Below are positions 1-64,000 of a stretch of DNA of 64,000 nucleotides, piece after piece. A program made the translations under genes and the position numbers. This DNA comes from a virus, in IMG/VR virus record IMGVR_UViG_3300035670_000101, positions 29,395-93,394 of that record, one strand, 5' to 3'. Positions within the stretch are counted from its first letter, which is position 1. The number at the start of each line of letters is the position of its first letter. Under the pieces are notes generated by a model. It was not told the DNA's origin. It saw only the letters and a list, made by a program, of their open reading frames with translations, and made no database searches.

Positions 1-1
1 A

Positions 2-370
2 ATTGTTGGTACAAGTTATGATGACATTCAATGGTCTGATTTAACTGAATATGCACAACAATATATAATCTCTGAATTTATTAAACATAATTCACCTGTA
101 GATGAAGATGAATTAGATGAAGAAAGTGTTGTGTATTTTGAAGATTCAGCGCGAGAGTGGTTTTACGAAAACATGCACGAATTTCTTGCAGAGGATTTTG
201 GGTTGCAAATTACAGGCAATTACTTTCAAGGTTGGTTTAATAAAGTAGGTGTAAGTGTTTCTTTGCATGATCTCGAATCAATCTCAGATAATGTCGATAA
301 AGCACGAGAGGAGTTTGATAAGTGGTTTAAGGTTCAACCAACAATCAGCAATGAAGTTACAGTTTATTAA
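2..370 (+). CDS. hypothetical protein (5'-truncated by window edge)
   Basis: Frame is open from position 2 through the listed 131..370 ORF. Confidence 0.7.
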   Translation: MVGTSYDDIQWSDLTEYAQQYIISEFIKHNSPVDEDELDEESVVYFEDSAREWFYENMHEFLAEDFGLQITGNYFQGWFNKVGVSVSLHDLESISDNVDKAREEFDKWFKVQPTISNEVTVY

Positions 371-385
371 ATAAGGAGAGAAATA

Positions 386-796
386 GTGAGTTTTATTGAA
401 ATTACAACAGAGCAGTTAGTTAACTCTGTTAAGCAAGAGTTTCAGCGTGGTGATGAAGTCTTTCATCGTAAAACAGCAGGACGACCTTCTGCTAAAGAAA
501 AAGATACACAAAGTATGGATGATATTCTGTTATCAAAAGAGAAACGTGAAGCTCTGGTATTTCAGATTAAACGTTTAGCTAAAGATATTGAGTTACAAAA
601 GCAACGTGCTGAAGGGTTACGTGAAGATATTAAAGCTAGTGCTGAGAACTTAGGGTTATCTGTTGCTAAGTTTAAAAGTTTAATTTCTGATTACGACAGT
701 GGTAATTTAACAGACATTATTCAAGAGAAAACTTCTTATGTAGATGTCCTTGAGGTTGTTAAAGAATTGACAGATCAGGATATCAGTGTTCGCTGA
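386..796 (+). CDS. putative dsDNA-binding protein, T4 DsbA/GapR-like C-terminal half
   Basis: AGGAG RBS; helical pattern QIKRLAKDIE...LREDIKASAENLGLSVAKFKSLISDY resembles DsbA/DUF2312. Confidence 0.45.
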   Translation: MSFIEITTEQLVNSVKQEFQRGDEVFHRKTAGRPSAKEKDTQSMDDILLSKEKREALVFQIKRLAKDIELQKQRAEGLREDIKASAENLGLSVAKFKSLISDYDSGNLTDIIQEKTSYVDVLEVVKELTDQDISVR

Positions 797-809
797 GAGG
801 GTAAAGAGT

Positions 810-1007
810 ATGAAACGCAAGCATTTAAGCAATAAGAACCTACCATTACGGACAAGCATCATAATTCCGTTCCTTGTGTATATGTTCTTTGACTTTTACG
901 CACTACCTATGTGGGGTTTTGCAATCTACATGACCTTATGGGTGATTGCTTTTATTGTTGTTCTTATTGCAAACCTGTCAGCCGAACAAGTTGAGTTAAA
1001 AGATTAA
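810..1007 (+). CDS. small two-TM membrane protein
   Basis: Two hydrophobic segments; ATG 810 after GAGG preferred to 786. Confidence 0.6.
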   Translation: MKRKHLSNKNLPLRTSIIIPFLVYMFFDFYALPMWGFAIYMTLWVIAFIVVLIANLSAEQVELKD

Positions 1008-1044
1008 CCTAAAGGTTTCTGAAAGTCTTGAATTTAATTCAAAA

Positions 1045-1076
1045 GCCCTAAGAGAAATCTTGGGGTTTATTTATTT
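1045..1076 (+). terminator. intrinsic terminator-like hairpin
   Basis: gccctaaga-gaaa-tcttggggt followed by T-rich tract. Confidence 0.5.
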
Positions 1077-1094
1077 TCATAAAGGAGAAAGTTT

Positions 1095-2030
1095 TTGAAA
1101 AGTTTTGAAGACTACGATTTTGATAGTTTTGACTATAGTAAGAAATACCACTTACACATAGATTTTGATACACCTATTTTTGCAAATGCAGTAGCTTCTA
1201 GTAAAGACGTTTGTGTTGTAACATTAAAGAAAAATGGTAAGAAAAAGGTGTTTGATAATTTTGACGAGTTTTATAAAACATTTGAGGATAAATACTCAAA
1301 GAAATATCACCTATGGGATTTTGATATACCTTTAATCGCATTTTCTATCACTGGTGTTAATAATCAACTTAATGAAATGATTTCACACTCTTGGGTTGGT
1401 GACTACACATTGTACATTGGTGGTAAGAGTAACTTCAGAAAAGACTTGTACCCAGAGTATAAAGGGAATCGCCAGAAGTCGCCAGCTATGCGTAAAGTGT
1501 TAGTTGACTATGTTCTACACAAATACAAAGATAAGGTTAAACAAGCAGAAAATGAAGAGGCAGAAGACTATTGTTTGTCTGAAGTGTTGAAAGATGTTAG
1601 TGGTAATATTGTTGGATATTGTGATAAGGATTTAACAACACAATCAGCATTCTTCTTTAATTACAAGAATCAAGACAAGGGTGTTTTCTTTATTAATGAA
1701 GACCAAGCTTTCTTTAATCTATGTTGCCAGATTTTACATGGTGACAGGGCAACAGATAACATACGTGGTATTGACTTTGTTTCTGAGGAGGTTAAATCTA
1801 AGTACAGTATTAAGTCCAAATCTATTGGAGAAGCTACTACTGAGAAGATATTGAGTGATGTGCAGCATGATAAACAGTTAATGAAAGAACGTGTTGTTGA
1901 CGTTTATAAACTATCCTATGGTGATCAATGGAAAGAGAAGCTTCAATTTACCGGAAGTTTGGTGTTTATTAGTAAGCGACCTAAAGAGTATTTTGATGTA
2001 GATAAATTTACTAAAGGATTGCAGTGTTGA
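1095..2030 (+). CDS. 5'-3' exonuclease (FEN/T7 gp6/T5 D15 family)
   Basis: Motifs FRKDLYPEYKGNR, EAED, DKD, GDxxDNIxG. Confidence 0.9.
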   Translation: MKSFEDYDFDSFDYSKKYHLHIDFDTPIFANAVASSKDVCVVTLKKNGKKKVFDNFDEFYKTFEDKYSKKYHLWDFDIPLIAFSITGVNNQLNEMISHSWVGDYTLYIGGKSNFRKDLYPEYKGNRQKSPAMRKVLVDYVLHKYKDKVKQAENEEAEDYCLSEVLKDVSGNIVGYCDKDLTTQSAFFFNYKNQDKGVFFINEDQAFFNLCCQILHGDRATDNIRGIDFVSEEVKSKYSIKSKSIGEATTEKILSDVQHDKQLMKERVVDVYKLSYGDQWKEKLQFTGSLVFISKRPKEYFDVDKFTKGLQC

Positions 2031-2602
2031 GTATTGATGATAAAGTAAAGAAAATTCTTGAAGAAAATTCTGAGATATGGAAAACTGAGAGCGCATACTT
2101 CTCATACATTCGAGGTTGTATTCGGTTAGCTTGGTCTAAAAACCCTGTGAAACTTAAACTGTTGAAGAAGGTTAAAAAGCAAATTCCAAACCCTAACTAC
2201 GGTAAACCAAGAAACACCAAACTGACAGTTATGGGTGCTGAGTGTGAGATTTGCAATAAAGACTTTCCAATGAAAGAGATTGAGGTTGATCACAAAAATG
2301 GTGGGACATATTCTCTAAAGCAGGTTGCTGATATACAAGGTTTCTTTGAGAGTATTTGCATTGTTTCAGAAGATGACTTGCGTGTTGTGTGTAAATCTTG
2401 TCATGGTGCATTAACTTACGCTGCAAGAAATAATATCTCTTTTGAAGAAGCTGAGTTGAAAAAGAAAGTTATTAATATCTGTAAAGATAAACAACTTTTA
2501 ATTGACACTCTAGTTGCTATTGGTGTAGACTCAATACCTAAGACCAAGAAAGGTCAGGAAGAGTTATTGTATAAATTATTGTTGGAGAGTAAGGGTGAGT
2601 GA
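2024..2602 (+). CDS. HNH-type endonuclease
   Basis: CEIC...EVDH...LRVVCKSCH zinc/HNH pattern; coupled to the exonuclease. Confidence 0.75.
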   Translation: MLSIDDKVKKILEENSEIWKTESAYFSYIRGCIRLAWSKNPVKLKLLKKVKKQIPNPNYGKPRNTKLTVMGAECEICNKDFPMKEIEVDHKNGGTYSLKQVADIQGFFESICIVSEDDLRVVCKSCHGALTYAARNNISFEEAELKKKVINICKDKQLLIDTLVAIGVDSIPKTKKGQEELLYKLLLESKGE

Positions 2603-2774
2603 AGATAAGAGTTTTTCTGTTAGTATTTACTATAGTGGTTCTTATTACATTGATGTTCAGGCTGAGAACAAGGTTGAAGCTAAGAACATTGCGATTGAAT
2701 TATTAAGAGACGAAGCTGACATTGGTTTCTCAGTTGAATCTGTAGATGTTTTTGAAATTGGAGAGTCAGAATGA
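2595..2774 (+). CDS. hypothetical protein (59 aa, not in ORF track)
   Basis: GTG start with GGAG RBS; MSEDKSFSVSIYYSGSYYIDVQAENKVEAK; overlaps both neighbours. Confidence 0.65.
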   Translation: MSEDKSFSVSIYYSGSYYIDVQAENKVEAKNIAIELLRDEADIGFSVESVDVFEIGESE

Positions 2775-2938
2775 GTGAAGAAAAAACGATAAAGTTCAAA
2801 AGTGGAGCTTGTATTGAGTTTTTCGGGGAAGATAATGGTTGTTCTTTTGTTGGGTTTAATTCTTCTACCGAACATCTTGGTGATATTGATGCCGAGGATG
2901 ATAAGTGTTGTGATGAAATAGATAAGTATGGAGAGTGA
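2771..2938 (+). CDS. hypothetical protein (55 aa, not in ORF track)
   Basis: ATGA overlap with the upstream stop; GGAG RBS. Confidence 0.55.
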   Translation: MSEEKTIKFKSGACIEFFGEDNGCSFVGFNSSTEHLGDIDAEDDKCCDEIDKYGE

Positions 2939-3884
2939 TTTGGAAAAATCGTGGCATAAGCAAGCGTTAGAGCTAAGATCGCAGGGTTTTAGCTCTCGTT
3001 ATATTGCAGAGAAATTATTAGGTCGTAAGAGTGCTAAATCATCGGTAAATGACATGTTCAAACGATATGACGCTTTGAATGAAGTTGTTGATGTTAGTAA
3101 AACAAAGATTTTATATTTCGACTTAGAGAGTAGCTTGGCAGAAGCTTTAACATTCCAGTTTTGGCAAACTAACATCCCTTACAGTCGAATCACCAAACAG
3201 ACCCACTTGTTATCAGCTCAATGGGCTTTCAACAACGAGGAAGTTCAAGGTATTCGAGTAACACCAGAACAGGTTAAAACTGGTGATGACCTAGATATTG
3301 TTGTTAAAGTTATTGAAGCAATCAATCAAGCTGATGTTGTTGTAACGTTTAACGGTAAGAAGTTTGATATTAAGTTGCTAAACACTCGTGCAATCTTCTG
3401 GGGTTTGCCACCTATCAAACCTGTTAAACACATTGACTTGTTTGAACAAGCTAAACGAAACTTCAAGTTTCCAAGCAACTCTATGCAAAACATTAGTATG
3501 TACTTAGGTTTGGATGGTAAGATCGCTACAGGTGGTACTCATCTCTGGGAGCGTTGTGCTAACTGGAAAGACTACCAGCAATGTAACAATGCACTTGAGG
3601 AGATGTTAATTTACGGAAAACAGGATATTGAAGCTACTCGTGATCTCCATAAGCGTTTTCAAGGTTGGATGAAGAATACACCTAACTTGGGTACAATTGC
3701 TAACGATGTAGAAAATACTAAGTCACTACGTTGTGTACATTGTGCTAGTGAAAACATCTTTAAGATGGATAAAAATTCTTACACATCTGTAAGCAGTTTT
3801 GATCTTTATCGTTGTGGTGAAGAAGATTGTCGTGGTGTTAGTCGCATTACAAAGAATGGTAAGAATTTAGTTGGAGTTGTTTAA
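2928..3884 (+). CDS. RNase H-like (DnaQ-fold) exonuclease with N-terminal HTH and C-terminal Zn ribbon
   Basis: LYFDLES, TFNGKKFD, HIDL, YxxQD; CxxC...CxxxxC tail. Confidence 0.8.
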   Translation: MESDLEKSWHKQALELRSQGFSSRYIAEKLLGRKSAKSSVNDMFKRYDALNEVVDVSKTKILYFDLESSLAEALTFQFWQTNIPYSRITKQTHLLSAQWAFNNEEVQGIRVTPEQVKTGDDLDIVVKVIEAINQADVVVTFNGKKFDIKLLNTRAIFWGLPPIKPVKHIDLFEQAKRNFKFPSNSMQNISMYLGLDGKIATGGTHLWERCANWKDYQQCNNALEEMLIYGKQDIEATRDLHKRFQGWMKNTPNLGTIANDVENTKSLRCVHCASENIFKMDKNSYTSVSSFDLYRCGEEDCRGVSRITKNGKNLVGVV

Positions 3885-4555
3885 TGGAGAATATTTTGAA
3901 TACAGAACAAATCGTTATCAATAATACATTTCGTGACTACTATTACGAAGTTTTAACACCTAAAGTTGTATTGTTTAACACCTTAGTTGGTGGTGACTTT
4001 AAAACCTTAAATGAAGAAGATAAAGCTTCACGTATTGATTTACAGATTGATATTGTATCTGAAGAGCTTATTAAAGAGTATGCTGTATTCTTTGCTAAAG
4101 ATCAGATTGAAGAGTTGGATGCTATTGCAGATGTGTTGTTTACAGTGTCTTATTTACAATATCAACTTAAGGTGTGTGATGAACAATTCTTAACTGAATT
4201 AGACATTAACCATGATCGTTTACAATTCTTAATGTCACAAATTGGATTGTTCTTTGATAGTATGTATACACACTTCGACTTAGATATTATTATTAAGGCT
4301 ACAGACTTGGTTGTAGAGAATAATATGTTAAAGTTTACAACTGATAAAGAAGCTTTTGCTAAGTGGAAATCTCCAGCTAAAGAAAATCTAACCCCAAGTG
4401 AGCAGACGGTTGACGGTGTAACTTACTACTGTTTAGTTAATGAGAATGGGAAGGTGAGAAAAAAACGAGGATTTAAAATTATGGATTTAACACCACTAGT
4501 TGAAGATCAGAATATCCGTGATAATAGTTACGATGACAAGGCGGCTGTAAAATAA
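3884..4555 (+). CDS. NTP pyrophosphohydrolase (MazG/PRA-PH-like)
   Basis: SEELxxE...EELDAIAD...NNMLK...GKVRK. Confidence 0.7.
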   Translation: MENILNTEQIVINNTFRDYYYEVLTPKVVLFNTLVGGDFKTLNEEDKASRIDLQIDIVSEELIKEYAVFFAKDQIEELDAIADVLFTVSYLQYQLKVCDEQFLTELDINHDRLQFLMSQIGLFFDSMYTHFDLDIIIKATDLVVENNMLKFTTDKEAFAKWKSPAKENLTPSEQTVDGVTYYCLVNENGKVRKKRGFKIMDLTPLVEDQNIRDNSYDDKAAVK

Positions 4556-4556
4556 A

Positions 4557-5366
4557 ATGAGTGTTAAGTACGGTGCAGTTTACGCTGCTTTTGATAAAGA
4601 AAATAGAACTTTTTTGAACACGATGACAGGTTTCACGGATTGTAATTATTACGATCGTTGGAGAAATATGATGACTAGGGTTTATGGAAATTATGAAAAA
4701 ACTAGAAGTACTTACGAAAATGTTGAGTGTTCTCCTAGTTTTTTGAACTTCTTTAATTTCAAATCTTGGATTGATAAAGAACCTTTTTCAAATTATACGG
4801 TTTCTGGAAACCCTTATCAATTGGACAAAGATTTACTTGGTTTCGGAAGGATGTATTCGGAAGAAACCTGTGCGTTCCTCCCTGCATGGTTGAATTCGAC
4901 AATGCCACGTGCTAATCAGAAATCGGATAAAGAAACCATGTATGTTAGTGTTAAAAGGGAGTCAGAACTAAAGACAACGTACACTTGTTTCCTAAAGACT
5001 GAGAGTGGTGGTAGTAAGTTTATTGGAGGTTTTACCGATCCAATTGTAGCAAACAAGTTTGCGATTTTCGTCAAAGCTAAGATTATGCAATACATTGGAG
5101 AAAACATCGAAGGGTTGGTAAAACCAGAAGTTATTTATATGCTCTTAAACTTTGATTCTTGGCTACTGGAATCTGGGTTTAATTACGACCAAAACTTCAA
5201 ACATCACAGACTCGATGAGGTGTTGTTGTGGTACAAGAAACACTATGATATTGTAATGGAAGATGCGAAAAGGTCTACAAAAATTGTTGAACATATCGAC
5301 AGTTGTGAATTTTGTAAATCTAGTGATGCTAAAATGCAACGTATAAGTGAAATTTCAGGGGGTTAA
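4557..5366 (+). CDS. HNH-variant homing endonuclease-like protein (copy 1)
   Basis: YDRWRNMMTR...LDKDLLG...YSEETCAFLP..LN shared with three paralogs in the window. Confidence 0.7.
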   Translation: MSVKYGAVYAAFDKENRTFLNTMTGFTDCNYYDRWRNMMTRVYGNYEKTRSTYENVECSPSFLNFFNFKSWIDKEPFSNYTVSGNPYQLDKDLLGFGRMYSEETCAFLPAWLNSTMPRANQKSDKETMYVSVKRESELKTTYTCFLKTESGGSKFIGGFTDPIVANKFAIFVKAKIMQYIGENIEGLVKPEVIYMLLNFDSWLLESGFNYDQNFKHHRLDEVLLWYKKHYDIVMEDAKRSTKIVEHIDSCEFCKSSDAKMQRISEISGG

Positions 5367-5374
5367 GGAAGATA

Positions 5375-5791
5375 ATGAGTAATAGTAAATACAAAGTGTC
5401 AGAAAACAAGTATTCAGGGAACACTAAATGTATTAGTGGTTTTCGTAAATACTTCGATGCTGTAGCAAGTTTACATGATGTGATGATGATTGCTAATGAG
5501 TTAGAGTCTAATGATGCACTACCACACCCTAAAGATAGTGTTGAATTATTAGAGTACATCCTACACACATACTTCGGTTTTGATAAAGAAGTAGTGATGT
5601 TTGAGAACTACGATGATGAAGGGAATAAAATCTTCCATTGGTACTCAGCACATCACTGTACGCATCGTTCTAAGCTCACTGGTGAGGTTGTACGCATGGA
5701 TAGGTATATTGGTGCGGAGCGTATTGATAAGGTCTGGTATGACACGGGAATGATGTCTACAGAGACATGGGGATTATACCGTGGGGTATAG
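5375..5791 (+). CDS. hypothetical protein
   Basis: AAGGA RBS; phage-like codon usage. Confidence 0.75.
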   Translation: MSNSKYKVSENKYSGNTKCISGFRKYFDAVASLHDVMMIANELESNDALPHPKDSVELLEYILHTYFGFDKEVVMFENYDDEGNKIFHWYSAHHCTHRSKLTGEVVRMDRYIGAERIDKVWYDTGMMSTETWGLYRGV

Positions 5792-5930
5792 CAACATTCC
5801 TCACCTTGTTCGTCATTTATGTTATTAAGGGGGTATAACACCTCCTACTATTAAGGGTGTGTAACAGCACCCTTTTTCTCTTTTATAACAAATAAAGGGT
5901 TTTATTCATTAAAACCTATAAAGGGTAAAT

Positions 5931-6212
5931 ATGATTTATATTATTGGTGTGTTGTGGTTGTTATATAGTGGGTTCTGGTTTTACATTTTGAACGATGCTG
6001 TAAAGAATGAATCGGAAGCTTTAATTGACGCTTGTGGTCAAGAGGCGTTTAATAAATATTTAAAAAATTACTTGATTCATAATGCTATTGTAGCTATCAT
6101 TGCTCCTGTAGTTCACTTGTGGCAGTTATTCTTCTGGATTATGAAGAAGATTGTATTTGGAGCTATTGATTTGATTGGTAATGTTGTTAAAGTTGAAAAA
6201 GGGAAGAAGTGA
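5931..6212 (+). CDS. membrane protein
   Basis: Two hydrophobic segments; RBS. Confidence 0.7.
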   Translation: MIYIIGVLWLLYSGFWFYILNDAVKNESEALIDACGQEAFNKYLKNYLIHNAIVAIIAPVVHLWQLFFWIMKKIVFGAIDLIGNVVKVEKGKK

Positions 6213-6213
6213 G

Positions 6214-8406
6214 TTGATTAAAGACGTAATTAAATCTGATGGTAGTATCGAAATTTTTGATTTAGATAAGTTGTCAAAGTGGGCTAAATATGCTGCTAAA
6301 GTTGGCGGTGATTGGTCTACATTAGCAATTGAAACTTTTACAAAATTACCAGAGTTGTGTCACAGTAAAGATATTCATCAAGCAATGATTGATGTTTGCT
6401 ATAGTAAGCAAGACTTAACATACAGTCGAGTTGCTTCTCGTTTAGAAACAGCACAACTACGAAAGAACATTGAGCGAAGTTTTGACTTAAAGATTAACAA
6501 ATGTTCTTTTAAAGATATTCGAGATAAGTTGGTTGATTCGGGTGTTTGGTGTAATGAAACTATCCCTGAATACTCACTAAAACAAGAAGAGTTGTTTGAA
6601 GAACTGCGTCAGGTAGATTTGGAATCTTGGCAAGTTAGTCAGTGGGTAGATAAATACCTATTGAAGATGAATGGTGTGACTGTAGAGATTCCTTCTGTTG
6701 CAGCCATTGGTATCGGTTTAGGGTTACATGGTGATACTCAAGATGCTTACGATTTAGCAAGGGATATTATCTACTCACGAACAAACCTACCAACACCTGT
6801 TTTGAATGGTATTCGTAACGGTGACTTTAATGGTGTTTCTTGTTGTGTTATCAGTGCTGGAGATAGTGTTGAAAGTATTGAGGTTGCACAACATTTAGCT
6901 GTACGAATGACTGCTAAGAAGGCTGGTATTGGTGTTGAGTTTACTACTCGATCTAAAGGTTCTGGTGTTAAAGGTGGTCGAATTGAGCATCTTGGGAAAC
7001 ATCCAATCTATAAGCATACCGATTCTGGTGTCAAGCAGTTTACGCAAGAGACGAGAGGCGGTAGTGCTACAGTGGGGTTTACCTGTATTGACCCCGAAGT
7101 CTACAATATTGCTTTGTTTAAATCACAACGTATTGATATTGAGCAGCGATTAGATCGGTTAGATTACAGTTTTATCTTTAACGATGCTTTCTTAGATGCT
7201 GTTGTTAATCGTAAAGATTGGTACTTGTTTGACTACAACGATGCTAAGGTTGTTCACGCTGCTTTCTATACCCACTCTGTTAGTGAGTATAACTTCTTAG
7301 TTGAAGCTGTGGTTAAAAGTGGCGTTAAACATAAGAAAGTTCAAGCGTTAGATTTGATCAAACATGTTCTTATGATCAGACAAGAAACAGGACGCATGTA
7401 TTTCTTTAATGTAAGTCGTGCTAATACACACACACCTTTCAATGGAATCATTAGACTTTCCAATTTGTGCCAAGAAATCTGTTTAGAAACAACACCTTAC
7501 GAGAGTATGGATGATTTGTATTTAGACAATGGAAACGGTGAAACGGCTTTCTGTTCATTAGGAGCTTTAGTTCCTGTGAATATTAAAGATGATGCAGAGT
7601 ACAAACGAGTAGCTTACACACTAGTTAAGACGATTAACAAGTTGATTGTTAAATGTCCTAAGATGACTAAGAATCATGAACGTACTATGTTAGAACGTAT
7701 GTCATTGGGTATTGGTATTACAGGTTTGGCTGAATACTTATACAAACAAGGTTATGATTATGAGGGTAGTGAATCTAGTTTGGAGTTTGTGTCTGACCTT
7801 GCAGAAAAGCATTGCTTCTATTTATATCAAGCAAGTCAAAAACTTTCAGAAGAAACAGGGGTTGAAGTTAAGGGTGTTGATTTAAACTGGTTGCCTGTTG
7901 ATACTAAAATAGGTAAATTTACACCTAAGATGGATTGGGAGAGTATTCGTGGTAAACCTCGCGTTAACTCTGTACTCGTTGCTCACATGCCAACAGAGAG
8001 TAGCGCACTAGCTTCTGGTGTGACTAATGGGTTGTATCCACCTAGAAAGGTTATTATCAACAAGAAGTCTCGCAAGGGCGTTGTGCAGTTTATCTGTAAA
8101 GGCTTTAAAGAGGGTGTTAATCTTTTAGCTTGGGAAGTTGACAATATTGTGTTAAGTCGTTATTATTCGGCTGTACAAGATTGGTCAGATCAAGGTATTA
8201 GTGCTGATACATACTTCGATCCGCGTAAGTTTGAAAATGGCAAGAAACCATTGTCTGTTTTATTGAAAGAATGGGTTGCACACTTCAAGCTTGGTAATAA
8301 GAGTATGTATTATGTGAATACCTACGATGATGATGAGGTTAGTATCTTTGACTTGATTGAATCTGTAGAGATTGAAGAAGCTGATTGTGACGCTTGTACT
8401 TTATAA
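6214..8406 (+). CDS. nrdA: class Ia ribonucleotide reductase, alpha subunit
   Basis: ATP-cone start (VIKSDGS), PTP, SCC, SNLCQEI, MPTESS, DQGIS, SMYY, C-terminal CDAC; TTG 6214 is the likely start. Confidence 0.97.
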   Translation: MIKDVIKSDGSIEIFDLDKLSKWAKYAAKVGGDWSTLAIETFTKLPELCHSKDIHQAMIDVCYSKQDLTYSRVASRLETAQLRKNIERSFDLKINKCSFKDIRDKLVDSGVWCNETIPEYSLKQEELFEELRQVDLESWQVSQWVDKYLLKMNGVTVEIPSVAAIGIGLGLHGDTQDAYDLARDIIYSRTNLPTPVLNGIRNGDFNGVSCCVISAGDSVESIEVAQHLAVRMTAKKAGIGVEFTTRSKGSGVKGGRIEHLGKHPIYKHTDSGVKQFTQETRGGSATVGFTCIDPEVYNIALFKSQRIDIEQRLDRLDYSFIFNDAFLDAVVNRKDWYLFDYNDAKVVHAAFYTHSVSEYNFLVEAVVKSGVKHKKVQALDLIKHVLMIRQETGRMYFFNVSRANTHTPFNGIIRLSNLCQEICLETTPYESMDDLYLDNGNGETAFCSLGALVPVNIKDDAEYKRVAYTLVKTINKLIVKCPKMTKNHERTMLERMSLGIGITGLAEYLYKQGYDYEGSESSLEFVSDLAEKHCFYLYQASQKLSEETGVEVKGVDLNWLPVDTKIGKFTPKMDWESIRGKPRVNSVLVAHMPTESSALASGVTNGLYPPRKVIINKKSRKGVVQFICKGFKEGVNLLAWEVDNIVLSRYYSAVQDWSDQGISADTYFDPRKFENGKKPLSVLLKEWVAHFKLGNKSMYYVNTYDDDEVSIFDLIESVEIEEADCDACTL

Positions 8407-8415
8407 ACAAACACC

Positions 8416-8437
8416 GCACCTCGAAAGGGGTGCTTTT
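8416..8437 (+). terminator. hairpin between nrdA and nrdB
   Basis: gcacc-tcgaaag-(g)ggtgc-tttt. Confidence 0.45.
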
Positions 8438-8451
8438 AAATAGGAAAGTAA

Positions 8452-9534
8452 ATGACACGTACAGTATTTAATGAATCAAACACAGGACACATCACTAAAA
8501 CATATCCGATGTTTTTTGGAGATAGTCTTGGTTTGGTTGATACAGTGAATGTAGTTAACAAAGAAATTGAAATGTTAAAGGAGAAACAGCGAGGTGGTCG
8601 TTGGTATCCTACTGAGATTAGTTTATCTCAGGATAAGCAAGACATGGACAAAGCTCCAAAAGAAATTGTTGATATTATGAATTTAGCTATTTCTTGGCAA
8701 CACACAACAGATAGTGTTGCTGGTCGATCTATTGGTGCAATGTTACTACCACATGTCACTAACACTGAAGCTGAAGGAATGATTGGTGAGTGGAGTTGTA
8801 TCGAGTTCATTCATGGTGAAGCTTATGTTCACATTGTAAAACAAACTCGCATGAACCCTGATCAAGCTTTAATTGACACTTACAAGAACATTCGTGTTTT
8901 GGCTCGTAGTAAGAAGATTATTGATGTATTTAACTCTTTGTATAATATGTCACATAATCTCCCATTACGTGAAAAGAAAAAGATCATGGCAAAAGCTCTT
9001 GTCACCATTATGGCTATGGAATGTATTAGCTTTATGTCTTCTTTTGGTGTGACATTTGCTATTGCTGAGTTAGGTTACTTTCAAGGTATTGCTGAAACAG
9101 TGTCTACTATCGCACGAGATGAATTGTATCATGGTCGTATGAGTTATGAGTTAATTAAGGCTACTCGTTATGTAGACGGTTGGAGTGATATTTACGATGA
9201 AGTCTTAGAGGAATGTTCAGAAGTTATTCACTCGATTACTAAGGGTGAACATGCTTGGAATGAATACCTGTTCTCAGAAGGTCGTAGCTTACCAAACCTA
9301 ACGAGAAATAATTTAGATGAATTGAATTTGTACTTCCACAACTTTGTTTGTAACCTTGTTGGTATTAAAAACAATTTCGAGGTTGTTAAGGATCATCCGT
9401 GTAAATTTATGGATAAGTACATTGATCGCTCTTTGTTGCAATTCGCATCTCAAGAGATTCAACACACTAGCTATCGTCAAGGTAGTGTTGTAGATGATTT
9501 GGACGATGATTTAGATTTTGATTTTAATTTTTAA
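8452..9534 (+). CDS. nrdB: class Ia ribonucleotide reductase, beta subunit
   Basis: WYPTEI, EFIHGEAY, MECISF, RDELYH di-iron ligands. Confidence 0.97.
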   Translation: MTRTVFNESNTGHITKTYPMFFGDSLGLVDTVNVVNKEIEMLKEKQRGGRWYPTEISLSQDKQDMDKAPKEIVDIMNLAISWQHTTDSVAGRSIGAMLLPHVTNTEAEGMIGEWSCIEFIHGEAYVHIVKQTRMNPDQALIDTYKNIRVLARSKKIIDVFNSLYNMSHNLPLREKKKIMAKALVTIMAMECISFMSSFGVTFAIAELGYFQGIAETVSTIARDELYHGRMSYELIKATRYVDGWSDIYDEVLEECSEVIHSITKGEHAWNEYLFSEGRSLPNLTRNNLDELNLYFHNFVCNLVGIKNNFEVVKDHPCKFMDKYIDRSLLQFASQEIQHTSYRQGSVVDDLDDDLDFDFNF

Positions 9535-9543
9535 GGGGAAGAA

Positions 9544-9762
9544 ATGATTACTGTATATTCTAAAGATTCTTGTGCTAAATGTGGTCAAGCGATTATGCTG
9601 CTAAAGATGAAAGGTGTTGAACATGAAGTATTAAAGCTTGGTGTTGATTACGATTATGATAAAGCTGTAGAGCTTTCTAATGGTCAGAAGGAATTTCCTT
9701 TGATCTATGTAGGGGGAAATCATCTAGGTGGACTAGAAGCTCTTAAACAGCACCTTTCATAA
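9544..9762 (+). CDS. glutaredoxin
   Basis: VYSKDSCAKC, FPLIY, GG; follows nrdB. Confidence 0.9.
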   Translation: MITVYSKDSCAKCGQAIMLLKMKGVEHEVLKLGVDYDYDKAVELSNGQKEFPLIYVGGNHLGGLEALKQHLS

Positions 9763-9805
9763 AATCCATATAAAATAAATTTAAAAGGAATGTGACACAT
9801 AGTTG

Positions 9806-9834
9806 TTGCCTTCCTTTCTTTTTATCTATATACT
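9806..9834 (+). promoter_or_regulatory. sigma70-type promoter overlapping a terminator-like hairpin
   Basis: TTGCCT-17-TATACT. Confidence 0.6.
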
Positions 9835-9867
9835 TTAATTATTCAAGAGAAACTATTAGGTGATAAA

Positions 9868-10206
9868 ATGAAACTAGAATTTAAGAAAGATAATTCATAT
9901 GTTGGTCGTAGTGATCCATTTTGGGAGCACCCTTCTTGGGATTTACTATTAAAGACGGTTGAAGATGAGTGTGAGCTATATAAGATTAAAGAGTTTTTAG
10001 ATTCTTTTGATGCTGAAATCAAATTTGTTTGGTTTGAAAACGATCCCTCTGTTTCAGAAGAAATTATAGATCAATATTTTGATGGCGATTGTGATGTATT
10101 AACAGGTTGGAATCCTATCGTACCAGATGGAAGTGGTTGGGTATTGTTATAAATTCATGATACTGAGGATGGTGCTGTGTCTTTATGGGGAAGAAATAAA
10201 TGTTAA
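9868..10206 (+). pseudogene. conserved phage protein interrupted by in-frame TAA at 10150-10152
   Basis: After the TAA the frame continues IHDTEDGAVSLWGRNKC, completing the familiar GWxLLSIHDTEDG motif, and ends overlapping the next ATG (10200). Confidence 0.75.
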
Positions 10207-10373
10207 TTGATAACTCAGATATGTTTTACGAAGATTTAGAGAAATACAAACGCCAACACCGAAAGCGTCAGAAAGATATGCGAGAAGTTAAACGTTTAAC
10301 TCGTAGTGTTGAGAGATTCTTAAAGCAAAAGACTAATGTTGATGCTGAACAAAAGTATTACTGGGAGGTGTAA
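10200..10373 (+). CDS. basic hypothetical protein (57 aa)
   Basis: ATG with GGGA RBS; MLIDNSDMFYEDLEKYKRQHRKRQ. Confidence 0.6.
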   Translation: MLIDNSDMFYEDLEKYKRQHRKRQKDMREVKRLTRSVERFLKQKTNVDAEQKYYWEV

Positions 10374-10463
10374 TGTCCTACGTTCATTACGTGACAACAC
10401 TCATGTGTGCGATCAAGCATTGTCACTGTCGCTCCAACGCACGTAATTCTTGATAGGTGTGAT

Positions 10464-10691
10464 ATGAATACAAGCAAAATTACAGGTAAATTAGTTGCCA
10501 ATATTGAAACAGATGAGTATAGTATCAACCAACATATTGATCAATGTTTGCAGAAGATTGAAGATACTTGGTCTGATGTGTCTGTAGACTACTCTAGTGT
10601 AGAAGAATACTTCTTAGAGTTGGTTGATGTTGATAGTTGGGTTAGTAAAAATTGGATCACATTTAGTGTAGAATTTAAGGAGAGTAAATAA
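10464..10691 (+). CDS. hypothetical protein
   Basis: AGGTG RBS before ATG 10464. Confidence 0.7.
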   Translation: MNTSKITGKLVANIETDEYSINQHIDQCLQKIEDTWSDVSVDYSSVEEYFLELVDVDSWVSKNWITFSVEFKESK

Positions 10692-10692
10692 G

Positions 10693-11355
10693 GTGTTTGA
10701 TTTTAATAAAGTGCGTGTTATTGGTGTGACTCAGCCTGTCGTTGATTTTATACCAGACAGTGAGGGTATTTTGAGTTACGCTGCTCGTGTTAGTAGTCCG
10801 AACAACCAAGAGAATTTTGACACAGCAAACAAGCTGTTAGACTATTGTGTTCGTAATAAGCACTATTCAGTGTTTGAGACTTGTTCTGTAACAATGGAGA
10901 TTGAAACTCCTCGTGACATTGCTCGTCAGATTCTACGACATCGTTCTTTCTCATTCCAAGAGTTTAGTCAACGGTATGCTCAGTCCACACAATTTATTGA
11001 ACGTGAGTGTCGTTTGCAGGACACTAAAAACCGTCAGAACAGTTTTGAAACTAATGATGCACAGTTGCAAGATAAGTGGAAAGAACTTCAAGAGCAAGTC
11101 CGTGTTACAGCTCAGAACAACTATGAAACTGCATTATCACTCGGTATTGCAAAAGAGGTTGCTCGTGTGTTATTACCGGAAGGTTTAACTATGAGTAAAA
11201 TGTATATGCAAGGTAGCGTCAGAAGTTACCTCCACTTCATTCAAGTTCGTGATGATGAGGGGGTAGCCCAGAAGGAAGTTGTTGATGTAGCTCGTAAGGT
11301 TAAAGATGAGTTGCTAAAATACTTCCCAAGCTTGTCTGGACAGTTGAGTAAATAA
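10693..11355 (+). CDS. thyX: flavin-dependent thymidylate synthase
   Basis: ARVS, HxSVFE, RQILRHRSFSFQEFSQRY, EVARVLLP. Confidence 0.97.
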   Translation: MFDFNKVRVIGVTQPVVDFIPDSEGILSYAARVSSPNNQENFDTANKLLDYCVRNKHYSVFETCSVTMEIETPRDIARQILRHRSFSFQEFSQRYAQSTQFIERECRLQDTKNRQNSFETNDAQLQDKWKELQEQVRVTAQNNYETALSLGIAKEVARVLLPEGLTMSKMYMQGSVRSYLHFIQVRDDEGVAQKEVVDVARKVKDELLKYFPSLSGQLSK

Positions 11356-11443
11356 ATTTAAGGGTGTAATACTAAGATGATTCTTCATCAAAGGTGTTGC
11401 ACTCTTTTTTGTTGTGTGTATAATTGAATACATATTAACTTAA

Positions 11444-11764
11444 TTGGATACTGACATGGAAACTAAAGAACTTTTACTTAAAGAGTTGAAAAACATAAAC
11501 CCTAATAAGTGTGATATTAAGATCAGTCGTAATACTGATTACTCTCTTTTATTTAGCACAACAAGTCAATCCTTAAAGTGTGTAACTTACATCTCCATTA
11601 TTAGTGATTGTCTTACAGCTACTATTTCTAGTAATGATGGTGCGTCTTTTTCTATTTACAATAAAGGTAACGTATTAGATTCTAAGAGTTATTGTATCGA
11701 ATGTGAAGGGTTGTTCAAAGAGGTTTATGATGCTATCAAACATTTGTTAATTGTTGATGTGTAG
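11444..11764 (+). CDS. hypothetical protein
   Basis: ORF downstream of TTGCAC/TATAAT promoter; start may be ATG 11456. Confidence 0.65.
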   Translation: MDTDMETKELLLKELKNINPNKCDIKISRNTDYSLLFSTTSQSLKCVTYISIISDCLTATISSNDGASFSIYNKGNVLDSKSYCIECEGLFKEVYDAIKHLLIVDV

Positions 11765-11781
11765 GGTGGGGGGTAGTTTAA

Positions 11782-11979
11782 ATGAGTGATGATAATAATA
11801 CACAAAAACAACGAGTGTTTGAAGTTGGTGAGTGGTGTAGGGTAACTAAAGGTTTTTATCGTAATCATAAATGTTGGTGTTCATATAAAATTGATTGCGA
11901 TGTTATTGGAAGTATGTTTTACTTAGAATCACTAGGGACATACTTTAGTGAAGATTATATTACGTTTAATGTTGAATGA
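11782..11979 (+). CDS. hypothetical protein
   Basis: ORF track; G-rich RBS. Confidence 0.6.
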   Translation: MSDDNNTQKQRVFEVGEWCRVTKGFYRNHKCWCSYKIDCDVIGSMFYLESLGTYFSEDYITFNVE

Positions 11980-12000
11980 TTTAAATTTAGGAGAGTTAAA

Positions 12001-12174
12001 ATGGCTAAACAAAAGCAAGATAACAAGACTGTTGATATTGAGCTGTTAATCCTACGAGATAAGATTGAAGAGCTTATTGATAAGTATGAAAGTAATTCGA
12101 ACGGAATGGATATTATTACTCAAACGTGGTGTCAATCAATTACTATAGACTTGAAAGGGTTATTGGAGAATTAG
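12001..12174 (+). CDS. hypothetical protein (57 aa)
   Basis: AGGAG RBS; abuts next ATG. Confidence 0.7.
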   Translation: MAKQKQDNKTVDIELLILRDKIEELIDKYESNSNGMDIITQTWCQSITIDLKGLLEN

Positions 12175-12558
12175 ATGAATATTAAACTGAAAGACAATTG
12201 GGTGCTAACAAAGAACCCTAACAATATTATTCTTGGTAAAGTTACTAAGCGGAAGAATAAACTTGGAGAGATGGAAGATCACATTCAAAACATTGGGTAC
12301 TATACAACCCCATTTAACGCTGTTTTAGGCTACTTAAAGTACGGTATTAGGGATAGTAGTGCTGAGAGCTTTACAGAGCTAGAACAAGCTTACAATGAGC
12401 TTATCGCTAGTGTTTCTAAGGGTGTTGGTGAATGGTGTAGTGAGCAAGATAAGATTCAAACTTTAGAGCTAGAGAATAAGACTTTGAAGAGTAAACTTGA
12501 TTTGTTGCAACACATGTATGATAGCTTAAGGTTTAGATTGGATGGGTTGGAACAGTGA
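12175..12558 (+). CDS. hypothetical protein
   Basis: GGAG RBS; IGYYTT motif; coiled-coil tail. Confidence 0.75.
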   Translation: MNIKLKDNWVLTKNPNNIILGKVTKRKNKLGEMEDHIQNIGYYTTPFNAVLGYLKYGIRDSSAESFTELEQAYNELIASVSKGVGEWCSEQDKIQTLELENKTLKSKLDLLQHMYDSLRFRLDGLEQ

Positions 12559-12866
12559 GAAAAGACTTTAGAGATTGTGAAGATGATGGTTCAAAGCATG
12601 TGTTTTTGGTTGGCACGGCTGTTGTCTTTTCATTTGTGATATTCCTACCACTACTCTTTATTTGGGGTTCTAGTAACAGCAGTTCGAGTGTTGATGATTT
12701 AAAACCTAAACTTTTAGATACGAACTCAATAGGTTGTTCAAAGTATCGTTACAAAGGTAGTGAGTATTGGGTTTGTCCTAAAGAGTTGAACATTAATTCT
12801 GTAGAGGTTACTTATCGTAACGGTAGAACCTCTAGAACTGAGTTGGAACCTGTTTTACAAGAATAG
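12555..12866 (+). CDS. single-TM membrane protein
   Basis: N-terminal hydrophobic helix; GTGA overlap. Confidence 0.7.
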   Translation: MRKDFRDCEDDGSKHVFLVGTAVVFSFVIFLPLLFIWGSSNSSSSVDDLKPKLLDTNSIGCSKYRYKGSEYWVCPKELNINSVEVTYRNGRTSRTELEPVLQE

Positions 12867-12888
12867 GTGTTAAGTAGGAGGGTTTAGG

Positions 12889-13050
12889 ATGTTGAAAAGT
12901 GAGGTTTTATTTGATGGAAACTTGATCTATGTAAACGGCTTGGTTATTGAGCGTGGAAAGTTTGATTATTATGTGACGAACAGTGATGAAGATGTTTTAC
13001 TGGAGTGGGTTTCTATTGAGGAAGCTGTGAAGTTTTGTTTGGAGCAATAA
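12889..13050 (+). CDS. hypothetical protein (53 aa)
   Basis: GGAGG RBS. Confidence 0.6.
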   Translation: MLKSEVLFDGNLIYVNGLVIERGKFDYYVTNSDEDVLLEWVSIEEAVKFCLEQ

Positions 13051-13055
13051 AACTA

Positions 13056-13084
13056 TTGACCATTTAAAACAACTCTGCTATCTT
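13056..13084 (+). promoter_or_regulatory. sigma70-type promoter
   Basis: TTGACC-17-TATCTT with TG extension, followed by CATAC. Confidence 0.65.
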
Positions 13085-13117
13085 ACTCTCATACACAAAC
13101 ATATCAGGAGAAACACA

Positions 13118-13411
13118 ATGAACATCAATGAAATTACATTTGAAGTGAAAGCTGTAGAGGGTACAGAGTTGTTCGAATACAAATTTAAGAATGTACCAGA
13201 TTATGAAACTATTACTTTCTACATGGATGAAGATGTAAATGCTACAACCCTTGAGGAATTACTTGCGGGTTTGAGTATTATTAACCCACATCATTTCCGT
13301 AGTATGTCTGGTGCATATAACACACCCTTAGGGCGATTAATGATTAATGGTGATCATAATCTTGGTAGTTATGAAGCATTATTAGAAGTTGTTGAGATGT
13401 ACTCTGAATAA
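13118..13411 (+). CDS. hypothetical protein
   Basis: AGGAG RBS; own promoter and terminator. Confidence 0.8.
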   Translation: MNINEITFEVKAVEGTELFEYKFKNVPDYETITFYMDEDVNATTLEELLAGLSIINPHHFRSMSGAYNTPLGRLMINGDHNLGSYEALLEVVEMYSE

Positions 13412-13435
13412 TAATATGCCAACTATGTAACACAG

Positions 13436-13457
13436 GGAGCTATAAGCTCCTTTTTTA
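13436..13457 (+). terminator. intrinsic terminator
   Basis: ggagc-tataa-gctcc-tttttt. Confidence 0.7.
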
Positions 13458-13560
13458 ATGTCTGTAAGAAAGCTAATGGGTAAATCTTTGTGTTTGCGAT
13501 ACACAGACAACAAGTTGTATAACCGTTTGTCGGTTGTTTGTAAAATGGTTAAAAAACATA

Positions 13561-13589
13561 TTGCACAATTTAAAGTTTAGTTTTATATT
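13561..13589 (+). promoter_or_regulatory. sigma70-type promoter
   Basis: TTGCAC-17-TATATT followed by CATAC. Confidence 0.65.
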
Positions 13590-13653
13590 TAATTCATACC
13601 AGCAATACTTCAAAGAAGTTTGTAATGTAAATAAAAATTAGGAGTAATACATC

Positions 13654-14586
13654 ATGGTTAAAACATTAAACAAAACAAATGTAGCAGCAAAAGACATTAA
13701 GCAATTCCTCATGTCAGGTGAAGCTAAAGTAGATTTCCTGAACAATGGTAAAGATATGGTTTATCGTATCGAAGGAGTTGAAGATTTAGATGTTGCTGCA
13801 CAGGGATTCATCATTGATCGTGGAGAAGTTAAATATCCTAAGCTTAGTAACGATACTGTGTATATTGGAAGCAGGGATGGATTCTCATCCATCAACATCT
13901 CTTTTAAAACCTTAATCTGCTTACTTAATGGTTATCTACCTAAAGGTGGTCAAGTGTTAAGTTTGAAAGATAACAAGTTTGGATATGCTCCACACAACTT
14001 AGTGTTAAGAAATAAGTTTACTGATGAAATTTCACCAATAGACATTCTTGAGAAAGTTGGAAGTGTTCAGGCTGAAGATTCTGAGAGTGCTGGAGACACT
14101 AACACTAGCGAAGATAATAACCCTAGTGAAAACATTAACCTCATTGGTGAATACACAATGTACACCAAGAAAGAAGTTGTGAAGGAATATGTGACAGAAG
14201 ATGGTGCTGCATTTCCAACCAAAGAACTTGCTGAGTGGCATCAAGAGAATGTTGCAGAAGCTAAGAACCTTGCTCAAGTTGTCTTGGACTACAATGGTGG
14301 TTATCAATTAGCTGAAAAGGTATTCCAAGAGAAAGTGAAATACAATAAAGCTAAACCTTATGAGCACTTCCGTGATGTAATGGATGCTAATGATGGTGTG
14401 GTTGAACGTGATTCTAAAGAGGTTGTTAAGTTTAATCCTTTCACCATAGGTGGCGTACCACATTTTGCATACTTGTTCAGTAATAAGCAATACACGCAAA
14501 CTAAGGCTGATGAGATCATTGATATGCTGAAGTTAGCTCAAGAGGTGTATGAAAACTTAGAGAAGTTATCTAAAGAAACTGTATGA
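13654..14586 (+). CDS. two-domain hypothetical protein
   Basis: AGGAG RBS; acidic linker mid-protein. Confidence 0.8.
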   Translation: MVKTLNKTNVAAKDIKQFLMSGEAKVDFLNNGKDMVYRIEGVEDLDVAAQGFIIDRGEVKYPKLSNDTVYIGSRDGFSSINISFKTLICLLNGYLPKGGQVLSLKDNKFGYAPHNLVLRNKFTDEISPIDILEKVGSVQAEDSESAGDTNTSEDNNPSENINLIGEYTMYTKKEVVKEYVTEDGAAFPTKELAEWHQENVAEAKNLAQVVLDYNGGYQLAEKVFQEKVKYNKAKPYEHFRDVMDANDGVVERDSKEVVKFNPFTIGGVPHFAYLFSNKQYTQTKADEIIDMLKLAQEVYENLEKLSKETV

Positions 14587-14608
14587 CATTCTACTGACAT
14601 ACCTCTAT

Positions 14609-14632
14609 GACCTCACTTGTTGGGGTCTTTTT
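14609..14632 (+). terminator. intrinsic terminator
   Basis: gacctca...tggggtc-ttttt. Confidence 0.65.
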
Positions 14633-14818
14633 GTGCAGACAATAAATGTTCATTGTTGTGTGTTATATTTTAATTTAAAATTTTATTAATTTATTTTGTG
14701 AAAGGTATTGCTTCAAATAATGAATAGTGATTTAATAGTTTTCAAGGGGATGGGGATAATAAGAACAGGGTTGAACTTCTGTTAACCAGCCTAAAAATAA
14801 ATTTATTGGAGATGTATT

Positions 14819-15076
14819 TTGAATACTCAGCTAAACGTAAGTGAAATGATTGAAGGGTTTGTTTCGGATTCAATTTTTGATGAGATTAAAACTTTACACA
14901 AAGAGAATAAAACTTTAATTGAGATTATCGAGGATTTACCTAATTACTCTATTGCTTGCAAACAAACTATGGTGTCTGTTAAGTCGAAGAATGAAAAACG
15001 TATTGACGATTTATACAGACAATTACATAAGAATGGTGTATTTGTAAAAGAGCAGTTGACTATCCCTTCAAATTAA
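14819..15076 (+). CDS. hypothetical protein
   Basis: GGAG RBS, TTG start. Confidence 0.65.
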   Translation: MNTQLNVSEMIEGFVSDSIFDEIKTLHKENKTLIEIIEDLPNYSIACKQTMVSVKSKNEKRIDDLYRQLHKNGVFVKEQLTIPSN

Positions 15077-15135
15077 TTTAATATTTAATTAAATACAAAG
15101 CATAAATATTTTTGCAAACATTGGAGTAATATTAA

Positions 15136-15399
15136 ATGAACAAGATTCAAATGATGAAAACTTTGATAGATTCAACTAAAGGGCGGTTTTTCGTAATAAA
15201 TTTCGTAAAATCGAATGGTGAGGTTCGTAAGATGTTAACTCGAACTGGGGTTTCTAAAGGTGTGAAAGGTACAGGCTTACCAAACACTAAAGAGAATATC
15301 TTACGTGCTTATGATCTAAGTATTGGTCAATGGCGCAGTATTAACCTAGAAACTGTTCAGAAGATTAAATGCGGTAAGGTTTTGTTTGAGGAGTTATAA
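15136..15399 (+). CDS. SH3/WYL-like fold phage protein
   Basis: FVKSNGEVRKM...AYDL...WRSINL pattern common in phages. Confidence 0.6.
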   Translation: MNKIQMMKTLIDSTKGRFFVINFVKSNGEVRKMLTRTGVSKGVKGTGLPNTKENILRAYDLSIGQWRSINLETVQKIKCGKVLFEEL

Positions 15400-15401
15400 G
15401 G

Positions 15402-15572
15402 ATGAAACGTAAATTAGAGAATGGTGACTTAGTTAAAACGTCAAACTTAGGTGATTTATACTTTGTTTGTGAGAATGATGATTATGCTGTACTGGAGGAT
15501 TTAAATGGGGTTACTTACAACGTAGATCATGGAGAGTATTGGTTGGAAGGTTTATTTGAGGGGAATGTGTGA
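15402..15572 (+). CDS. hypothetical protein (56 aa)
   Basis: GGAG RBS; MKRKLENGDLVK. Confidence 0.6.
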   Translation: MKRKLENGDLVKTSNLGDLYFVCENDDYAVLEDLNGVTYNVDHGEYWLEGLFEGNV

Positions 15573-15618
15573 TGGTTCCTGTTGAGCTGTTAATCCCGAA
15601 TAGTAAAGAGCTAAAGAA

Positions 15619-16005
15619 ATGAAAGAAATTAAGAATGAGCTAGATGTTTGGTGTGCGTTCCAGAATGGTGAAAAACTTCACCTTGAAGATGTTGCTATGG
15701 CTATGTATGGAGTGGATGTTAGCTCTTACATAAAAACGGTGAAAAGGAATGATTTAAATCGATTCAGGGTTAATAAGGTTGGTTGTGATGGTACAGCAGC
15801 ACTCACACTGCAAACCCTGCATGAAATGATAGAGCCTCTTTTAAATCAAAGAGTATGGGATAAAGATAAAGGCGATCCAAATGGCTCTGAGATTGATGTT
15901 GTTTACTACTGCTCTCCAATTGAGTACACAATGGAGATGAAAGACAATATGACTCAGATTGACAAATTTTATATCAATTATACCAGCGAGTTTATTTACA
16001 AATGA
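15619..16005 (+). CDS. hypothetical protein
   Basis: ORF track. Confidence 0.65.
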   Translation: MKEIKNELDVWCAFQNGEKLHLEDVAMAMYGVDVSSYIKTVKRNDLNRFRVNKVGCDGTAALTLQTLHEMIEPLLNQRVWDKDKGDPNGSEIDVVYYCSPIEYTMEMKDNMTQIDKFYINYTSEFIYK

Positions 16006-16063
16006 ATAAATATACCCTTATCACAGTGTTAGATTTTGATATGAAATTAATGGAGGTGGAATA

Positions 16064-16306
16064 ATGAACCTAAAGAATATTAAAAAAATCGTTCAAGATA
16101 GCCCATCTTGGGCGTACAGTTACAATCCAGATACCAAGAAATACTACACTAAGTATGAAAGTTGTTTAAACGACATAACCATTAAAGATCTGAAAGAAAA
16201 AGGTATTCGCCTTATTGATAAGAAGTACAACATGTTGTATTGGATGTTCATTATTTTTAATGTTTTTCTTATAGTGGTGTTATATGGTGTTGGTGCTTAC
16301 AAATGA
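16064..16306 (+). CDS. hypothetical protein with C-terminal TM
   Basis: GGAGG RBS. Confidence 0.65.
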   Translation: MNLKNIKKIVQDSPSWAYSYNPDTKKYYTKYESCLNDITIKDLKEKGIRLIDKKYNMLYWMFIIFNVFLIVVLYGVGAYK

Positions 16307-16381
16307 ACAAACAAAAACTAATAGCGCTGATATTTTTATTACCGTTTGCACTAGCAATTATTTATGTAGGATTGATGATTT

Positions 16382-16648
16382 ATGGATTTTGATTATTATT
16401 TTAAAAAGTATGATGAAGAATACGGTTTCAATGACAGTGAGTTATGTGGTTTTGAAATTGGATTTGAAGCTGGTCAGCAAAGCAAACAAGAAGAAGTTAA
16501 CAAACGTCAAGCGCAGCTTGATAAGCTTCAAAAGGAGATTGATGCGCTTCGAGAAATGGTTAAAAAGTTAATAGATAATACGGTTCTTAGCATTGATGAT
16601 GAATTGGAAGATCAGGCAAATAACTTGCTGAGAGGAAATCAGAAATGA
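16382..16648 (+). CDS. coiled-coil hypothetical protein
   Basis: GFEAGQQSKQEE...LQKEID pattern. Confidence 0.7.
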   Translation: MDFDYYFKKYDEEYGFNDSELCGFEIGFEAGQQSKQEEVNKRQAQLDKLQKEIDALREMVKKLIDNTVLSIDDELEDQANNLLRGNQK

Positions 16649-16890
16649 CCCCAGAACAAATGCAAAAAATTGTAGATAGTGCACCTATTGATGCGACCGA
16701 TATTGACCATACTGGCGCATACTGGAAAGACGACCTGATGATGGTTGATGACAAATATCAGGAGGATGATAGAGGTTGGGCTTTGATTAAATGGCGGTTA
16801 AGTCATTTACGCACCCAACTCAATAAACATAACACGTCAGACCTAGAACCTACGAATGTTCCACACGACACAGTTGTTTTGGAGGAGTAA
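16645..16890 (+). CDS. hypothetical protein
   Basis: ATGA overlap; IVDSAPIDAT motif. Confidence 0.7.
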   Translation: MTPEQMQKIVDSAPIDATDIDHTGAYWKDDLMMVDDKYQEDDRGWALIKWRLSHLRTQLNKHNTSDLEPTNVPHDTVVLEE

Positions 16891-17478
16891 ATGAAGGGTG
16901 GCAATAGATTGGTTTATGGTTTTGGTATTACAGACATTCCTTCAGGAAAAAATGGAAATCACTCTCGGGAGTATATGCTTTGGAAGGGTATGATAAGAAG
17001 ATGTTACGCTTCCAATAGGTCTGTATTCTCAGATAACTATTTGGAATGTACGGTTTCAGATGATTTTAAGCTGTTCTCTAAATTCTCAAGCTGGTATAAC
17101 AACCAGAAGGGATCATCCATAGATGGGTGGTGTGTCGACAAAGACCTTTTGGTTAAGGGGAATAAAATTTACTCCCCAGAAACTTGCGTTTTTCTTCCTA
17201 GGGAAATAAATACCGCCATCACTACTAGCAACAATAAAAGAGGTGATATGCCAATAGGTGTGTTTTTTAATAAAAAACTTGGGAAATACTCAGCCACCGT
17301 CAGCTCAATGGGAAAGAGCAACTATTTAGGCTTGTTTAATACACCAGATCAAGCGTTTTTTGCCTACAAGTCCAAAAAAGAGGAGTTAATGGCTGGATTA
17401 GCTAAAAAGTACATCGATCAATTGTCTGAAAAAGCATACAACGCATTGATAGGATTCAACGTCGACATAAGCGACTAA
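16891..17478 (+). CDS. HNH-variant homing endonuclease-like protein with AP2-like tail (copy 2)
   Basis: WKGMIRRCY...VDKDLLVKGNKIYSPETCVFLP..IN; YLGLFNTPDQAF. Confidence 0.75.
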   Translation: MKGGNRLVYGFGITDIPSGKNGNHSREYMLWKGMIRRCYASNRSVFSDNYLECTVSDDFKLFSKFSSWYNNQKGSSIDGWCVDKDLLVKGNKIYSPETCVFLPREINTAITTSNNKRGDMPIGVFFNKKLGKYSATVSSMGKSNYLGLFNTPDQAFFAYKSKKEELMAGLAKKYIDQLSEKAYNALIGFNVDISD

Positions 17479-17483
17479 ACTCA

Positions 17484-17509
17484 AGCCTCCCTAACGAGGC
17501 TTTTCTTTT
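17484..17509 (+). terminator. terminator at convergence of + and - operons
   Basis: aagcctc-cctaac-gaggctt-ttctttt. Confidence 0.7.
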
Positions 17510-17532
17510 GTTATTAAAAACTCCCCTGTCCC

Positions 17533-17937
17533 TCACTCCTTATCCTCTCTGAAATACCCCATCAAAGCTACTACAGCCCAGATTACTAGCCCTATAGTGA
17601 ATACAACCCCGTACATCGTTGTACCAGCTTGAAATCCGTAAGCAAAGTTTAACAGGTAGGACAGTACCAGACACCCAAATAGAAGCCCTATATGGAACTT
17701 ATCATCCTCCTCACGGTGTCTTTCTCTGCGCATCTCACTACGATCTTTACGTGTTGACCCTACCTTAACTCTGGAGTCATCACTGATGTATTGATATTCA
17801 GGGTTTTTATTCTCTCTGTACTCAAATTCGTAAGATGCCAAGTCATTAGATTTTGTTCTAAGGTTATTTCTGTTAGGTGGGTTTCTGTTAGAATTACTGT
17901 TCGCAACATTTCTTTTTTGATATGTTTTAGTAGGCAT
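17533..17937 (-). CDS. membrane protein with basic disordered N-terminus and two C-terminal TMs
   Basis: AGGAG RBS (inside a hairpin); two hydrophobic helices. Confidence 0.65.
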   Translation of the reverse strand: MPTKTYQKRNVANSNSNRNPPNRNNLRTKSNDLASYEFEYRENKNPEYQYISDDSRVKVGSTRKDRSEMRRERHREEDDKFHIGLLFGCLVLSYLLNFAYGFQAGTTMYGVVFTIGLVIWAVVALMGYFREDKE

Positions 17938-18064
17938 GAAAAAAGCTCCTATTGTGAGGAGCGTATTTTAATATCTCCCCTTTTATTATTATTTAACAAC
18001 AATTGAAACATTGTTGGATTTATAACTCAATAGGGAGTTTGTTAATACAGTAATTATGTTGTAA

Positions 18065-18454
18065 TTACAAGTATGAGAATTGTTTTACTCTATTCACATT
18101 GTATTCATCCTCTTGTTTATCTGGAATGTACGGAGAATAAACCTTGTAATGCTCTGTGAACATTTCTAAAATCCATTGGTATACATGCCACTCTATTTTA
18201 AATCCTTGATTAAGAAGTATGTGTTTCACGTTGTCTAACTCTAAATGTGTACGACACTTAATAGGTTTTCTTGATGTTATGTAAACGTGACCAACTTTCT
18301 TTTGATATGTTATGTAAATACAACAACCATAGGATTCAAGAAAACAATATTCTTTACCTTTCTTTGCTACATAGCAATATAGTCGCTGACTACACCCATA
18401 AGTCCAAACTGTGTACCAGTCCCATCCAAGCAGGTGTGATAATTCACTGTACAT
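18065..18454 (-). CDS. hypothetical protein
   Basis: GGGG RBS; operonic. Confidence 0.7.
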   Translation of the reverse strand: MYSELSHLLGWDWYTVWTYGCSQRLYCYVAKKGKEYCFLESYGCCIYITYQKKVGHVYITSRKPIKCRTHLELDNVKHILLNQGFKIEWHVYQWILEMFTEHYKVYSPYIPDKQEDEYNVNRVKQFSYL

Positions 18455-18465
18455 TTATTTCCCCA

Positions 18466-18828
18466 TTAGTATTTATAAACCTTAACCAACATACCAGCAT
18501 CTTCAGATAGTTTGATCACAGACTTTGTACCTTTACTAACTTGATCCCAAAAAGCGATCAAACACCCTTCACCGTGTTCGTTAGCATAATCTTTCATTTC
18601 CGAGTTTATAACAAAACCAGCTCTTTTACCCAACCCTCTCCAATCTGGAATAAAATATTCAACTCTAACACCATTCTCTAGTGCCCACCTTTCACCTAAT
18701 GAATCAGCACCTCTCGCTTTACCACAAACAATACATTCAATGTTAATCTTCTGCTGTGCTTTCTTCATGATCTTACACAATCTCTCGTAGTCATTAAAAT
18801 CACGACCACCAGCTATAATAACCCTCAT
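18466..18828 (-). CDS. SLOG/YspA-like (DUF2493) protein
   Basis: RVIIAGGRDF, GKARGAD, AFWDxxSKGT. Confidence 0.85.
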   Translation of the reverse strand: MRVIIAGGRDFNDYERLCKIMKKAQQKINIECIVCGKARGADSLGERWALENGVRVEYFIPDWRGLGKRAGFVINSEMKDYANEHGEGCLIAFWDQVSKGTKSVIKLSEDAGMLVKVYKY

Positions 18829-19085
18829 TAAATCTCACCTCTCAATAATAAAAACTCATGATTTGTAACTTCACAATTTAAATCGGTATTACTTTCAACC
18901 ATAGCTTTTAAAGTTTCTAACTCTGAAATCCTATTCTCATATTTACAACTATCCATTGCTTTAAGTGAGAAAGGGTTTCCTTGCTGCCACCATTTTAAAT
19001 TAAGTTTATCAAGCTCTTTTTGATACTTATTAATCTCTGCAATACAACTTTGGATAACTAATTCATTACTTAAGTAAATCTTCAT
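18828..19085 (-). CDS. hypothetical protein
   Basis: Operonic overlaps. Confidence 0.7.
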   Translation of the reverse strand: MKIYLSNELVIQSCIAEINKYQKELDKLNLKWWQQGNPFSLKAMDSCKYENRISELETLKAMVESNTDLNCEVTNHEFLLLRGEI

Positions 19086-19519
19086 TCTTCATAATCTCCA
19101 ATAAGGTCATAACTACTAGAAAACAAGTTAAATTCTTCAGCAAGGTAATCCCTAACATCATTCTGTGAGTTAAATGTTTTGTAGGTGTCAAAGTATTCAT
19201 CACTCAGCGTATAATCATATTGAGACTCTACGGTAAACTTCTTAATCTCTGAAGGTTTGTTGTTTAAGACTTTAACATCCTCCCCGTAAATAGCTTTCAA
19301 CTCCTTGTCTTCAAGGGTCTTTGATAAGACTAAGAATCTAGGACGTTTAGAGATGAGTTCATCAATGTAGTTATTGATTTCATCCATTGTGTTAAAACTC
19401 TTTCCTGTTAGTGTATGAATATACTTTGGGTTAATCTCACACACTTCTAATTTTAAATCTTCAAACTTACGCTCAAAACGAAGGTTTTTATATACACCAA
19501 CTTTATTAAATTCTTTCAT
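19082..19519 (-). CDS. hypothetical protein
   Basis: AGGAG RBS before ATG 19519. Confidence 0.75.
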   Translation of the reverse strand: MKEFNKVGVYKNLRFERKFEDLKLEVCEINPKYIHTLTGKSFNTMDEINNYIDELISKRPRFLVLSKTLEDKELKAIYGEDVKVLNNKPSEIKKFTVESQYDYTLSDEYFDTYKTFNSQNDVRDYLAEEFNLFSSSYDLIGDYEE

Positions 19520-19687
19520 TCTATATTCTCCTATGTAAAAACAAATACACCCTGCACATTTCTGCATAAGGTGTTAACTCACTTTTAGACTAAATTAACC
19601 CTGCTAAAGATAATAACAACTTCTTAAGCTCTTTACCACTCATATCTTTAATTAAATCCTTACTCTCCAGCAACATATGATAACTAG

Positions 19688-20443
19688 TTAATCATCAAAA
19701 CCCACCTCATATTTCATCAACGCTTCGTAAACCCTGTCATCAATTTCACCTTTCCATTTTTCAGCCACAGATTTAATGTAAGCTTCTTTATGTGTCTTAT
19801 AGGCTATAAACGCATCCTCTTTTGTGGTGAATGCACCGAGATTTTTTAAACTTGTGCGTCTGTGGAGGTTCGCGGTAAATTTCCCCACCTTTTTGTGATA
19901 CGAAACTCCTATGGGGTAACTTCCTCTTGTCGAACCAGCCTTTATAAATAAACTATTCACCTCTCGTGGAACAAAACAACAAGTTTCTTCTGAATAAATT
20001 TTATTTCCTTTAACCAGAATATCTTTATCCAAATGCCAACCTTCTTGATCAAAACCTTTCTGATTTAAACACCAAGACTTAAATTTCTTGTAAATTTTAA
20101 AATCATCAGATGTTATGCATTGTTCGTAAGTAGGGAATTTGTAAAGCTCTTTTTTGTTATAACAACGTCTTAACATGCCAACCCATATTCCGTAAGCTTT
20201 GTCGTGCCTTCCATTTAAAGTTACCCTCTCTTCTCCAACAATACCTACACCATGAACACTTGGAATAGACCAGTCTTTTACACTACCTGCTACAATTTGA
20301 CTCATACTAGCTTTTGTTTTAAAATTAGTTTCTACAAATCTCACGTATACATTACGTGCATTTACATAATCAACTATCTCTAAAATTCCGCTACAATTTG
20401 TTTCGTATTTTTGACCATTTCGCTCTTTTGCCTTATTTTTCAA
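19688..20443 (-). CDS. HNH-variant homing endonuclease-like protein (copy 3)
   Basis: WVGMLRRCY...LDKDILVKGNKIYSEETCCFVP..VN; TTG 20443 after AGGAG is the likely start. Confidence 0.75.
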   Translation of the reverse strand: MKNKAKERNGQKYETNCSGILEIVDYVNARNVYVRFVETNFKTKASMSQIVAGSVKDWSIPSVHGVGIVGEERVTLNGRHDKAYGIWVGMLRRCYNKKELYKFPTYEQCITSDDFKIYKKFKSWCLNQKGFDQEGWHLDKDILVKGNKIYSEETCCFVPREVNSLFIKAGSTRGSYPIGVSYHKKVGKFTANLHRRTSLKNLGAFTTKEDAFIAYKTHKEAYIKSVAEKWKGEIDDRVYEALMKYEVGFDD

Positions 20444-20469
20444 TTTAACTCTCCTATAAATACTCACAC

Positions 20470-20498
20470 ATAATAAAAGGGAACTAACTAAAAGTCAA
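20470..20498 (-). promoter_or_regulatory. sigma70-type promoter within an inverted repeat
   Basis: TTGACT-17-TATTAT. Confidence 0.7.
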
Positions 20499-20544
20499 TT
20501 CCCTTTGGTGAGATTTCACTGTAATTTGATAAAAGTTTAGTTTA

Positions 20545-20748
20545 CTAAAGGCTCAGCTTGCTGAAGGCTTTCCTCACACAGTAACTCCTACAATAACTGG
20601 TAACAAAGAAGATTAATTGCAGTTGCAAGGATTGCTGTAAATCCATCCCGAAGAAATACAAGATGATTAGAGCAATGATGTTACCTAGAATAATCTGTGT
20701 TAGAGTTTCTAGGTGTATTAAGTGTGTTTTAATGAAAGTGTTTTTGAT
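20545..20748 (-). CDS. two-TM membrane protein with apparent ATC start (67 aa, absent from ORF track)
   Basis: AGGAG 6 nt before ATC; FFVTSYCRSYCVRKAF C-terminal motif typical of a phage membrane-protein family. Confidence 0.6.
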   Translation of the reverse strand: MKNTFIKTHLIHLETLTQIILGNIIALIILYFFGMDLQQSLQLQLIFFVTSYCRSYCVRKAFSKLSL

Positions 20749-20764
20749 TACTGTCTCCTATAAA

Positions 20765-21154
20765 TTAAAGGTATTGCTCGTGTATAACAGATTCATTAAC
20801 AATCACTACAGATTCGTGAGAGTAGTAACCATTATGTTCGTTGTAACAAACAAGTTGAAAATCCCCCTTACTTGTAAACACAGTGAAGAACAAACAACTC
20901 CCTTCGTAAAGGTCTAGGTGACAGAGGTCAATAGTCTCCAACGCTTTATTTGTTACTCGACCATCTAAGTATTCAGCACCAATAAAGTAATCTAGATCAT
21001 CCTGAGATGTAACATAACCCCATTGTTCACAACACTGACCTTCATTGTCGATACCAACTTTAATTTTTACACCATCTTTTAAAGTGATAATAAAACCTTC
21101 AAAAGTTGTGTATTTGTGTTTAAATGTTGTTTCTTCGATGTTTAAAATTTTCAT
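20765..21154 (-). CDS. conserved phage hypothetical protein
   Basis: QCCE...YNEHNGYYSH motif. Confidence 0.8.
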   Translation of the reverse strand: MKILNIEETTFKHKYTTFEGFIITLKDGVKIKVGIDNEGQCCEQWGYVTSQDDLDYFIGAEYLDGRVTNKALETIDLCHLDLYEGSCLFFTVFTSKGDFQLVCYNEHNGYYSHESVVIVNESVIHEQYL

Positions 21155-21163
21155 TTCTTTCTC

Positions 21164-21412
21164 CTAATACTTATAATCTACGTCAACACCCTTAAATCTT
21201 TCAGGATTAACTTTCTGTTGGTAAATAACATTTAACCATAAGTCAAACATTCCCTCAACACGATCACTATCATACTCCCAATAATTCGATAGTGTTGGGT
21301 TGTTGAAAACTTTATCCAGAATCCAATGGTCATCAGGGTAAGAATCTTGCACCCAATCTTCAAATGCTGATACAAAAGCTTCGTTATACTTCATCTCATA
21401 TCGAATTAGCAT
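21164..21412 (-). CDS. hypothetical protein
   Basis: GGAGG RBS; operonic. Confidence 0.7.
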   Translation of the reverse strand: MLIRYEMKYNEAFVSAFEDWVQDSYPDDHWILDKVFNNPTLSNYWEYDSDRVEGMFDLWLNVIYQQKVNPERFKGVDVDYKY

Positions 21413-21646
21413 TTATACCTCCCCACTAAAATATCGTTCAATCATCTTCAAACAATCATACCAACCTTGATCATATGCATTCTTAATGCCAGCAAGTTCT
21501 TGGTTTTCAATATGCCAAGAAACATAACTTGGTAAACTATGTTTGAAATTATCTTCAATGTAATAAAATACATCACCACCCTTAAGTTTATTAATCTCCC
21601 AAGAGTGTTGCTTGAAGAATAATTCTAAATCTTTATTAATGTTCAT
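21413..21646 (-). CDS. hypothetical protein
   Basis: Operonic. Confidence 0.7.
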   Translation of the reverse strand: MNINKDLELFFKQHSWEINKLKGGDVFYYIEDNFKHSLPSYVSWHIENQELAGIKNAYDQGWYDCLKMIERYFSGEV

Positions 21647-21932
21647 TTTCCACCTTTTTAAAATATCGTAGCATTAATGTTGATTCAGGATAACCTGATT
21701 TTTCCAGAATAACACCTAGAGGAGTTTTAAGATTAATATTCTCATTGAAGTAGTCAATCATCTGCTCACAAGAATCTAAGTAAGAAATCTTACTGTCAAA
21801 ACTCCTACCAAAGAAACTTCCAGCAATCCATTCAGTTGTTACAGAGAAGTCCCCGTTGAGTGGACAAATATGTATATGATGCTCACTATCTGGTAACTCT
21901 TTGATTAAAGTCAGTAGGGTATTACTATTCAT
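21636..21932 (-). CDS. hypothetical protein
   Basis: Operonic. Confidence 0.7.
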   Translation of the reverse strand: MNSNTLLTLIKELPDSEHHIHICPLNGDFSVTTEWIAGSFFGRSFDSKISYLDSCEQMIDYFNENINLKTPLGVILEKSGYPESTLMLRYFKKVENEH

Positions 21933-22129
21933 TTCATTTCTCCTAATAAACTGACAGTAGTCTTTAATTTACCTGTTAAGAAATCAACAAATTCCTTTTG
22001 ATCTTGAACAACAGTATAATCTGAAATTGTACACATTGTATGATAATCAAACTCTAAACTTTCTAGCTTCTCAACTTCTTCTTTAAGCTTCTCTGCACGT
22101 TGAATCAATTGTGTTAGTACATCTTTCAT
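21929..22129 (-). CDS. hypothetical protein
   Basis: GGAG RBS; first gene after the structured leader. Confidence 0.7.
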   Translation of the reverse strand: MKDVLTQLIQRAEKLKEEVEKLESLEFDYHTMCTISDYTVVQDQKEFVDFLTGKLKTTVSLLGEMK

Positions 22130-22139
22130 TTTGTTTCTC

Positions 22140-22285
22140 CAAGTACCGTCAGGTGTGTGGTTAGCACCACAGGTACACTCCTAATATAATTTGAGGGATA
22201 CCCCCTCGCGCAGAGGGGTTTCTCTCGTACCGATAGGTATACTGCTCACACAGAGAGTACACCGCTCGCACATTTGCGTTTGTAT
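22140..22285 (-). ncRNA. GC-rich multi-hairpin leader or structured element
   Basis: Several nested hairpins between a promoter and an RBS; no ORF. Confidence 0.5.
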
Positions 22286-22291
22286 GAACAC

Positions 22292-22320
22292 AATATATCA
22301 ATAATTATTGAAGTTTGCAA
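22292..22320 (-). promoter_or_regulatory. sigma70-type promoter
   Basis: TTGCAA-17-TATATT followed by CATAC. Confidence 0.7.
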
Positions 22321-22333
22321 GGGGTGTTTACTA

Positions 22334-23098
22334 TTAATCTATCACACCAAGTTCTCGAAGCTCTTTCAACCAGTATTTAACTGTTCGTAAACTTACACCA
22401 AGTATATCTGCCATCTCTTGATTTGTTTTACCATCATCCTCAGCGTACAGTTGATACAGTTGAAACTTCTTAGGTTTCTTAACAACCTTTCTGACATCCA
22501 AAAGTCTATTCTTTAAGATACTTACATCATCTTCAATTTGTGCTGTTTTCTGTGTAATGGTTGACTCAAAATTACTTTGGCGATCTTGTAATGCAGAAAC
22601 AACATCCTCAAGAGCTTTTAATCTCTCTCTTTGATCACTATCACTTTTCACTTTATAGATCATCTTGATGGTTTGCATTGGTGTTTTCTGTTTCTTAACA
22701 TCACGTCTACCTAACAATTTCTCTTTCATTAACATCTTCTGAGTAGGGTGATCCATGTGCTTCTCCATAACAAGAACAGCAGGGAAAAATTGCTTATGCT
22801 TATTCTCATCGAAAAACTTAACATCTTCTGCACACTCTAATGAAAGATTGACAATATCTTCTAGGCTGTGTTCATAAGTGTCAACTTCTAAGTTACCTAA
22901 CCAGATTTTATCGACACAATCAAAAACTTTGTCATTCTTTTCTGGATCATAAAACTGCCTAAGAATATTTACGTTTTCCATACTCAGCGATTTTAGTTTC
23001 GCATAGTTTAAGGAAAGTTTCTTTATCTGTTCCTTTTTATACTCTTCACTAAAAACATTTTCATTGAAATCTTTAATATCAAAATCTTTATCTGTCAC
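22334..23098 (-). CDS. coiled-coil protein with C-terminal HTH
   Basis: KTNQEMADILGVSLRTVKYWLKEL. Confidence 0.8.
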   Translation of the reverse strand: MTDKDFDIKDFNENVFSEEYKKEQIKKLSLNYAKLKSLSMENVNILRQFYDPEKNDKVFDCVDKIWLGNLEVDTYEHSLEDIVNLSLECAEDVKFFDENKHKQFFPAVLVMEKHMDHPTQKMLMKEKLLGRRDVKKQKTPMQTIKMIYKVKSDSDQRERLKALEDVVSALQDRQSNFESTITQKTAQIEDDVSILKNRLLDVRKVVKKPKKFQLYQLYAEDDGKTNQEMADILGVSLRTVKYWLKELRELGVID

Positions 23099-24615
23099 TG
23101 AATTTCCTCCACCACTTCTTTTAAATTTAAATCAATATCATAAGCATGTAAGAAATCAAACGGGAGTTCAAGTGTATTAATTGCTCGTGTACATGCAACG
23201 TAAAACAAGTTTACTTCCTGTTGATTATACTTCTCCATACCTTTTTCCAAAGTAATAACCTCACAATTAAAGTCACTATGAATCTTAACCTGTTTCCACT
23301 CCATCCCTTTACTCTTATGTGCTGTAGTTAATAAAACATCATACTTAATAAAAGGTTTCTTACTGTCTTCAATCAGCATATCAAGAGCTTTAGAGTATGT
23401 GTGTGTTTTATGGTTAGTCACAATGTTAACAAGACGTTTAATCTCTGGTTGATCACCAGCATCTTCAAGCATATCATCCCAACTGGAATACACATTAATC
23501 TCTTCATCTTTAACTTTACTTTTATCACCTTTGAACAAATAATAAGAACTCCAAATCATACTCTGGAACTTCTTAGGATCAATCTCACATTTAACTTTCT
23601 TACCAAGAGAAATATAATTAATAGCTTCCTCTAACAAAGCACCATTAGTACGAAAGATAACAGTATAAGGAAATTCTTTATCTACAAATGAAACAACACT
23701 AGAAATACTCTCCAACCCTTTAACTTGTATTTCATTGTTAATTACTTTACTAGCAACATTAGCAATAGCTTCCCCATAACGAAAAGATTTAGACAATAAG
23801 AATGTAGGAGCATCCTGAATCATTTCCATAGCATTAACAGCTTGTCTAAAAGCATAAATACTCTGATAAGTATCACCAACATAAACAACCTTACAATCTG
23901 TTTGTTGTTTAATAATATCTAACACTACAGGACTACTATCTTGAGCTTCATCCAGATAAATAATTTCATAAGGAAGTTTAGGTTTAGACAATTGATATAA
24001 CTTCTGGTATGTATCATGATCAGCTTTAACTAAACTTTTAGGGTTAACTTTATCTAACCAAAACTGCTTACTTACATCAACAATAACATCTAGTAACTTA
24101 ATCTTATTAGCTTTAGTACATTTATCTAAATACTTATCAACATCATTAGGGATATGTTTAATCTCTACTTGTTCATCAGCACTATTCTGGTATCTATTAA
24201 TAGTTGACTTAACTAATGTTGCAATAGTGGTAGAAGATAAAAACTCATCTTTCTTCATTTTAAAATCTTTAATCTTGTACAGATTAGCAATCTCTTTAGA
24301 GGTTCTTCCTCTGTTAACATAAGAGGTGTCATAGGGAGTATTAATCTTATGAGCTAACATCTTACCATAGACACCATAAGCTAAAGAGTGTACAGTCTTA
24401 CAGGAAGTGTGTTTAGGGAATGTTTCTGAAGCTATAGTAGCATTCTGTTTGTTAAAGCAAACATATAAACTACTAACAGGGTTATCCTCTGCCAATAATC
24501 TTAGTGTACTACTCTTACCACTTCCAGCTACAGCATTAACTTTAATAACTTTATGTTGTTTGAAGGATTCTAAGATTAGCTTCTGCTCATCCGTTGGTGT
24601 AAACTTAATAGACAT
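23095..24615 (-). CDS. UvrD/Rep-family (SF1A) DNA helicase
   Basis: AVAGSGKS, DEAQD, VGDTYQSIYAFR, SFRY, TAHKSKGMEW, FYVACTRA. Confidence 0.93.
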   Translation of the reverse strand: MSIKFTPTDEQKLILESFKQHKVIKVNAVAGSGKSSTLRLLAEDNPVSSLYVCFNKQNATIASETFPKHTSCKTVHSLAYGVYGKMLAHKINTPYDTSYVNRGRTSKEIANLYKIKDFKMKKDEFLSSTTIATLVKSTINRYQNSADEQVEIKHIPNDVDKYLDKCTKANKIKLLDVIVDVSKQFWLDKVNPKSLVKADHDTYQKLYQLSKPKLPYEIIYLDEAQDSSPVVLDIIKQQTDCKVVYVGDTYQSIYAFRQAVNAMEMIQDAPTFLLSKSFRYGEAIANVASKVINNEIQVKGLESISSVVSFVDKEFPYTVIFRTNGALLEEAINYISLGKKVKCEIDPKKFQSMIWSSYYLFKGDKSKVKDEEINVYSSWDDMLEDAGDQPEIKRLVNIVTNHKTHTYSKALDMLIEDSKKPFIKYDVLLTTAHKSKGMEWKQVKIHSDFNCEVITLEKGMEKYNQQEVNLFYVACTRAINTLELPFDFLHAYDIDLNLKEVVEEIQ

Positions 24616-25069
24616 TTGTGTGTTTCTCCGTAGAAATGTTTTGATAATAAATTATAGTATAACACTTTAGGATTTATAAAACAAGGTAGAGTGCAGAAAA
24701 AGGGCAAAAAAAATTCAAATTTTCTTATATAATATAAATTATAGTAGAGAAATATTTTTAGTGTACCTTGCTTTTAAGGTTTTATAATCACTAACAGGAG
24801 TTATAAGGTTCTTGAAAGAGTCTTCTTATTATTTGTACATAATATCTCTTAAAATATGTAACTATATTGTAACTAGAAGAATAGTGATATAAAAATCCTC
24901 CTATTATATAGCAATAGAAATAATAAGAGTATGTTATTGTTATAGTTAGTAATAGTATTAATAAAGACAATAATGGAATATGTTATTATATTAAAGATAT
25001 GAATAAAGAGTTAAGATATTAGCACAAATAGTGATATAAGAATATTATTAGAATTAGTGTAACATTAGC

Positions 25070-25582
25070 GGTTGTTAGGGATTATTATAGAGGTTTACAA
25101 CAACCATGTAAGTATTACCAGTAGTGCTTCTTTAAGGGTTTAACAATAATCTTTATAACCCTTGTAGGGGTGTTCTTAGGGTTCTCTTATGGTATAGAGT
25201 AAACTTTATAAAACAACTATGGTGTTAAACATGACACTAGAATACATTACTACTATGTTACAAATTCTCTGTAACATAACCTTATAAAATTCACTAACAG
25301 GGAACACCCTACCTTTTATCTAAAAGAACCTTAAAGGGAGAGGGATTGTTTGCAGCAGACAAAATCCCTAAAACTATAGTATTATTGTGCTGTATTGTTG
25401 TTGGTGCTCAACGTCCGTAGGACAGTATTCTAAACAGTGGTATGCACAGTATAGTCTTCTTAAGAGTAATTCTTTAAAGTGTTCCCTTTAGTGAATCTCC
25501 AACTAAAGCCTACATTCGTAGTCTTTGTTGTATATTGTGTTGTAACATTCAAACTTCATTGCATTCGTTTTCATTAACAACA
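25070..25582. other. structured non-coding element A (origin-like)
   Basis: 18-bp inverted repeat 25289-25307/25479-25496 enclosing several hairpins; paralogous to 45297-45552. Confidence 0.55.
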
Positions 25583-25609
25583 TACACCAGAATTAATTGT
25601 TGTTTAGTG

Positions 25610-25638
25610 TTGACTTCTTTTTGTTGCTAAAGTATATT
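25610..25638 (+). promoter_or_regulatory. sigma70-type promoter
   Basis: TTGACT-17-TATATT. Confidence 0.7.
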
Positions 25639-25670
25639 TAATTTAATATTAAATTATATAAGGATCTAAA

Positions 25671-25856
25671 GTGATAACAGATGTTGTATTAACTATAGCT
25701 GTAGTAGTATTTGTTTGGTGCTTAAGTTTTATTAGTGTTATGTTTCTCCTACTATCAGATGCAGATTATAAAACTAAGAATAGTTATAGTACTATGGTGC
25801 TAGGTGTTATAGTGTTGGTGTTGTTTCTCTACTGTGGTTATATGTTGTTTGTTTAA
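25671..25856 (+). CDS. small two-TM membrane protein
   Basis: AAGGA RBS; hydrophobic. Confidence 0.65.
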   Translation: MITDVVLTIAVVVFVWCLSFISVMFLLLSDADYKTKNSYSTMVLGVIVLVLFLYCGYMLFV

Positions 25857-25866
25857 GGAGTTTAAA

Positions 25867-26463
25867 ATGGGTGGTAAGTGGAATCGTTGGGTAACCCCAA
25901 CTCGTGATGTTGTAGATGGTAAGAATGTTGTTCGTAAAGGGTATACTCAATGGGCTGGTATGTTCAATAGGGCTAAAGGTCAGAAGTATTATGAAGAAGT
26001 AGGTATTAGTGAGATGTTTAAATCTTATGATTTATGGCATGACTGGGCTGTAGATCAGAAAGGTTTCTTAAATAAGGAAACTAATGGTAAGATATGGTCT
26101 ATTGATAAAGATATTATTGGTGATAGTACAATATACTCAGAAGATGTTTGTGTGTTTGTTCCAGCAATTATTAATTGTCTTTTTATTAAGAGTAAGAATA
26201 AATCTAAAGTTGGTAGACTTGGTGTTAGAAAGGTTGAAAGAGTATCCGTTCCTGATAAGTATGAAGCGAGGTTGGCAGCGTATTGTACTCACATTGGAAC
26301 ATTTGACACAGTAGATGAGGCATATAAAGCTTACTTGTCTGCTAGGTTGATGTACTCCAAAGAGTTATTTAATCTATATGGTGACACAGTAGATGATAGG
26401 GTATGGGATTCTTTGTTTAAGTCGTGTGAATATTCTGATATTCCAGATATTCTCAATATTTAG
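25867..26463 (+). CDS. HNH-variant homing endonuclease-like protein (copy 4)
   Basis: WAGMFNR...IDKDIIG...YSEDVCVFVP..IN; HIGTFDTVDEAY; AGGAG before ATG 25867. Confidence 0.75.
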   Translation: MGGKWNRWVTPTRDVVDGKNVVRKGYTQWAGMFNRAKGQKYYEEVGISEMFKSYDLWHDWAVDQKGFLNKETNGKIWSIDKDIIGDSTIYSEDVCVFVPAIINCLFIKSKNKSKVGRLGVRKVERVSVPDKYEARLAAYCTHIGTFDTVDEAYKAYLSARLMYSKELFNLYGDTVDDRVWDSLFKSCEYSDIPDILNI

Positions 26464-26521
26464 AACAAAGTGCCTCAACTTTCGAAGCTTAGGGGGCTAT
26501 TTTATATTTAGGAGATTAAGA

Positions 26522-26740
26522 TTGATTACTACGATATTAGCTACGGCGTTTGTAATTGTTGGCAGTGGTTTGATGATTGGTGCTACAATACTGTATGCTT
26601 ATATCGTTATCACTCGGAAAGATTTTAACAGTTGGGACTGTAGAGATGTTATTAAACTTATTTTAATTACTTTAATATCTGTTGTTTTTGTTGCTACTGT
26701 TTCAGTGGTGGTAGAATACTTTAAGCACTTAATATCTTAA
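26522..26740 (+). CDS. two-TM membrane protein
   Basis: AGGAG before TTG 26522. Confidence 0.6.
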   Translation: MITTILATAFVIVGSGLMIGATILYAYIVITRKDFNSWDCRDVIKLILITLISVVFVATVSVVVEYFKHLIS

Positions 26741-27242
26741 TGGTATTAGGTGTTTTCTTTTGTCTGCTATACGTGTAGGTTGTTAGAAAAAATTTTGAAT
26801 TTGGGAATTTTTGAAAAATATTTTTAGTGGGTGAAACCCCAGATTCCGAGGAGTATAGGGTGGGTTAAAATGACTACCCAGTAGAAACTCACCAGTCATT
26901 TCATTTTGGTCAGAGCTTACCGTTTATCCCCTATTTTTACTAAAAAATAACAAAAATCACTGTTTTACCGCTTGTTTTTATACCCGTTTCTGTGCTATTC
27001 ACACGCACGTTCCTTTATACGACATTCAAAACGTACTGATTAATGCAATAACACTGCATTGGTAAGCTATAACACTTCTTTGGATGTGATTAATGATAAA
27101 AGACAGGTAGAAATTCCCCTAAATAAACTTATTTAGTAAGCTATTCATAAAATATTTAATAAAATAAACAATTAAATAACCTTTTATTTCATGTATTTAC
27201 CAGTATTTTTAGTATTATTTTAAAATTAATTGAATAAAGTTC

Positions 27243-27270
27243 TTGCAATGATTCTTAAATTTGCTAATAT
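27243..27270 (+). promoter_or_regulatory. early promoter
   Basis: TTGCAA-16-TAATAT with TG extension, AT-rich UP region, followed by CATAC. Confidence 0.65.
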
Positions 27271-27310
27271 GAACTCATACCGAAGCAAGTAGCTTAAAAG
27301 GAGAAACATT

Positions 27311-27517
27311 ATGTTTAAATTTACAGACCGAGCTGATTTTATTTTTATCGTAGAATGGTTAGCTCATAACAATATTAATATCAATGACTGTGATGATATT
27401 GATAGTTTATATGATGAATGTTTAGAATTTTTAAAACGTTTTGAAGTATCACCACATTATTTACAAAGTACAAGCTATTTGCAAGCTGTGAAAGATTATC
27501 TAAACAGCACCAAATAA
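27311..27517 (+). CDS. early hypothetical protein
   Basis: AAGGAG RBS. Confidence 0.8.
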   Translation: MFKFTDRADFIFIVEWLAHNNININDCDDIDSLYDECLEFLKRFEVSPHYLQSTSYLQAVKDYLNSTK

Positions 27518-27554
27518 ACACAAATTTAATTTAAAACTTTTTGGAGAAAACAAC

Positions 27555-27932
27555 ATGTCAAACTTTACACTTAATTCAGTTCTAGATTCTATCCGTTCTG
27601 ATGTTGAAGATGTTCTACGCAATGTTGCAGATAATGATTTACGTGATATGACAGCTTCAGACGTATGCGATTTATTAGATGAAAATAGTTATTATGCACC
27701 TGAAGTTATTTACTATGCAGATGGATGGGAGGTTGTAGCGGGATCGTCATTTAATGATTATGAGCCAATGGATACATTAGACTTTTCAGGTTGTGACAAT
27801 GCTTTAGAATGCATCATGCTCGAAGCTAGAATGATCATTGATAGCGTTTATTACAATGAACGTGAAGCGATTGCTCAGGAAGTTTTGGAAGGCTTGCAAG
27901 AAATGTTACCTGATGAAAGTGATGATGAATAA
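27555..27932 (+). CDS. ocr: Ocr-like (T7 gp0.3) anti-restriction DNA-mimic protein
   Basis: About 32 D/E, 0 K, 5 R in 125 aa; MSNFTLNSVLD, DNDLRD, IYYADGWEVVA and LEARMI line up with recalled T7 Ocr segments MSNMTYNNVFD, YDDIRD, HYYADIFSVMA, LQARIY. Confidence 0.7.
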   Translation: MSNFTLNSVLDSIRSDVEDVLRNVADNDLRDMTASDVCDLLDENSYYAPEVIYYADGWEVVAGSSFNDYEPMDTLDFSGCDNALECIMLEARMIIDSVYYNEREAIAQEVLEGLQEMLPDESDDE

Positions 27933-28013
27933 TTAATTTAAATCAACTGTGCATTGTATTATTATTTAGTATGATGCACACAATTTAAAATTAAATTTTA
28001 AAAGGTATATATT

Positions 28014-28235
28014 ATGAATAAGCTAGACAACGTTAAACCAAATGAATTAAAACAAGCTATCACGACACGTTATAAACGCCCTGATTTGGTTTATAAGCAC
28101 ATCAAGCGCAATCTTAGTAATTTACTACAATGTAACTATGTAGAGTGGTCATTGAAAGGCAATACATTATATATACGTGCAGATTATAACGGCGATATAC
28201 AAAAGAGAAGCTTTAGACTCATTGGCATTAATTAA
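28014..28235 (+). CDS. early hypothetical protein
   Basis: AAAGGT RBS. Confidence 0.7.
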   Translation: MNKLDNVKPNELKQAITTRYKRPDLVYKHIKRNLSNLLQCNYVEWSLKGNTLYIRADYNGDIQKRSFRLIGIN

Positions 28236-28292
28236 TTTTTATTAATCTATATAAGGTTTTATTCCACCACATTACATAAAAGGTAATACACT

Positions 28293-28436
28293 ATGAAACA
28301 TTATCATATCATTCATGACGGTTTAATCTATTGTGTCGATGTTTACGCAGCATCTAAAAAACAAGCTATTGCTCAATACAGACAGCAATGGAAACTTGAA
28401 GGTAAACGTATTAATTTACAATGTTGGGAAGTTTAA
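28293..28436 (+). CDS. early hypothetical protein (47 aa)
   Basis: AAAGGT RBS; VYAASKKQAIAQY. Confidence 0.65.
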   Translation: MKHYHIIHDGLIYCVDVYAASKKQAIAQYRQQWKLEGKRINLQCWEV

Positions 28437-28439
28437 GCC

Positions 28440-28610
28440 ATGAATTATTCAGATATTACACAAGCTTTAAAAGACAATGTAAAAGTATTTTGGATCAACC
28501 CAGCTTATAAAGTGTTTTTACAAAATGGTGAGTTATTCGTTATATATGTATGCAACGATTACATGACTAAACTGAATGAATCAGAATATACAGAATGCTT
28601 TAAAGGATAA
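28440..28610 (+). CDS. early hypothetical protein (56 aa)
   Basis: MNYSDITQAL..VKVFWINPAYKV. Confidence 0.65.
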   Translation: MNYSDITQALKDNVKVFWINPAYKVFLQNGELFVIYVCNDYMTKLNESEYTECFKG

Positions 28611-28616
28611 ATAACC

Positions 28617-28814
28617 ATGACCTACTCATTAAACAATATTAATAAATGTGATGTCACTGCAATCGAAGTTATTTATAAAGGAGGTAAACGGCGCTTGTTC
28701 AATCTTAAAAATAAAGTTTATCGTTATGATGCTTTAGACTTACAAACTAAACTTGAGAATTATGACAATGTGTTCCGTGTGAATTGTCATACAACGTTAA
28801 ACAAGTGTTTTTAA
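28617..28814 (+). CDS. early hypothetical protein
   Basis: AAAGGA RBS. Confidence 0.7.
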   Translation: MTYSLNNINKCDVTAIEVIYKGGKRRLFNLKNKVYRYDALDLQTKLENYDNVFRVNCHTTLNKCF

Positions 28815-28828
28815 AGGATATATAAGCC

Positions 28829-29035
28829 ATGTTAATCATTAACCGTTATAAATGTCCAATTAGTGGTAAAACATCCGTATGCGCGCATAAGGTTAATAAT
28901 ATGAAGGTTATTAAATCATATAAGCCTTGTGATGAATCATTTGTTGAGTTACTAACACAAGGACATAAACAGTTTTTATTATGTGATGTACCAAGCTATA
29001 GCTTGTTATCTAAAATTAATATTGTTAAGAGTTAA
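28829..29035 (+). CDS. early hypothetical protein
   Basis: AAAGGA RBS. Confidence 0.7.
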   Translation: MLIINRYKCPISGKTSVCAHKVNNMKVIKSYKPCDESFVELLTQGHKQFLLCDVPSYSLLSKINIVKS

Positions 29036-29052
29036 TAAAAGGAAATTAAACC

Positions 29053-29277
29053 ATGTTATATCAAATACAAGTTAAAGCAGATAATCAGCGTGTTTATAGA
29101 AAGTTATCCGTTAAGATGAGATCAATTGAAGCACTAAAGAACGATCTGGAATCTTATGTAATTATGTATGCTGAAGACAATCAGGTTAACTGGCACACTG
29201 TTTCAGCTCAAATTATAGATGAAGGTGGTAATATGATATTTGAAAGGTTGTCTAATGCGGTGGTCAACAAAGGTTAA
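29053..29277 (+). CDS. early hypothetical protein
   Basis: AAAGGA RBS. Confidence 0.7.
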   Translation: MLYQIQVKADNQRVYRKLSVKMRSIEALKNDLESYVIMYAEDNQVNWHTVSAQIIDEGGNMIFERLSNAVVNKG

Positions 29278-29290
29278 TCTTAAGGAGAAT

Positions 29291-29485
29291 ATGAAAATGA
29301 GTAATTTAGAATCAATATATGAGATGACAAACACACCAGATAAAAGAGAAGCACTAGAGAATCTAACAGACAGTGAAAAGTTAGACATTATTAAACAATT
29401 AACCGACTCTAAAAGCTTTGTTGAAATGCTGTACTATATAGAGTCTGCTCAGGAGGATTCACAATGGTGTCAATCTTATAGATAA
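29291..29485 (+). CDS. early hypothetical protein
   Basis: AAGGAG before ATG 29291. Confidence 0.7.
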   Translation: MKMSNLESIYEMTNTPDKREALENLTDSEKLDIIKQLTDSKSFVEMLYYIESAQEDSQWCQSYR

Positions 29486-29509
29486 ATTAAATATTTTATT
29501 AAATAAGTG

Positions 29510-29538
29510 TTGACTCATTTTAAGAATATCGCTATTAT
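29510..29538 (+). promoter_or_regulatory. early promoter
   Basis: TTGACT-17-TATTAT with AT-rich UP element. Confidence 0.75.
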
Positions 29539-29576
29539 ATCTACATAGACAGCAAACAAGCTAAAAGGAATACAAC

Positions 29577-29852
29577 ATGATCTTATTTAATCAAGCTATT
29601 AAACACAACGTAAACGCTGAAGAACGTAAACTTCTTAAATCTATCCTTAAAAAACGCCGTAGCCAATTCTGTGATGATGAAGTATTAAACATCTCTTTTA
29701 AATATGAGTCACCTAATAGATGGTTTGAAGATAAAGGGATGAACTATGTTGAGTGGCAAGTCGTTTCAGTATTTCATATCGAAATGGGTATATGGAAAAA
29801 AGAAGAAATAGAAGAATGGCATTATAATTGGTACTATGGTTATAACAATTAA
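29577..29852 (+). CDS. early hypothetical protein
   Basis: AAAGGA RBS. Confidence 0.75.
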   Translation: MILFNQAIKHNVNAEERKLLKSILKKRRSQFCDDEVLNISFKYESPNRWFEDKGMNYVEWQVVSVFHIEMGIWKKEEIEEWHYNWYYGYNN

Positions 29853-29869
29853 TAAACAGCAAGAATCAT

Positions 29870-29892
29870 GCCAGCATTTAAGCTGGCTTTTT
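29870..29892 (+). terminator. intrinsic terminator ending the early island
   Basis: gccagc-atttaa-gctggc-tttttt. Confidence 0.8.
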
Positions 29893-30348
29893 TGTACCTG
29901 TAATTTACTAATCATTATAACTAATATCATTATTAATTAAACTTATAATAAACTTACTAAACTTTCTTTGTTATTATTTATTATTATCTATTGTTTTTAA
30001 CTTCAGTTTGTGTTAAGTGACTTTCAAATATCACCCTTATGGGGTAGCTATCAATTCAACTTTATAGCATCACGTTAAACGCTGTTTTAAGCTCATTCTA
30101 GCTACTTTATGATATAACGGTACATAGGTATATATACGTGCTTTAAAATGCCGCTACGGGGCTTATATGAAGATATACGTGGATATTCTAGAATAGGGAA
30201 AGGCTTTACTATTGAGACCAGTGCGCCATGTTTAATACTAAAATAGATATATGACACTTTTCATAAACCCCTTACCCACTCCTAAACACACTCCAGATAT
30301 TTTACCTCTTAGAAAACATCCTTGTTCCCTAAAAACGCACTCTAAAAA

Positions 30349-30762
30349 TTATTTTCTAAAATTTCTTACTTGTACCAAATCCCCATCAATCCAATCATAA
30401 CTTTCTTCCATGTAATCACTGCCTAATGATATAAAGTGCAGATGTCTGCGATACTCAACATCAAGACAAGAAAAGGGCATTACAACTTCCACCTTATTGT
30501 TTTCAACTAACTCTTGGATAGTTTTAGATGACATACCCATCACACTAAAATACTTTACGCCAGATATCTTCTCAAACTCACAAACTAGGTTAGACCACCA
30601 ACCACCTTCTTTTTTAGTGACCTTAACCATACACCCCACATAAATAGACTCACCATTACAATCCAAAACAGAGGTATCTGTTCCGATAACCCCGTAAGAA
30701 CTGTAACCCCTATACTCCAATGTTGGCTCTCCTTCAATAACCCTTGCTAAATGCAATTTCAT
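30349..30762 (-). CDS. hypothetical protein (YopX-like segment)
   Basis: DCNGESIYVG motif; GGAGG RBS. Confidence 0.7.
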   Translation of the reverse strand: MKLHLARVIEGEPTLEYRGYSSYGVIGTDTSVLDCNGESIYVGCMVKVTKKEGGWWSNLVCEFEKISGVKYFSVMGMSSKTIQELVENNKVEVVMPFSCLDVEYRRHLHFISLGSDYMEESYDWIDGDLVQVRNFRK

Positions 30763-30802
30763 ATAACCTCCACTTAGTTAGATATAACCACTATCAAAAT
30801 CT

Positions 30803-31051
30803 CTAAAAATTATTTTCCAAACTTTTTAATAACCCTACAGTGTACTTTACATCGACTATCATGTCATCGCTCAAGTGTGTATAAAAAGGGGAATTTTCGC
30901 CACGTTCCCTATTACTCACTCCTAAGATAATATGACCACAATCTGAATACATAAATCCATCGTAGTAGTCAACACCATAACGTTCCTTTTGATTGAGAAG
31001 TCTATCACTACCAATGCACCACAAGGTTCTATTTTTAATCCTCTTCATCAC
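30803..31051 (-). CDS. hypothetical protein
   Basis: GGAG RBS. Confidence 0.65.
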   Translation of the reverse strand: MMKRIKNRTLWCIGSDRLLNQKERYGVDYYDGFMYSDCGHIILGVSNRERGENSPFYTHLSDDMIVDVKYTVGLLKSLENNF

Positions 31052-31152
31052 TTCTCTCCAAGATATTCTACTTTTAAGAAAACCCTCCGCATTCCTAAAA
31101 ACACGAGGGTAAAAATTTTCCGAAACAAATTTTATAAAATTGATAAAAATAT

Positions 31153-31389
31153 TTATCTGTTTGATGAAAGGAGTCTATTCTTCATTTCGGAAATCTCTGT
31201 GAATGTTGCTTTCCTGATAGTGTCCTCGAACACAAATCTTAGACTGCCCTTACGATCTTTTAAATCTAACAGAACAATGCAATCACGATTCCAATTCCAC
31301 CCTCTCACCTCATAAACACTGCCGTAAAGGTCTGGCAGTGCCTCACAAGATTTAAAACAAACCTTATCACCGATTTGGTAATTGCTCAT
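31153..31389 (-). CDS. hypothetical protein (RxAT motif family)
   Basis: GGAG before ATG 31389; YQIGDKV...IRKATFTEI. Confidence 0.7.
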   Translation of the reverse strand: MSNYQIGDKVCFKSCEALPDLYGSVYEVRGWNWNRDCIVLLDLKDRKGSLRFVFEDTIRKATFTEISEMKNRLLSSNR

Positions 31390-31618
31390 CAAACAACTCC
31401 ATCTGACCACTACAACTACGATAACCAAGCTCAACATCTGTTTTAGTTGCGTGAGATAAGTTCTCTGGAAGTTCACACAGTCCACACTTATTGAATGGTG
31501 TATTCAGTTCTTTACCAAGTAAATATTCACCACCAATATTATAACAGATGTAATACAGTTGATTATTCCACTTACGAATTACAGGGTCGTTTATTTTAAA
31601 ATATGTATATTCGCTCAT
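31367..31618 (-). CDS. hypothetical protein (RxAT motif family)
   Basis: FKINDPV...LSHATKTDVELGYR. Confidence 0.7.
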   Translation of the reverse strand: MSEYTYFKINDPVIRKWNNQLYYICYNIGGEYLLGKELNTPFNKCGLCELPENLSHATKTDVELGYRSCSGQMELFDEQLPNR

Positions 31619-31941
31619 AATCGTCTCCCTGCTTTGATTTCTTCATCTGTTGCATGTCTTAGAGCATCCAATTTAAAATCATTCCCATTGGTAAATCTAA
31701 CAAATCTACCCAGCTCTTTTAAGTCATCTCGAAAATAAGCAATCTCAAGAACAACATCGCCAAACAAGTGCGTATTTTCATGCTTGCAAACCACCTTATC
31801 CCCCTCTTCAAAAATATTGTGCTCCCTACGATACTCAAGAAGTTTCCTGAGTAAGAACTCATCAAATCCCCACTCCTCTCCTTCCAATTTAGCAGCCTCG
31901 TACCCACCTAATCGCTCAATTAAACTCATATTGCTCTCCAT
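31615..31941 (-). CDS. hypothetical protein (RxAT motif family)
   Basis: LIERLGGYEAAK...FEEGDKV...LRHATDEEIKAGRR. Confidence 0.75.
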   Translation of the reverse strand: MESNMSLIERLGGYEAAKLEGEEWGFDEFLLRKLLEYRREHNIFEEGDKVVCKHENTHLFGDVVLEIAYFRDDLKELGRFVRFTNGNDFKLDALRHATDEEIKAGRRL

Positions 31942-31949
31942 AACACAGA

Positions 31950-32552
31950 TTATCCTTTCGGATAATATAATTGAACATACTCATCAAATGTTAATTCATC
32001 CTCATCCTCTGTAAAGAATGTTAAGTGATTAAAATCACTGACATAAGCCCTCCGAGTATCAGTTTCTAAGACTAAGTGACCAACTGCACCAGCATAATAG
32101 ATATAATTTACATGGTATAAGGTATCACCAAACAATACCTCACACCCCAACAATCTATTTAGTGTGAATTTGTCTTTTTTCTTGGTGTTATCTTTGTTTT
32201 GCTTCACAGCTTTATAAACACTATCTATGAATTTTTCACCGAATACTTGCGCCCAAGCGATTGTGAAATTATTACTTAAAGTGTTATCACATCTGTTAGT
32301 TTCTCCAACCATCTCTTTCAACTCCTCTAAAGTTGCTTGTTCAAAGTTATCATCATCTAACCAACCTTCGGTGATCTCTCCATAATCCCAAGCACACAAC
32401 CCATTATATTTCGCCGCATCATCAGCACTGAAACCATCCTCTGCTTCATAACCAATCTTCCCTAACAACTCCACAGCTTGTAGAATATCTTGTGGAATAA
32501 CACTATGAAACTTTAGATTTTTAAACTCGTTTAACTCATTAAACCCTTTCAT
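31950..32552 (-). CDS. hypothetical protein
   Basis: Operonic. Confidence 0.75.
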   Translation of the reverse strand: MKGFNELNEFKNLKFHSVIPQDILQAVELLGKIGYEAEDGFSADDAAKYNGLCAWDYGEITEGWLDDDNFEQATLEELKEMVGETNRCDNTLSNNFTIAWAQVFGEKFIDSVYKAVKQNKDNTKKKDKFTLNRLLGCEVLFGDTLYHVNYIYYAGAVGHLVLETDTRRAYVSDFNHLTFFTEDEDELTFDEYVQLYYPKG

Positions 32553-32785
32553 TTACCACCTCCAATAGCAACTAACACTTGACCAATAAACGCTAAAATA
32601 AATACACCTAAACACCACCAATATTTCCAGTAGTGCAACCACTCACCTGTTAACCCTGACTGATTTAAACCCCACGCAACAACACTCAGGATAACAAACC
32701 AAATAGTTGTAGGGATTAACGCTAAGAAACTCACCAATCCAAAGAATGTAAAACCTATTTTAAAACCTTCTGCGAAATTACTCAT
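32549..32785 (-). CDS. two-TM membrane protein
   Basis: Hydrophobic; AGGAG RBS. Confidence 0.75.
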   Translation of the reverse strand: MSNFAEGFKIGFTFFGLVSFLALIPTTIWFVILSVVAWGLNQSGLTGEWLHYWKYWWCLGVFILAFIGQVLVAIGGGK

Positions 32786-32796
32786 TACTTTTCTCC

Positions 32797-33153
32797 TTAA
32801 TAAAAATCAACAAACCAACCTTTCCAACTGTGCTTCTTATACCTCTCGTTAAGAGCGGAGTGAAACTCATGCCAATAGAAATCATGTGTTCGTCCTTCAT
32901 ATGTCACTCTAAAGCAATAGTCTGCTGCATTATTAACTTCACGCATATACAACTCATCCTTAACTGGATGACCATCAATATACTCAGACACAAAATATAT
33001 ATTTCTAATCTTAACCCCTGTTAAACTATAAACCTCATAAACAGCTTTAGTAACTTTATCTAAGATAACCTTGCGATCATTCTTAAACTGATCAATTTCT
33101 TTCTGCTCATCACTGATTCGCTCTTTAACTTTTTCTTTCCAATCATTACTCAT
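32797..33153 (-). CDS. hypothetical protein
   Basis: Operonic. Confidence 0.75.
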   Translation of the reverse strand: MSNDWKEKVKERISDEQKEIDQFKNDRKVILDKVTKAVYEVYSLTGVKIRNIYFVSEYIDGHPVKDELYMREVNNAADYCFRVTYEGRTHDFYWHEFHSALNERYKKHSWKGWFVDFY

Positions 33154-33189
33154 TTTCTTTCTCTCATAAATTAATTATGCACACTAATT

Positions 33190-33591
33190 TCAGTTATGCA
33201 CAGATGAAACACGATACGTCCCTTTACCATAAATCTCTGCAACAAACTCATCAGCTTCCTTGTATGATTTTACTGAGATGTATATTCTGTTCCCACAAGC
33301 ATTACGGAATGAAAACTTACCCTTGTTACTAACTTCTGTAGGGTCTTGGTCTTGTGTTAGTACAGTGATTTTAACCTTCTGAACAACTGTTTTATCTTTA
33401 ACAACATTTGTCTTTTTATCTACGATTTGTTTAACAACTTTACGATTCCACCAACAAACCCCTCCCAATACCAACACTTCAGGATTCCATGCTTTCTCCT
33501 TTAGGAGAGCCTTTAGCTCTTTCTTCTGTTGCTGCTCTGTTTCGTATTCATTTAATGCTAATGCTGTTTTGAGTGCTAGTGCTAAAGACAT
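33190..33591 (-). CDS. hypothetical protein
   Basis: AGGA RBS; downstream of a promoter. Confidence 0.75.
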   Translation of the reverse strand: MSLALALKTALALNEYETEQQQKKELKALLKEKAWNPEVLVLGGVCWWNRKVVKQIVDKKTNVVKDKTVVQKVKITVLTQDQDPTEVSNKGKFSFRNACGNRIYISVKSYKEADEFVAEIYGKGTYRVSSVHN

Positions 33592-33632
33592 TGTTTCTTC
33601 CTATTGTGTTACTAACTACGTTTCTTACAATC

Positions 33633-33661
33633 ATAATAAAGGAGTGCTAACGTTGTGTCAA
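33633..33661 (-). promoter_or_regulatory. sigma70-type promoter within an inverted repeat
   Basis: TTGACA-17-TATTAT. Confidence 0.75.
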
Positions 33662-33676
33662 CACCCCTTTTAAATA

Positions 33677-34090
33677 TTATTTCTTTTCTAAACTTTCCAA
33701 CACCTCGATACCATCGCGCTGAAGTGTTCTCAACCCTCTAGCAAGATTTAGTACATTATGGTAAGAGTCTTTATACATCTTGATTTCGTTATCACGATCT
33801 TCAATAAGCTTCTTTAGATGCTCAGTGTACTCAAGGTTATCTTTGTACCAATATTCATCATAGTAGTCTTTCCACTTCTCCTTTTCTTTCTTAACTTCAT
33901 CAACCCAAGATAAATCTTTTATTGTGTGTGCAGCATGGAAAGTGTTAGAAATATCACTATCTTTATTCATAAACACGAAACACCACCACATAAAGTAGAT
34001 AACAAACACTTTATGACGATTAACATCGTTAAACTCATGTCCGGAGTAGTAGTTAAGTCTAAACTTCTTATACCTCTCAATTAACAGCAT
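33677..34090 (-). CDS. hypothetical protein
   Basis: AGGAG RBS; coiled-coil tail. Confidence 0.7.
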   Translation of the reverse strand: MLLIERYKKFRLNYYSGHEFNDVNRHKVFVIYFMWWCFVFMNKDSDISNTFHAAHTIKDLSWVDEVKKEKEKWKDYYDEYWYKDNLEYTEHLKKLIEDRDNEIKMYKDSYHNVLNLARGLRTLQRDGIEVLESLEKK

Positions 34091-34712
34091 CTTTTAATTT
34101 CTCCTGTTTAGTGGTGTTAACACTCTTAACAACCTCCTCACCCCATTGTTTCAAGGTAATAACACTATTACCTAATTTGTCAGCTTCGACAGCGAAGTAG
34201 TCTTGTTCTGCAATGCACGTTTCGAGTAATCCTCCGATGGTAGATAAACGTTCGGCATTGGTGGTATCTTTGTCTCCACTGGAATTGGTACTACTATTGG
34301 TAGTGGTCGTGTATTGTTTGATTGCTTCTGACAACCTAGCATTACTACTGTTGAGAGAACTAATAGTGCTGTTAATTTATTTTTCACGAACAGAATACTC
34401 CTTCTGAATTTGTGTTGTTTTCTCTACTAAAGATTGATAATCACGTAAAGATTTTTCTTGTGCTAAACGTAAAGATGTTTCACTATCAACTTGCAGTTGC
34501 TTTAGTGTAAGCTCATTCTCAATCTTAGTAACAAGGTGTTCGGCACGTTCTTGTTTATGTGCTATTGTTTCTTGCTCATACTTCTCTTGGTAATTGTTAC
34601 CCCTAACCCATAGGAATACTATTAGAGCACCAACAAGGATGCCCCACTTATATTCCCACAGAAAAGATAGGACACTACCAGCAAAGTTTTTAATTGCTAT
34701 GGCTGTGAACAT
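34077..34712 (-). pseudogene. i-spanin (Rz-like) interrupted by in-frame TAA at 34379-34377
   Basis: N-terminal TM plus coiled coil; ORFs 34377..34712 and 34077..34334 share a frame and join as KEYSVREK*INSTISSLNSSNARLSEAIK. Confidence 0.7.
34172..34387 (-). CDS. o-spanin (Rz1-like) lipoprotein
   Basis: Signal peptide with VMLGC lipobox, Pro-rich mature part, embedded in the +1 frame of the i-spanin. Confidence 0.8.
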   Translation of the reverse strand: MKNKLTALLVLSTVVMLGCQKQSNNTRPLPIVVPIPVETKIPPMPNVYLPSEDYSKRALQNKTTSLSKLTN

Positions 34713-35022
34713 TCTTCATCACCTCCCTAAGTCCTAGTATCGTCAAACCATGACCCAATTGCTCCGTTTTAATAGCATTGTAATCAATTCTCTGTTTATA
34801 ACTCAAAACCTTCTCATTTGCTTCAAGCATTACGTTAGTAGCCTGTTTTAACTCATCTGGATTTGGTGGAGTATAAACCCAACCTGTTAAAGTGTTTTGT
34901 CTAATCCGCTTCTTCTCAAGATCAACCTGTAATTCGGAAAGGTGTTTTAACTTCTGCCCGATAATACGATTTCTCTTTTTTAATTCAACTATTAACTTTA
35001 GAAGATAGTCTCTATCCAACAT
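34690..35022 (-). CDS. hypothetical protein
   Basis: Operonic. Confidence 0.65.
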   Translation of the reverse strand: MLDRDYLLKLIVELKKRNRIIGQKLKHLSELQVDLEKKRIRQNTLTGWVYTPPNPDELKQATNVMLEANEKVLSYKQRIDYNAIKTEQLGHGLTILGLREVMKNVHSHSN

Positions 35023-35713
35023 TTATTTTCTCGCCTTTAGTTTTACGAAGTTTCACTTCCTTTTGATAAGCTTTAATATCTTCCTTACATAACTGAATCT
35101 CTTCCTCAAGTTCCTCTACAGAGAATTGTGATAGATCTTCAGGGTTGTTTTGTTGTGCAAGTTTATCTGCTCGATATTGTGCATAACGTTGTAGACGCTC
35201 AATAAGCTCATCTTTAAAGAAAGTGATCTCAGCTCCATCTTTCATACGAACAATCTCATCTTCATCAAGTAACCCAGTATAATACTTGGTGTCAATAAGA
35301 TCGTTAAGGCGCTCCATAGCTGCTGTACGACACTTAACTTTACTAAGCTCGCTGTAACCAGTACCACCTTGAGTTGAATGCAGACCAAATTCCACCATGT
35401 CCCCAACCACCCAACTATCACATGCTAACGCTACAACTGTAGCACCACTCCAACAAATAGAGTTTAAGTGGGCAATAAAATTAGCACGACTATTCTCAAT
35501 AGCTGTTGCAATAATAGACGTTGTACTGACACGACCCCCAGAACAAGTGATGTGCAGATTAACAATATCATGTTCCGTTAAAGCTGCACAGAAGTTAACA
35601 AACCCTGTGTACTCTTCAGCACTCTCAATAACGTCTGTAGATAGTGCTAAATCATATTGCATACCAAAAGGACGACCAACCACTTCTTCCATTTTCATGT
35701 TTGTAATGTTCAA
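35012..35713 (-). CDS. ClpP/crotonase-fold protease-like protein
   Basis: LHITCSGG, CWSGATVVAL, FGLH. Confidence 0.8.
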   Translation of the reverse strand: MNITNMKMEEVVGRPFGMQYDLALSTDVIESAEEYTGFVNFCAALTEHDIVNLHITCSGGRVSTTSIIATAIENSRANFIAHLNSICWSGATVVALACDSWVVGDMVEFGLHSTQGGTGYSELSKVKCRTAAMERLNDLIDTKYYTGLLDEDEIVRMKDGAEITFFKDELIERLQRYAQYRADKLAQQNNPEDLSQFSVEELEEEIQLCKEDIKAYQKEVKLRKTKGEKINVG

Positions 35714-35958
35714 ATATTTTCTCCTAAATCTGATTCCAAAATAATGTAGTGTTCTTCACCCTCAAGGGTTTCATATTTACCAAGCAAATCCCAAATCTCT
35801 TCTTGTAATAACTCCATAGCATCCTCTTTATATGTCAAGAAACAGTGCTCTATACTCTTTTCAAGATTAGTAATCGCTTTAATAAAAAATTTATAATCTT
35901 CCTTTGGAATTAAATATGTGTGACCATCATCATCTGAATATGTCTTATACAGTTTCAA
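35710..35958 (-). CDS. hypothetical protein
   Basis: SDDDGHTYLIP motif; AGGAG RBS. Confidence 0.7.
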   Translation of the reverse strand: MKLYKTYSDDDGHTYLIPKEDYKFFIKAITNLEKSIEHCFLTYKEDAMELLQEEIWDLLGKYETLEGEEHYIILESDLGENI

Positions 35959-35968
35959 AACATTCTCC

Positions 35969-36172
35969 TTAATATAAAATTGATTTAAGCTCTAAATCAT
36001 CATTAACGTAAAATTCTTTCTCAAAACACTCTTGAGGTGTTAAACCATCGTAATAATGGTCTTTAATATCTAATTTATAGTAATCAATAAACTTAGCATT
36101 AAACCCAGCTTCTACAGCTAACGATACTACAGTGTTGTAGTAATCGTTAAAGTCTTGATCATCTTGTGTCAT
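35969..36172 (-). CDS. hypothetical protein
   Basis: AAGGAG RBS. Confidence 0.75.
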   Translation of the reverse strand: MTQDDQDFNDYYNTVVSLAVEAGFNAKFIDYYKLDIKDHYYDGLTPQECFEKEFYVNDDLELKSILY

Positions 36173-36184
36173 TGTTAAACTCCT

Positions 36185-36206
36185 TAAAAGGAGGTCTTTC
36201 GACCTC
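36185..36206 (-). terminator. intrinsic terminator after phoH
   Basis: gaggtc-gaaa-gacctc-ctttt on the - strand. Confidence 0.6.
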
Positions 36207-36209
36207 TTG

Positions 36210-37013
36210 TTAACTCACATCCAAATTATGATAGTCTTGCATTGCAATAACATAATCATAAACAAAATCACTTCGACAAATATCCTTAATTCGATATTTA
36301 ACAAACCCAATATTCGGGATGTGATAACGACTAACAATCTCTTCCAAATACTGCAACCCGTTCATTTCGATTTTGTTATCATTCTGCATGGTACTAGGAT
36401 CACCACACAAGATCATCTTACAACCCTCTCCTAAACGTGTCATGAGACAATCAACTTCGTCTGGAAATAGTAGTTGTGCCTCGTCTAGAATCAGGATTGT
36501 TCTATTTCGTACAGTAATTCCACGCATTGCCTCAAAATCAAGTATCTCAACCCAACCTGTACCCTTCTCAAGTTGCATATCAACAGCATTCCGACCAAAA
36601 ATATCTGAGATATACTCGATCATCGGTGCATGGAAACCATAAAGCTTCTGGAGTAAACTACCTTGTCGATGTCCATTATCTCGACCATTTAATCGTGTTG
36701 TTGGTCGCCCAATGATAATCTTATCGAAGTTACCTTGCGCTACCTGATTAGCAGCCCACCAACAAGCCACAGCAGTCTTCCCACTTGCTACTGCTCCAGA
36801 GTTAACAGTTACCATATTCTCCTCAAAAGACCACAATGAAGCCTTCTGAGCATCACTACGAGGGTGAATAACTTTAATCTTAGCTTTACGATCCTCCTCC
36901 CACTTGTTCTTAGGTAAACTATCAGTTGTTCCCTCAACCTTTGCTTTTCGATTGTTACTATTTCGGTTCTTCTTACTACCACGATCACCGTAACGCTGAG
37001 CATTTAATGACAC
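36210..37013 (-). CDS. phoH: PhoH-family ATPase
   Basis: GAVASGKT, MRGIT, ILDEAQ, MTRLGEGCKMILCGD, DICRS. Confidence 0.92.
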   Translation of the reverse strand: MSLNAQRYGDRGSKKNRNSNNRKAKVEGTTDSLPKNKWEEDRKAKIKVIHPRSDAQKASLWSFEENMVTVNSGAVASGKTAVACWWAANQVAQGNFDKIIIGRPTTRLNGRDNGHRQGSLLQKLYGFHAPMIEYISDIFGRNAVDMQLEKGTGWVEILDFEAMRGITVRNRTILILDEAQLLFPDEVDCLMTRLGEGCKMILCGDPSTMQNDNKIEMNGLQYLEEIVSRYHIPNIGFVKYRIKDICRSDFVYDYVIAMQDYHNLDVS

Positions 37014-37050
37014 TAAACATCTCCATACACTTTATAATAAATGAATACTA

Positions 37051-37079
37051 AACATACTTGAATTGTGAATCATTGTCAA
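37051..37079 (-). promoter_or_regulatory. promoter for phoH
   Basis: TTGACA-17-TATGTT; -35 lies in a hairpin arm. Confidence 0.6.
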
Positions 37080-37125
37080 TAGGGGTAATTGACATTTCCC
37101 AAATTAAACACCAGTTTAACAACTA

Positions 37126-37284
37126 TTATTTCTCACCCTCAGATGGAATATAATTGTCATCAACATACACAACAAGGTAACACCCTAAGATCATTGTTAA
37201 CAATGGAACAATACACCACAGAGTTCCCATAACAGCTAATAGTACAAACATTAGCATACTAAATAAAAATACAAACATACCCAT
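37126..37284 (-). CDS. small hydrophobic protein (52 aa)
   Basis: TAATG overlap with the upstream stop. Confidence 0.55.
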   Translation of the reverse strand: MGMFVFLFSMLMFVLLAVMGTLWCIVPLLTMILGCYLVVYVDDNYIPSEGEK

Positions 37285-37835
37285 TAGGTTTTCTCACTCC
37301 ATTCTAACTCATCAATAAAACTCTTCTCGATAGTTCTGTAAGAGTAGTAGGTATCACCCCATACAGAATCATACCCTGTAATCAAAATAAATAGTCCTTG
37401 TTGTGGTTTAACACTACCTTCTTTACCAATACGCCAGAAACGATACTTATCAGCTTGTAATAGATATTTTAAACGATTAAACTCACGATTGTTGTTGTAT
37501 TGATAAACATCTTCTGCAACTTTGTAACTCAGAATCTCCTCTTGCACCTCTTTACACTTAGGACATTCCTCAAATAACTCATCACCATCGTCAAACAACC
37601 AAACATCCTCATGATCACTACACTCAAAATATTTACCATCTTCGTAGTGATTTAGATGTTCATAACCATCATTGTTGATAACTTTATCAGTCTTACAATC
37701 TAACACCATGTAAAAGTCATCATCGTACAACCATGCTTCACCAACATATACATAGGATTCATCACCTGTTAATTTGTGTTTAACTTTATGAATACCATCT
37801 GTGTATTCGTTTGTGCATATTTTCTCAAGACTCAT
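37284..37835 (-). CDS. hypothetical protein
   Basis: AGGAG RBS; CPKC. Confidence 0.75.
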   Translation of the reverse strand: MSLEKICTNEYTDGIHKVKHKLTGDESYVYVGEAWLYDDDFYMVLDCKTDKVINNDGYEHLNHYEDGKYFECSDHEDVWLFDDGDELFEECPKCKEVQEEILSYKVAEDVYQYNNNREFNRLKYLLQADKYRFWRIGKEGSVKPQQGLFILITGYDSVWGDTYYSYRTIEKSFIDELEWSEKT

Positions 37836-37847
37836 TAGTCTTTCTCC

Positions 37848-38012
37848 TTAAAGTTTTCTAGGTGGTTGCTTTGTTGGTCTTGGTGAGGGTGGTGTGAAGT
37901 CTGGAACTTTCGCATTAGAGCATGGTGCATAACCCCAACCATATCTAGTTACCATACAACCTCGACACTCACACCTATCATCTTTGAACATATCAGTTAA
38001 CCATTTAAACAT
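37848..38012 (-). CDS. small Cys/Pro-rich protein (54 aa)
   Basis: GGAG RBS. Confidence 0.55.
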   Translation of the reverse strand: MFKWLTDMFKDDRCECRGCMVTRYGWGYAPCSNAKVPDFTPPSPRPTKQPPRKL

Positions 38013-38072
38013 CACTTATTCTCCGTATACAAAAAGAGGTGTAACACCATACAGCATCACACCTCATACACA

Positions 38073-38342
38073 CTAACTGTTATCTTTTAAAATCTCAATA
38101 ACTTTCTTAAATGATTCAGCAACAGCATTGTATTGCTTAACATTTAGAACTTGAGCTTCTCCAGCAAAAATGAAAATGTAGTTATCGTTAAGTTGAAGTA
38201 GTTTTGCTTCTTCACCGTTAATCTCAATTGTTGAAATCCAGTGCTTATCGGCAGGCACACTTTCAATTACAACTTCTGTTTGTTCATTTTCAACTGTATC
38301 AATAAACTCAATAAATTTATTGTGTGGTGTCATATTAAACAC
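38073..38342 (-). CDS. hypothetical protein
   Basis: ORF track. Confidence 0.7.
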   Translation of the reverse strand: MFNMTPHNKFIEFIDTVENEQTEVVIESVPADKHWISTIEINGEEAKLLQLNDNYIFIFAGEAQVLNVKQYNAVAESFKKVIEILKDNS

Positions 38343-38523
38343 CTACACTCTTAACAAAGCTCTTAAACATTTTCTTCTCTTTATCATTCAACAAAGATAG
38401 AAGTTTAAGACGACTTTCTTTTGTGCTCTTTAGGTTTTTAAAATCATTTACATTTAACATTTACTTCTCCATTACATATTTCACAGGATGTGACTTTACT
38501 TAAAACCACTTATTTAACAATTG

Positions 38524-38817
38524 TTACTGTGTAACAACCACGTTAGAACTTGCTTCTAACACCCCAACAACTCGTGTCCACTTAACACTACGAGTGTTAT
38601 CATCAAGTTTAACCAAAGCCTCTTTAGAAGTCAATACAATATCACCAACTTTAATTAAACTATTTTGTGGGACACCACTACCAACACTCAACACTTTACT
38701 CTGAACAATATCATGTGGTGTAGACATTGCTGTCCCTGTTAATACGATTCCACCACTAGAAATATTCTCTTGCTCTTGGTATTCAACTACCAATCCATCA
38801 CCAACTGCTTTATACAA
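38524..38817 (-). CDS. GroES-like co-chaperonin
   Basis: KAVGDGLVV...SSGGIVL...KVLSVGSG...IKVGDIV. Confidence 0.85.
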   Translation of the reverse strand: MYKAVGDGLVVEYQEQENISSGGIVLTGTAMSTPHDIVQSKVLSVGSGVPQNSLIKVGDIVLTSKEALVKLDDNTRSVKWTRVVGVLEASSNVVVTQ

Positions 38818-38827
38818 TTCAAACTCC

Positions 38828-39040
38828 TTATTTCAAATAATCTTGTACTGACTCATAATCAACTGTTTCATCCTCACCAACTTTAACAGCATCCCATTCA
38901 CTATCAATATGTGTTGTCCAATCACATCGCATAAAGTCTTCAATCTCAGAAGCAATCTCTAAAGCGTGATCTTTATCATCTGCTTCTACAATATGTTCTA
39001 CACAAAAAGACTTACTAACTTGAACCTTAAATTTAGACAT
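38828..39040 (-). CDS. hypothetical protein
   Basis: VEADDKDHALEIA; similar pattern to 2595..2774. Confidence 0.7.
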   Translation of the reverse strand: MSKFKVQVSKSFCVEHIVEADDKDHALEIASEIEDFMRCDWTTHIDSEWDAVKVGEDETVDYESVQDYLK

Positions 39041-39154
39041 TCAATTCTCCAATTAAATAAAATATTAAATTATTTATGATCAAACTTCCTTGTTTAACAT
39101 AAATCCATTAACAAGGGTTATCCCTTATGTGTTACTCAACCAATACCATACCCA

Positions 39155-39532
39155 TCATTCAACATCTTTATCTCCTTGTTCAGTTTTCTTAGCTGTAGTA
39201 GCAGTATCTTTAGTAGAAGCTACACTTTTAGTAGTTGTTTTCTTAGCGACAGGTTTAACTTCCTCTTTTTCTGCTGCTGTTTCTTTAGAAGATTCATCAG
39301 CAGTTTTAGAGGTTGATACTCGCTTAGAGCTTGTCTCGCTAACATCGTTAGATGTTGACACTTGCTTAGAACTTGTTTCAAGATAAACATGAGTGTGATT
39401 AAACCGTGTTACAACCTTAGTTACAGCAAATCCATCTTTAGCAGCTTGCATTAATTCATGAATAGCTTGATCAGGTGCTTTGTGACGCACATCTACAACC
39501 TTAGTTACTACTTTACTTTGTTCGTTAGACAT
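39155..39532 (-). CDS. hypothetical protein with K/T/S-rich repetitive tail
   Basis: ETSSKxVSTS repeated twice; own promoter. Confidence 0.75.
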   Translation of the reverse strand: MSNEQSKVVTKVVDVRHKAPDQAIHELMQAAKDGFAVTKVVTRFNHTHVYLETSSKQVSTSNDVSETSSKRVSTSKTADESSKETAAEKEEVKPVAKKTTTKSVASTKDTATTAKKTEQGDKDVE

Positions 39533-39569
39533 TTTTAAATCCTTTGTTCGATAATATTAAAGAGACACA

Positions 39570-39598
39570 AATATACATAATTTTGAAATCTGTGTCAA
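39570..39598 (-). promoter_or_regulatory. sigma70-type promoter within an inverted repeat
   Basis: TTGACA-17-TATATT. Confidence 0.75.
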
Positions 39599-39617
39599 TG
39601 TGTTTTGTGTGTTTTAA

Positions 39618-39830
39618 TTAAAAATTTGATACAATCACTCGCCCACACCAATCAGTGTACCAATCTATTGCATCACCTACACTATTAAAATATTTATACT
39701 CCTTACACCATTGATTATCAATCTCACAGTATACACCATAACTATCTTTTCTACAGTCCACCTCAATAACACCGTATTTTAGTGGTATTTTCCATGAAAA
39801 ACACTCTACTACTTCTTCATCAATTTTCAT
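39618..39830 (-). CDS. hypothetical protein
   Basis: GAGG before ATG 39830. Confidence 0.65.
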   Translation of the reverse strand: MKIDEEVVECFSWKIPLKYGVIEVDCRKDSYGVYCEIDNQWCKEYKYFNSVGDAIDWYTDWCGRVIVSNF

Positions 39831-39849
39831 ACTCAACCTCAACTTTAGC

Positions 39850-40365
39850 TTAATCCCACAAATTATCAAAATACTTAATGAACAACTCTCGCCCCTCACT
39901 CACCTTACGTTTAATCTCAGCCTCATAAGTTTTACTACGCTCCCACCAAGCATCAACTTCCTCTTGCGTAACACCCTCTTTTAGAATTTGTCTCCACTCA
40001 GTAACTTTACCATAAACAGGGTGATCTTCCCAAACAACAGGTGGGAACTTCTCAGGGTGTGTTAAGTCATCGTAATAGAAATCATAAGGTTCAATGTCAA
40101 AATATGTTGAGTGCTCTACAAATGCAAAGATCATCTTATCTAACAACTCTTGCCATTGCTCCTCACAATAATCATCGGAGTAATTGTAGTAAACTGTCTT
40201 ACCGTCTGGTGCTTTAAAAGAGACATCTAAGTGTGGTGGGATTGTGTGCTTATTAAGAGTTTTAAACTGCTCTAGTCCTTGAACAATAACTTTGGCAAGG
40301 TGCTTATCTAAGTTCCAAACCTCACTCTTGTTAAAGCGAATCTTCCCTTTCTGAATACGCATCAT
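39850..40365 (-). CDS. conserved phage hypothetical protein
   Basis: WNLDxHLA...LDKMIFAF...GxELFxKYFxNLWD. Confidence 0.8.
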   Translation of the reverse strand: MMRIQKGKIRFNKSEVWNLDKHLAKVIVQGLEQFKTLNKHTIPPHLDVSFKAPDGKTVYYNYSDDYCEEQWQELLDKMIFAFVEHSTYFDIEPYDFYYDDLTHPEKFPPVVWEDHPVYGKVTEWRQILKEGVTQEEVDAWWERSKTYEAEIKRKVSEGRELFIKYFDNLWD

Positions 40366-40374
40366 TGTCTCTCC

Positions 40375-40845
40375 TTAATTCATTGTGTGACCAAAACTGT
40401 TTAATGCTTCTAGTTGTTCGTTCGTAACATTTCCAAAAACAACAATAGCAGATGGAAATGGTGCATTCTCTTTAGCACTACCAAATCGCAATCTACCTTT
40501 AATAAAGCAAACTGCTGAAGAATCCTCAAAGATTACCTCATGCCAAATCTTTGTATCTGTTTTAGCTGGAATCAATAACACAATTGTTGAATTGTTCTTC
40601 TGTGACTCCTCAAGAGCTTTCTTAATCCAATCCTTTTGCATCCTACCATAAGGAGGGTTACACCAACAAACATCATTCCAATCTTGTTTCAACCCATCTA
40701 TTTCAGGTGTGAAGTAATTATCACACTTCGCTGTTTCAGGTAATGCACATACATCTGTTTTAAAATTAAACACTTTGTTCAAATTGTCAAATAAGTCTTG
40801 AGGTGTTTCCCAAGTATGGTCTTTACTACTGTGATAAACTTTCAA
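40375..40845 (-). CDS. dam: phage DNA N6-adenine methyltransferase (Dam, T1/HP1-type family)
   Basis: WETP, DVCA, DGL, WCNPPY, LIPA, GRLxF. Confidence 0.9.
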   Translation of the reverse strand: MKVYHSSKDHTWETPQDLFDNLNKVFNFKTDVCALPETAKCDNYFTPEIDGLKQDWNDVCWCNPPYGRMQKDWIKKALEESQKNNSTIVLLIPAKTDTKIWHEVIFEDSSAVCFIKGRLRFGSAKENAPFPSAIVVFGNVTNEQLEALNSFGHTMN

Positions 40846-41103
40846 TTATTTCTCCAATTCTTGCTTAAAACAAGATATAAATAATTCTGTTTTATAATAA
40901 CACTCAATGATCTCTGACTTCAATACTACTTGACCAAGACTAACTTCATATAATCTCTTCAACAGAGATTCAAAAACTTCTCCACGAATATTGTCTAAAC
41001 TGTATGAAGCTCGAACCAGCACATCATCTACAAAAAGCTCATAAGCAATATCTTCCCTTACTGTGTATTTTTTACCATATAAAACTCTTGAACACTCTTT
41101 CAT
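40846..41103 (-). CDS. hypothetical protein
   Basis: Operonic. Confidence 0.7.
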   Translation of the reverse strand: MKECSRVLYGKKYTVREDIAYELFVDDVLVRASYSLDNIRGEVFESLLKRLYEVSLGQVVLKSEIIECYYKTELFISCFKQELEK

Positions 41104-41106
41104 TTC

Positions 41107-41418
41107 TTACTCCTCCCAAGATTTAAGCAAATCATCAAGTTCTTTATGAAACTCTACCACAACAGGATCATTCTCATAACGCTCTACAGCCTTGTCATAA
41201 AGATCATAACATTTCATACCGTGAATACGTTCATTAAGAATATCACTTAACACTGTTGCTAAGTAATGTGATGTGTTTTGAAAAGAGCTGTATGGAAGTT
41301 TACCTTCATCCTCATATTGAGAAGATGCTAACAAGAATCCAGCAACCTCTGTAAGAAACTCTTTATCAACTTCAACCTTCTCTTCAGATTGTCTGTTTGG
41401 ATTTAAATACTCTTTCAT
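41107..41418 (-). CDS. hypothetical protein
   Basis: Operonic. Confidence 0.7.
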   Translation of the reverse strand: MKEYLNPNRQSEEKVEVDKEFLTEVAGFLLASSQYEDEGKLPYSSFQNTSHYLATVLSDILNERIHGMKCYDLYDKAVERYENDPVVVEFHKELDDLLKSWEE

Positions 41419-41831
41419 TCCTTACCTCGTTTCTTAGCATTGGGGTAATATTTATCAGAAGCTTTCATAACAATATCCCAAACTTCTTTACTCACCCAAT
41501 GAGGATTAATGTCACTTCCAACGTTAATCATCTCACCCTTATCAATACGCTCTTGTAACTTTAGATGTTCATCTAATTTCTGCTGTTCAAGTTGCTTGTA
41601 ATGCTCACCACGAGTCATTTCAACATACTCGCATAGATTCTCTACTAAGTCTAAATCCTTAGCCATATAACGCTGATAAGACAATCCCCCATCTGTTGCA
41701 GCTTCGTTACGACACTGGCACTGAACGTAGTTGTGTCTATGCTTACTCTCTAAAACAGTATTACATACTAAACACCTAATAGCGTTGCGTGTTAACACTT
41801 TAATAACTTCAGTCTCATCTAATTTAAACAT
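41415..41831 (-). CDS. Zn-ribbon hypothetical protein
   Basis: NAIRCxxC...HRH..xCxC...DGG. Confidence 0.75.
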   Translation of the reverse strand: MFKLDETEVIKVLTRNAIRCLVCNTVLESKHRHNYVQCQCRNEAATDGGLSYQRYMAKDLDLVENLCEYVEMTRGEHYKQLEQQKLDEHLKLQERIDKGEMINVGSDINPHWVSKEVWDIVMKASDKYYPNAKKRGKE

Positions 41832-42321
41832 TTATTTCTCCACCTTTATAATTCTCAATAAAGTCTCTCATGTTACGATGATCAACATCTTTACCTGTAC
41901 GTGTATAACCATCAATTAGTGGGTGTTCTTTTTCAAACTTTACAAACAAACCATAACACTGATCTATTCGAGAGTGACCCACAAAGTTCAGTGTACGTAG
42001 TAGCGATGTAAACACCATAAGTCTCTTATCCCTAACCTTGTTTAATGATTCTACATCTTCAATGTTAAGATGTGGCATATCACTCCAACCCAAAACTTCA
42101 TTAATATATTCTTCACATCTCATTTCAATAAACTTGATAGCTTCTTCTGCTGTATCAAATTTCTCATTGAATAAATGCTCCCACCAGAAGGGTGCAAATA
42201 CCAGCCATTCACCTCTATTCTCATACCTACGAACAGTTAATACACCAAATACACTATCAATCTCTTTCATCTCAAAACCATTGATAGTTTGTAAGGGTGA
42301 GATGTTCAGTTTAACTTTCAT
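41824..42321 (-). CDS. hypothetical protein
   Basis: Operonic. Confidence 0.7.
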   Translation of the reverse strand: MKVKLNISPLQTINGFEMKEIDSVFGVLTVRRYENRGEWLVFAPFWWEHLFNEKFDTAEEAIKFIEMRCEEYINEVLGWSDMPHLNIEDVESLNKVRDKRLMVFTSLLRTLNFVGHSRIDQCYGLFVKFEKEHPLIDGYTRTGKDVDHRNMRDFIENYKGGEINV

Positions 42322-42552
42322 TTAATTCTCCAATCTAAAATTCTCATACAAGAACATCATATCACCAACATCCTCATACGACAAGTGATACCCGTTACCA
42401 TTTTCTTTATTGTAGATATAAATAACATCACCAACAACATTATTAACTACAATGTACTCAATACGTCTGTCTGGGTTTGCATAACTCTTTTTAAGGAGAA
42501 TATCTCCAACTCTTAAATCCTTAACAACAACATTACTCATGATTAAATCCAC
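42322..42552 (-). CDS. hypothetical protein
   Basis: Operonic. Confidence 0.65.
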   Translation of the reverse strand: MDLIMSNVVVKDLRVGDILLKKSYANPDRRIEYIVVNNVVGDVIYIYNKENGNGYHLSYEDVGDMMFLYENFRLEN

Positions 42553-42968
42553 ATTTCACTTTTAAGAATCTTTGTAACTTTCACCAAACGATCTTCTCGA
42601 ATCTTCCCATCAGATAACCCCTTAAGATGCTCTGGTAAAGAGTTAAAGTGCTCCTCAACTAATTCTTTATCGTAAGTGAAAACCATCTTACCAAGCTTCT
42701 TCTTACGTGATGTTTGAAATGGAATCTTAATGTTTCTATAACTATTTCGATGAATAACACCATCAACATTATAATCGTAAACATCTTTAAGATGTAATAC
42801 AGGTGCTCCATAGATATACAAACAAATCATATCTGTCACTTGCTCTACAGTTAATTTAACATTGTACTGCAACTTGTTTGATAATAACCCATCATCACTA
42901 TGTTTAACGTGTTTCTCATAAACTTCATCAACAACTTTATTTGTTGGAATAATTTTACCGTAAGACAT
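42543..42968 (-). CDS. hypothetical protein (possible HTH)
   Basis: KLTVEQVTDM; AGGAG RBS. Confidence 0.7.
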   Translation of the reverse strand: MSYGKIIPTNKVVDEVYEKHVKHSDDGLLSNKLQYNVKLTVEQVTDMICLYIYGAPVLHLKDVYDYNVDGVIHRNSYRNIKIPFQTSRKKKLGKMVFTYDKELVEEHFNSLPEHLKGLSDGKIREDRLVKVTKILKSEMWI

Positions 42969-42985
42969 TTAAATACTCTCCTGAA

Positions 42986-43237
42986 TTAAAAATAAAGTAT
43001 TTTTCCATAGTTCAAAGCAACAATCTCTCTTAACAACACAAGTTCTGATTGTGTAAGATTGCACCTCTTATTATTAAACTCAAACCACCCAGAATTTGTA
43101 TCAACGTACTTACCAATAACAAGATAGCTCCCATCATCAAAAGTATATTTGCTATTTGTTAAAACATTTTCGTGTGACACTGAATTTGAATTTCTAAAAC
43201 TTGAAATTAAGCTGTGAATATATCCTATTTTTGACAT
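42986..43237 (-). CDS. hypothetical protein
   Basis: Operonic. Confidence 0.65.
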   Translation of the reverse strand: MSKIGYIHSLISSFRNSNSVSHENVLTNSKYTFDDGSYLVIGKYVDTNSGWFEFNNKRCNLTQSELVLLREIVALNYGKILYF

Positions 43238-43543
43238 TTACTTGTTCATCCCTAAAATTTCACTAAACAATAGTTTTTCACACTCACTCTCACCTTCATA
43301 ACGATCCAGACTATAACCCTCGTAGATCATCTCAATACTATAAACATCTTTCTTAAAATGCTCTAGGTTGGCTTTAATTGCTCTAAGAGCATCCTCATAA
43401 CCACGATTGTATTCTGATAAAGTTTCATCTGTGTTTAAAGTGATAATTTCATCACCTTTCTTCCAGTATTCACAGTATGACTTACTACCAACTTTTATAT
43501 AACCATTTTTCAACAAATACTCCGGTGTTACTTTCTTGTCCAT
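43238..43543 (-). CDS. hypothetical protein
   Basis: GGGAG before ATG 43543. Confidence 0.7.
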   Translation of the reverse strand: MDKKVTPEYLLKNGYIKVGSKSYCEYWKKGDEIITLNTDETLSEYNRGYEDALRAIKANLEHFKKDVYSIEMIYEGYSLDRYEGESECEKLLFSEILGMNK

Positions 43544-43544
43544 T

Positions 43545-43733
43545 TTAAAGCTCCCTAATGTATAATTGATATGTTGAATGAACACCTAAATCATTAAGTA
43601 ACTCATCAATATATTTCCTAGCAGCTTCTTCTGCATGATTTTTTAGGGTGTAGACACCAACAACATCAGCAAAATCTGTAAAACGATTTGTTTCTTCATT
43701 CTCAGCGAAACATACAGCAACGTAAACTCTCAT
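43545..43733 (-). CDS. hypothetical protein
   Basis: AGGAG RBS; VVGVY...AEEA. Confidence 0.7.
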   Translation of the reverse strand: MRVYVAVCFAENEETNRFTDFADVVGVYTLKNHAEEAARKYIDELLNDLGVHSTYQLYIREL

Positions 43734-43760
43734 TTATTTCTCCTAATACTTGATAAATAG

Positions 43761-43789
43761 AGTGTAAACCAAAACAGGAATACACTCAA
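43761..43789 (-). promoter_or_regulatory. promoter whose -35 and -10 regions are complementary
   Basis: TTGAGT-17-TACACT inside the gagtgta/tacactc inverted repeat. Confidence 0.55.
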
Positions 43790-43806
43790 CAATTATCCTA
43801 CATTTC

Positions 43807-45084
43807 TCAATCAAAACCTCCGTCCATCCACTTAACAAACAAATGACACATACGATGATTAGCGATCAACAGGATGATAGGTTCAAAATTTCTAATACGA
43901 CTTCTCCATACGAACTGTAGTAAACTGCTAACAGCATACCTCTCCTCATCAATTGGGAAACCACAAGTTTTTAAATAAACTTTAACAGGTTGTAGTGGGT
44001 ATCTATTATAACAGTGTGCAACCATTCTCTTATTCGAGTACTCATTAGTCGCTCTAGTGTGTACTGATAACCAATTGTACACCCACTCATCCTCGTCATT
44101 CTTGAATCTAACATAACCAGCAGGATTAAGTTTTACAGCTTTTTTATCCTCAGACACACCAAATGCGTTTGCTTTAGGGCAAGTCCAAATTATCTCATCA
44201 GCCTTAACATCGTACTCCTTTGCTGTGTTTTTAATATAATTGGCAATACTACCAACAGATTTTTTATCAACATCACTCTTGAGGTTTTTCCACCAAGTAG
44301 CACTCATTTGTAAATCAACAGTTTTCTTGTTTGGTGAAATTAAAGTAATAAGTTCTCTAAAACTTTCAGGCTTAACCTCTCTCTTAGGTACAATATCCTT
44401 ACAAGGAACAGTATTAATACCCTTAAGCTTTAAGAAGCAATCCAAAACACTACCTTCAAACATGTATGTTATAACAATTACACGTTTAGCACTTGTTAAT
44501 AAGTTTAATGGTATGTGTGATACTAATATGTTTTTCTTAGCAGTCATACCTTTGTTCAGATAAACTGATTTCTTTTCACAAAGATTCTTCAATTTATAGT
44601 ATTTGTGCTCATAATCTTCAACAGATTTATGCTCACCAATCCAAGTTATAGAACCATCTTTTTCATCCACTGTAATTTCTTTTTTGTGAATTAGGTATTC
44701 AATGTCACTTGTACTGTAGACACCATAAGTTTTAATAACCTCAATCTCCTCATCCAATATGATAATATACCCTTGCTTCTTGATAGTTTCAAAATGCTCG
44801 TTAGTCATGCTCAAGTACAGATTATGAGTGCAAGCAATGTTAACACCTTGATCTAGTAATTTAGATAAGTGTTCTATCTTACTTCTACTCTCCTCAATAT
44901 CTGGACTTATAAATTCTGTACCAAGAATCTCTTTATGAATCCTACCATTCTTATCAACTTCGGACAACATAGGTGAAACATAAATGTACTTATCATCAAG
45001 ATTCTTATTTATCCAATTAAAACATTCAGTGCTCTTACCAGCTCCCATAATTGAATCTACTACTTCAACCACAATTTCTTTCAT
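43807..45084 (-). CDS. SF2-like helicase / putative replication origin-binding protein
   Basis: VVDSIMGAGKS Walker A, ILDEE Walker B, QFVWRSRIR motif VI-like. Confidence 0.7.
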   Translation of the reverse strand: MKEIVVEVVDSIMGAGKSTECFNWINKNLDDKYIYVSPMLSEVDKNGRIHKEILGTEFISPDIEESRSKIEHLSKLLDQGVNIACTHNLYLSMTNEHFETIKKQGYIIILDEEIEVIKTYGVYSTSDIEYLIHKKEITVDEKDGSITWIGEHKSVEDYEHKYYKLKNLCEKKSVYLNKGMTAKKNILVSHIPLNLLTSAKRVIVITYMFEGSVLDCFLKLKGINTVPCKDIVPKREVKPESFRELITLISPNKKTVDLQMSATWWKNLKSDVDKKSVGSIANYIKNTAKEYDVKADEIIWTCPKANAFGVSEDKKAVKLNPAGYVRFKNDEDEWVYNWLSVHTRATNEYSNKRMVAHCYNRYPLQPVKVYLKTCGFPIDEERYAVSSLLQFVWRSRIRNFEPIILLIANHRMCHLFVKWMDGGFD

Positions 45085-45149
45085 AAATACTCCTTATTGA
45101 AAAGTTATATTCTACACTAATTCAATAAATAAGTAAACATTTATAAAAT

Positions 45150-45552
45150 TTCTAGATAAAAGTTGTTTTTTACTTTTAATATTCAACGAGTTACAACACT
45201 ATCTCTAGAGTGTAGATGGGTGTACCGTTAGATAATATGCACAATAAAACTATCCTTACGGATGGTATCCTGTGCAGATAACACTAACAACAATACTAAA
45301 GGGAAAAGGGATTTGTTTGATTGCTATAACAATCCCTAAAACTAAAGGGATAACTAAAAGTAATTCCACAGAGGATACAGTTAGTATTATTCAACACTGT
45401 AATGTCCTATCGGACAATTTATTGTTGGGTGCTAACTAACAGTGATAACTGTGGGAATACTCCTATAGTGCATTATCGGTAGATTTCATCTACGCTCTAA
45501 TGATTGCTATAACATTCACACATCACTATCGTTTGTGTTCATTAACAGCAAT
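45150..45552. other. structured non-coding element B (origin-like)
   Basis: Same hairpin order and shared sequence blocks as element A. Confidence 0.55.
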
Positions 45553-45638
45553 GTAAATAATTTAATATTTTATTAAATAGGTATTGTATTTATATTTGTT
45601 TTTGTGCTATAACTAAGACAATCATTTAACTTAAGGAG

Positions 45639-45827
45639 ATGTTAATGTTTTTATATTTTTATTTATTTGTTGATGTGCTACTGCTGTTAACAGGTTTTGT
45701 TCTGTTTGTATTGCTAAAGAACAATGTTGTTATTGTAGATTTAACATCAGCTATTATTATTGGTGTTGTGTATGCTATATTCTTTGTGTTTTGTTTAGTG
45801 CAAACATATATGGAATATACTAAGTAG
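45639..45827 (+). CDS. small two-TM membrane protein
   Basis: AAGGAG RBS; hydrophobic. Confidence 0.65.
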   Translation: MLMFLYFYLFVDVLLLLTGFVLFVLLKNNVVIVDLTSAIIIGVVYAIFFVFCLVQTYMEYTK

Positions 45828-45837
45828 GAGTTATGAA

Positions 45838-46119
45838 ATGAATAGAAAAGACAAAGAGATTAAAGCAATAAATAGGAAGATTAGGAGCCTAAGCGATGTA
45901 AGAAAAAACTATATAATTCGATGTAAGATTATACGTGGTGAAATCGAACCTAGTTGTTTTTACTCTTGTAAATTCTTTATTAGATATAAGAATTGGGGTA
46001 GCAAAAGAAAACATCAGGAACAGATCATGTTGGAAAAAACAATACTGTCTTTAACCTTGACAATCAACTGTTTTGGGAATGAGATTCTAAAATTGAGGGG
46101 AGGTAAATGGCATGTTTGA
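45838..46119 (+). CDS. basic hypothetical protein
   Basis: AGGAG RBS. Confidence 0.6.
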   Translation: MNRKDKEIKAINRKIRSLSDVRKNYIIRCKIIRGEIEPSCFYSCKFFIRYKNWGSKRKHQEQIMLEKTILSLTLTINCFGNEILKLRGGKWHV

Positions 46120-46152
46120 TGCAAAGAACATTTTAATTATTGGAGATTGAAG

Positions 46153-46302
46153 ATGAAGATTAGTGAATTAGTAGAGCTTCTTGAAGAATACAAAGAGAAA
46201 CTAGGTGACGTAGAAGTTTATACTTTAGATTGTGATTACCATAAAGAGATACATGAAGCTAAAGAAGATTGGTACAGTGGTGTTTGCATTGTTATTGAAT
46301 AA
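46153..46302 (+). CDS. hypothetical protein (49 aa)
   Basis: GGAG RBS; MKISELVELLEEYKEKLGDVEV. Confidence 0.7.
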   Translation: MKISELVELLEEYKEKLGDVEVYTLDCDYHKEIHEAKEDWYSGVCIVIE

Positions 46303-46314
46303 AGGAGTTGTATA

Positions 46315-46506
46315 ATGTTTATTGATGATGGAACTATTCACTCATTAATCTCTGATTACTTAAATCAAGAGGAGTGTTTATCTGAAACAGAAATTGTCTC
46401 TGTTGAACAAAATTACATTGATGTTTCTGTTATTGTATGTACTGGTGAATTGGGTAAAGTAAAAAAGAAATATGAGATAAATATTCAATTTAACGAGGTG
46501 TTTTGA
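46315..46506 (+). CDS. hypothetical protein
   Basis: AAGGAG RBS. Confidence 0.7.
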   Translation: MFIDDGTIHSLISDYLNQEECLSETEIVSVEQNYIDVSVIVCTGELGKVKKKYEINIQFNEVF

Positions 46507-46844
46507 TGAAAAAGATTGATGTTTTAAATGTAGATGTTGTTTCAGAAGATTACTTAAAACACAGATTATCTAAAGAGTCCTTCTGGAGTATGCTAAATTT
46601 AGATTGTACTCAAGGTGATTGTAATGGTGATGGTTGTCCTATTAATTATGGCAATGAAACAACAGAAATGTCTCAGAACTATGGTTGTCTACCAGACCCT
46701 CATCAAATTATTAAGATGAGAGCTTTAGAAGGTTTAACTTGGGGTTGTCATGCAAATCCCGACAAACCTTGTGTTAGTGGTGTTAAGTTACTAAAGAGTT
46801 TAGGATTACCGTATAAAGTTTTAGAATTGCAGAAGGTGTGGTAA
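46503..46844 (+). CDS. Cys-rich hypothetical protein
   Basis: QNYGCLP...WGCH...C. Confidence 0.75.
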   Translation: MMKKIDVLNVDVVSEDYLKHRLSKESFWSMLNLDCTQGDCNGDGCPINYGNETTEMSQNYGCLPDPHQIIKMRALEGLTWGCHANPDKPCVSGVKLLKSLGLPYKVLELQKVW

Positions 46845-47107
46845 TGAGTAAAGTGTTTGATATTGATGTTAATGAAATAATTGATGATGAGTTTATGACT
46901 AAAGATGTGTCAGAATTAGTTAAAGGTGATTACTACTTGTTCCATGTAGAACAAGATGGTGATAATTATAAAGCATATTTCTGGAAGGATGGTGTATTGC
47001 TTTGCTCTAGTGGTTGTGGTGAAGTGTTATTTAAACTGGGGTACACTCAAGGTACGTTGCAAGAGTATGTTGATAATCTGTATAATGTAAAGGTGTCTGA
47101 TGATTGA
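46838..47107 (+). CDS. hypothetical protein
   Basis: Operonic. Confidence 0.7.
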   Translation: MVMSKVFDIDVNEIIDDEFMTKDVSELVKGDYYLFHVEQDGDNYKAYFWKDGVLLCSSGCGEVLFKLGYTQGTLQEYVDNLYNVKVSDD

Positions 47108-47291
47108 CAAATACAACTTAGATAAGGTGTTGCAATTAGAAGTTGATTACACTGTAGAGTTTAACTTTATGGTGTTAGAAGATTCCTTAATGGGTATACA
47201 ACATAAGGATGAAGATTTATTGGTGCTATCATGTATTAAAGATATGATCAGTGTTGATTTAATTACAAAGGAGAGGTGGTTGTTAGAGTAA
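47100..47291 (+). CDS. hypothetical protein
   Basis: Operonic. Confidence 0.6.
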   Translation: MIDKYNLDKVLQLEVDYTVEFNFMVLEDSLMGIQHKDEDLLVLSCIKDMISVDLITKERWLLE

Positions 47292-47437
47292 TATATATAA
47301 TTTAATTTTTTATTAAATATTATTGATCAAACCTGTTAATTGATAAAGTTAATGGGTTATTTTTATACCTATTGAATTTTAATGTGAAAATTGCTATAAA
47401 GGATGATTAAGGTATTTTTTAAACAGGAGAGTTTGTT

Positions 47438-48130
47438 GTGTCGTTTTACGAGGAAGATTTCTATTCCCTTTTTGATTCAAGAGGGTTTTTAGCTAAAGAG
47501 AAGGATTACGAATGGTTTGACAAATCATTGATGAGTGTTGGTAAAGGTTATATTGTTTATTTTATGAAATATGATAACGAGATAGTATATATTGGTTCAG
47601 GACAACCTGATAGACCAAAAGACCATTTACAAGGTCATAGTAATGTAAGGTTTTTTAATCGTATGAAACAGAAAGACAGAGAACAGTTCCTCTCTTACGA
47701 TATTGTTAAAACTTTCAACAGTCAGGATATGAGTTTATTCTATGAATCTTTCTGTATCCGTAAATTCAAACCTCCATTCAATAAACTAATGACTTGTCCT
47801 GATGATATGGTTGATGTATTTCAGAAAAGATTCTCCCATCAAGAGGGTTTTACAGAGATCGGTTTTGATGATAAACGATATAAAGCCCACTTATTAAACT
47901 GTTGTGGTTATTCTCAGAAGATTATCTGCAAAGTTTTAGATTATTCAGAGAATACTTTAAGTCGAGTTCTTAAACGTGAATACGAGAATGAGGGTATTGT
48001 GTGCCCATTTGAGTATGTTGGTTTAGATCGAAACATCAAAGTTGATCACGACTTGTTTAAGTATTTTAAAAAAGAGAATGAGGATATTATTAAGTGTGCT
48101 GATTCATATGATAGTATTTTATTTTGGTAA
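47438..48130 (+). CDS. GIY-YIG nuclease with C-terminal HTH
   Basis: IVYF...IVYIGSG..R...H, E..I..FKPPFN; GYSQKIICKVLDYSENTLSRVL. Confidence 0.7.
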   Translation: MSFYEEDFYSLFDSRGFLAKEKDYEWFDKSLMSVGKGYIVYFMKYDNEIVYIGSGQPDRPKDHLQGHSNVRFFNRMKQKDREQFLSYDIVKTFNSQDMSLFYESFCIRKFKPPFNKLMTCPDDMVDVFQKRFSHQEGFTEIGFDDKRYKAHLLNCCGYSQKIICKVLDYSENTLSRVLKREYENEGIVCPFEYVGLDRNIKVDHDLFKYFKKENEDIIKCADSYDSILFW

Positions 48131-48145
48131 TTTTTAAAATAACAC

Positions 48146-48174
48146 TTGCAGGGGGTGAAATGTTATATCATAAT
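48146..48174 (+). promoter_or_regulatory. promoter of the tRNA/ncRNA cluster
   Basis: TTGCAG-17-CATAAT. Confidence 0.55.
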
Positions 48175-48283
48175 GAAAGTATAGAGACAAGGAAGTTACA
48201 CACTTCACTCTAAACAATTACTCCCTGTCATGAGATTAACTTCCACATGGGATAACGTGGCTACTACGTGAAGTGGCAATTAA

Positions 48284-48357
48284 GCTTGTATAGTTAAATG
48301 GTATAACATCGGTTTTGTAATCCGAAGTTTGAGGTTCGACTCCTTGTATAAGCACCA
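48284..48357 (+). tRNA. tRNA-Thr(UGU)
   Basis: Acceptor GCTTGTA/TATAAGC plus ACCA, D-arm, anticodon loop TTTGTAA, GGTTCGACTCC T-arm. Confidence 0.92.
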
Positions 48358-48384
48358 ATTTAATAAAATATTAAATTATATTAA

Positions 48385-48529
48385 CATAACATCATGCTCA
48401 GGTTGTAGATTTTCGTAGTTCATGGTTAAGTAAAATGGTAGCTCCAGATGAAAATACTATGGCGTTAGACTGATCACCTATACGTGAAATACTGCGAATA
48501 TTGGAGTTCGATTCTCCAGTGATGTTATG
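48385..48529 (+). ncRNA. tRNA-like RNA with expanded anticodon domain and no CCA
   Basis: T-arm TGGAG-TTCGATT-CTCCA, D-like GCTCAG..GTAGA, closing stem CATAACATCA/TGATGTTATG. Confidence 0.6.
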
Positions 48530-48560
48530 ATTAATGTGATTATAAATTTAGAGAGATAAC

Positions 48561-48659
48561 ATGAGAACATTAACAACTTGGGAGAAAGTAACCATCTGGG
48601 TTTTAATTGCCTCAGTATTATTTTACTCAATTTACCCGTATTATATTTTCTTATTTTAA
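48561..48659 (+). CDS. 32-aa single-TM peptide
   Basis: GAGAG RBS; MRTLTTWEKVTIWVLIASVLFYSIYPYYIFLF. Confidence 0.45.
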   Translation: MRTLTTWEKVTIWVLIASVLFYSIYPYYIFLF

Positions 48660-48838
48660 GAACAAGATTCAGTACTTATCAAATTAACGTTCTGAATTAC
48701 GATTACTCCTAGCAACCTCACACATAGTACACACATCGAATAAAATAAGCCTTACATAATGATTATAAAGGTAAGTCAGTGTACGATTCTCCTGTGTTGT
48801 GAGTGTTGTGTTTTTATTCTAAATGCAAGGGCAATACA

Positions 48839-49093
48839 ATGTTTGAAATGAAGATATATGTTTCTCATTGGTGTTCTCCTTGTACTCAAACAATTAAGTA
48901 TCTTGATAAGTATTATCCTTACATGAAATATTTAGTTGTTGATGTTGATGAATCTCCAGAAGAAGGGAAGAACAACAAAGTTAAGAATGTTCCAACAATC
49001 TGTTTAGAATCTCAAGGAATAGAGATTGAAAGACATGTAGGTTTCTCTAAAGAGGTTTTGGACATGTTGGTGTTTAAGAGTACGCTTTATTAA
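48839..49093 (+). CDS. thioredoxin/glutaredoxin-like protein
   Basis: WCSPC, VDVDE, VPT. Confidence 0.85.
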   Translation: MFEMKIYVSHWCSPCTQTIKYLDKYYPYMKYLVVDVDESPEEGKNNKVKNVPTICLESQGIEIERHVGFSKEVLDMLVFKSTLY

Positions 49094-49229
49094 GCGGTAC
49101 ACTCTACTGAGTGACCTTTTATGCTATAGAATGGATACAATTGGTGACAGGGGATGTCATCCTAACGATAGTTTACGAATTACACACTTTCCTGTAGACT
49201 ATCATGTTTACATAAAGAGGATAAGTGTT

Positions 49230-49595
49230 TTGATTAGTGAAAGTATATTATGTTTAGCAATGGTTGTATTTCGGGAAAGCAGGTCTGAACCTATAAGTGG
49301 TAAATTCGGAGTTGCTGAGGTCGTACATAATCGTAGTAAGCACCCTGACTACCCCAATACATATTGTGGTGTAGTTAAACAGAAAGGTCAGTTTTCTTGG
49401 TATAAAGGTTCTAATTCTTTGAAACCTCCTAAGTATGAAAAAGAAGCTTGGGATGAGAGCGTTAAAGTAGCTCGGAATTTTTATACAAATAAAACGAATT
49501 ATACAAAAGGAAGTCTTTACTTCAACCATCAACGTCTTGGAGTACGTTTCCAAAAGACATTGAAGGTTAAGATTGGTAATCACGTATTCTTTTAA
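49230..49595 (+). CDS. SleB-like cell wall hydrolase (Hydrolase_2)
   Basis: CLA.VVFRESRSE, VAEVVHNR, YP.T.CGVV.Q..QFSW, IGNH.F; GAGG before TTG 49230. Confidence 0.9.
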   Translation: MISESILCLAMVVFRESRSEPISGKFGVAEVVHNRSKHPDYPNTYCGVVKQKGQFSWYKGSNSLKPPKYEKEAWDESVKVARNFYTNKTNYTKGSLYFNHQRLGVRFQKTLKVKIGNHVFF

Positions 49596-49697
49596 TACAC
49601 TCTGTGAGTTCCCTTGCTTTTAGCAATAAACATAGAGTAGGTTTGATGTTATCCGTTCTGATCAATAAAAACATCAATAAATATTTCAGGATGCCTT

Positions 49698-49716
49698 TGG
49701 TGTCCTTTTTGTTTGT
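49698..49716 (+). terminator. intrinsic terminator
   Basis: aggatgcc-ttt-ggtgtcct followed by T-tract. Confidence 0.7.
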
Positions 49717-49752
49717 TTGGAATTAAAACTTTTTATTTTTAGGATGTAAGTA

Positions 49753-50082
49753 ATGAAGAGTCCGACATTCTCACCTGTTTTTGCATCAATGTATTGCAGT
49801 CTGTGTGAGATAGCTAGGGAAAACGGTTACGCATTAACAGTACATGGTACGATGAATCTTGACTTTGACCTAGTTGCAATCCCGTGGACAGACAATGCTG
49901 TTGATTCAAAAGATTTAGTGCAAAACCTTGCAGAGCACTTAAACATGTTTCTTGGTGTTGCTTTTGAGAAGTTTCACCCCGAACCAGAATTAAAACCTCA
50001 CGGAAGATTGTCGTGGGTTCTGTATTTTGGTAATCATGCGTATATTGATTTAAGCGTTATGCCTAGAATAACAGAAAATTAA
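49753..50082 (+). CDS. conserved hypothetical protein
   Basis: GYALxVHG...DxDLVAxPW...KPHGR. Confidence 0.8.
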   Translation: MKSPTFSPVFASMYCSLCEIARENGYALTVHGTMNLDFDLVAIPWTDNAVDSKDLVQNLAEHLNMFLGVAFEKFHPEPELKPHGRLSWVLYFGNHAYIDLSVMPRITEN

Positions 50083-50099
50083 AGTGGGATATAAATAAA

Positions 50100-50498
50100 A
50101 TGGCAGATGAACTAGATAAAATTAAATCAGGACAGCCTGTTAAAGATTACTCATTAAAAACCCTTAAAGCTAAATCCAACCCATTAGTTGCTAAAGCACT
50201 AGCTGTTATGGAAGAGTTTATGGATGACCCTAAAGTAAGCCTCAAAGATAAAGCTGCTATGGGGATGAACATTGTTAAGACACACATTGTAATCTTAGAC
50301 AAGGAAGAAAAAGCCGACTTTCAAAAGATTCACAAGCAAAATGCTGTACTTAAAAACAATCAACTTATACGTCAAGAGCTTGAAGCTGAACACGGTGAAG
50401 GGTATAAGAAGTTAACTGATGCTGAAGAAAACGCAGATATGGATTTAGATATTTACGGGGATTTTGGAGCGATTGACTTCTCAAAACCCGTCAACTAA
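50100..50498 (+). CDS. putative terminase small subunit
   Basis: Position immediately upstream of terL; helical. Confidence 0.45.
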   Translation: MADELDKIKSGQPVKDYSLKTLKAKSNPLVAKALAVMEEFMDDPKVSLKDKAAMGMNIVKTHIVILDKEEKADFQKIHKQNAVLKNNQLIRQELEAEHGEGYKKLTDAEENADMDLDIYGDFGAIDFSKPVN

Positions 50499-50507
50499 GG
50501 AGTTGTA

Positions 50508-51983
50508 GTGAGTGAAGTTTTAAACCCATTTAAACCAAGTAGTCCAAAGCAAGCAGCTTTCTTACAATCAAACTCTTTCTTCACAGTATACGGTGGAGCA
50601 ATGGGATCAGGGAAGACCTATCAAGGACTCCTAAGATTCCTTCGTTGGTGGAAAGACCCTAATTTTGTTGGTGTTGTTGTTCGTAAAAACGCAACATTCT
50701 TAAAACAAGCTGGTGGCGCATTTGATGAAGCTTGTGAGCTTTATAAAAAACTTGACCCTAAATGTTTAATCACAAAACAGCCGATGGTTATCAAGTTCTC
50801 TACAGGTTCTAAAATCTTCTTCACAGGTTACGATGGTCAGGCTGGTCGAGATGCCTTTCAGGGTATTCAGGTATCAGCAATCATGATTGATGAAGGTACT
50901 CAAGTAAGCGAGGAAGATGTACTCTGGATGATGAAACGTCTTCGTGGTAGAGCGAAGATGGATAAGAATATTTGGGTAACTTGTAACCCTGATCCAGACT
51001 CTTATCTGCGGAAGTGGATTGATTGGTACTTATACCCAAAAGAGCACCCTCATGCTGGTCGCCCAGACCCTTCAAAAAGTGGTGTTGAGCGTTGGTATTT
51101 AATGATTGGTGGAGAGATCATCTGGGGACAATCTTGGCAAGAGCTGTTTGATACGCATCATGTTCGTATGGGTAAAAATACTAGCGGACAATGGAACTGT
51201 AATCCAAAGAGTTTTAGATTCATTGGAGCTACGTGTGAAGACAACCCAATCATGTTGCGTGATAACCCTGACTATGTAGGTACTTTATTAGCACAATCCC
51301 CTGTTGAGGTTGAAAGACAGTTCTTCGGTAATTGGGATGTTAGACCTGAAGATAGTGGCTACTTTAAACGCTCTTGGGTAACTATGCTCAACCCTCACAG
51401 TAAAGATGACATGTCCTATCGAAAGGATGTTGTTAAGCGTGTTCGGTGTTGGGATTTAGCTTGCACTCTTCCTAGTGAAAAGAACCCAAATCCCGATTTT
51501 ACTGCTGGTGTCTTAATGGCTAAGACAAAAGATGGTCGGTTCATTATCGAAGATGTTATTCAGGTTCGTAAACGAGAAGGTGAGAACGTTGATTTTATTA
51601 TTAGTGTTGCTAAAGAAGATGCTAAGAAGTTTGGTAATGTTCAAACATATCTACCTCAAGACCCTGCTGAATCTGGAAAGAGTATTAAATTTCAAAGAGC
51701 TAAAGAGTTTGCGAATGCTGGTGTTTCTGTACGCTTTATCAAGGTAAGTACCAAAAAAGGTAAAATTGATAGATTCCTACCATTCTCCGCTTCTGCTGAA
51801 AACGGTATTGTCAGTGTTTTGGTTAATAACGACTGGAACGATATTTATTTTTCTGAACTCGAAGCCTTCGATGGAGTTAGTAGACGTATACATGACGATA
51901 TGTGTGACTCAACTTCTGATGCTTTTAATACCTTAGCAACAACTAAAGAGTATAAAAAACTTAACTTAGCCCTTATAGGATAA
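50508..51983 (+). CDS. terL: terminase large subunit
   Basis: GGAMGSGKT, MIDEG, TCNP, WDLA, DFTA, HDDMCD. Confidence 0.95.
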   Translation: MSEVLNPFKPSSPKQAAFLQSNSFFTVYGGAMGSGKTYQGLLRFLRWWKDPNFVGVVVRKNATFLKQAGGAFDEACELYKKLDPKCLITKQPMVIKFSTGSKIFFTGYDGQAGRDAFQGIQVSAIMIDEGTQVSEEDVLWMMKRLRGRAKMDKNIWVTCNPDPDSYLRKWIDWYLYPKEHPHAGRPDPSKSGVERWYLMIGGEIIWGQSWQELFDTHHVRMGKNTSGQWNCNPKSFRFIGATCEDNPIMLRDNPDYVGTLLAQSPVEVERQFFGNWDVRPEDSGYFKRSWVTMLNPHSKDDMSYRKDVVKRVRCWDLACTLPSEKNPNPDFTAGVLMAKTKDGRFIIEDVIQVRKREGENVDFIISVAKEDAKKFGNVQTYLPQDPAESGKSIKFQRAKEFANAGVSVRFIKVSTKKGKIDRFLPFSASAENGIVSVLVNNDWNDIYFSELEAFDGVSRRIHDDMCDSTSDAFNTLATTKEYKKLNLALIG

Positions 51984-51992
51984 CGATAACAG

Positions 51993-53483
51993 ATGGCAAC
52001 ACAACAAGAGAAAGAGAAGGGTAAAGTACCATCTGAAATTGGAACTACAGGTGTTTATTCAAAGAACATCGGTTCATATTTCGATGAGGGTATTAAAGAC
52101 TTAACCTTTCCACATTCATTAGATACATACGACAAAATGGCAATGGATGTAACAATTGCTTCAGCTTTGAATGCTGTTAATGTTATTGCTAGTCGTGTTC
52201 ACATCTATGTTGAGTCTTATGATCAATCTAACATCCACAAGAAACGTGCTGAATTTGTCATGCAATGCTTAAAGGATTTAGATGATGGAGAAAGTTTAGA
52301 GAACATTGTTCAAAAGGCTTTAACTTTAAATAAATATGGTTTTTCCATTCTTGAGAAAGTCTTTCGTAGACGTAGACATAAGTTTGGCAGTAAGTACGAT
52401 GATGGGAAGATTGGTATTAAAGCACTCCCAATGCGTAACCAACACAGTATTAGTGGTTTTAAGTGGGATGAGAACTTCCGTAAAGTAGAGGGGTTGTATC
52501 AGGCTAATAGACCTAAACCTCCTTCGTATTACAACTACTTTGCTAATAACATTAAAAACCCTTTACTGTTTAAACCCACAGAGAATGATACATTCATTCC
52601 TCGTAATCGCTATCTTCACTTTAAAGCTGACTTATCTAGTGATCTTCCTGAAAGTGTTTCTCCTTTATACGCCTGTTACGGTGGTTGGAGAGAACTTCAA
52701 AGACACAAGGATATGGAAAACATTGCAGCATCTAAGAACATGAATGGTATCTTAGTTGGTCGTATTCCACAAGAGTACCTTGCTGCTGATGCTGATGAAG
52801 ATATGCGTAAAGCTGGTGACATTGTTAAAGGTAGTCTTAGTAAGCTTGCAGTAAATGAGCAAGCAGCTATTGTCCTTCCATCTACACGCTCTGATGATGC
52901 ACATGGTTCTTTAGATTGGGATGTTACAACATTACAGTCCTCTAGCTCTCATGTCACTTCAATCTCAGACATCGTTAAGCGTTTACAGAATGAAATCTTA
53001 CAATTGATGTTTGCTGACATTCTACGTTCTGGTGATGAAGTTACTAACGTTTCTAAGAACAAGAAAAGTATGCTGAACATGCTTGTAGAGACAAGAGTTC
53101 AAGAAGTATTACGAGTTCTTAATAATGACTTGATTCCAGAGTTATTCAGACGCAACGGATGGGATGATTCAAAACTACCTACATTACGTTATGGTGAGCT
53201 TGAAGAAGTAGATATGGCAGTATTTGCTAAAGCAATGCAGCAACTTAAAGCAACTAAACTTATCCCTGTTACTCCTAACGTTATCAATCGTGTTCTTGAG
53301 ATCATGGGATTCACTTATCGTGTTCCTGATGATATGACTAAAGAAGAACTTGATGAGATTCTCGGAACGAATGATGATGATGATTCAAGAAGTGGAGATG
53401 GACTTTCTAAAGGCTCAGGTAACGGTACGTCAGATAATGTTTCAGAAGCTGATCCTAACGCAAACAATTTAAATAAAAACTAA
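51993..53483 (+). CDS. portal protein
   Basis: EIGTTG, YGFSILEKV; follows terL. Confidence 0.88.
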   Translation: MATQQEKEKGKVPSEIGTTGVYSKNIGSYFDEGIKDLTFPHSLDTYDKMAMDVTIASALNAVNVIASRVHIYVESYDQSNIHKKRAEFVMQCLKDLDDGESLENIVQKALTLNKYGFSILEKVFRRRRHKFGSKYDDGKIGIKALPMRNQHSISGFKWDENFRKVEGLYQANRPKPPSYYNYFANNIKNPLLFKPTENDTFIPRNRYLHFKADLSSDLPESVSPLYACYGGWRELQRHKDMENIAASKNMNGILVGRIPQEYLAADADEDMRKAGDIVKGSLSKLAVNEQAAIVLPSTRSDDAHGSLDWDVTTLQSSSSHVTSISDIVKRLQNEILQLMFADILRSGDEVTNVSKNKKSMLNMLVETRVQEVLRVLNNDLIPELFRRNGWDDSKLPTLRYGELEEVDMAVFAKAMQQLKATKLIPVTPNVINRVLEIMGFTYRVPDDMTKEELDEILGTNDDDDSRSGDGLSKGSGNGTSDNVSEADPNANNLNKN

Positions 53484-53492
53484 GGGGAAATA

Positions 53493-54902
53493 ATGGCTAA
53501 ACGATCATTAGCTCATCTTTCAAAAAAGGTGTTTAATACGCCATTGTTTATTACTCAGGAAGGTTTAGCTCCAATTGCTGAATACTTCGCTGACCCTGAA
53601 CGAACAATGAAGTTAGCACAGTTTGAAACAGATGTTGAAGAAACACAATTGATGCGTAGCGACTTCAGTGATGAAGAAACTTATCGTCAGTACAAATTAA
53701 AACAACTTGGTGTTAATCCTGAAACAATGGTTGGTACTATTGATATTAAAGGTGCGCTTGTCAACCGAGCTGGACAAACCCAAGCATGTGTTGAGTTAAC
53801 ATCTTACGAGAAGATTAAATCAACATTTGAATCTCAAGTTGCGGAGGGTGTGAAGACTGTGGTCTTCATGCAAGATAGTTCAGGTGGAGAAGCTTATCGT
53901 TTATTCGGCACTTCAAAAGCTATTCGTAAAATGGCAGATGATAATGGTGTAAAGATCATTTCCTATATTGATGGGCTTTCAGCGTCTGCGAGCTACGGAC
54001 TATCCTCTATCGCTCATGAAATCGTTGCTAACCCAGCAAGTCGTGTTGGTAGTGTTGGTGTTGTTATTCAACTCTATAATGATTCTAAGATGCTAGAGAA
54101 TATCGGTATTGAGCGATCATTTGTTTATGCTGGTAAAAACAAAATTCCTTTTGCTAAGGATGGTTCTTTCACAGAGGACTTTATTTCTGGTTTGCAAAAG
54201 AGTGTAGATAAAAGTTATACACAGTTCACAAAATTCATTGCCACAAATCGTAATATGACGGTTGAATCGGTAGTTGAAACTAATGCTCAAGTATTTGATG
54301 CAGATGAAGCTTTAGAAATTGGTCTTATTGATAAGATCATGGAAATTGAAGATTTCGATCTTTACATGAAGGGCATGATAAATCAATCAAAAGAAAACAC
54401 AATCTCATATGAGGAAAATATGACAGACGTTACAAAAAACGCTGGTGGCAATGACGATGTTACTGCACAGCTAACAGAGCAACTTAATGCTGCTCAACAA
54501 ATTGTTACTGAGAAAGAGGGTTTAGTAACTGAACTAACTACTCAGAAAGAACAACTTGAAGGCAAGTATTCTGAACTAGAAAAACAACTATCAGAACTAC
54601 AAGGTGCTAAAGAAGCACTGGAGACTGAACTAACCAACATTAAAGCTGATGCTCTACAATCAGAACGTAAAGCTAAGTTGGAATCTGTTCTTGGTTCTGA
54701 AAATGATCAAGTTGCCACTTTACTAACTACTACAGCAGGTCTTGAAGCTACAGCATTTGATGCAATTGTTTCAGCACTAGAAGCTAAAGTTGAAAAAGAA
54801 GATAAAGAGATGGAAGAGCTTGGTAATTCAAACGCTAAGAAAGCTACTACTCCATCATTCAATGATATTCTTGCTGAACGCATGAAAGCTAAAAACCAAT
54901 AA
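53493..54902 (+). CDS. S49 prohead protease fused to scaffold
   Basis: DSSGGE, SASASYGL, VGSVGVV; coiled-coil C-terminus. Confidence 0.9.
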   Translation: MAKRSLAHLSKKVFNTPLFITQEGLAPIAEYFADPERTMKLAQFETDVEETQLMRSDFSDEETYRQYKLKQLGVNPETMVGTIDIKGALVNRAGQTQACVELTSYEKIKSTFESQVAEGVKTVVFMQDSSGGEAYRLFGTSKAIRKMADDNGVKIISYIDGLSASASYGLSSIAHEIVANPASRVGSVGVVIQLYNDSKMLENIGIERSFVYAGKNKIPFAKDGSFTEDFISGLQKSVDKSYTQFTKFIATNRNMTVESVVETNAQVFDADEALEIGLIDKIMEIEDFDLYMKGMINQSKENTISYEENMTDVTKNAGGNDDVTAQLTEQLNAAQQIVTEKEGLVTELTTQKEQLEGKYSELEKQLSELQGAKEALETELTNIKADALQSERKAKLESVLGSENDQVATLLTTTAGLEATAFDAIVSALEAKVEKEDKEMEELGNSNAKKATTPSFNDILAERMKAKNQ

Positions 54903-54919
54903 TTAAAGGATAAATATAA

Positions 54920-55444
54920 ATGGCTGTATTTCAAGAACAAGATGCTCTAATCATCCCTACAGATGTATTTGGTGCTGAACCTTCAACTGATGCTGGTTAT
55001 GCTCGTGAAGTTGTTGCTCTAACCCTAGCTTCAGGTGACACTGTAAATGTTGGTCGTCTGCTAGTAATTAATGATGTTGAGAAGACTGCACGTTTCGCTG
55101 TAGCTGCTGACGTATTTGATACTGTTGGTGGTACTGTTGTGACAACTACTCGTCTAGGTATCTTCTTAGGTCGTGATCTTAACACTAATGGTGCTGGTCA
55201 TCGTTCATACCTAGAAGCTTCATTCACTGAAGATGGTGCTACAGTTAACGTAGTTGTAATTGATCGTGGTTATGGTAGTGGTCAAGTTGCAGAAGGTTAC
55301 TTACACTTAGGTGAAGCTTCTGTTCCAGCATCATTCTTCCACAATCAAACTGCTGACGTACAAAAAGCACTTCGCACTAAGTTGAAACTAGAGAATGGTT
55401 TCAAGGTGCAACGTCAAGTAAAACCACTTTTAGCAATCGTATAA
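54920..55444 (+). CDS. head decoration protein
   Basis: Between protease and capsid; GYAREVV. Confidence 0.7.
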   Translation: MAVFQEQDALIIPTDVFGAEPSTDAGYAREVVALTLASGDTVNVGRLLVINDVEKTARFAVAADVFDTVGGTVVTTTRLGIFLGRDLNTNGAGHRSYLEASFTEDGATVNVVVIDRGYGSGQVAEGYLHLGEASVPASFFHNQTADVQKALRTKLKLENGFKVQRQVKPLLAIV

Positions 55445-55466
55445 TAACTTAAGGATATAACAACAA

Positions 55467-56567
55467 ATGGCAGTAGTTCAAAATATCGACTTTGATCCAT
55501 CTACACTCGTAACGATTGATGATTCGATCTTAAATTCAATCCCTAAGCGTTATGGTCGTATCGCTGAAAGTGGTCTTTTCACTGAAGAAGGTATCGTAAC
55601 TGATACTTACGGTTTCCGTTATAACGATGAAGATGTGTCAGTAATGACTGGTACTAAGTCTCGTCTAGGTCGTGAAGCTGATCGTGTTAACACTGGTAAA
55701 CAAAAACGCGCTTACTTGTCTGGTATCACCTTTAAACAAGAAGGTGCCATCATGTATGAAGACATCGCTAACCGTGTTCGTGATTGGGCTAGTTTAACTG
55801 TTGAAGCTCGTAACTATACAGTTGCGGATTTAATGGCTGAGAAACTTCCACCTATCCGTCAATCAATGGAACAGATGGAAGAGTATTCTCTTTTAACTTC
55901 ACTACAAGGTCGCACTCTTGACCCTTATGACAACTCTGTTGAAATCGACATGTTTGCGAATCTTGGTAAGACTCGTACAGCTTTAACTTTCGATCTTACA
56001 GATACAGCAGATGTTCTTGGTCAGATTACAGCTCTTGTTAATCAGTTGATGACCGCTCAAACTTACGGTTCTGGTTTCACTGGCGTTGAGGTTATGCTTG
56101 GTGAAGCAGCATTCTCTGCTCTAGTAGCTCACCCACAAATCGTAGCTATGTATGAAGCAGCGTACACTGGTACTGGTTCTGAGTATATCAACAACCCGTT
56201 CATCAATGGTCGTGTGAATGAGCTTAACCGTTCTGTATTTGGTTTTGTTCGCTCTATCACTATTCACGGTGTAACCTTCTCTACATACCCACAGAAGTTT
56301 ACTAAGTGGGATCGTACTGCAATCACTCCAATTGCTGACAACAAAGGTTTCACTGTTCTACGTGGTGTTGATGGTTTGTATCAAGCTAAGTATGTTCCAG
56401 CTCCATACCTAGACTACATCGGTACTCAAGGTCAAAAGCTTTACGCTTGGCAAACTCCTGTTAAAGATCGCACTCACTTCGAGTTCTATCTTGAGAAACA
56501 TGCAATCTACTTCATGTCTCAACCAGAGTTGTCTTTAGACATCACATTCACTCTACCTACTCCTTAA
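55467..56567 (+). CDS. major capsid protein (lambda E-like HK97 fold)
   Basis: Size, position, highly biased codons, GLFTEEG, EYSLLTSLQG. Confidence 0.9.
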   Translation: MAVVQNIDFDPSTLVTIDDSILNSIPKRYGRIAESGLFTEEGIVTDTYGFRYNDEDVSVMTGTKSRLGREADRVNTGKQKRAYLSGITFKQEGAIMYEDIANRVRDWASLTVEARNYTVADLMAEKLPPIRQSMEQMEEYSLLTSLQGRTLDPYDNSVEIDMFANLGKTRTALTFDLTDTADVLGQITALVNQLMTAQTYGSGFTGVEVMLGEAAFSALVAHPQIVAMYEAAYTGTGSEYINNPFINGRVNELNRSVFGFVRSITIHGVTFSTYPQKFTKWDRTAITPIADNKGFTVLRGVDGLYQAKYVPAPYLDYIGTQGQKLYAWQTPVKDRTHFEFYLEKHAIYFMSQPELSLDITFTLPTP

Positions 56568-56594
56568 TTGAAGTAGCACAGTGTAAGATAATAT

Positions 56595-56616
56595 GGGGAG
56601 TTTTCTCCCCTGTTAT
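56595..56616 (+). terminator. hairpin after capsid gene
   Basis: ggggag-tttt-ctcccc. Confidence 0.5.
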
Positions 56617-56674
56617 TCTAAAGGGATTACGTGTTTGATTCTTTTACAATAACACAAGAATATTAAGGAATATT

Positions 56675-57196
56675 ATGGACATCATTGTTACTGACCCAGA
56701 CAAGATTTGGGAGCTTAGACTTTACTTAGGTGATCTTGGTGATATTGAACAAGGTGAAGATCAATTCCTTAGCGATGAAGCTTACCAATACTTTATTACT
56801 AAATATACAAAACCTGATGGAACATATCATTTCAGATCAGCGTTAATGTCTGCTGGAATGTCTATTCTAGCTCAACTAGCTGGACAAGGCGCAAGACAAC
56901 GTGTTGGTCAAGAAGAAATCTATGGTAAAGAACTTGTAGACTCTTGGGTTAAGTTCTTACAGATGTTACAGAAAGGTAAATATCAGGGTGGTGGTAGTCC
57001 AACGATCTATGTTGGTGGTGTGCTTAGAGAAGCCACAACATTCTACGCACGTAATCCTGAGTTTATTGACAGTCCTTTCTATCGTGGACAGCAAGCTCGT
57101 ACACCATATTGGGATAGGAAGCGTTTAGAGTTTTGGGACACTGTTGTTGAACCAGAAGAACGTAGAACATTGTATCCGTATTCTTCTACACCATAA
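56675..57196 (+). CDS. head-tail adaptor
   Basis: LRLYLGD...LSDEAYQYFI; position. Confidence 0.7.
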   Translation: MDIIVTDPDKIWELRLYLGDLGDIEQGEDQFLSDEAYQYFITKYTKPDGTYHFRSALMSAGMSILAQLAGQGARQRVGQEEIYGKELVDSWVKFLQMLQKGKYQGGGSPTIYVGGVLREATTFYARNPEFIDSPFYRGQQARTPYWDRKRLEFWDTVVEPEERRTLYPYSSTP

Positions 57197-57208
57197 CGAG
57201 AATAATTT

Positions 57209-57766
57209 ATGGCAGTAAAGTGGAAAGACAATAAAACATATACAAAAGGTGATGGAATACAATTCTCCCTTGAGTACGACTTTACAGACCTTAAAGAGTT
57301 AAAGAAGAATCTTAATATTCTAAAGAATAGACATGTTAAGTGGGGTTGGCTGAAGAAGCAGAAGCATGAGAGTGGTTTCTATGTTGCTCAATTAGCATAT
57401 ATGCAAGAGTTTGGTACAAGTGGTGATCAGAAGATTCCAGCTCGACCTTACTTCAGGCAAGCCATAGAAGAAACAAAAAAGACTGCTCATAAACGGATTC
57501 AAATGTTGTTCTTCAAAGCTCTGCATGGACAAGACTTCTCAGACGAGTTAAATCAGATTGGTTATAACGCTAAACAAGATTTTCATAATAGTGTTATGAA
57601 ACAGAATATGAAGAAACTTTCTGAATTAACAGTTGATCTTAAAGGTCATGCTTTCCAGTGGGATGATACAGGACATATGCTTAACGCATTTGATTATGAA
57701 GTCTATAAGTCATCTTTAACTAAACAAGAAGAACAAGCTAAATCCATTGCAAAGAATAATAGGTGA
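57209..57766 (+). CDS. neck/tail-completion protein (HK97 gp10-like)
   Basis: QEFGT...IPARPYFR...DTGHM. Confidence 0.75.
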   Translation: MAVKWKDNKTYTKGDGIQFSLEYDFTDLKELKKNLNILKNRHVKWGWLKKQKHESGFYVAQLAYMQEFGTSGDQKIPARPYFRQAIEETKKTAHKRIQMLFFKALHGQDFSDELNQIGYNAKQDFHNSVMKQNMKKLSELTVDLKGHAFQWDDTGHMLNAFDYEVYKSSLTKQEEQAKSIAKNNR

Positions 57767-58236
57767 TTATGAAGATTCTAAGGGCAAAATTAGGAAAGAA
57801 AACCTACCCTGTTATTCGTGATGATGAATCAATTGGTAGCGGTGTTTACGAAGATGGTGAATGTATTCCTCCACAGAAGAAAACTGTTTACATTAAAGCA
57901 AACATTCAGCCAGCTTTTCAAGGTCATTACACTAAGTTAAAGGAACGTGGATTTACTGAGAAAGAAGCAATCTTCATTTCTAGTAATCAATATATCTTCA
58001 CATCTCGTAGTGGTAGTGAACATCCGTTGGAAGCTGACTTAATCCTATACAACGATTGCTACTGGAAAGTTGCTTACACAATGCCTTATCAGAACTTAGG
58101 TTATCATGTTGAAGCTGTAGCTGTTAAAGTTTTAGACAGTGAAAGAGAACGATTAACGGGGGATGTTTTTGGTAGGACTAATAAAATTGTTATTGACCCA
58201 GAAACACCTGTACCAGTTGACCCTGTTTCACCATAA
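57763..58236 (+). CDS. head closure protein
   Basis: Position; KANIQP. Confidence 0.65.
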   Translation: MIMKILRAKLGKKTYPVIRDDESIGSGVYEDGECIPPQKKTVYIKANIQPAFQGHYTKLKERGFTEKEAIFISSNQYIFTSRSGSEHPLEADLILYNDCYWKVAYTMPYQNLGYHVEAVAVKVLDSERERLTGDVFGRTNKIVIDPETPVPVDPVSP

Positions 58237-58253
58237 TAAAGGGAATATTAAGA

Positions 58254-58814
58254 ATGTCGATCACGACACCAATTGTCGCTGACAATGAAAAGAATATTAT
58301 AAGAGCGTTAGAAGAGATTATTCATGATTGTACATTCATCCTTGCTGGGAGAGCTGGTAGTCCTCCATTGAATCCTTACTGTATTGTCAGTATCTTAAAC
58401 AGAAACAAACAATCTGTCCAGAGAACAAATACAACAAAAGTAGATGTGAATGGAAATGGCTTTCAGACGGTTTTAGTTGATTACCTTGTTACTTACACAA
58501 TCACCTTTGAAGGTGAAGCTAAAAGTAAGAGCGAAGAATGGTGTGATTATTTAGCAATTGCTTTCGATAGTGATTTTGGTCAAGAAGTGTTAGATAAATA
58601 CGGTATGGGTTTTATGGATTATCAAGCAATCCCTCGTATAAACTTGAACATCAACGGTAATACTGCATTCGTTAATGACACAATCTCTTTAACAATTTTA
58701 ACAACAAGAATGGAAGACTTCTCCGTTGGACACATCAATCGTGTTCAAGCTACAGGGGATTTAGATATAGGAAATAACCCAGATATTGAGGTGGATGTAA
58801 ATGGCAACGGGTGA
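58254..58814 (+). CDS. tail terminator/neck protein
   Basis: Position before the sheath module. Confidence 0.6.
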   Translation: MSITTPIVADNEKNIIRALEEIIHDCTFILAGRAGSPPLNPYCIVSILNRNKQSVQRTNTTKVDVNGNGFQTVLVDYLVTYTITFEGEAKSKSEEWCDYLAIAFDSDFGQEVLDKYGMGFMDYQAIPRINLNINGNTAFVNDTISLTILTTRMEDFSVGHINRVQATGDLDIGNNPDIEVDVNGNG

Positions 58815-59865
58815 AATGAAAGTTGGTGATTTACCAACAATGTCAGATTTAGACTTCACAGCAAATGACTTTATATTCATTATTGATAGCGGAACAGAAG
58901 CTAAAAAGATTTCTAGATTAGATTTTACCACAGCTTTACAACCCTTATTTAAAGGTGAAAAGGGTGATGCTGGAGCTATTGGAGCAACAGGCGCTACAGG
59001 CCCTAAAGGTGACAAGGGTGACAAGGGTGATAAGGGTGACACAGGAGCTAGAGGTCTTACTGGAGCAACAGGTGCTCAAGGGGCTACTGGTTTTAATGGC
59101 TGGTCTCCTGTCTTAGCAATTGTTTCTGATAGTGATCGTAGAGTTGTTCGAGTTGATTCTTGGACTGGTGGAACTGGTACACCCCCTGCAAGTGGATTAT
59201 ATTTAAGTTCATCTGGTTTGGTGTCGGACATTGCATTAGCTACTGATATCCGTGGTATTCAAGGTTTACAAGGTATTCAGGGTGAGCAAGGGGTAGCTGG
59301 ACAAGATGGAGCAGATGGTAGAACAGTATCTTCTATCACTTTTAATCCAGATATGTCGGTAACAGTCACATATACCGATGCAACAACTGTAACATCTGAT
59401 ACACCCCCTAAACAAAATGGTTGGGCTAGTTATAAGGATGGTGTTTATACAAATGCTTCCCCTTTAGCTATTGCTGCCAATACTCAGGTTGTTTTACCTA
59501 ACAGTGCTGGTGTTAAGCTTGAAACAAACTTGCCTACAGCAGTCACTACATTCTATAACCCAACAACTCAGAAGTATTTATTACAAGACTCTGAAGGTTT
59601 TTATTCTGTGCGGGTTAGATTTGAAGTTCAAGCTGGTTCTCAGGCTGATTACATTAACGTGTCAATGAGTAAGGATACAACAGAAAACCCTTACAGCGAA
59701 GATCGGATGGTTAGAGGTGATAATCTAATTCACGATATGAACTTCAGTACAGTTATGTATGGTGATACACCACTAGCTACGAATGGATTAACAATCAGGG
59801 TTAAGACTTATGGTCGAGCAATGTCTATTTACAATATCGAAGTAACAGTGTCTAAACTAATCTAA
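58801..59865 (+). CDS. collagen-repeat fibre protein
   Basis: Two Gly-X-Y tracts (GDKGDKGDK; GIQGLQGIQGEQG). Confidence 0.8.
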   Translation: MATGEMKVGDLPTMSDLDFTANDFIFIIDSGTEAKKISRLDFTTALQPLFKGEKGDAGAIGATGATGPKGDKGDKGDKGDTGARGLTGATGAQGATGFNGWSPVLAIVSDSDRRVVRVDSWTGGTGTPPASGLYLSSSGLVSDIALATDIRGIQGLQGIQGEQGVAGQDGADGRTVSSITFNPDMSVTVTYTDATTVTSDTPPKQNGWASYKDGVYTNASPLAIAANTQVVLPNSAGVKLETNLPTAVTTFYNPTTQKYLLQDSEGFYSVRVRFEVQAGSQADYINVSMSKDTTENPYSEDRMVRGDNLIHDMNFSTVMYGDTPLATNGLTIRVKTYGRAMSIYNIEVTVSKLI

Positions 59866-59878
59866 TAATAACAGGAAG

Positions 59879-60904
59879 GTGTTAATGCAAAATCTAAGAA
59901 ACACAATCCCTGTTGTTGTTAATGTAAGTATCAATAAGCAGGAAGTTAATCGTTATGCTTTTTATACTCCTGCTTTTATATCTGAAAATGATGAAGTCGA
60001 AAGAACAGTAGAAGTTACATCATTAAAAGAAGTGATAGATAAAGGGTACACTAAAGACTCTAACGCATATGCATATTGTGCTATGGCGTTCTCTCAGAGA
60101 CAGAGAGTTGATTCTGTGGTGTTAGTAGCCAAGCGTAGTGTAGAAACGTATGTAGAGGCTTACACAGCTTCTCACAACACTCTTTATTACTACATTACAT
60201 TAGAAAGCAAAGACCTGTCAGACATTCTATCATTGTCGTCATTCTTATTAACAGAACGAGTTGATAAATTAATCTTCTTTACTAAGTATGAAGATGTTAC
60301 AGCACAAGTTAGAGGGATTCCAAACCTTGTATGGTGGTGGGATGCTCAATCTTGGTTATGGAGTAGTTGGGATGTTGTCCTTTGGGATAGTTATTTAGAA
60401 GTTACAGCGACATCATTAAAATACCCAGAAGCAGCTTGGATTAGCTACTGTGCTAACGTGTTCCCATCTCAGATGCAGTGGTTAGGTAAGTCTTTAACAG
60501 GTGTTGACCCAATAGGTACTCCAACAATCCCTTCTTCATCATCTTTCATGAATAGTGTTGATGGGTTAGACTTCTACACATGGGGTAGTGGAAAGACTTG
60601 TGATGGAGAGTGGATTGACCACAAAGTTAATGATGATTGGATTAAGTGGGCTATAAGAAGAAACGTTTGGAAACTATTAAAAGACTCACCTAAGATTTCA
60701 GCTACTAATAATGGTGTTGATCAAATCGAGATGAAGATTAAAGAAGTATTAGAGTTTAACCTTAGACAGAATGGAATCATCTCATACAAAGTTTACAATC
60801 CACAATTAAACAGACAACAAAGGAAAGCTTCATTTGAATTTTCCTATGAAAGAGAACACGCCATTGTTGGTGTTGTTACAGTAAATGGGACTTTATATCC
60901 TTAA
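59879..60904 (+). CDS. divergent tail-sheath paralog
   Basis: PEAAW, GEWID...DW, KISAT.NG...IE..IKEVL align with the next gene. Confidence 0.7.
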   Translation: MLMQNLRNTIPVVVNVSINKQEVNRYAFYTPAFISENDEVERTVEVTSLKEVIDKGYTKDSNAYAYCAMAFSQRQRVDSVVLVAKRSVETYVEAYTASHNTLYYYITLESKDLSDILSLSSFLLTERVDKLIFFTKYEDVTAQVRGIPNLVWWWDAQSWLWSSWDVVLWDSYLEVTATSLKYPEAAWISYCANVFPSQMQWLGKSLTGVDPIGTPTIPSSSSFMNSVDGLDFYTWGSGKTCDGEWIDHKVNDDWIKWAIRRNVWKLLKDSPKISATNNGVDQIEMKIKEVLEFNLRQNGIISYKVYNPQLNRQQRKASFEFSYEREHAIVGVVTVNGTLYP

Positions 60905-60954
60905 ACAAAAAGTTAATTAATTAACAAAAACACACCACAAACAAAGGAAACAAA

Positions 60955-62013
60955 ATGGCAACGATTGATAATGTTGTTAAGGTTGAGGTTGTTCGTCAAA
61001 GTAATAATGTTACTGTCCGCGACTTAGAAACAATCCTAGTTTTAACAAAACACTCTCGATTCACAGCAGATGAAGACTATCGAATCTATGAATCAACCAC
61101 AGATATGTTAGAAGATGGTTTTGTAACATCTGATGCAGCTTATGTTGCAGCACAACGTATCTTCGCTCAAGACCCTCGACCTAGTAAGGTTGTTGTCGGT
61201 GTTGTTAAGACTGTAGATTTAGTCACTGAAACGTATGTAGAAGCTCTTATTCGTCAACAAGGGACTTACAACAAGTTCTTGTATGTAATTACTGATGCAG
61301 CTACAGATGCCGATAAAGAAGCCATTGCTGACTATGTAGAAACACAATCTCGTATGTTCTATGTATTTAGTGATAGTAACGTTCTAACTTACACAGTTGA
61401 TGCGACAGACATTTTCAGTAAGTTAAAAGCTAAAGGTTATGATCGCTCATTTGGTATTTACACTAAAGATGGTGTAGGCAATGCAATGATTGAAGCAGCT
61501 TGGGTTGGTCGATTCTCTGCTGAACCTATTGGTAGTGCTATCTGGATTTACAAAGAACTTGATGGGATTATTGCTGATGGATATACAGCAACAGAAGAAG
61601 CTTACTTGCAATCTAAGAATGCTAACTACTACACAACCGTAGAAGATGAAAGCGTTGTCTTTGGTGAGAATAAAGTAGTCGGTGGTGAATACATTGACGT
61701 ACTTCTTGGAGCAACGTGGGTTGAAGTTCGTATGGGTGAACGTATCTGGGGCTTAATCAAAGCTCAGAACAAAATCAACTACACCAACGCTGGTATCTCT
61801 ATGGTTGAAATCAAGATGCGTGAAGTGTTAGATGAAGCTGTAGCAATGAACATCCTAACTGCTGATGACCCTATCCGTGTAGTAGTTCCTAACGCCAACA
61901 ACATTCCATCATCTACTCGTAATACTCGCATCCTTTCAGGTATCACTTTTGAAGCTCGCCTTGCTGGTGCTATTCAGAAAGTTGATGGTATTCGCGGTAC
62001 AGTTTACGCTTAA
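60955..62013 (+). CDS. tail sheath protein (DUF3383-type)
   Basis: IFAQDPRP, EAAW, GEYID, KINYTNAG, ARLAGAI. Confidence 0.88.
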   Translation: MATIDNVVKVEVVRQSNNVTVRDLETILVLTKHSRFTADEDYRIYESTTDMLEDGFVTSDAAYVAAQRIFAQDPRPSKVVVGVVKTVDLVTETYVEALIRQQGTYNKFLYVITDAATDADKEAIADYVETQSRMFYVFSDSNVLTYTVDATDIFSKLKAKGYDRSFGIYTKDGVGNAMIEAAWVGRFSAEPIGSAIWIYKELDGIIADGYTATEEAYLQSKNANYYTTVEDESVVFGENKVVGGEYIDVLLGATWVEVRMGERIWGLIKAQNKINYTNAGISMVEIKMREVLDEAVAMNILTADDPIRVVVPNANNIPSSTRNTRILSGITFEARLAGAIQKVDGIRGTVYA

Positions 62014-62027
62014 TAGGAGAATTATAA

Positions 62028-62561
62028 ATGGCAAATGGTCGTCAGGCTGGTAGCTTAGTACCTTCTCAGGTATTAGCTGTTATCAGTCATACAGCAACAG
62101 GTGTTACTCACGTTGTCGAAGGATATGCTGATGATACAGCAATTGATATCGAACGTGGTGAAGCAGCTTGGACACACTCAGTAGGTACAGATGGTTTTGT
62201 ATCGTATGTTCATAACATTGATGAAACAGCTATGGTTACTTTACACCTAGCACAAACTTCATCTTCTAACGATGTGTTATCTCGCATCTATGAGTACGAT
62301 AAACAAAACCTACGTGGTCAAGGTTTATTCGCTATCTCTATTATTGATAAGAGTGGTCGTACAGCTCTATTTAGTACACAAGCTCGTGTAACTATGCTTC
62401 CAAACCAATCATTCGGTGGAACATTAGCTACTAACGATTGGCAAGTAATTATGCCTTACTCAGATTGGCATGTTGGTGGCAACACTCGTGCTGGTGCTGA
62501 TGTACAACAAGTGTTGGAACAATTAGGTTATGTTCTAGATGAAGATTGGTTGATCAACTAA
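62028..62561 (+). CDS. tail tube protein
   Basis: VGTDG...LAQTSSSNDVLS...IIDKSG. Confidence 0.8.
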   Translation: MANGRQAGSLVPSQVLAVISHTATGVTHVVEGYADDTAIDIERGEAAWTHSVGTDGFVSYVHNIDETAMVTLHLAQTSSSNDVLSRIYEYDKQNLRGQGLFAISIIDKSGRTALFSTQARVTMLPNQSFGGTLATNDWQVIMPYSDWHVGGNTRAGADVQQVLEQLGYVLDEDWLIN

Positions 62562-62596
62562 AGTTGACCATTAACTAAAATAAAATAGGAAATACA

Positions 62597-63175
62597 ATGA
62601 CACGAGAAGTTGCAAGTTATGCTCCAAGCCTAGTTGAAGTTTCCTTGTTTGGTGTTCAAATGGAAGGCTTCTCATCTGAGAGTGTTGTAAGAATCACCAA
62701 AGAGGAAGTTACAACAACTCTTGAGATTGCACAAGACGGAAGTGCTAAAGCTGCTGTGAATAAACACACTCCATATCGTGTCACTGTATCCCTTCAAAGC
62801 ACATCATCAGCTAACTCTTGGTTGCACTTGATTTATAAGTTGTATGAGAGAGCTGGTGTTGAGTTTAAGATGCCGTTGAGTATTAAAGATAAGAGTGGTG
62901 ACACTAACTTCTTCTGTACCGATGTGTTCTTTGAAACAGTACCAGATAAAGAGTTTAATAGCACAATCTCTGTGAGTGAATGGTCATTCCTTTGTGTAGC
63001 ACCAAGTTACACTTATGGTGGTAATGTAGAACCTGATCAAATCATCGAAACATTACAACTGCTTGCTGGAGCTTTAGAGGTTGCAAATATGTTTGGTATT
63101 AACCTCAGTGGGTTTACCGATCAACTTACCTCGTTTCAGCAAGGTGCTGTATCTAAACTTAAGGGGATGTTCTAA
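62597..63175 (+). CDS. tail tube-like paralog
   Basis: SYAPS...AQDG...LQSTSSANSWL...IKDKSG. Confidence 0.7.
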   Translation: MTREVASYAPSLVEVSLFGVQMEGFSSESVVRITKEEVTTTLEIAQDGSAKAAVNKHTPYRVTVSLQSTSSANSWLHLIYKLYERAGVEFKMPLSIKDKSGDTNFFCTDVFFETVPDKEFNSTISVSEWSFLCVAPSYTYGGNVEPDQIIETLQLLAGALEVANMFGINLSGFTDQLTSFQQGAVSKLKGMF

Positions 63176-63759
63176 TGCTTGGACTTATTGGAGAAGCTAA
63201 AGATTTCCTTAAGGGTGTTGTAACAAAGAAAACTAAAACTTACGACCCATCTAAAAACAAGGTAATTGTTGCCGAGGGGTTGGAGTTGGATGGGATACTT
63301 TCAGCAGAGTTATCGGAAGATACTAAGACATCAACCGTAAAGGGTGTTGACGCTCAATATTACGCGATTGTAGAGGACTTTAGTGAGATTACCCTGTCAG
63401 TTACCTTATTAACAACATCACGCTGCTACAGCGCTCTACAGACGCTAGACGTAATGTTAAAGCAAGAGAAAGCTGTATTGCCTATTGTGGTGATTGAGAA
63501 TGGTGAGGTGATTGATTCTTTTGTTGGCAGCATCCTTTCATTAGGTGGAAGAACCTTAGATAAAGAAGGAAGTGCTAAGACAGTTGTTTTCTCAGTTAAG
63601 ACAAGACGAGCAATCACTGGAAATGAAACAGCTAAAATAACAACAGAAACCGCACCAACAGGGTATACAGGAAACGCTACAAGTTTTCCTTATGATCAAG
63701 GTGCTGACGGCATTGTGAGAAGACCTCTCCTGAATGTTAATCAGATTGGTAACGAATAA
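63175..63759 (+). CDS. tail tube-like paralog (divergent)
   Basis: TYDPSK...GVD...VTLLTTS. Confidence 0.55.
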   Translation: MLGLIGEAKDFLKGVVTKKTKTYDPSKNKVIVAEGLELDGILSAELSEDTKTSTVKGVDAQYYAIVEDFSEITLSVTLLTTSRCYSALQTLDVMLKQEKAVLPIVVIENGEVIDSFVGSILSLGGRTLDKEGSAKTVVFSVKTRRAITGNETAKITTETAPTGYTGNATSFPYDQGADGIVRRPLLNVNQIGNE

Positions 63760-63814
63760 ATTTAAATAAATATTGGAGTTTTACAATTCGTTGAACTCAT
63801 AGTTGGAGAATAAA

Positions 63815-64000
63815 ATGTCAGATAATTATAAAATTGTAGAAATTAAAGATACGAAATATGTCCTAGAACCTTTTCTTGGTAAGAAAGGATTTAAGATTAA
63901 ACAAAAAGTTGTGCGTCTCTTAGCACCTGTACTTAAAGAAGTAGGTACACTAAAAGAAGAAAATACAATTCTAGAATATTTAGCTGTAGCTGTACAATCA
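63815..64000 (+). CDS. putative tail assembly chaperone (3'-truncated)
   Basis: GGAG RBS; open to window end; position after tube genes. Confidence 0.55.
   Translation, partial: MSDNYKIVEIKDTKYVLEPFLGKKGFKIKQKVVRLLAPVLKEVGTLKEENTILEYLAVAVQS

Follow-up and report, generated by a model that had tools for sequence, protein, structure and literature searches.

The question raised by this locus is why one phage genome should carry two similar, structured, non-coding cassettes, and to which of their neighbours those cassettes belong. The DNA analysed here (the window, 64,000 nt) comes from a 93-kb genome of an Acinetobacter-phage-like myovirus of FelixO1/Saclayvirus-like type. The genome contains two divergent gene junctions and no others; one is occupied by element A (modelled as 25286-25590) and the other by element B (modelled as 45256-45560), and each element is flanked by back-to-back predicted promoters, called by a promoter scan and, for P_R(B), by our own reading. 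An earlier sequence-only reading proposed the pair as a candidate helicase-linked, dual-origin system, or else as ssDNA priming platforms or a new ncRNA class. From left to right, the order within a cassette is a signal cluster with hairpin P1, variable hairpins, hairpin P4, an operator-bearing sigma70-type promoter, and an ORF with two hydrophobic (TM) segments. The features at junction A are as follows.

23095-24615, minus strand: UvrD-like SF1 helicase, the first leftward gene (Pfam UvrD-helicase, E 1.7e-12; phrog_1967, E 3e-97)
24850-25075: AT-rich, C-poor, ultra-conserved tract upstream of element A
25084-25112, minus strand: P_L(A), predicted leftward sigma70-type promoter, CTTACA-17-TATAAT (promoter scan)
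25254-25278: hairpin Hp0, TATGTTACA/TGTAACATA (sequence)
25286-25590, plus strand: element A (covariance model R1, RNA fold)
25319-25369, plus strand: 5′ block of A, a 23-nt motif ending TTAAAGGGAGA, then P1 (sequence, alignment)
25383-25451, plus strand: variable long stem P2(A), with the tip GTCC-GTA-GGAC at 25413-25423 (folding)
25480-25496, minus strand: inverted signal copy, TTCACTAAAGGGAACAC on the minus strand, which is the 3′ arm of a closing inverted repeat
25500-25530, plus strand: hairpin P3(A), CAAC..CTAC-loop-GTAG..GTTG (folding)
25538-25582: 3′ block, hairpin P4(A) (paired-cell count against slid controls)
25610-25656, plus strand: P_R(A), predicted promoter TTGACT-17-TATATT (25610-25638) with a palindromic operator (25639-25656) (promoter scan)
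25671-25856, plus strand: tmA, a 61-aa ORF with two hydrophobic segments

The corresponding features at junction B are these.

43807-45084, minus strand: PF27199/phrog_2467 protein with an SF2 helicase fold, the first leftward gene (profile and structure)
45109-45137, minus strand: P_L(B), predicted leftward promoter, TTTACT-17-TAGAAT (promoter scan)
45256-45560, plus strand: element B (covariance model R1, RNA fold)
45284-45352, plus strand: 5′ block of B, a 23-nt motif ending CTAAAGGGAAA, with P1 at 45307-45337 (sequence, direct repeats)
45503-45552: 3′ block, hairpin P4(B) (paired-cell count)
45555-45613, plus strand: operator-like palindrome (45555-45583), then putative P_R(B), TTGTAT-18-TATAAC behind TGC (own reading)
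45639-45827, plus strand: tmB, a 62-aa ORF with two hydrophobic segments

Two collinear blocks are common to elements A and B: the 5′ one includes hairpin P1, and the 3′ one is hairpin P4 itself. The common sequence of the 5′ block is TAAAGGGA..(A)GGGATT..GTTTG...AATCCCTAAAACTA.AG (25330-25380 in A and 45295-45348 in B), and that of the 3′ block is TAACATTCA.AC.TCA...TCGTTT..TTCATTAACA.CA (25543-25583 and 45510-45551, respectively). When the A intergenic region is aligned with that of B, the best local score is 40, against 26.8 ± 2.9 for dinucleotide shuffles (0/300); the two blocks summed score 75, against 49.8 ± 4.3 (z 5.9, 0/300). The similarity is thus significant, and the claim that the two loci share one cassette is supported by both the alignment and the shuffles. 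The distance from the first block to the second is 163 nt in A and 162 nt in B, the interval being filled with about 160-200 nt of fast-changing hairpins, and covariance model R1 scores the elements at 243 bits (A) and 280 bits (B). The 3′ blocks group by orthology, A-type with A-type and B-type with B-type, which indicates that selection has maintained the blocks ever since A and B diverged; no trace of gene conversion between A and B blocks was seen within any one genome. The blocks have stayed alike while the DNA between them diverged past alignment, which indicates sequence-specific selection. These comparisons show A and B to be two old paralogous non-coding elements, whose blocks have been held in each lineage through selection and not gene conversion. 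The sequence-only reading was right that they are paired and structured.

The elements are very narrowly distributed. Besides this genome, which has two copies, only two phage genomes in IMG/VR were found to carry them (relative 1 and relative 2), so that the comparisons rest on six element sequences from three genomes. Searches of viral contigs with DNA patterns of the 5′ and 3′ blocks returned nothing beyond these three genomes. The 3′ block pattern gave nine chance matches in metagenome contigs and the 5′ block pattern 82 in prokaryote genomes, none of which was confirmed (for the former, by the covariance model), and blastn against 50,697 phage records gave no match. Covariance model R1, run on loci around TerL relatives, found only the same three genomes; it found no further copy around 12 relatives of the SF2-like protein, which has closer relatives at 64-78% identity in a large protein collection, and no element at the equivalent junction of Acinetobacter phage vB_AciJM_313. 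At gathering thresholds, Rfam matched only tRNA in the whole window; with permissive E-values, there were no matches in the element A region and four chance-level matches in the element B region, one of them SAM-II, with 16 bits where the threshold is 44. The earlier statement that no named family fits thus stands.

Are the hairpins real, and on which strand? On the plus strand, A (z -5.1) and B (z -3.9) both fold better than shuffles; the minus strands give comparable values, and the fold of relative 1's element A is weak (z -1.5). The best case is P4, in which 96% of cells are paired, with two compensatory pairs between A and B, against 30-56% in slid controls. P4(A) has an outer stem TGTTGT/ACAACA, an internal loop AACATTC / TCATTA, and an inner stem AAAC/GTTT; P4(B) has the same internal loop between an outer stem ATTGCT..AGCAAT and an inner stem ACAC/GTGT. 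That is, the stems co-vary while the loop is invariant. Conservation in P4 falls on the bases that are not complementary, as would suit a folded single strand rather than a double-stranded operator. In general shape, P4 is like a T7-type RNase III processing hairpin, which is a helix of about 20 bp with an internal loop, cleaved by RNase III within a transcript; K-turn, sarcin-ricin, and UAA/GAN motifs were compared with the loop by hand, and none fits.

Elsewhere in the elements, the P2 tip changes from GUCC/GGAC to AUCC/GGAU, the top of P1 (arms AGGGATT at 25341-47 and AATCCCT at 25363-69 in A) is rebuilt in relative 2, and P3 has been swapped for a different hairpin in both the A and B lineages, GGCG/CGCC taking the place of P3(A) in relative 1. 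Several local hairpins are thus shown by the alignments of six sequences to be kept through compensatory change, whereas neither the long-range helices nor the overall fold is conserved among the relatives. Two hairpin correspondences of the sequence-only reading hold in part. A stem with GTCC-loop-GGAC exists in both elements, but its placement with respect to the other similar stretch is not equivalent, and a CTAC/GTAG hairpin is present in both, but with its strands flipped between A and B. As to strand, the P2(A) helix has six G-U pairs on the plus strand, and three A/G transitions between relatives preserve its pairing on that strand only. P4 looks better on the minus strand, to judge from tandem G-A pairs there and from a G-U pair where the plus strand has A-C. 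The promoter scan gave no convincing sigma70 promoter upstream of either element on the plus strand, nor a clear terminator. Given the predicted positions of P_L and P_R, the element would fall in a spacer, and neither of the two mRNAs would have to extend over it.

The perfect hairpin Hp0, which was reported earlier and is found in both relatives, and a direct repeat, TCACTAACAGG, at 24788 and 25291, both lie at junction A as described. So does the C-poor tract, which carries repeat pairs of AATAGTGATATAA (24880, 25027) and GAGTATGTTATT (24927, 24976). The tract is nearly 100% identical in relative 1 and mostly kept in relative 2, the DNA on its left having been replaced; it probably lies downstream of P_L(A) and would then be a leader of the leftward operon. 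The TTACA..TATAA pattern of P_L(A) is partly retained in the relatives. An 18-bp closing inverted repeat, also claimed, is present in this genome's A copy and in that copy only, being degraded in one relative and half deleted in the other. In relative 2, P1 and P2 of element A are wholly gone. A MITE-like insertion was considered and rejected, since relative 2's short A copy keeps parts of both "terminal" repeats and so represents an internal deletion. Small ORFs within the elements were likewise rejected, the relatives' indels not being multiples of three.

To the right of the elements, conservation continues. P_R(A) is conserved in the relatives, as is the P_R(B) region. The sigma70 promoter that had been read at both loci was recovered by the scan at A, as sigma70-like TTGACT-17-TATATT, but P_R(B), which is without the T at position 6, is unlisted by the scan tool and was read by eye; the operator-like palindrome beside it resembles those at two other promoters. 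The small plus-strand ORFs have two hydrophobic segments each, as had been described; tmA is 81% and 42% identical to its counterparts in the relatives, and tmB resembles tmA weakly (E 0.008).

To the left, gene content varies. The two helicase-like proteins do belong to different superfamilies, as was first noticed: SF1 (UvrD) by Pfam at A, and SF2-like by fold at B, where the AF2 model (pLDDT 91) matches XPD, Brr2, and RecQ in Foldseek at E 7e-8 to 1e-4. The UvrD-like helicase is at junction A in this genome only and absent there in the relatives. In one relative, the leftward gene encodes a 628-aa protein with a DESH motif and is followed by RNA ligase and Pnkp genes; elsewhere among the relatives, a PF27199-family SF2-like protein takes the leftward first-gene place; at junction A of relative 2, an uncharacterised 326-aa ORF comes first and a helicase-like gene second. 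The relatives thus exchange the leftward gene and retain the element, the rightward promoter, and the two-TM ORF, which places the cassette with the rightward operon. This comparison shows that the cassette goes, as judged by co-retention, with the rightward promoter and ORF and is not tied to the helicase, contrary to the proposed helicase-linked system. The helicase slot beside the element would be an exchangeable module.

The 5′ block starts with CTAAAGGGA, the core of a short signal that recurs in intergenic DNA. Four of the five exact copies of CTAAAGGGA in the genome are intergenic (one on the minus strand of A, two in B, and one directly after the major-head terminator), against an intergenic share of a few percent of the genome by a rough ORF map; these counts show the signal to be largely restricted, as far as this map goes, to intergenic DNA. 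The last of these copies lies in the following feature.

56585-56628, plus strand: intrinsic terminator after the major head gene, GGGGAG-TTTT-CTCCCC, then the signal copy TTCTAAAGGGATT

This terminator and its signal copy are invariant in 3/3 genomes, while more distant relatives have 0-1 signal copies. In each cassette, two or three signal copies are clustered, the main one forming the 3′ end of the 23-nt motif and abutting P1, with a second CTAAAGGGA in the 5′ block of B at 45342. The 23-nt motif is conserved in five element copies, and high-scoring copies number only two per genome (here 31 bits in B and 26 bits in A, and at most 12.5 anywhere else). The inverted signal copy of A is found in 3/3 A copies, including the one that is without the plus-strand signal, and in relative 2 the signal copies in element B are degenerate. 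A signal copy in the gene for a polymerase-fold protein encodes a conserved RDFTKGM motif and was set aside as a coding coincidence. A role for the signal as a −35-like box with a −10 in the P1 loop was rejected, since the spacing from the capsid-site copy to a −10-like hexamer varies among genomes from 18 to 33 nt.

CTAAAGGGA matches the core of the T3 RNA polymerase promoter, and CACTAAAGGGAGA equals positions −7 to +6 of that promoter, a resemblance that serves as a lead only. Promoters of the T7 group are conserved motifs of about 23 bp (−17 to +6), G-rich at +1 to +3; several copies occur, each directed at genes downstream, and the cognate single-subunit polymerase is encoded alongside them. 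No recognisable full-size T7-type RNA polymerase was seen in this phage. A 432-aa protein has a family-A polymerase / single-subunit RNA polymerase fold, with a winged-helix-like N-terminus and an HDSF motif, of which HDS is invariant. In VIA-align comparisons it matches apPOL with Z 13.5 over 241 aligned residues (rmsd 4.4), yeast mitochondrial RNA polymerase with Z 13.3 over 329 (rmsd 7.8), and T7 RNA polymerase with Z 11.6 over 250 (rmsd 3.9); the Foldseek matches listed are DNA polymerases only. Closer relatives of this protein and of the SF2-like protein, taken together, are 64-95% identical.

We tentatively favour, at less than even confidence, a reading of A and B as cis-acting transcription-control cassettes, or leaders, of two rightward operons. 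The signal would be a phage-specific transcription start or recognition site, from which a structured leader RNA would run rightward through P4 into the operon; the transcription, its strand, and the reader of the signal are suppositions here. P4 might serve as a protein-recognition or processing hairpin, as in the T7 early leader, and the downstream sigma70 promoter might be a second, operator-controlled entry point. That promoter is the only conserved one of sigma70 type, an upstream start at the signal being conjectural; rightward starts at the first G of CTAAAGGGA would fall at about 25337, 45302, 45348, and 56624. Several observations given above count against this reading: the want of a convincing plus-strand promoter upstream and of a clear terminator, the near-equal folding of the two strands, the better look of P4 on the minus strand, the unconserved long-range helices, the losses in relative 2, and the signal's occurrence in both orientations. 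A more specific version, which we consider very improbable, is that CACTAAAGGGA(R)A marks where a phage-specific transcription system starts, the signal maybe being read by the half-size 432-aa enzyme and A and B being promoters with structured 5′ leaders. The gene for the enzyme is absent from one relative (G002), where element B and two signal copies are still present. In favour of this version, the enzyme-less relative has the plus-strand signal of A deleted and the copies in B degenerate; against it, the same relative keeps the post-terminator copy and the inverted copy in A. The operon of A looks early, having small ORFs and an Ocr-like gene (a call of the sequence-only reading), and an early operon counts against dependence on a phage-made polymerase.

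What of the dual origins first suggested? Lambda-type origins have their textbook place within the gene for the O-like initiator. This phage has a gene for a lambda-O-like protein (phrog_6643, E 6e-32), at about 14.7-14.9 kb of the genome and so outside the window, and its sequence contains four iterons spaced 21-22 bp apart, together with a TTATCCACA DnaA box and an AT tract. At least three phased repeats of ~17-22 bp beside an AT tract, the pattern of an iteron origin, are thus found in the initiator gene and not in A or B, whose intergenic regions hold only two-copy repeat families at irregular spacings of 39-1002 nt. The canonical origin therefore likely sits in the initiator gene, away from A and B, and the dual-origin proposal is not supported in that form. 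It could survive as a DNA-level element whose hairpins extrude as cruciforms or single-stranded hairpins between the divergent promoters, serving as a secondary origin, priming site, or helicase entry in a negatively supercoiled spacer. We judge this unlikely, while acknowledging that both elements lie between predicted back-to-back promoters at divergent junctions, that the four first leftward genes identified at junctions encode 4/4 helicase-like NTPases (of different families), that folding favours neither strand, with tandem G-A pairs on the minus strand of P4, and that cumulative GC skew has local minima at both elements. The skew, however, tracks gene orientation and so is not independent evidence, the helicase partners are not conserved (UvrD is missing at A in the relatives), and relative 2 tolerates the loss of half of element A; the candidate lambda-type origin elsewhere and the missing phased iterons weigh in the same direction.

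Two further readings seem to us distinctly improbable, to the same degree. The elements might encode a stand-alone, trans-acting ncRNA, about 250-350 nt long and read from one strand or the other; its promoter would be an unrecognised, phage-specific one, and its role perhaps that of a sponge, guide, or decoy. The significant folding and the compensatory hairpin changes agree with this, as do hairpin and U-run motifs to the left of element B, just before P_L, here and in relative 2, and a terminator-like site on the minus strand at 25313-25296; yet there is no Rfam match, no conserved promoter on either strand, and no conserved global fold, and the distribution is very narrow. A Csr/Rsm-type sponge, which would have many GGA motifs, mostly in hairpin loops, was rejected, since these motifs, at 4-7 per element against 3.0 ± 2.0 per window genome-wide, are not enriched. 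Alternatively, a regulator from the phage or the host might bind A and B as clusters of sites in duplex DNA and so tune the two divergent promoters, in which case the hairpins would be incidental. That the signal occurs in both orientations, with a copy number that varies, would likewise fit protein binding to duplex DNA, AGGGA is enriched in the elements, and a one-mismatch signal copy, conserved in a relative, lies directly upstream of a −35 hexamer at 20508. Plain duplex sites, however, would not be expected to combine co-varying P4 stems with non-palindromic conserved bases, nor to have P3 replaced by another hairpin in two lineages. Finally, the elements could be recombination linkers or leftovers, that is, duplicated PeSL-like modules that give homology for gene-module swaps and have little function beyond the promoter. 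The gene content of the relatives switches exactly at the left edge of the conserved non-coding DNA, and large indels and a 170-nt deletion are tolerated. We nevertheless regard this as the remotest of the readings, given that A and B blocks show no exchange by gene conversion and have stayed alike as the DNA between them diverged.

If A and B are promoter-leader units of a transcription programme specific to the phage, they would offer an entry point to gene regulation in the poorly studied ~90-kb Acinetobacter-type myoviruses, members of which serve as therapeutic candidates, and would couple a small polymerase-fold protein to a signal of 9-13 nt. If the 432-aa enzyme reads the signal, a T3-like promoter and leader design would exist outside the T7 group. 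Even as mere regulatory spacers, the elements would repay the comparison by removing a tempting "dual origin" call and placing the likely origin in the initiator gene.

Several known systems resemble parts of this arrangement. The oriL and oriR of Bacillus phage SPP1 likewise form a pair of related non-coding sites, separated, as A and B are, by about 20 kb. SPP1 and lambda-type origins have initiator-binding repeats beside an AT-rich tract; A and B differ in being without phased iterons and in having a complete iteron origin elsewhere, in the O-like initiator gene. PeSLs (promoter-early stem-loops) of T4-type phages are likewise stem-loop and sigma70 promoter cassettes at borders of differing gene content. 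They are short, numerous, and nearly identical within a genome, whereas this genome has just two copies, both long, whose likeness is confined to two 45-nt blocks and between which no recent exchange was seen. The nutL/nutR sites of lambda and putL/putR of HK022 provide a paralogous cis pair, one per operon, that combines short conserved blocks with a spacer that varies. Their length is 30-70 nt, and they lie downstream of known promoters in divergent operons; A and B, in contrast, share one orientation, extend over about 300 nt, and are placed upstream of a predicted sigma70 promoter, and no N- or Q-like factor was identified in this phage. In comparison with the T7/T3 group, ours is a FelixO1/Saclayvirus-like myovirus with only two full 23-nt copies per genome, its sigma70 promoter is downstream and not upstream of the element, and transcription and processing of the cassette are proposals. 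The likenesses to that group are a several-hundred-nt non-coding head of an operon with an Ocr-like gene, as in the T7/T3 early leader; a short conserved start signal ending GGGAGA and followed by a stable 5′ hairpin, as in T7-group promoters; and, in P4, a conserved internal-loop sequence immediately ahead of the first gene, as in the RNase III hairpins of T7.

The virus record, from IMG/VR, is 93.4 kb long with an estimated completeness of 96%, and the window covers its bases 29,395–93,394. Its genes (terminase, portal, protease, head, tape-measure, baseplate, RNR, primase-helicase and family-A DNA polymerase) mark the phage as a lytic myovirus; the terminase shares 50% identity with its counterparts in Acinetobacter phage vB_AbaM_B9 and similar ~90-kb phages. 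GC skew and the ORF map divide the genome into five strand blocks, and hence give exactly two divergent junctions, at 24.6–25.7 kb and 45.1–45.6 kb, and two convergent ones. Element A occupies one divergent junction and element B the other. Each of these non-coding cassettes has a 5′ block carrying hairpin P1, variable hairpins P2 and P3, and a 3′ block formed by hairpin P4. Each lies in a spacer of ~450–500 bp and, from the predicted promoter positions, sits between back-to-back promoters, adjoining the rightward one. The features are as follows, in window coordinates except for L106, which numbers the whole record.

25112-25084, minus strand, leftward promoter at A, predicted by promoter scans
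25286-25590, element A
25610-25638, plus strand, rightward promoter at A, predicted by promoter scans
25639-25656, palindromic operator of the type TTTAATATT...AAATTAAA, 3′ of the -10 at A
29485-29509, same operator type, 5′ of the -35 at 29510
45137-45109, minus strand, leftward promoter at B, predicted by promoter scans
45256-45560, element B
45318-45334, TGCTATAAC site in the P1 loop region of B
45501-45517, TGCTATAAC site in the 5′ strand of P4 of B
45555-45583, same operator type, 5′ of the -35 at B
45584-45613, plus strand, rightward candidate promoter at B (TTGTAT-18-TATAAC behind TGC), read by eye and conserved in relatives
45594-45613, TGCTATAAC site in the core of the rightward promoter at B
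L106:18190-18222, same operator type, 3′ of the -10 of the promoter at genome 18.17 kb

A and B are real elements, related as paralogues and kept under selection. The motifs quoted in the sequence-only reading were recovered in both, by sequence and alignment, and the A/B similarity it described stands out against shuffled DNA. The top local score between the two intergenic regions is 40 (dinucleotide shuffles give 26.8±2.9). Another collinear block follows, starting 163 nt past the first in A and 162 nt past it in B, and the two-block summed score of 75 (49.8±4.3 shuffled) was reached in none of 300 shuffles. The DNA between the blocks gives no reliable alignment. A and B both fold more stably than shuffles, on either strand. 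Rfam searches matched neither to a family, in agreement with the earlier failure to name one, and A and B are the only copies in this genome.

Beyond this genome, pattern scans turned up the elements in just two viral contigs. Relative 1 (G001, IMGVR_UViG_3300011785_000001) carries both; relative 2 (G002, IMGVR_UViG_3300011701_000001; 100% complete, with terminal repeats) carries B and a shortened A lacking ~170 nt, that is, P1 and P2. A covariance model built from five element copies detected no further ones among chance pattern matches from viral, metagenome and prokaryote collections, at loci around relatives of the terminase and of the SF2-like protein, or at the corresponding divergent junction in Acinetobacter phage vB_AciJM_313. 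That junction, in a cultured relative, has two copies of an unrelated ~75-nt direct repeat (L093:2265-2335 and 2520-2590), and a nearby tRNA cluster was labelled a putative origin by the depositors. Closer relatives exist in a large protein collection; every comparative statement here concerns six element sequences.

Orthologous copies cluster together, the A-type 3′ blocks being all the same and the B-type ones nearly so; thus, A and B separated before the three phages did, and selection, not A/B exchange, has maintained the two blocks. The outer and inner stems of P4 each show one compensatory double change between A and B, its internal loop is invariant over 7–8 nt per side, and 96% of its alignment cells are paired (30–56% with partners slid). 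In relatives, P3 gives way to an unrelated hairpin in the A and the B copies alike, and the P2 tip in B has a G-C to A-U change; in G002 the upper part of P1 has been rebuilt. The comparison with relatives, a check proposed earlier, supports the local hairpins; the long-range helices are not conserved, and minimum-energy folds differ among relatives. The 18-bp inverted repeat once thought to close A is present here; the G001 version is degraded and half of the G002 version is deleted. A better account of this repeat is a pair of copies, in opposite orientations, of the signal, the short intergenic sequence that opens the 5′ blocks. The TGCTATAAC sites of B share similar flanks, and the P1-region copy is not retained in G002.

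Replication origins are an unlikely role for A and B. The dual-origin proposal fares poorly in that a direct-repeat search of both intergenic regions found no phased repeats, and the GC-skew minima at A and B merely mirror gene orientation. Elsewhere, a lambda-O-like initiator (phrog_6643, E 6e-32) is encoded at L106:14460-15383, outside the window, in a gene containing a TTATCCACA box (14747), an AT-rich tract and four related 18–19-nt repeats 21–22 bp apart (L106 14775, 14798, 14819 and 14841). In this initiator family the origin sits inside the initiator gene, and the origin is therefore probably there.

Helicase linkage also gives way, since the partner is exchangeable. The contrast drawn between SF1 and SF2 helicases was correct, the B-side leftward protein having a predicted SF2 fold, but leftward genes differ among relatives. 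At A they are UvrD and an HTH protein in this genome; in G001 (L007:6253-10220) they are a 628-aa DESH-motif protein, T4-type RNA ligase and polynucleotide kinase-phosphatase (Pnkp), the latter two an RNA repair module; elsewhere they are PF27199-family proteins. The element, rightward promoter and small two-TM ORF are kept, and the elements belong with the rightward operons. The operators lie immediately beside the -10 or -35 of four sigma70-type promoters, and their placement suggests that one regulator might repress some and activate others.

Several related phages encode two diverged PF27199 SF2-like copies (L097/L101, L102/L103), with 1–1.7 kb without long ORFs upstream of those in L097 and L103. 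A 225-nt AT-rich, C-poor non-coding tract at 24850-25075, with two direct-repeat pairs of 12–17 nt, is almost identical in G001 (the genomes outside it are ~80–90% identical) and may serve the leftward operon as its leader. Within the small rightward operon 3′ of A, 847 nt (26464-27310) lack ORFs.

Of the possible mechanisms we tentatively favour cis-acting transcription-control cassettes, in which the signal would mark where transcription starts or be recognised by a factor, and the remainder would form a structured leader with P4 at its end. Live alternatives are a role at the DNA level, a separate small RNA made from the elements, and a plain cluster of binding sites. The hairpin comparisons suggest action at least partly through local hairpins, as RNA or single-stranded DNA, and indications of the acting strand are mixed. 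The P2 helix of A has six G-U pairs on the plus strand, and three between-relative transitions preserve pairing on that strand only. P4 points to the minus strand, with tandem G-A pairs and G-U where the other strand has A-C, as does the B-group consensus fold (-51 kcal/mol, versus -41 on the plus strand).

As to the signal in the transcription-control proposal, a 23-nt motif ending CTAAAGGGA(R)A opens each 5′ block, and its weight matrix scores 31 bits at B, 26 at A and at most 12.5 elsewhere. Four of the five genomic copies of its 9-nt core are intergenic: one on the minus strand of A, two in B and one after the major head terminator; the fifth, within coding sequence, encodes a conserved protein motif. 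The third site (56585-56628) is an intrinsic terminator 3′ of the major head gene followed at once by TTCTAAAGGGATT; the three genomes share the post-terminator TGTTATTCTAAAGGGATT without variation. More distant relatives have at most one core copy. For a 432-aa protein encoded outside the window (L106:16655-17953; phrog_4756, no Pfam family), high-confidence structure prediction gives a family-A polymerase/single-subunit RNA polymerase fold with an N-terminal part that resembles a winged helix; its Asp, Arg..Lys and HDS motifs are invariant. G001 has the gene and the complete G002 lacks it, and in G002 the plus-strand signal copies are deleted or degenerate; even so, G002 retains the copy after the terminator and the inverted one in A. 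A link between the signal and this protein is suggestive at best. Homologues occur in Vibrio, Pseudoalteromonas and Aeromonas phages, all annotated hypothetical. The signal core would correspond to positions -7 to +6 of the T3 RNA polymerase promoter.
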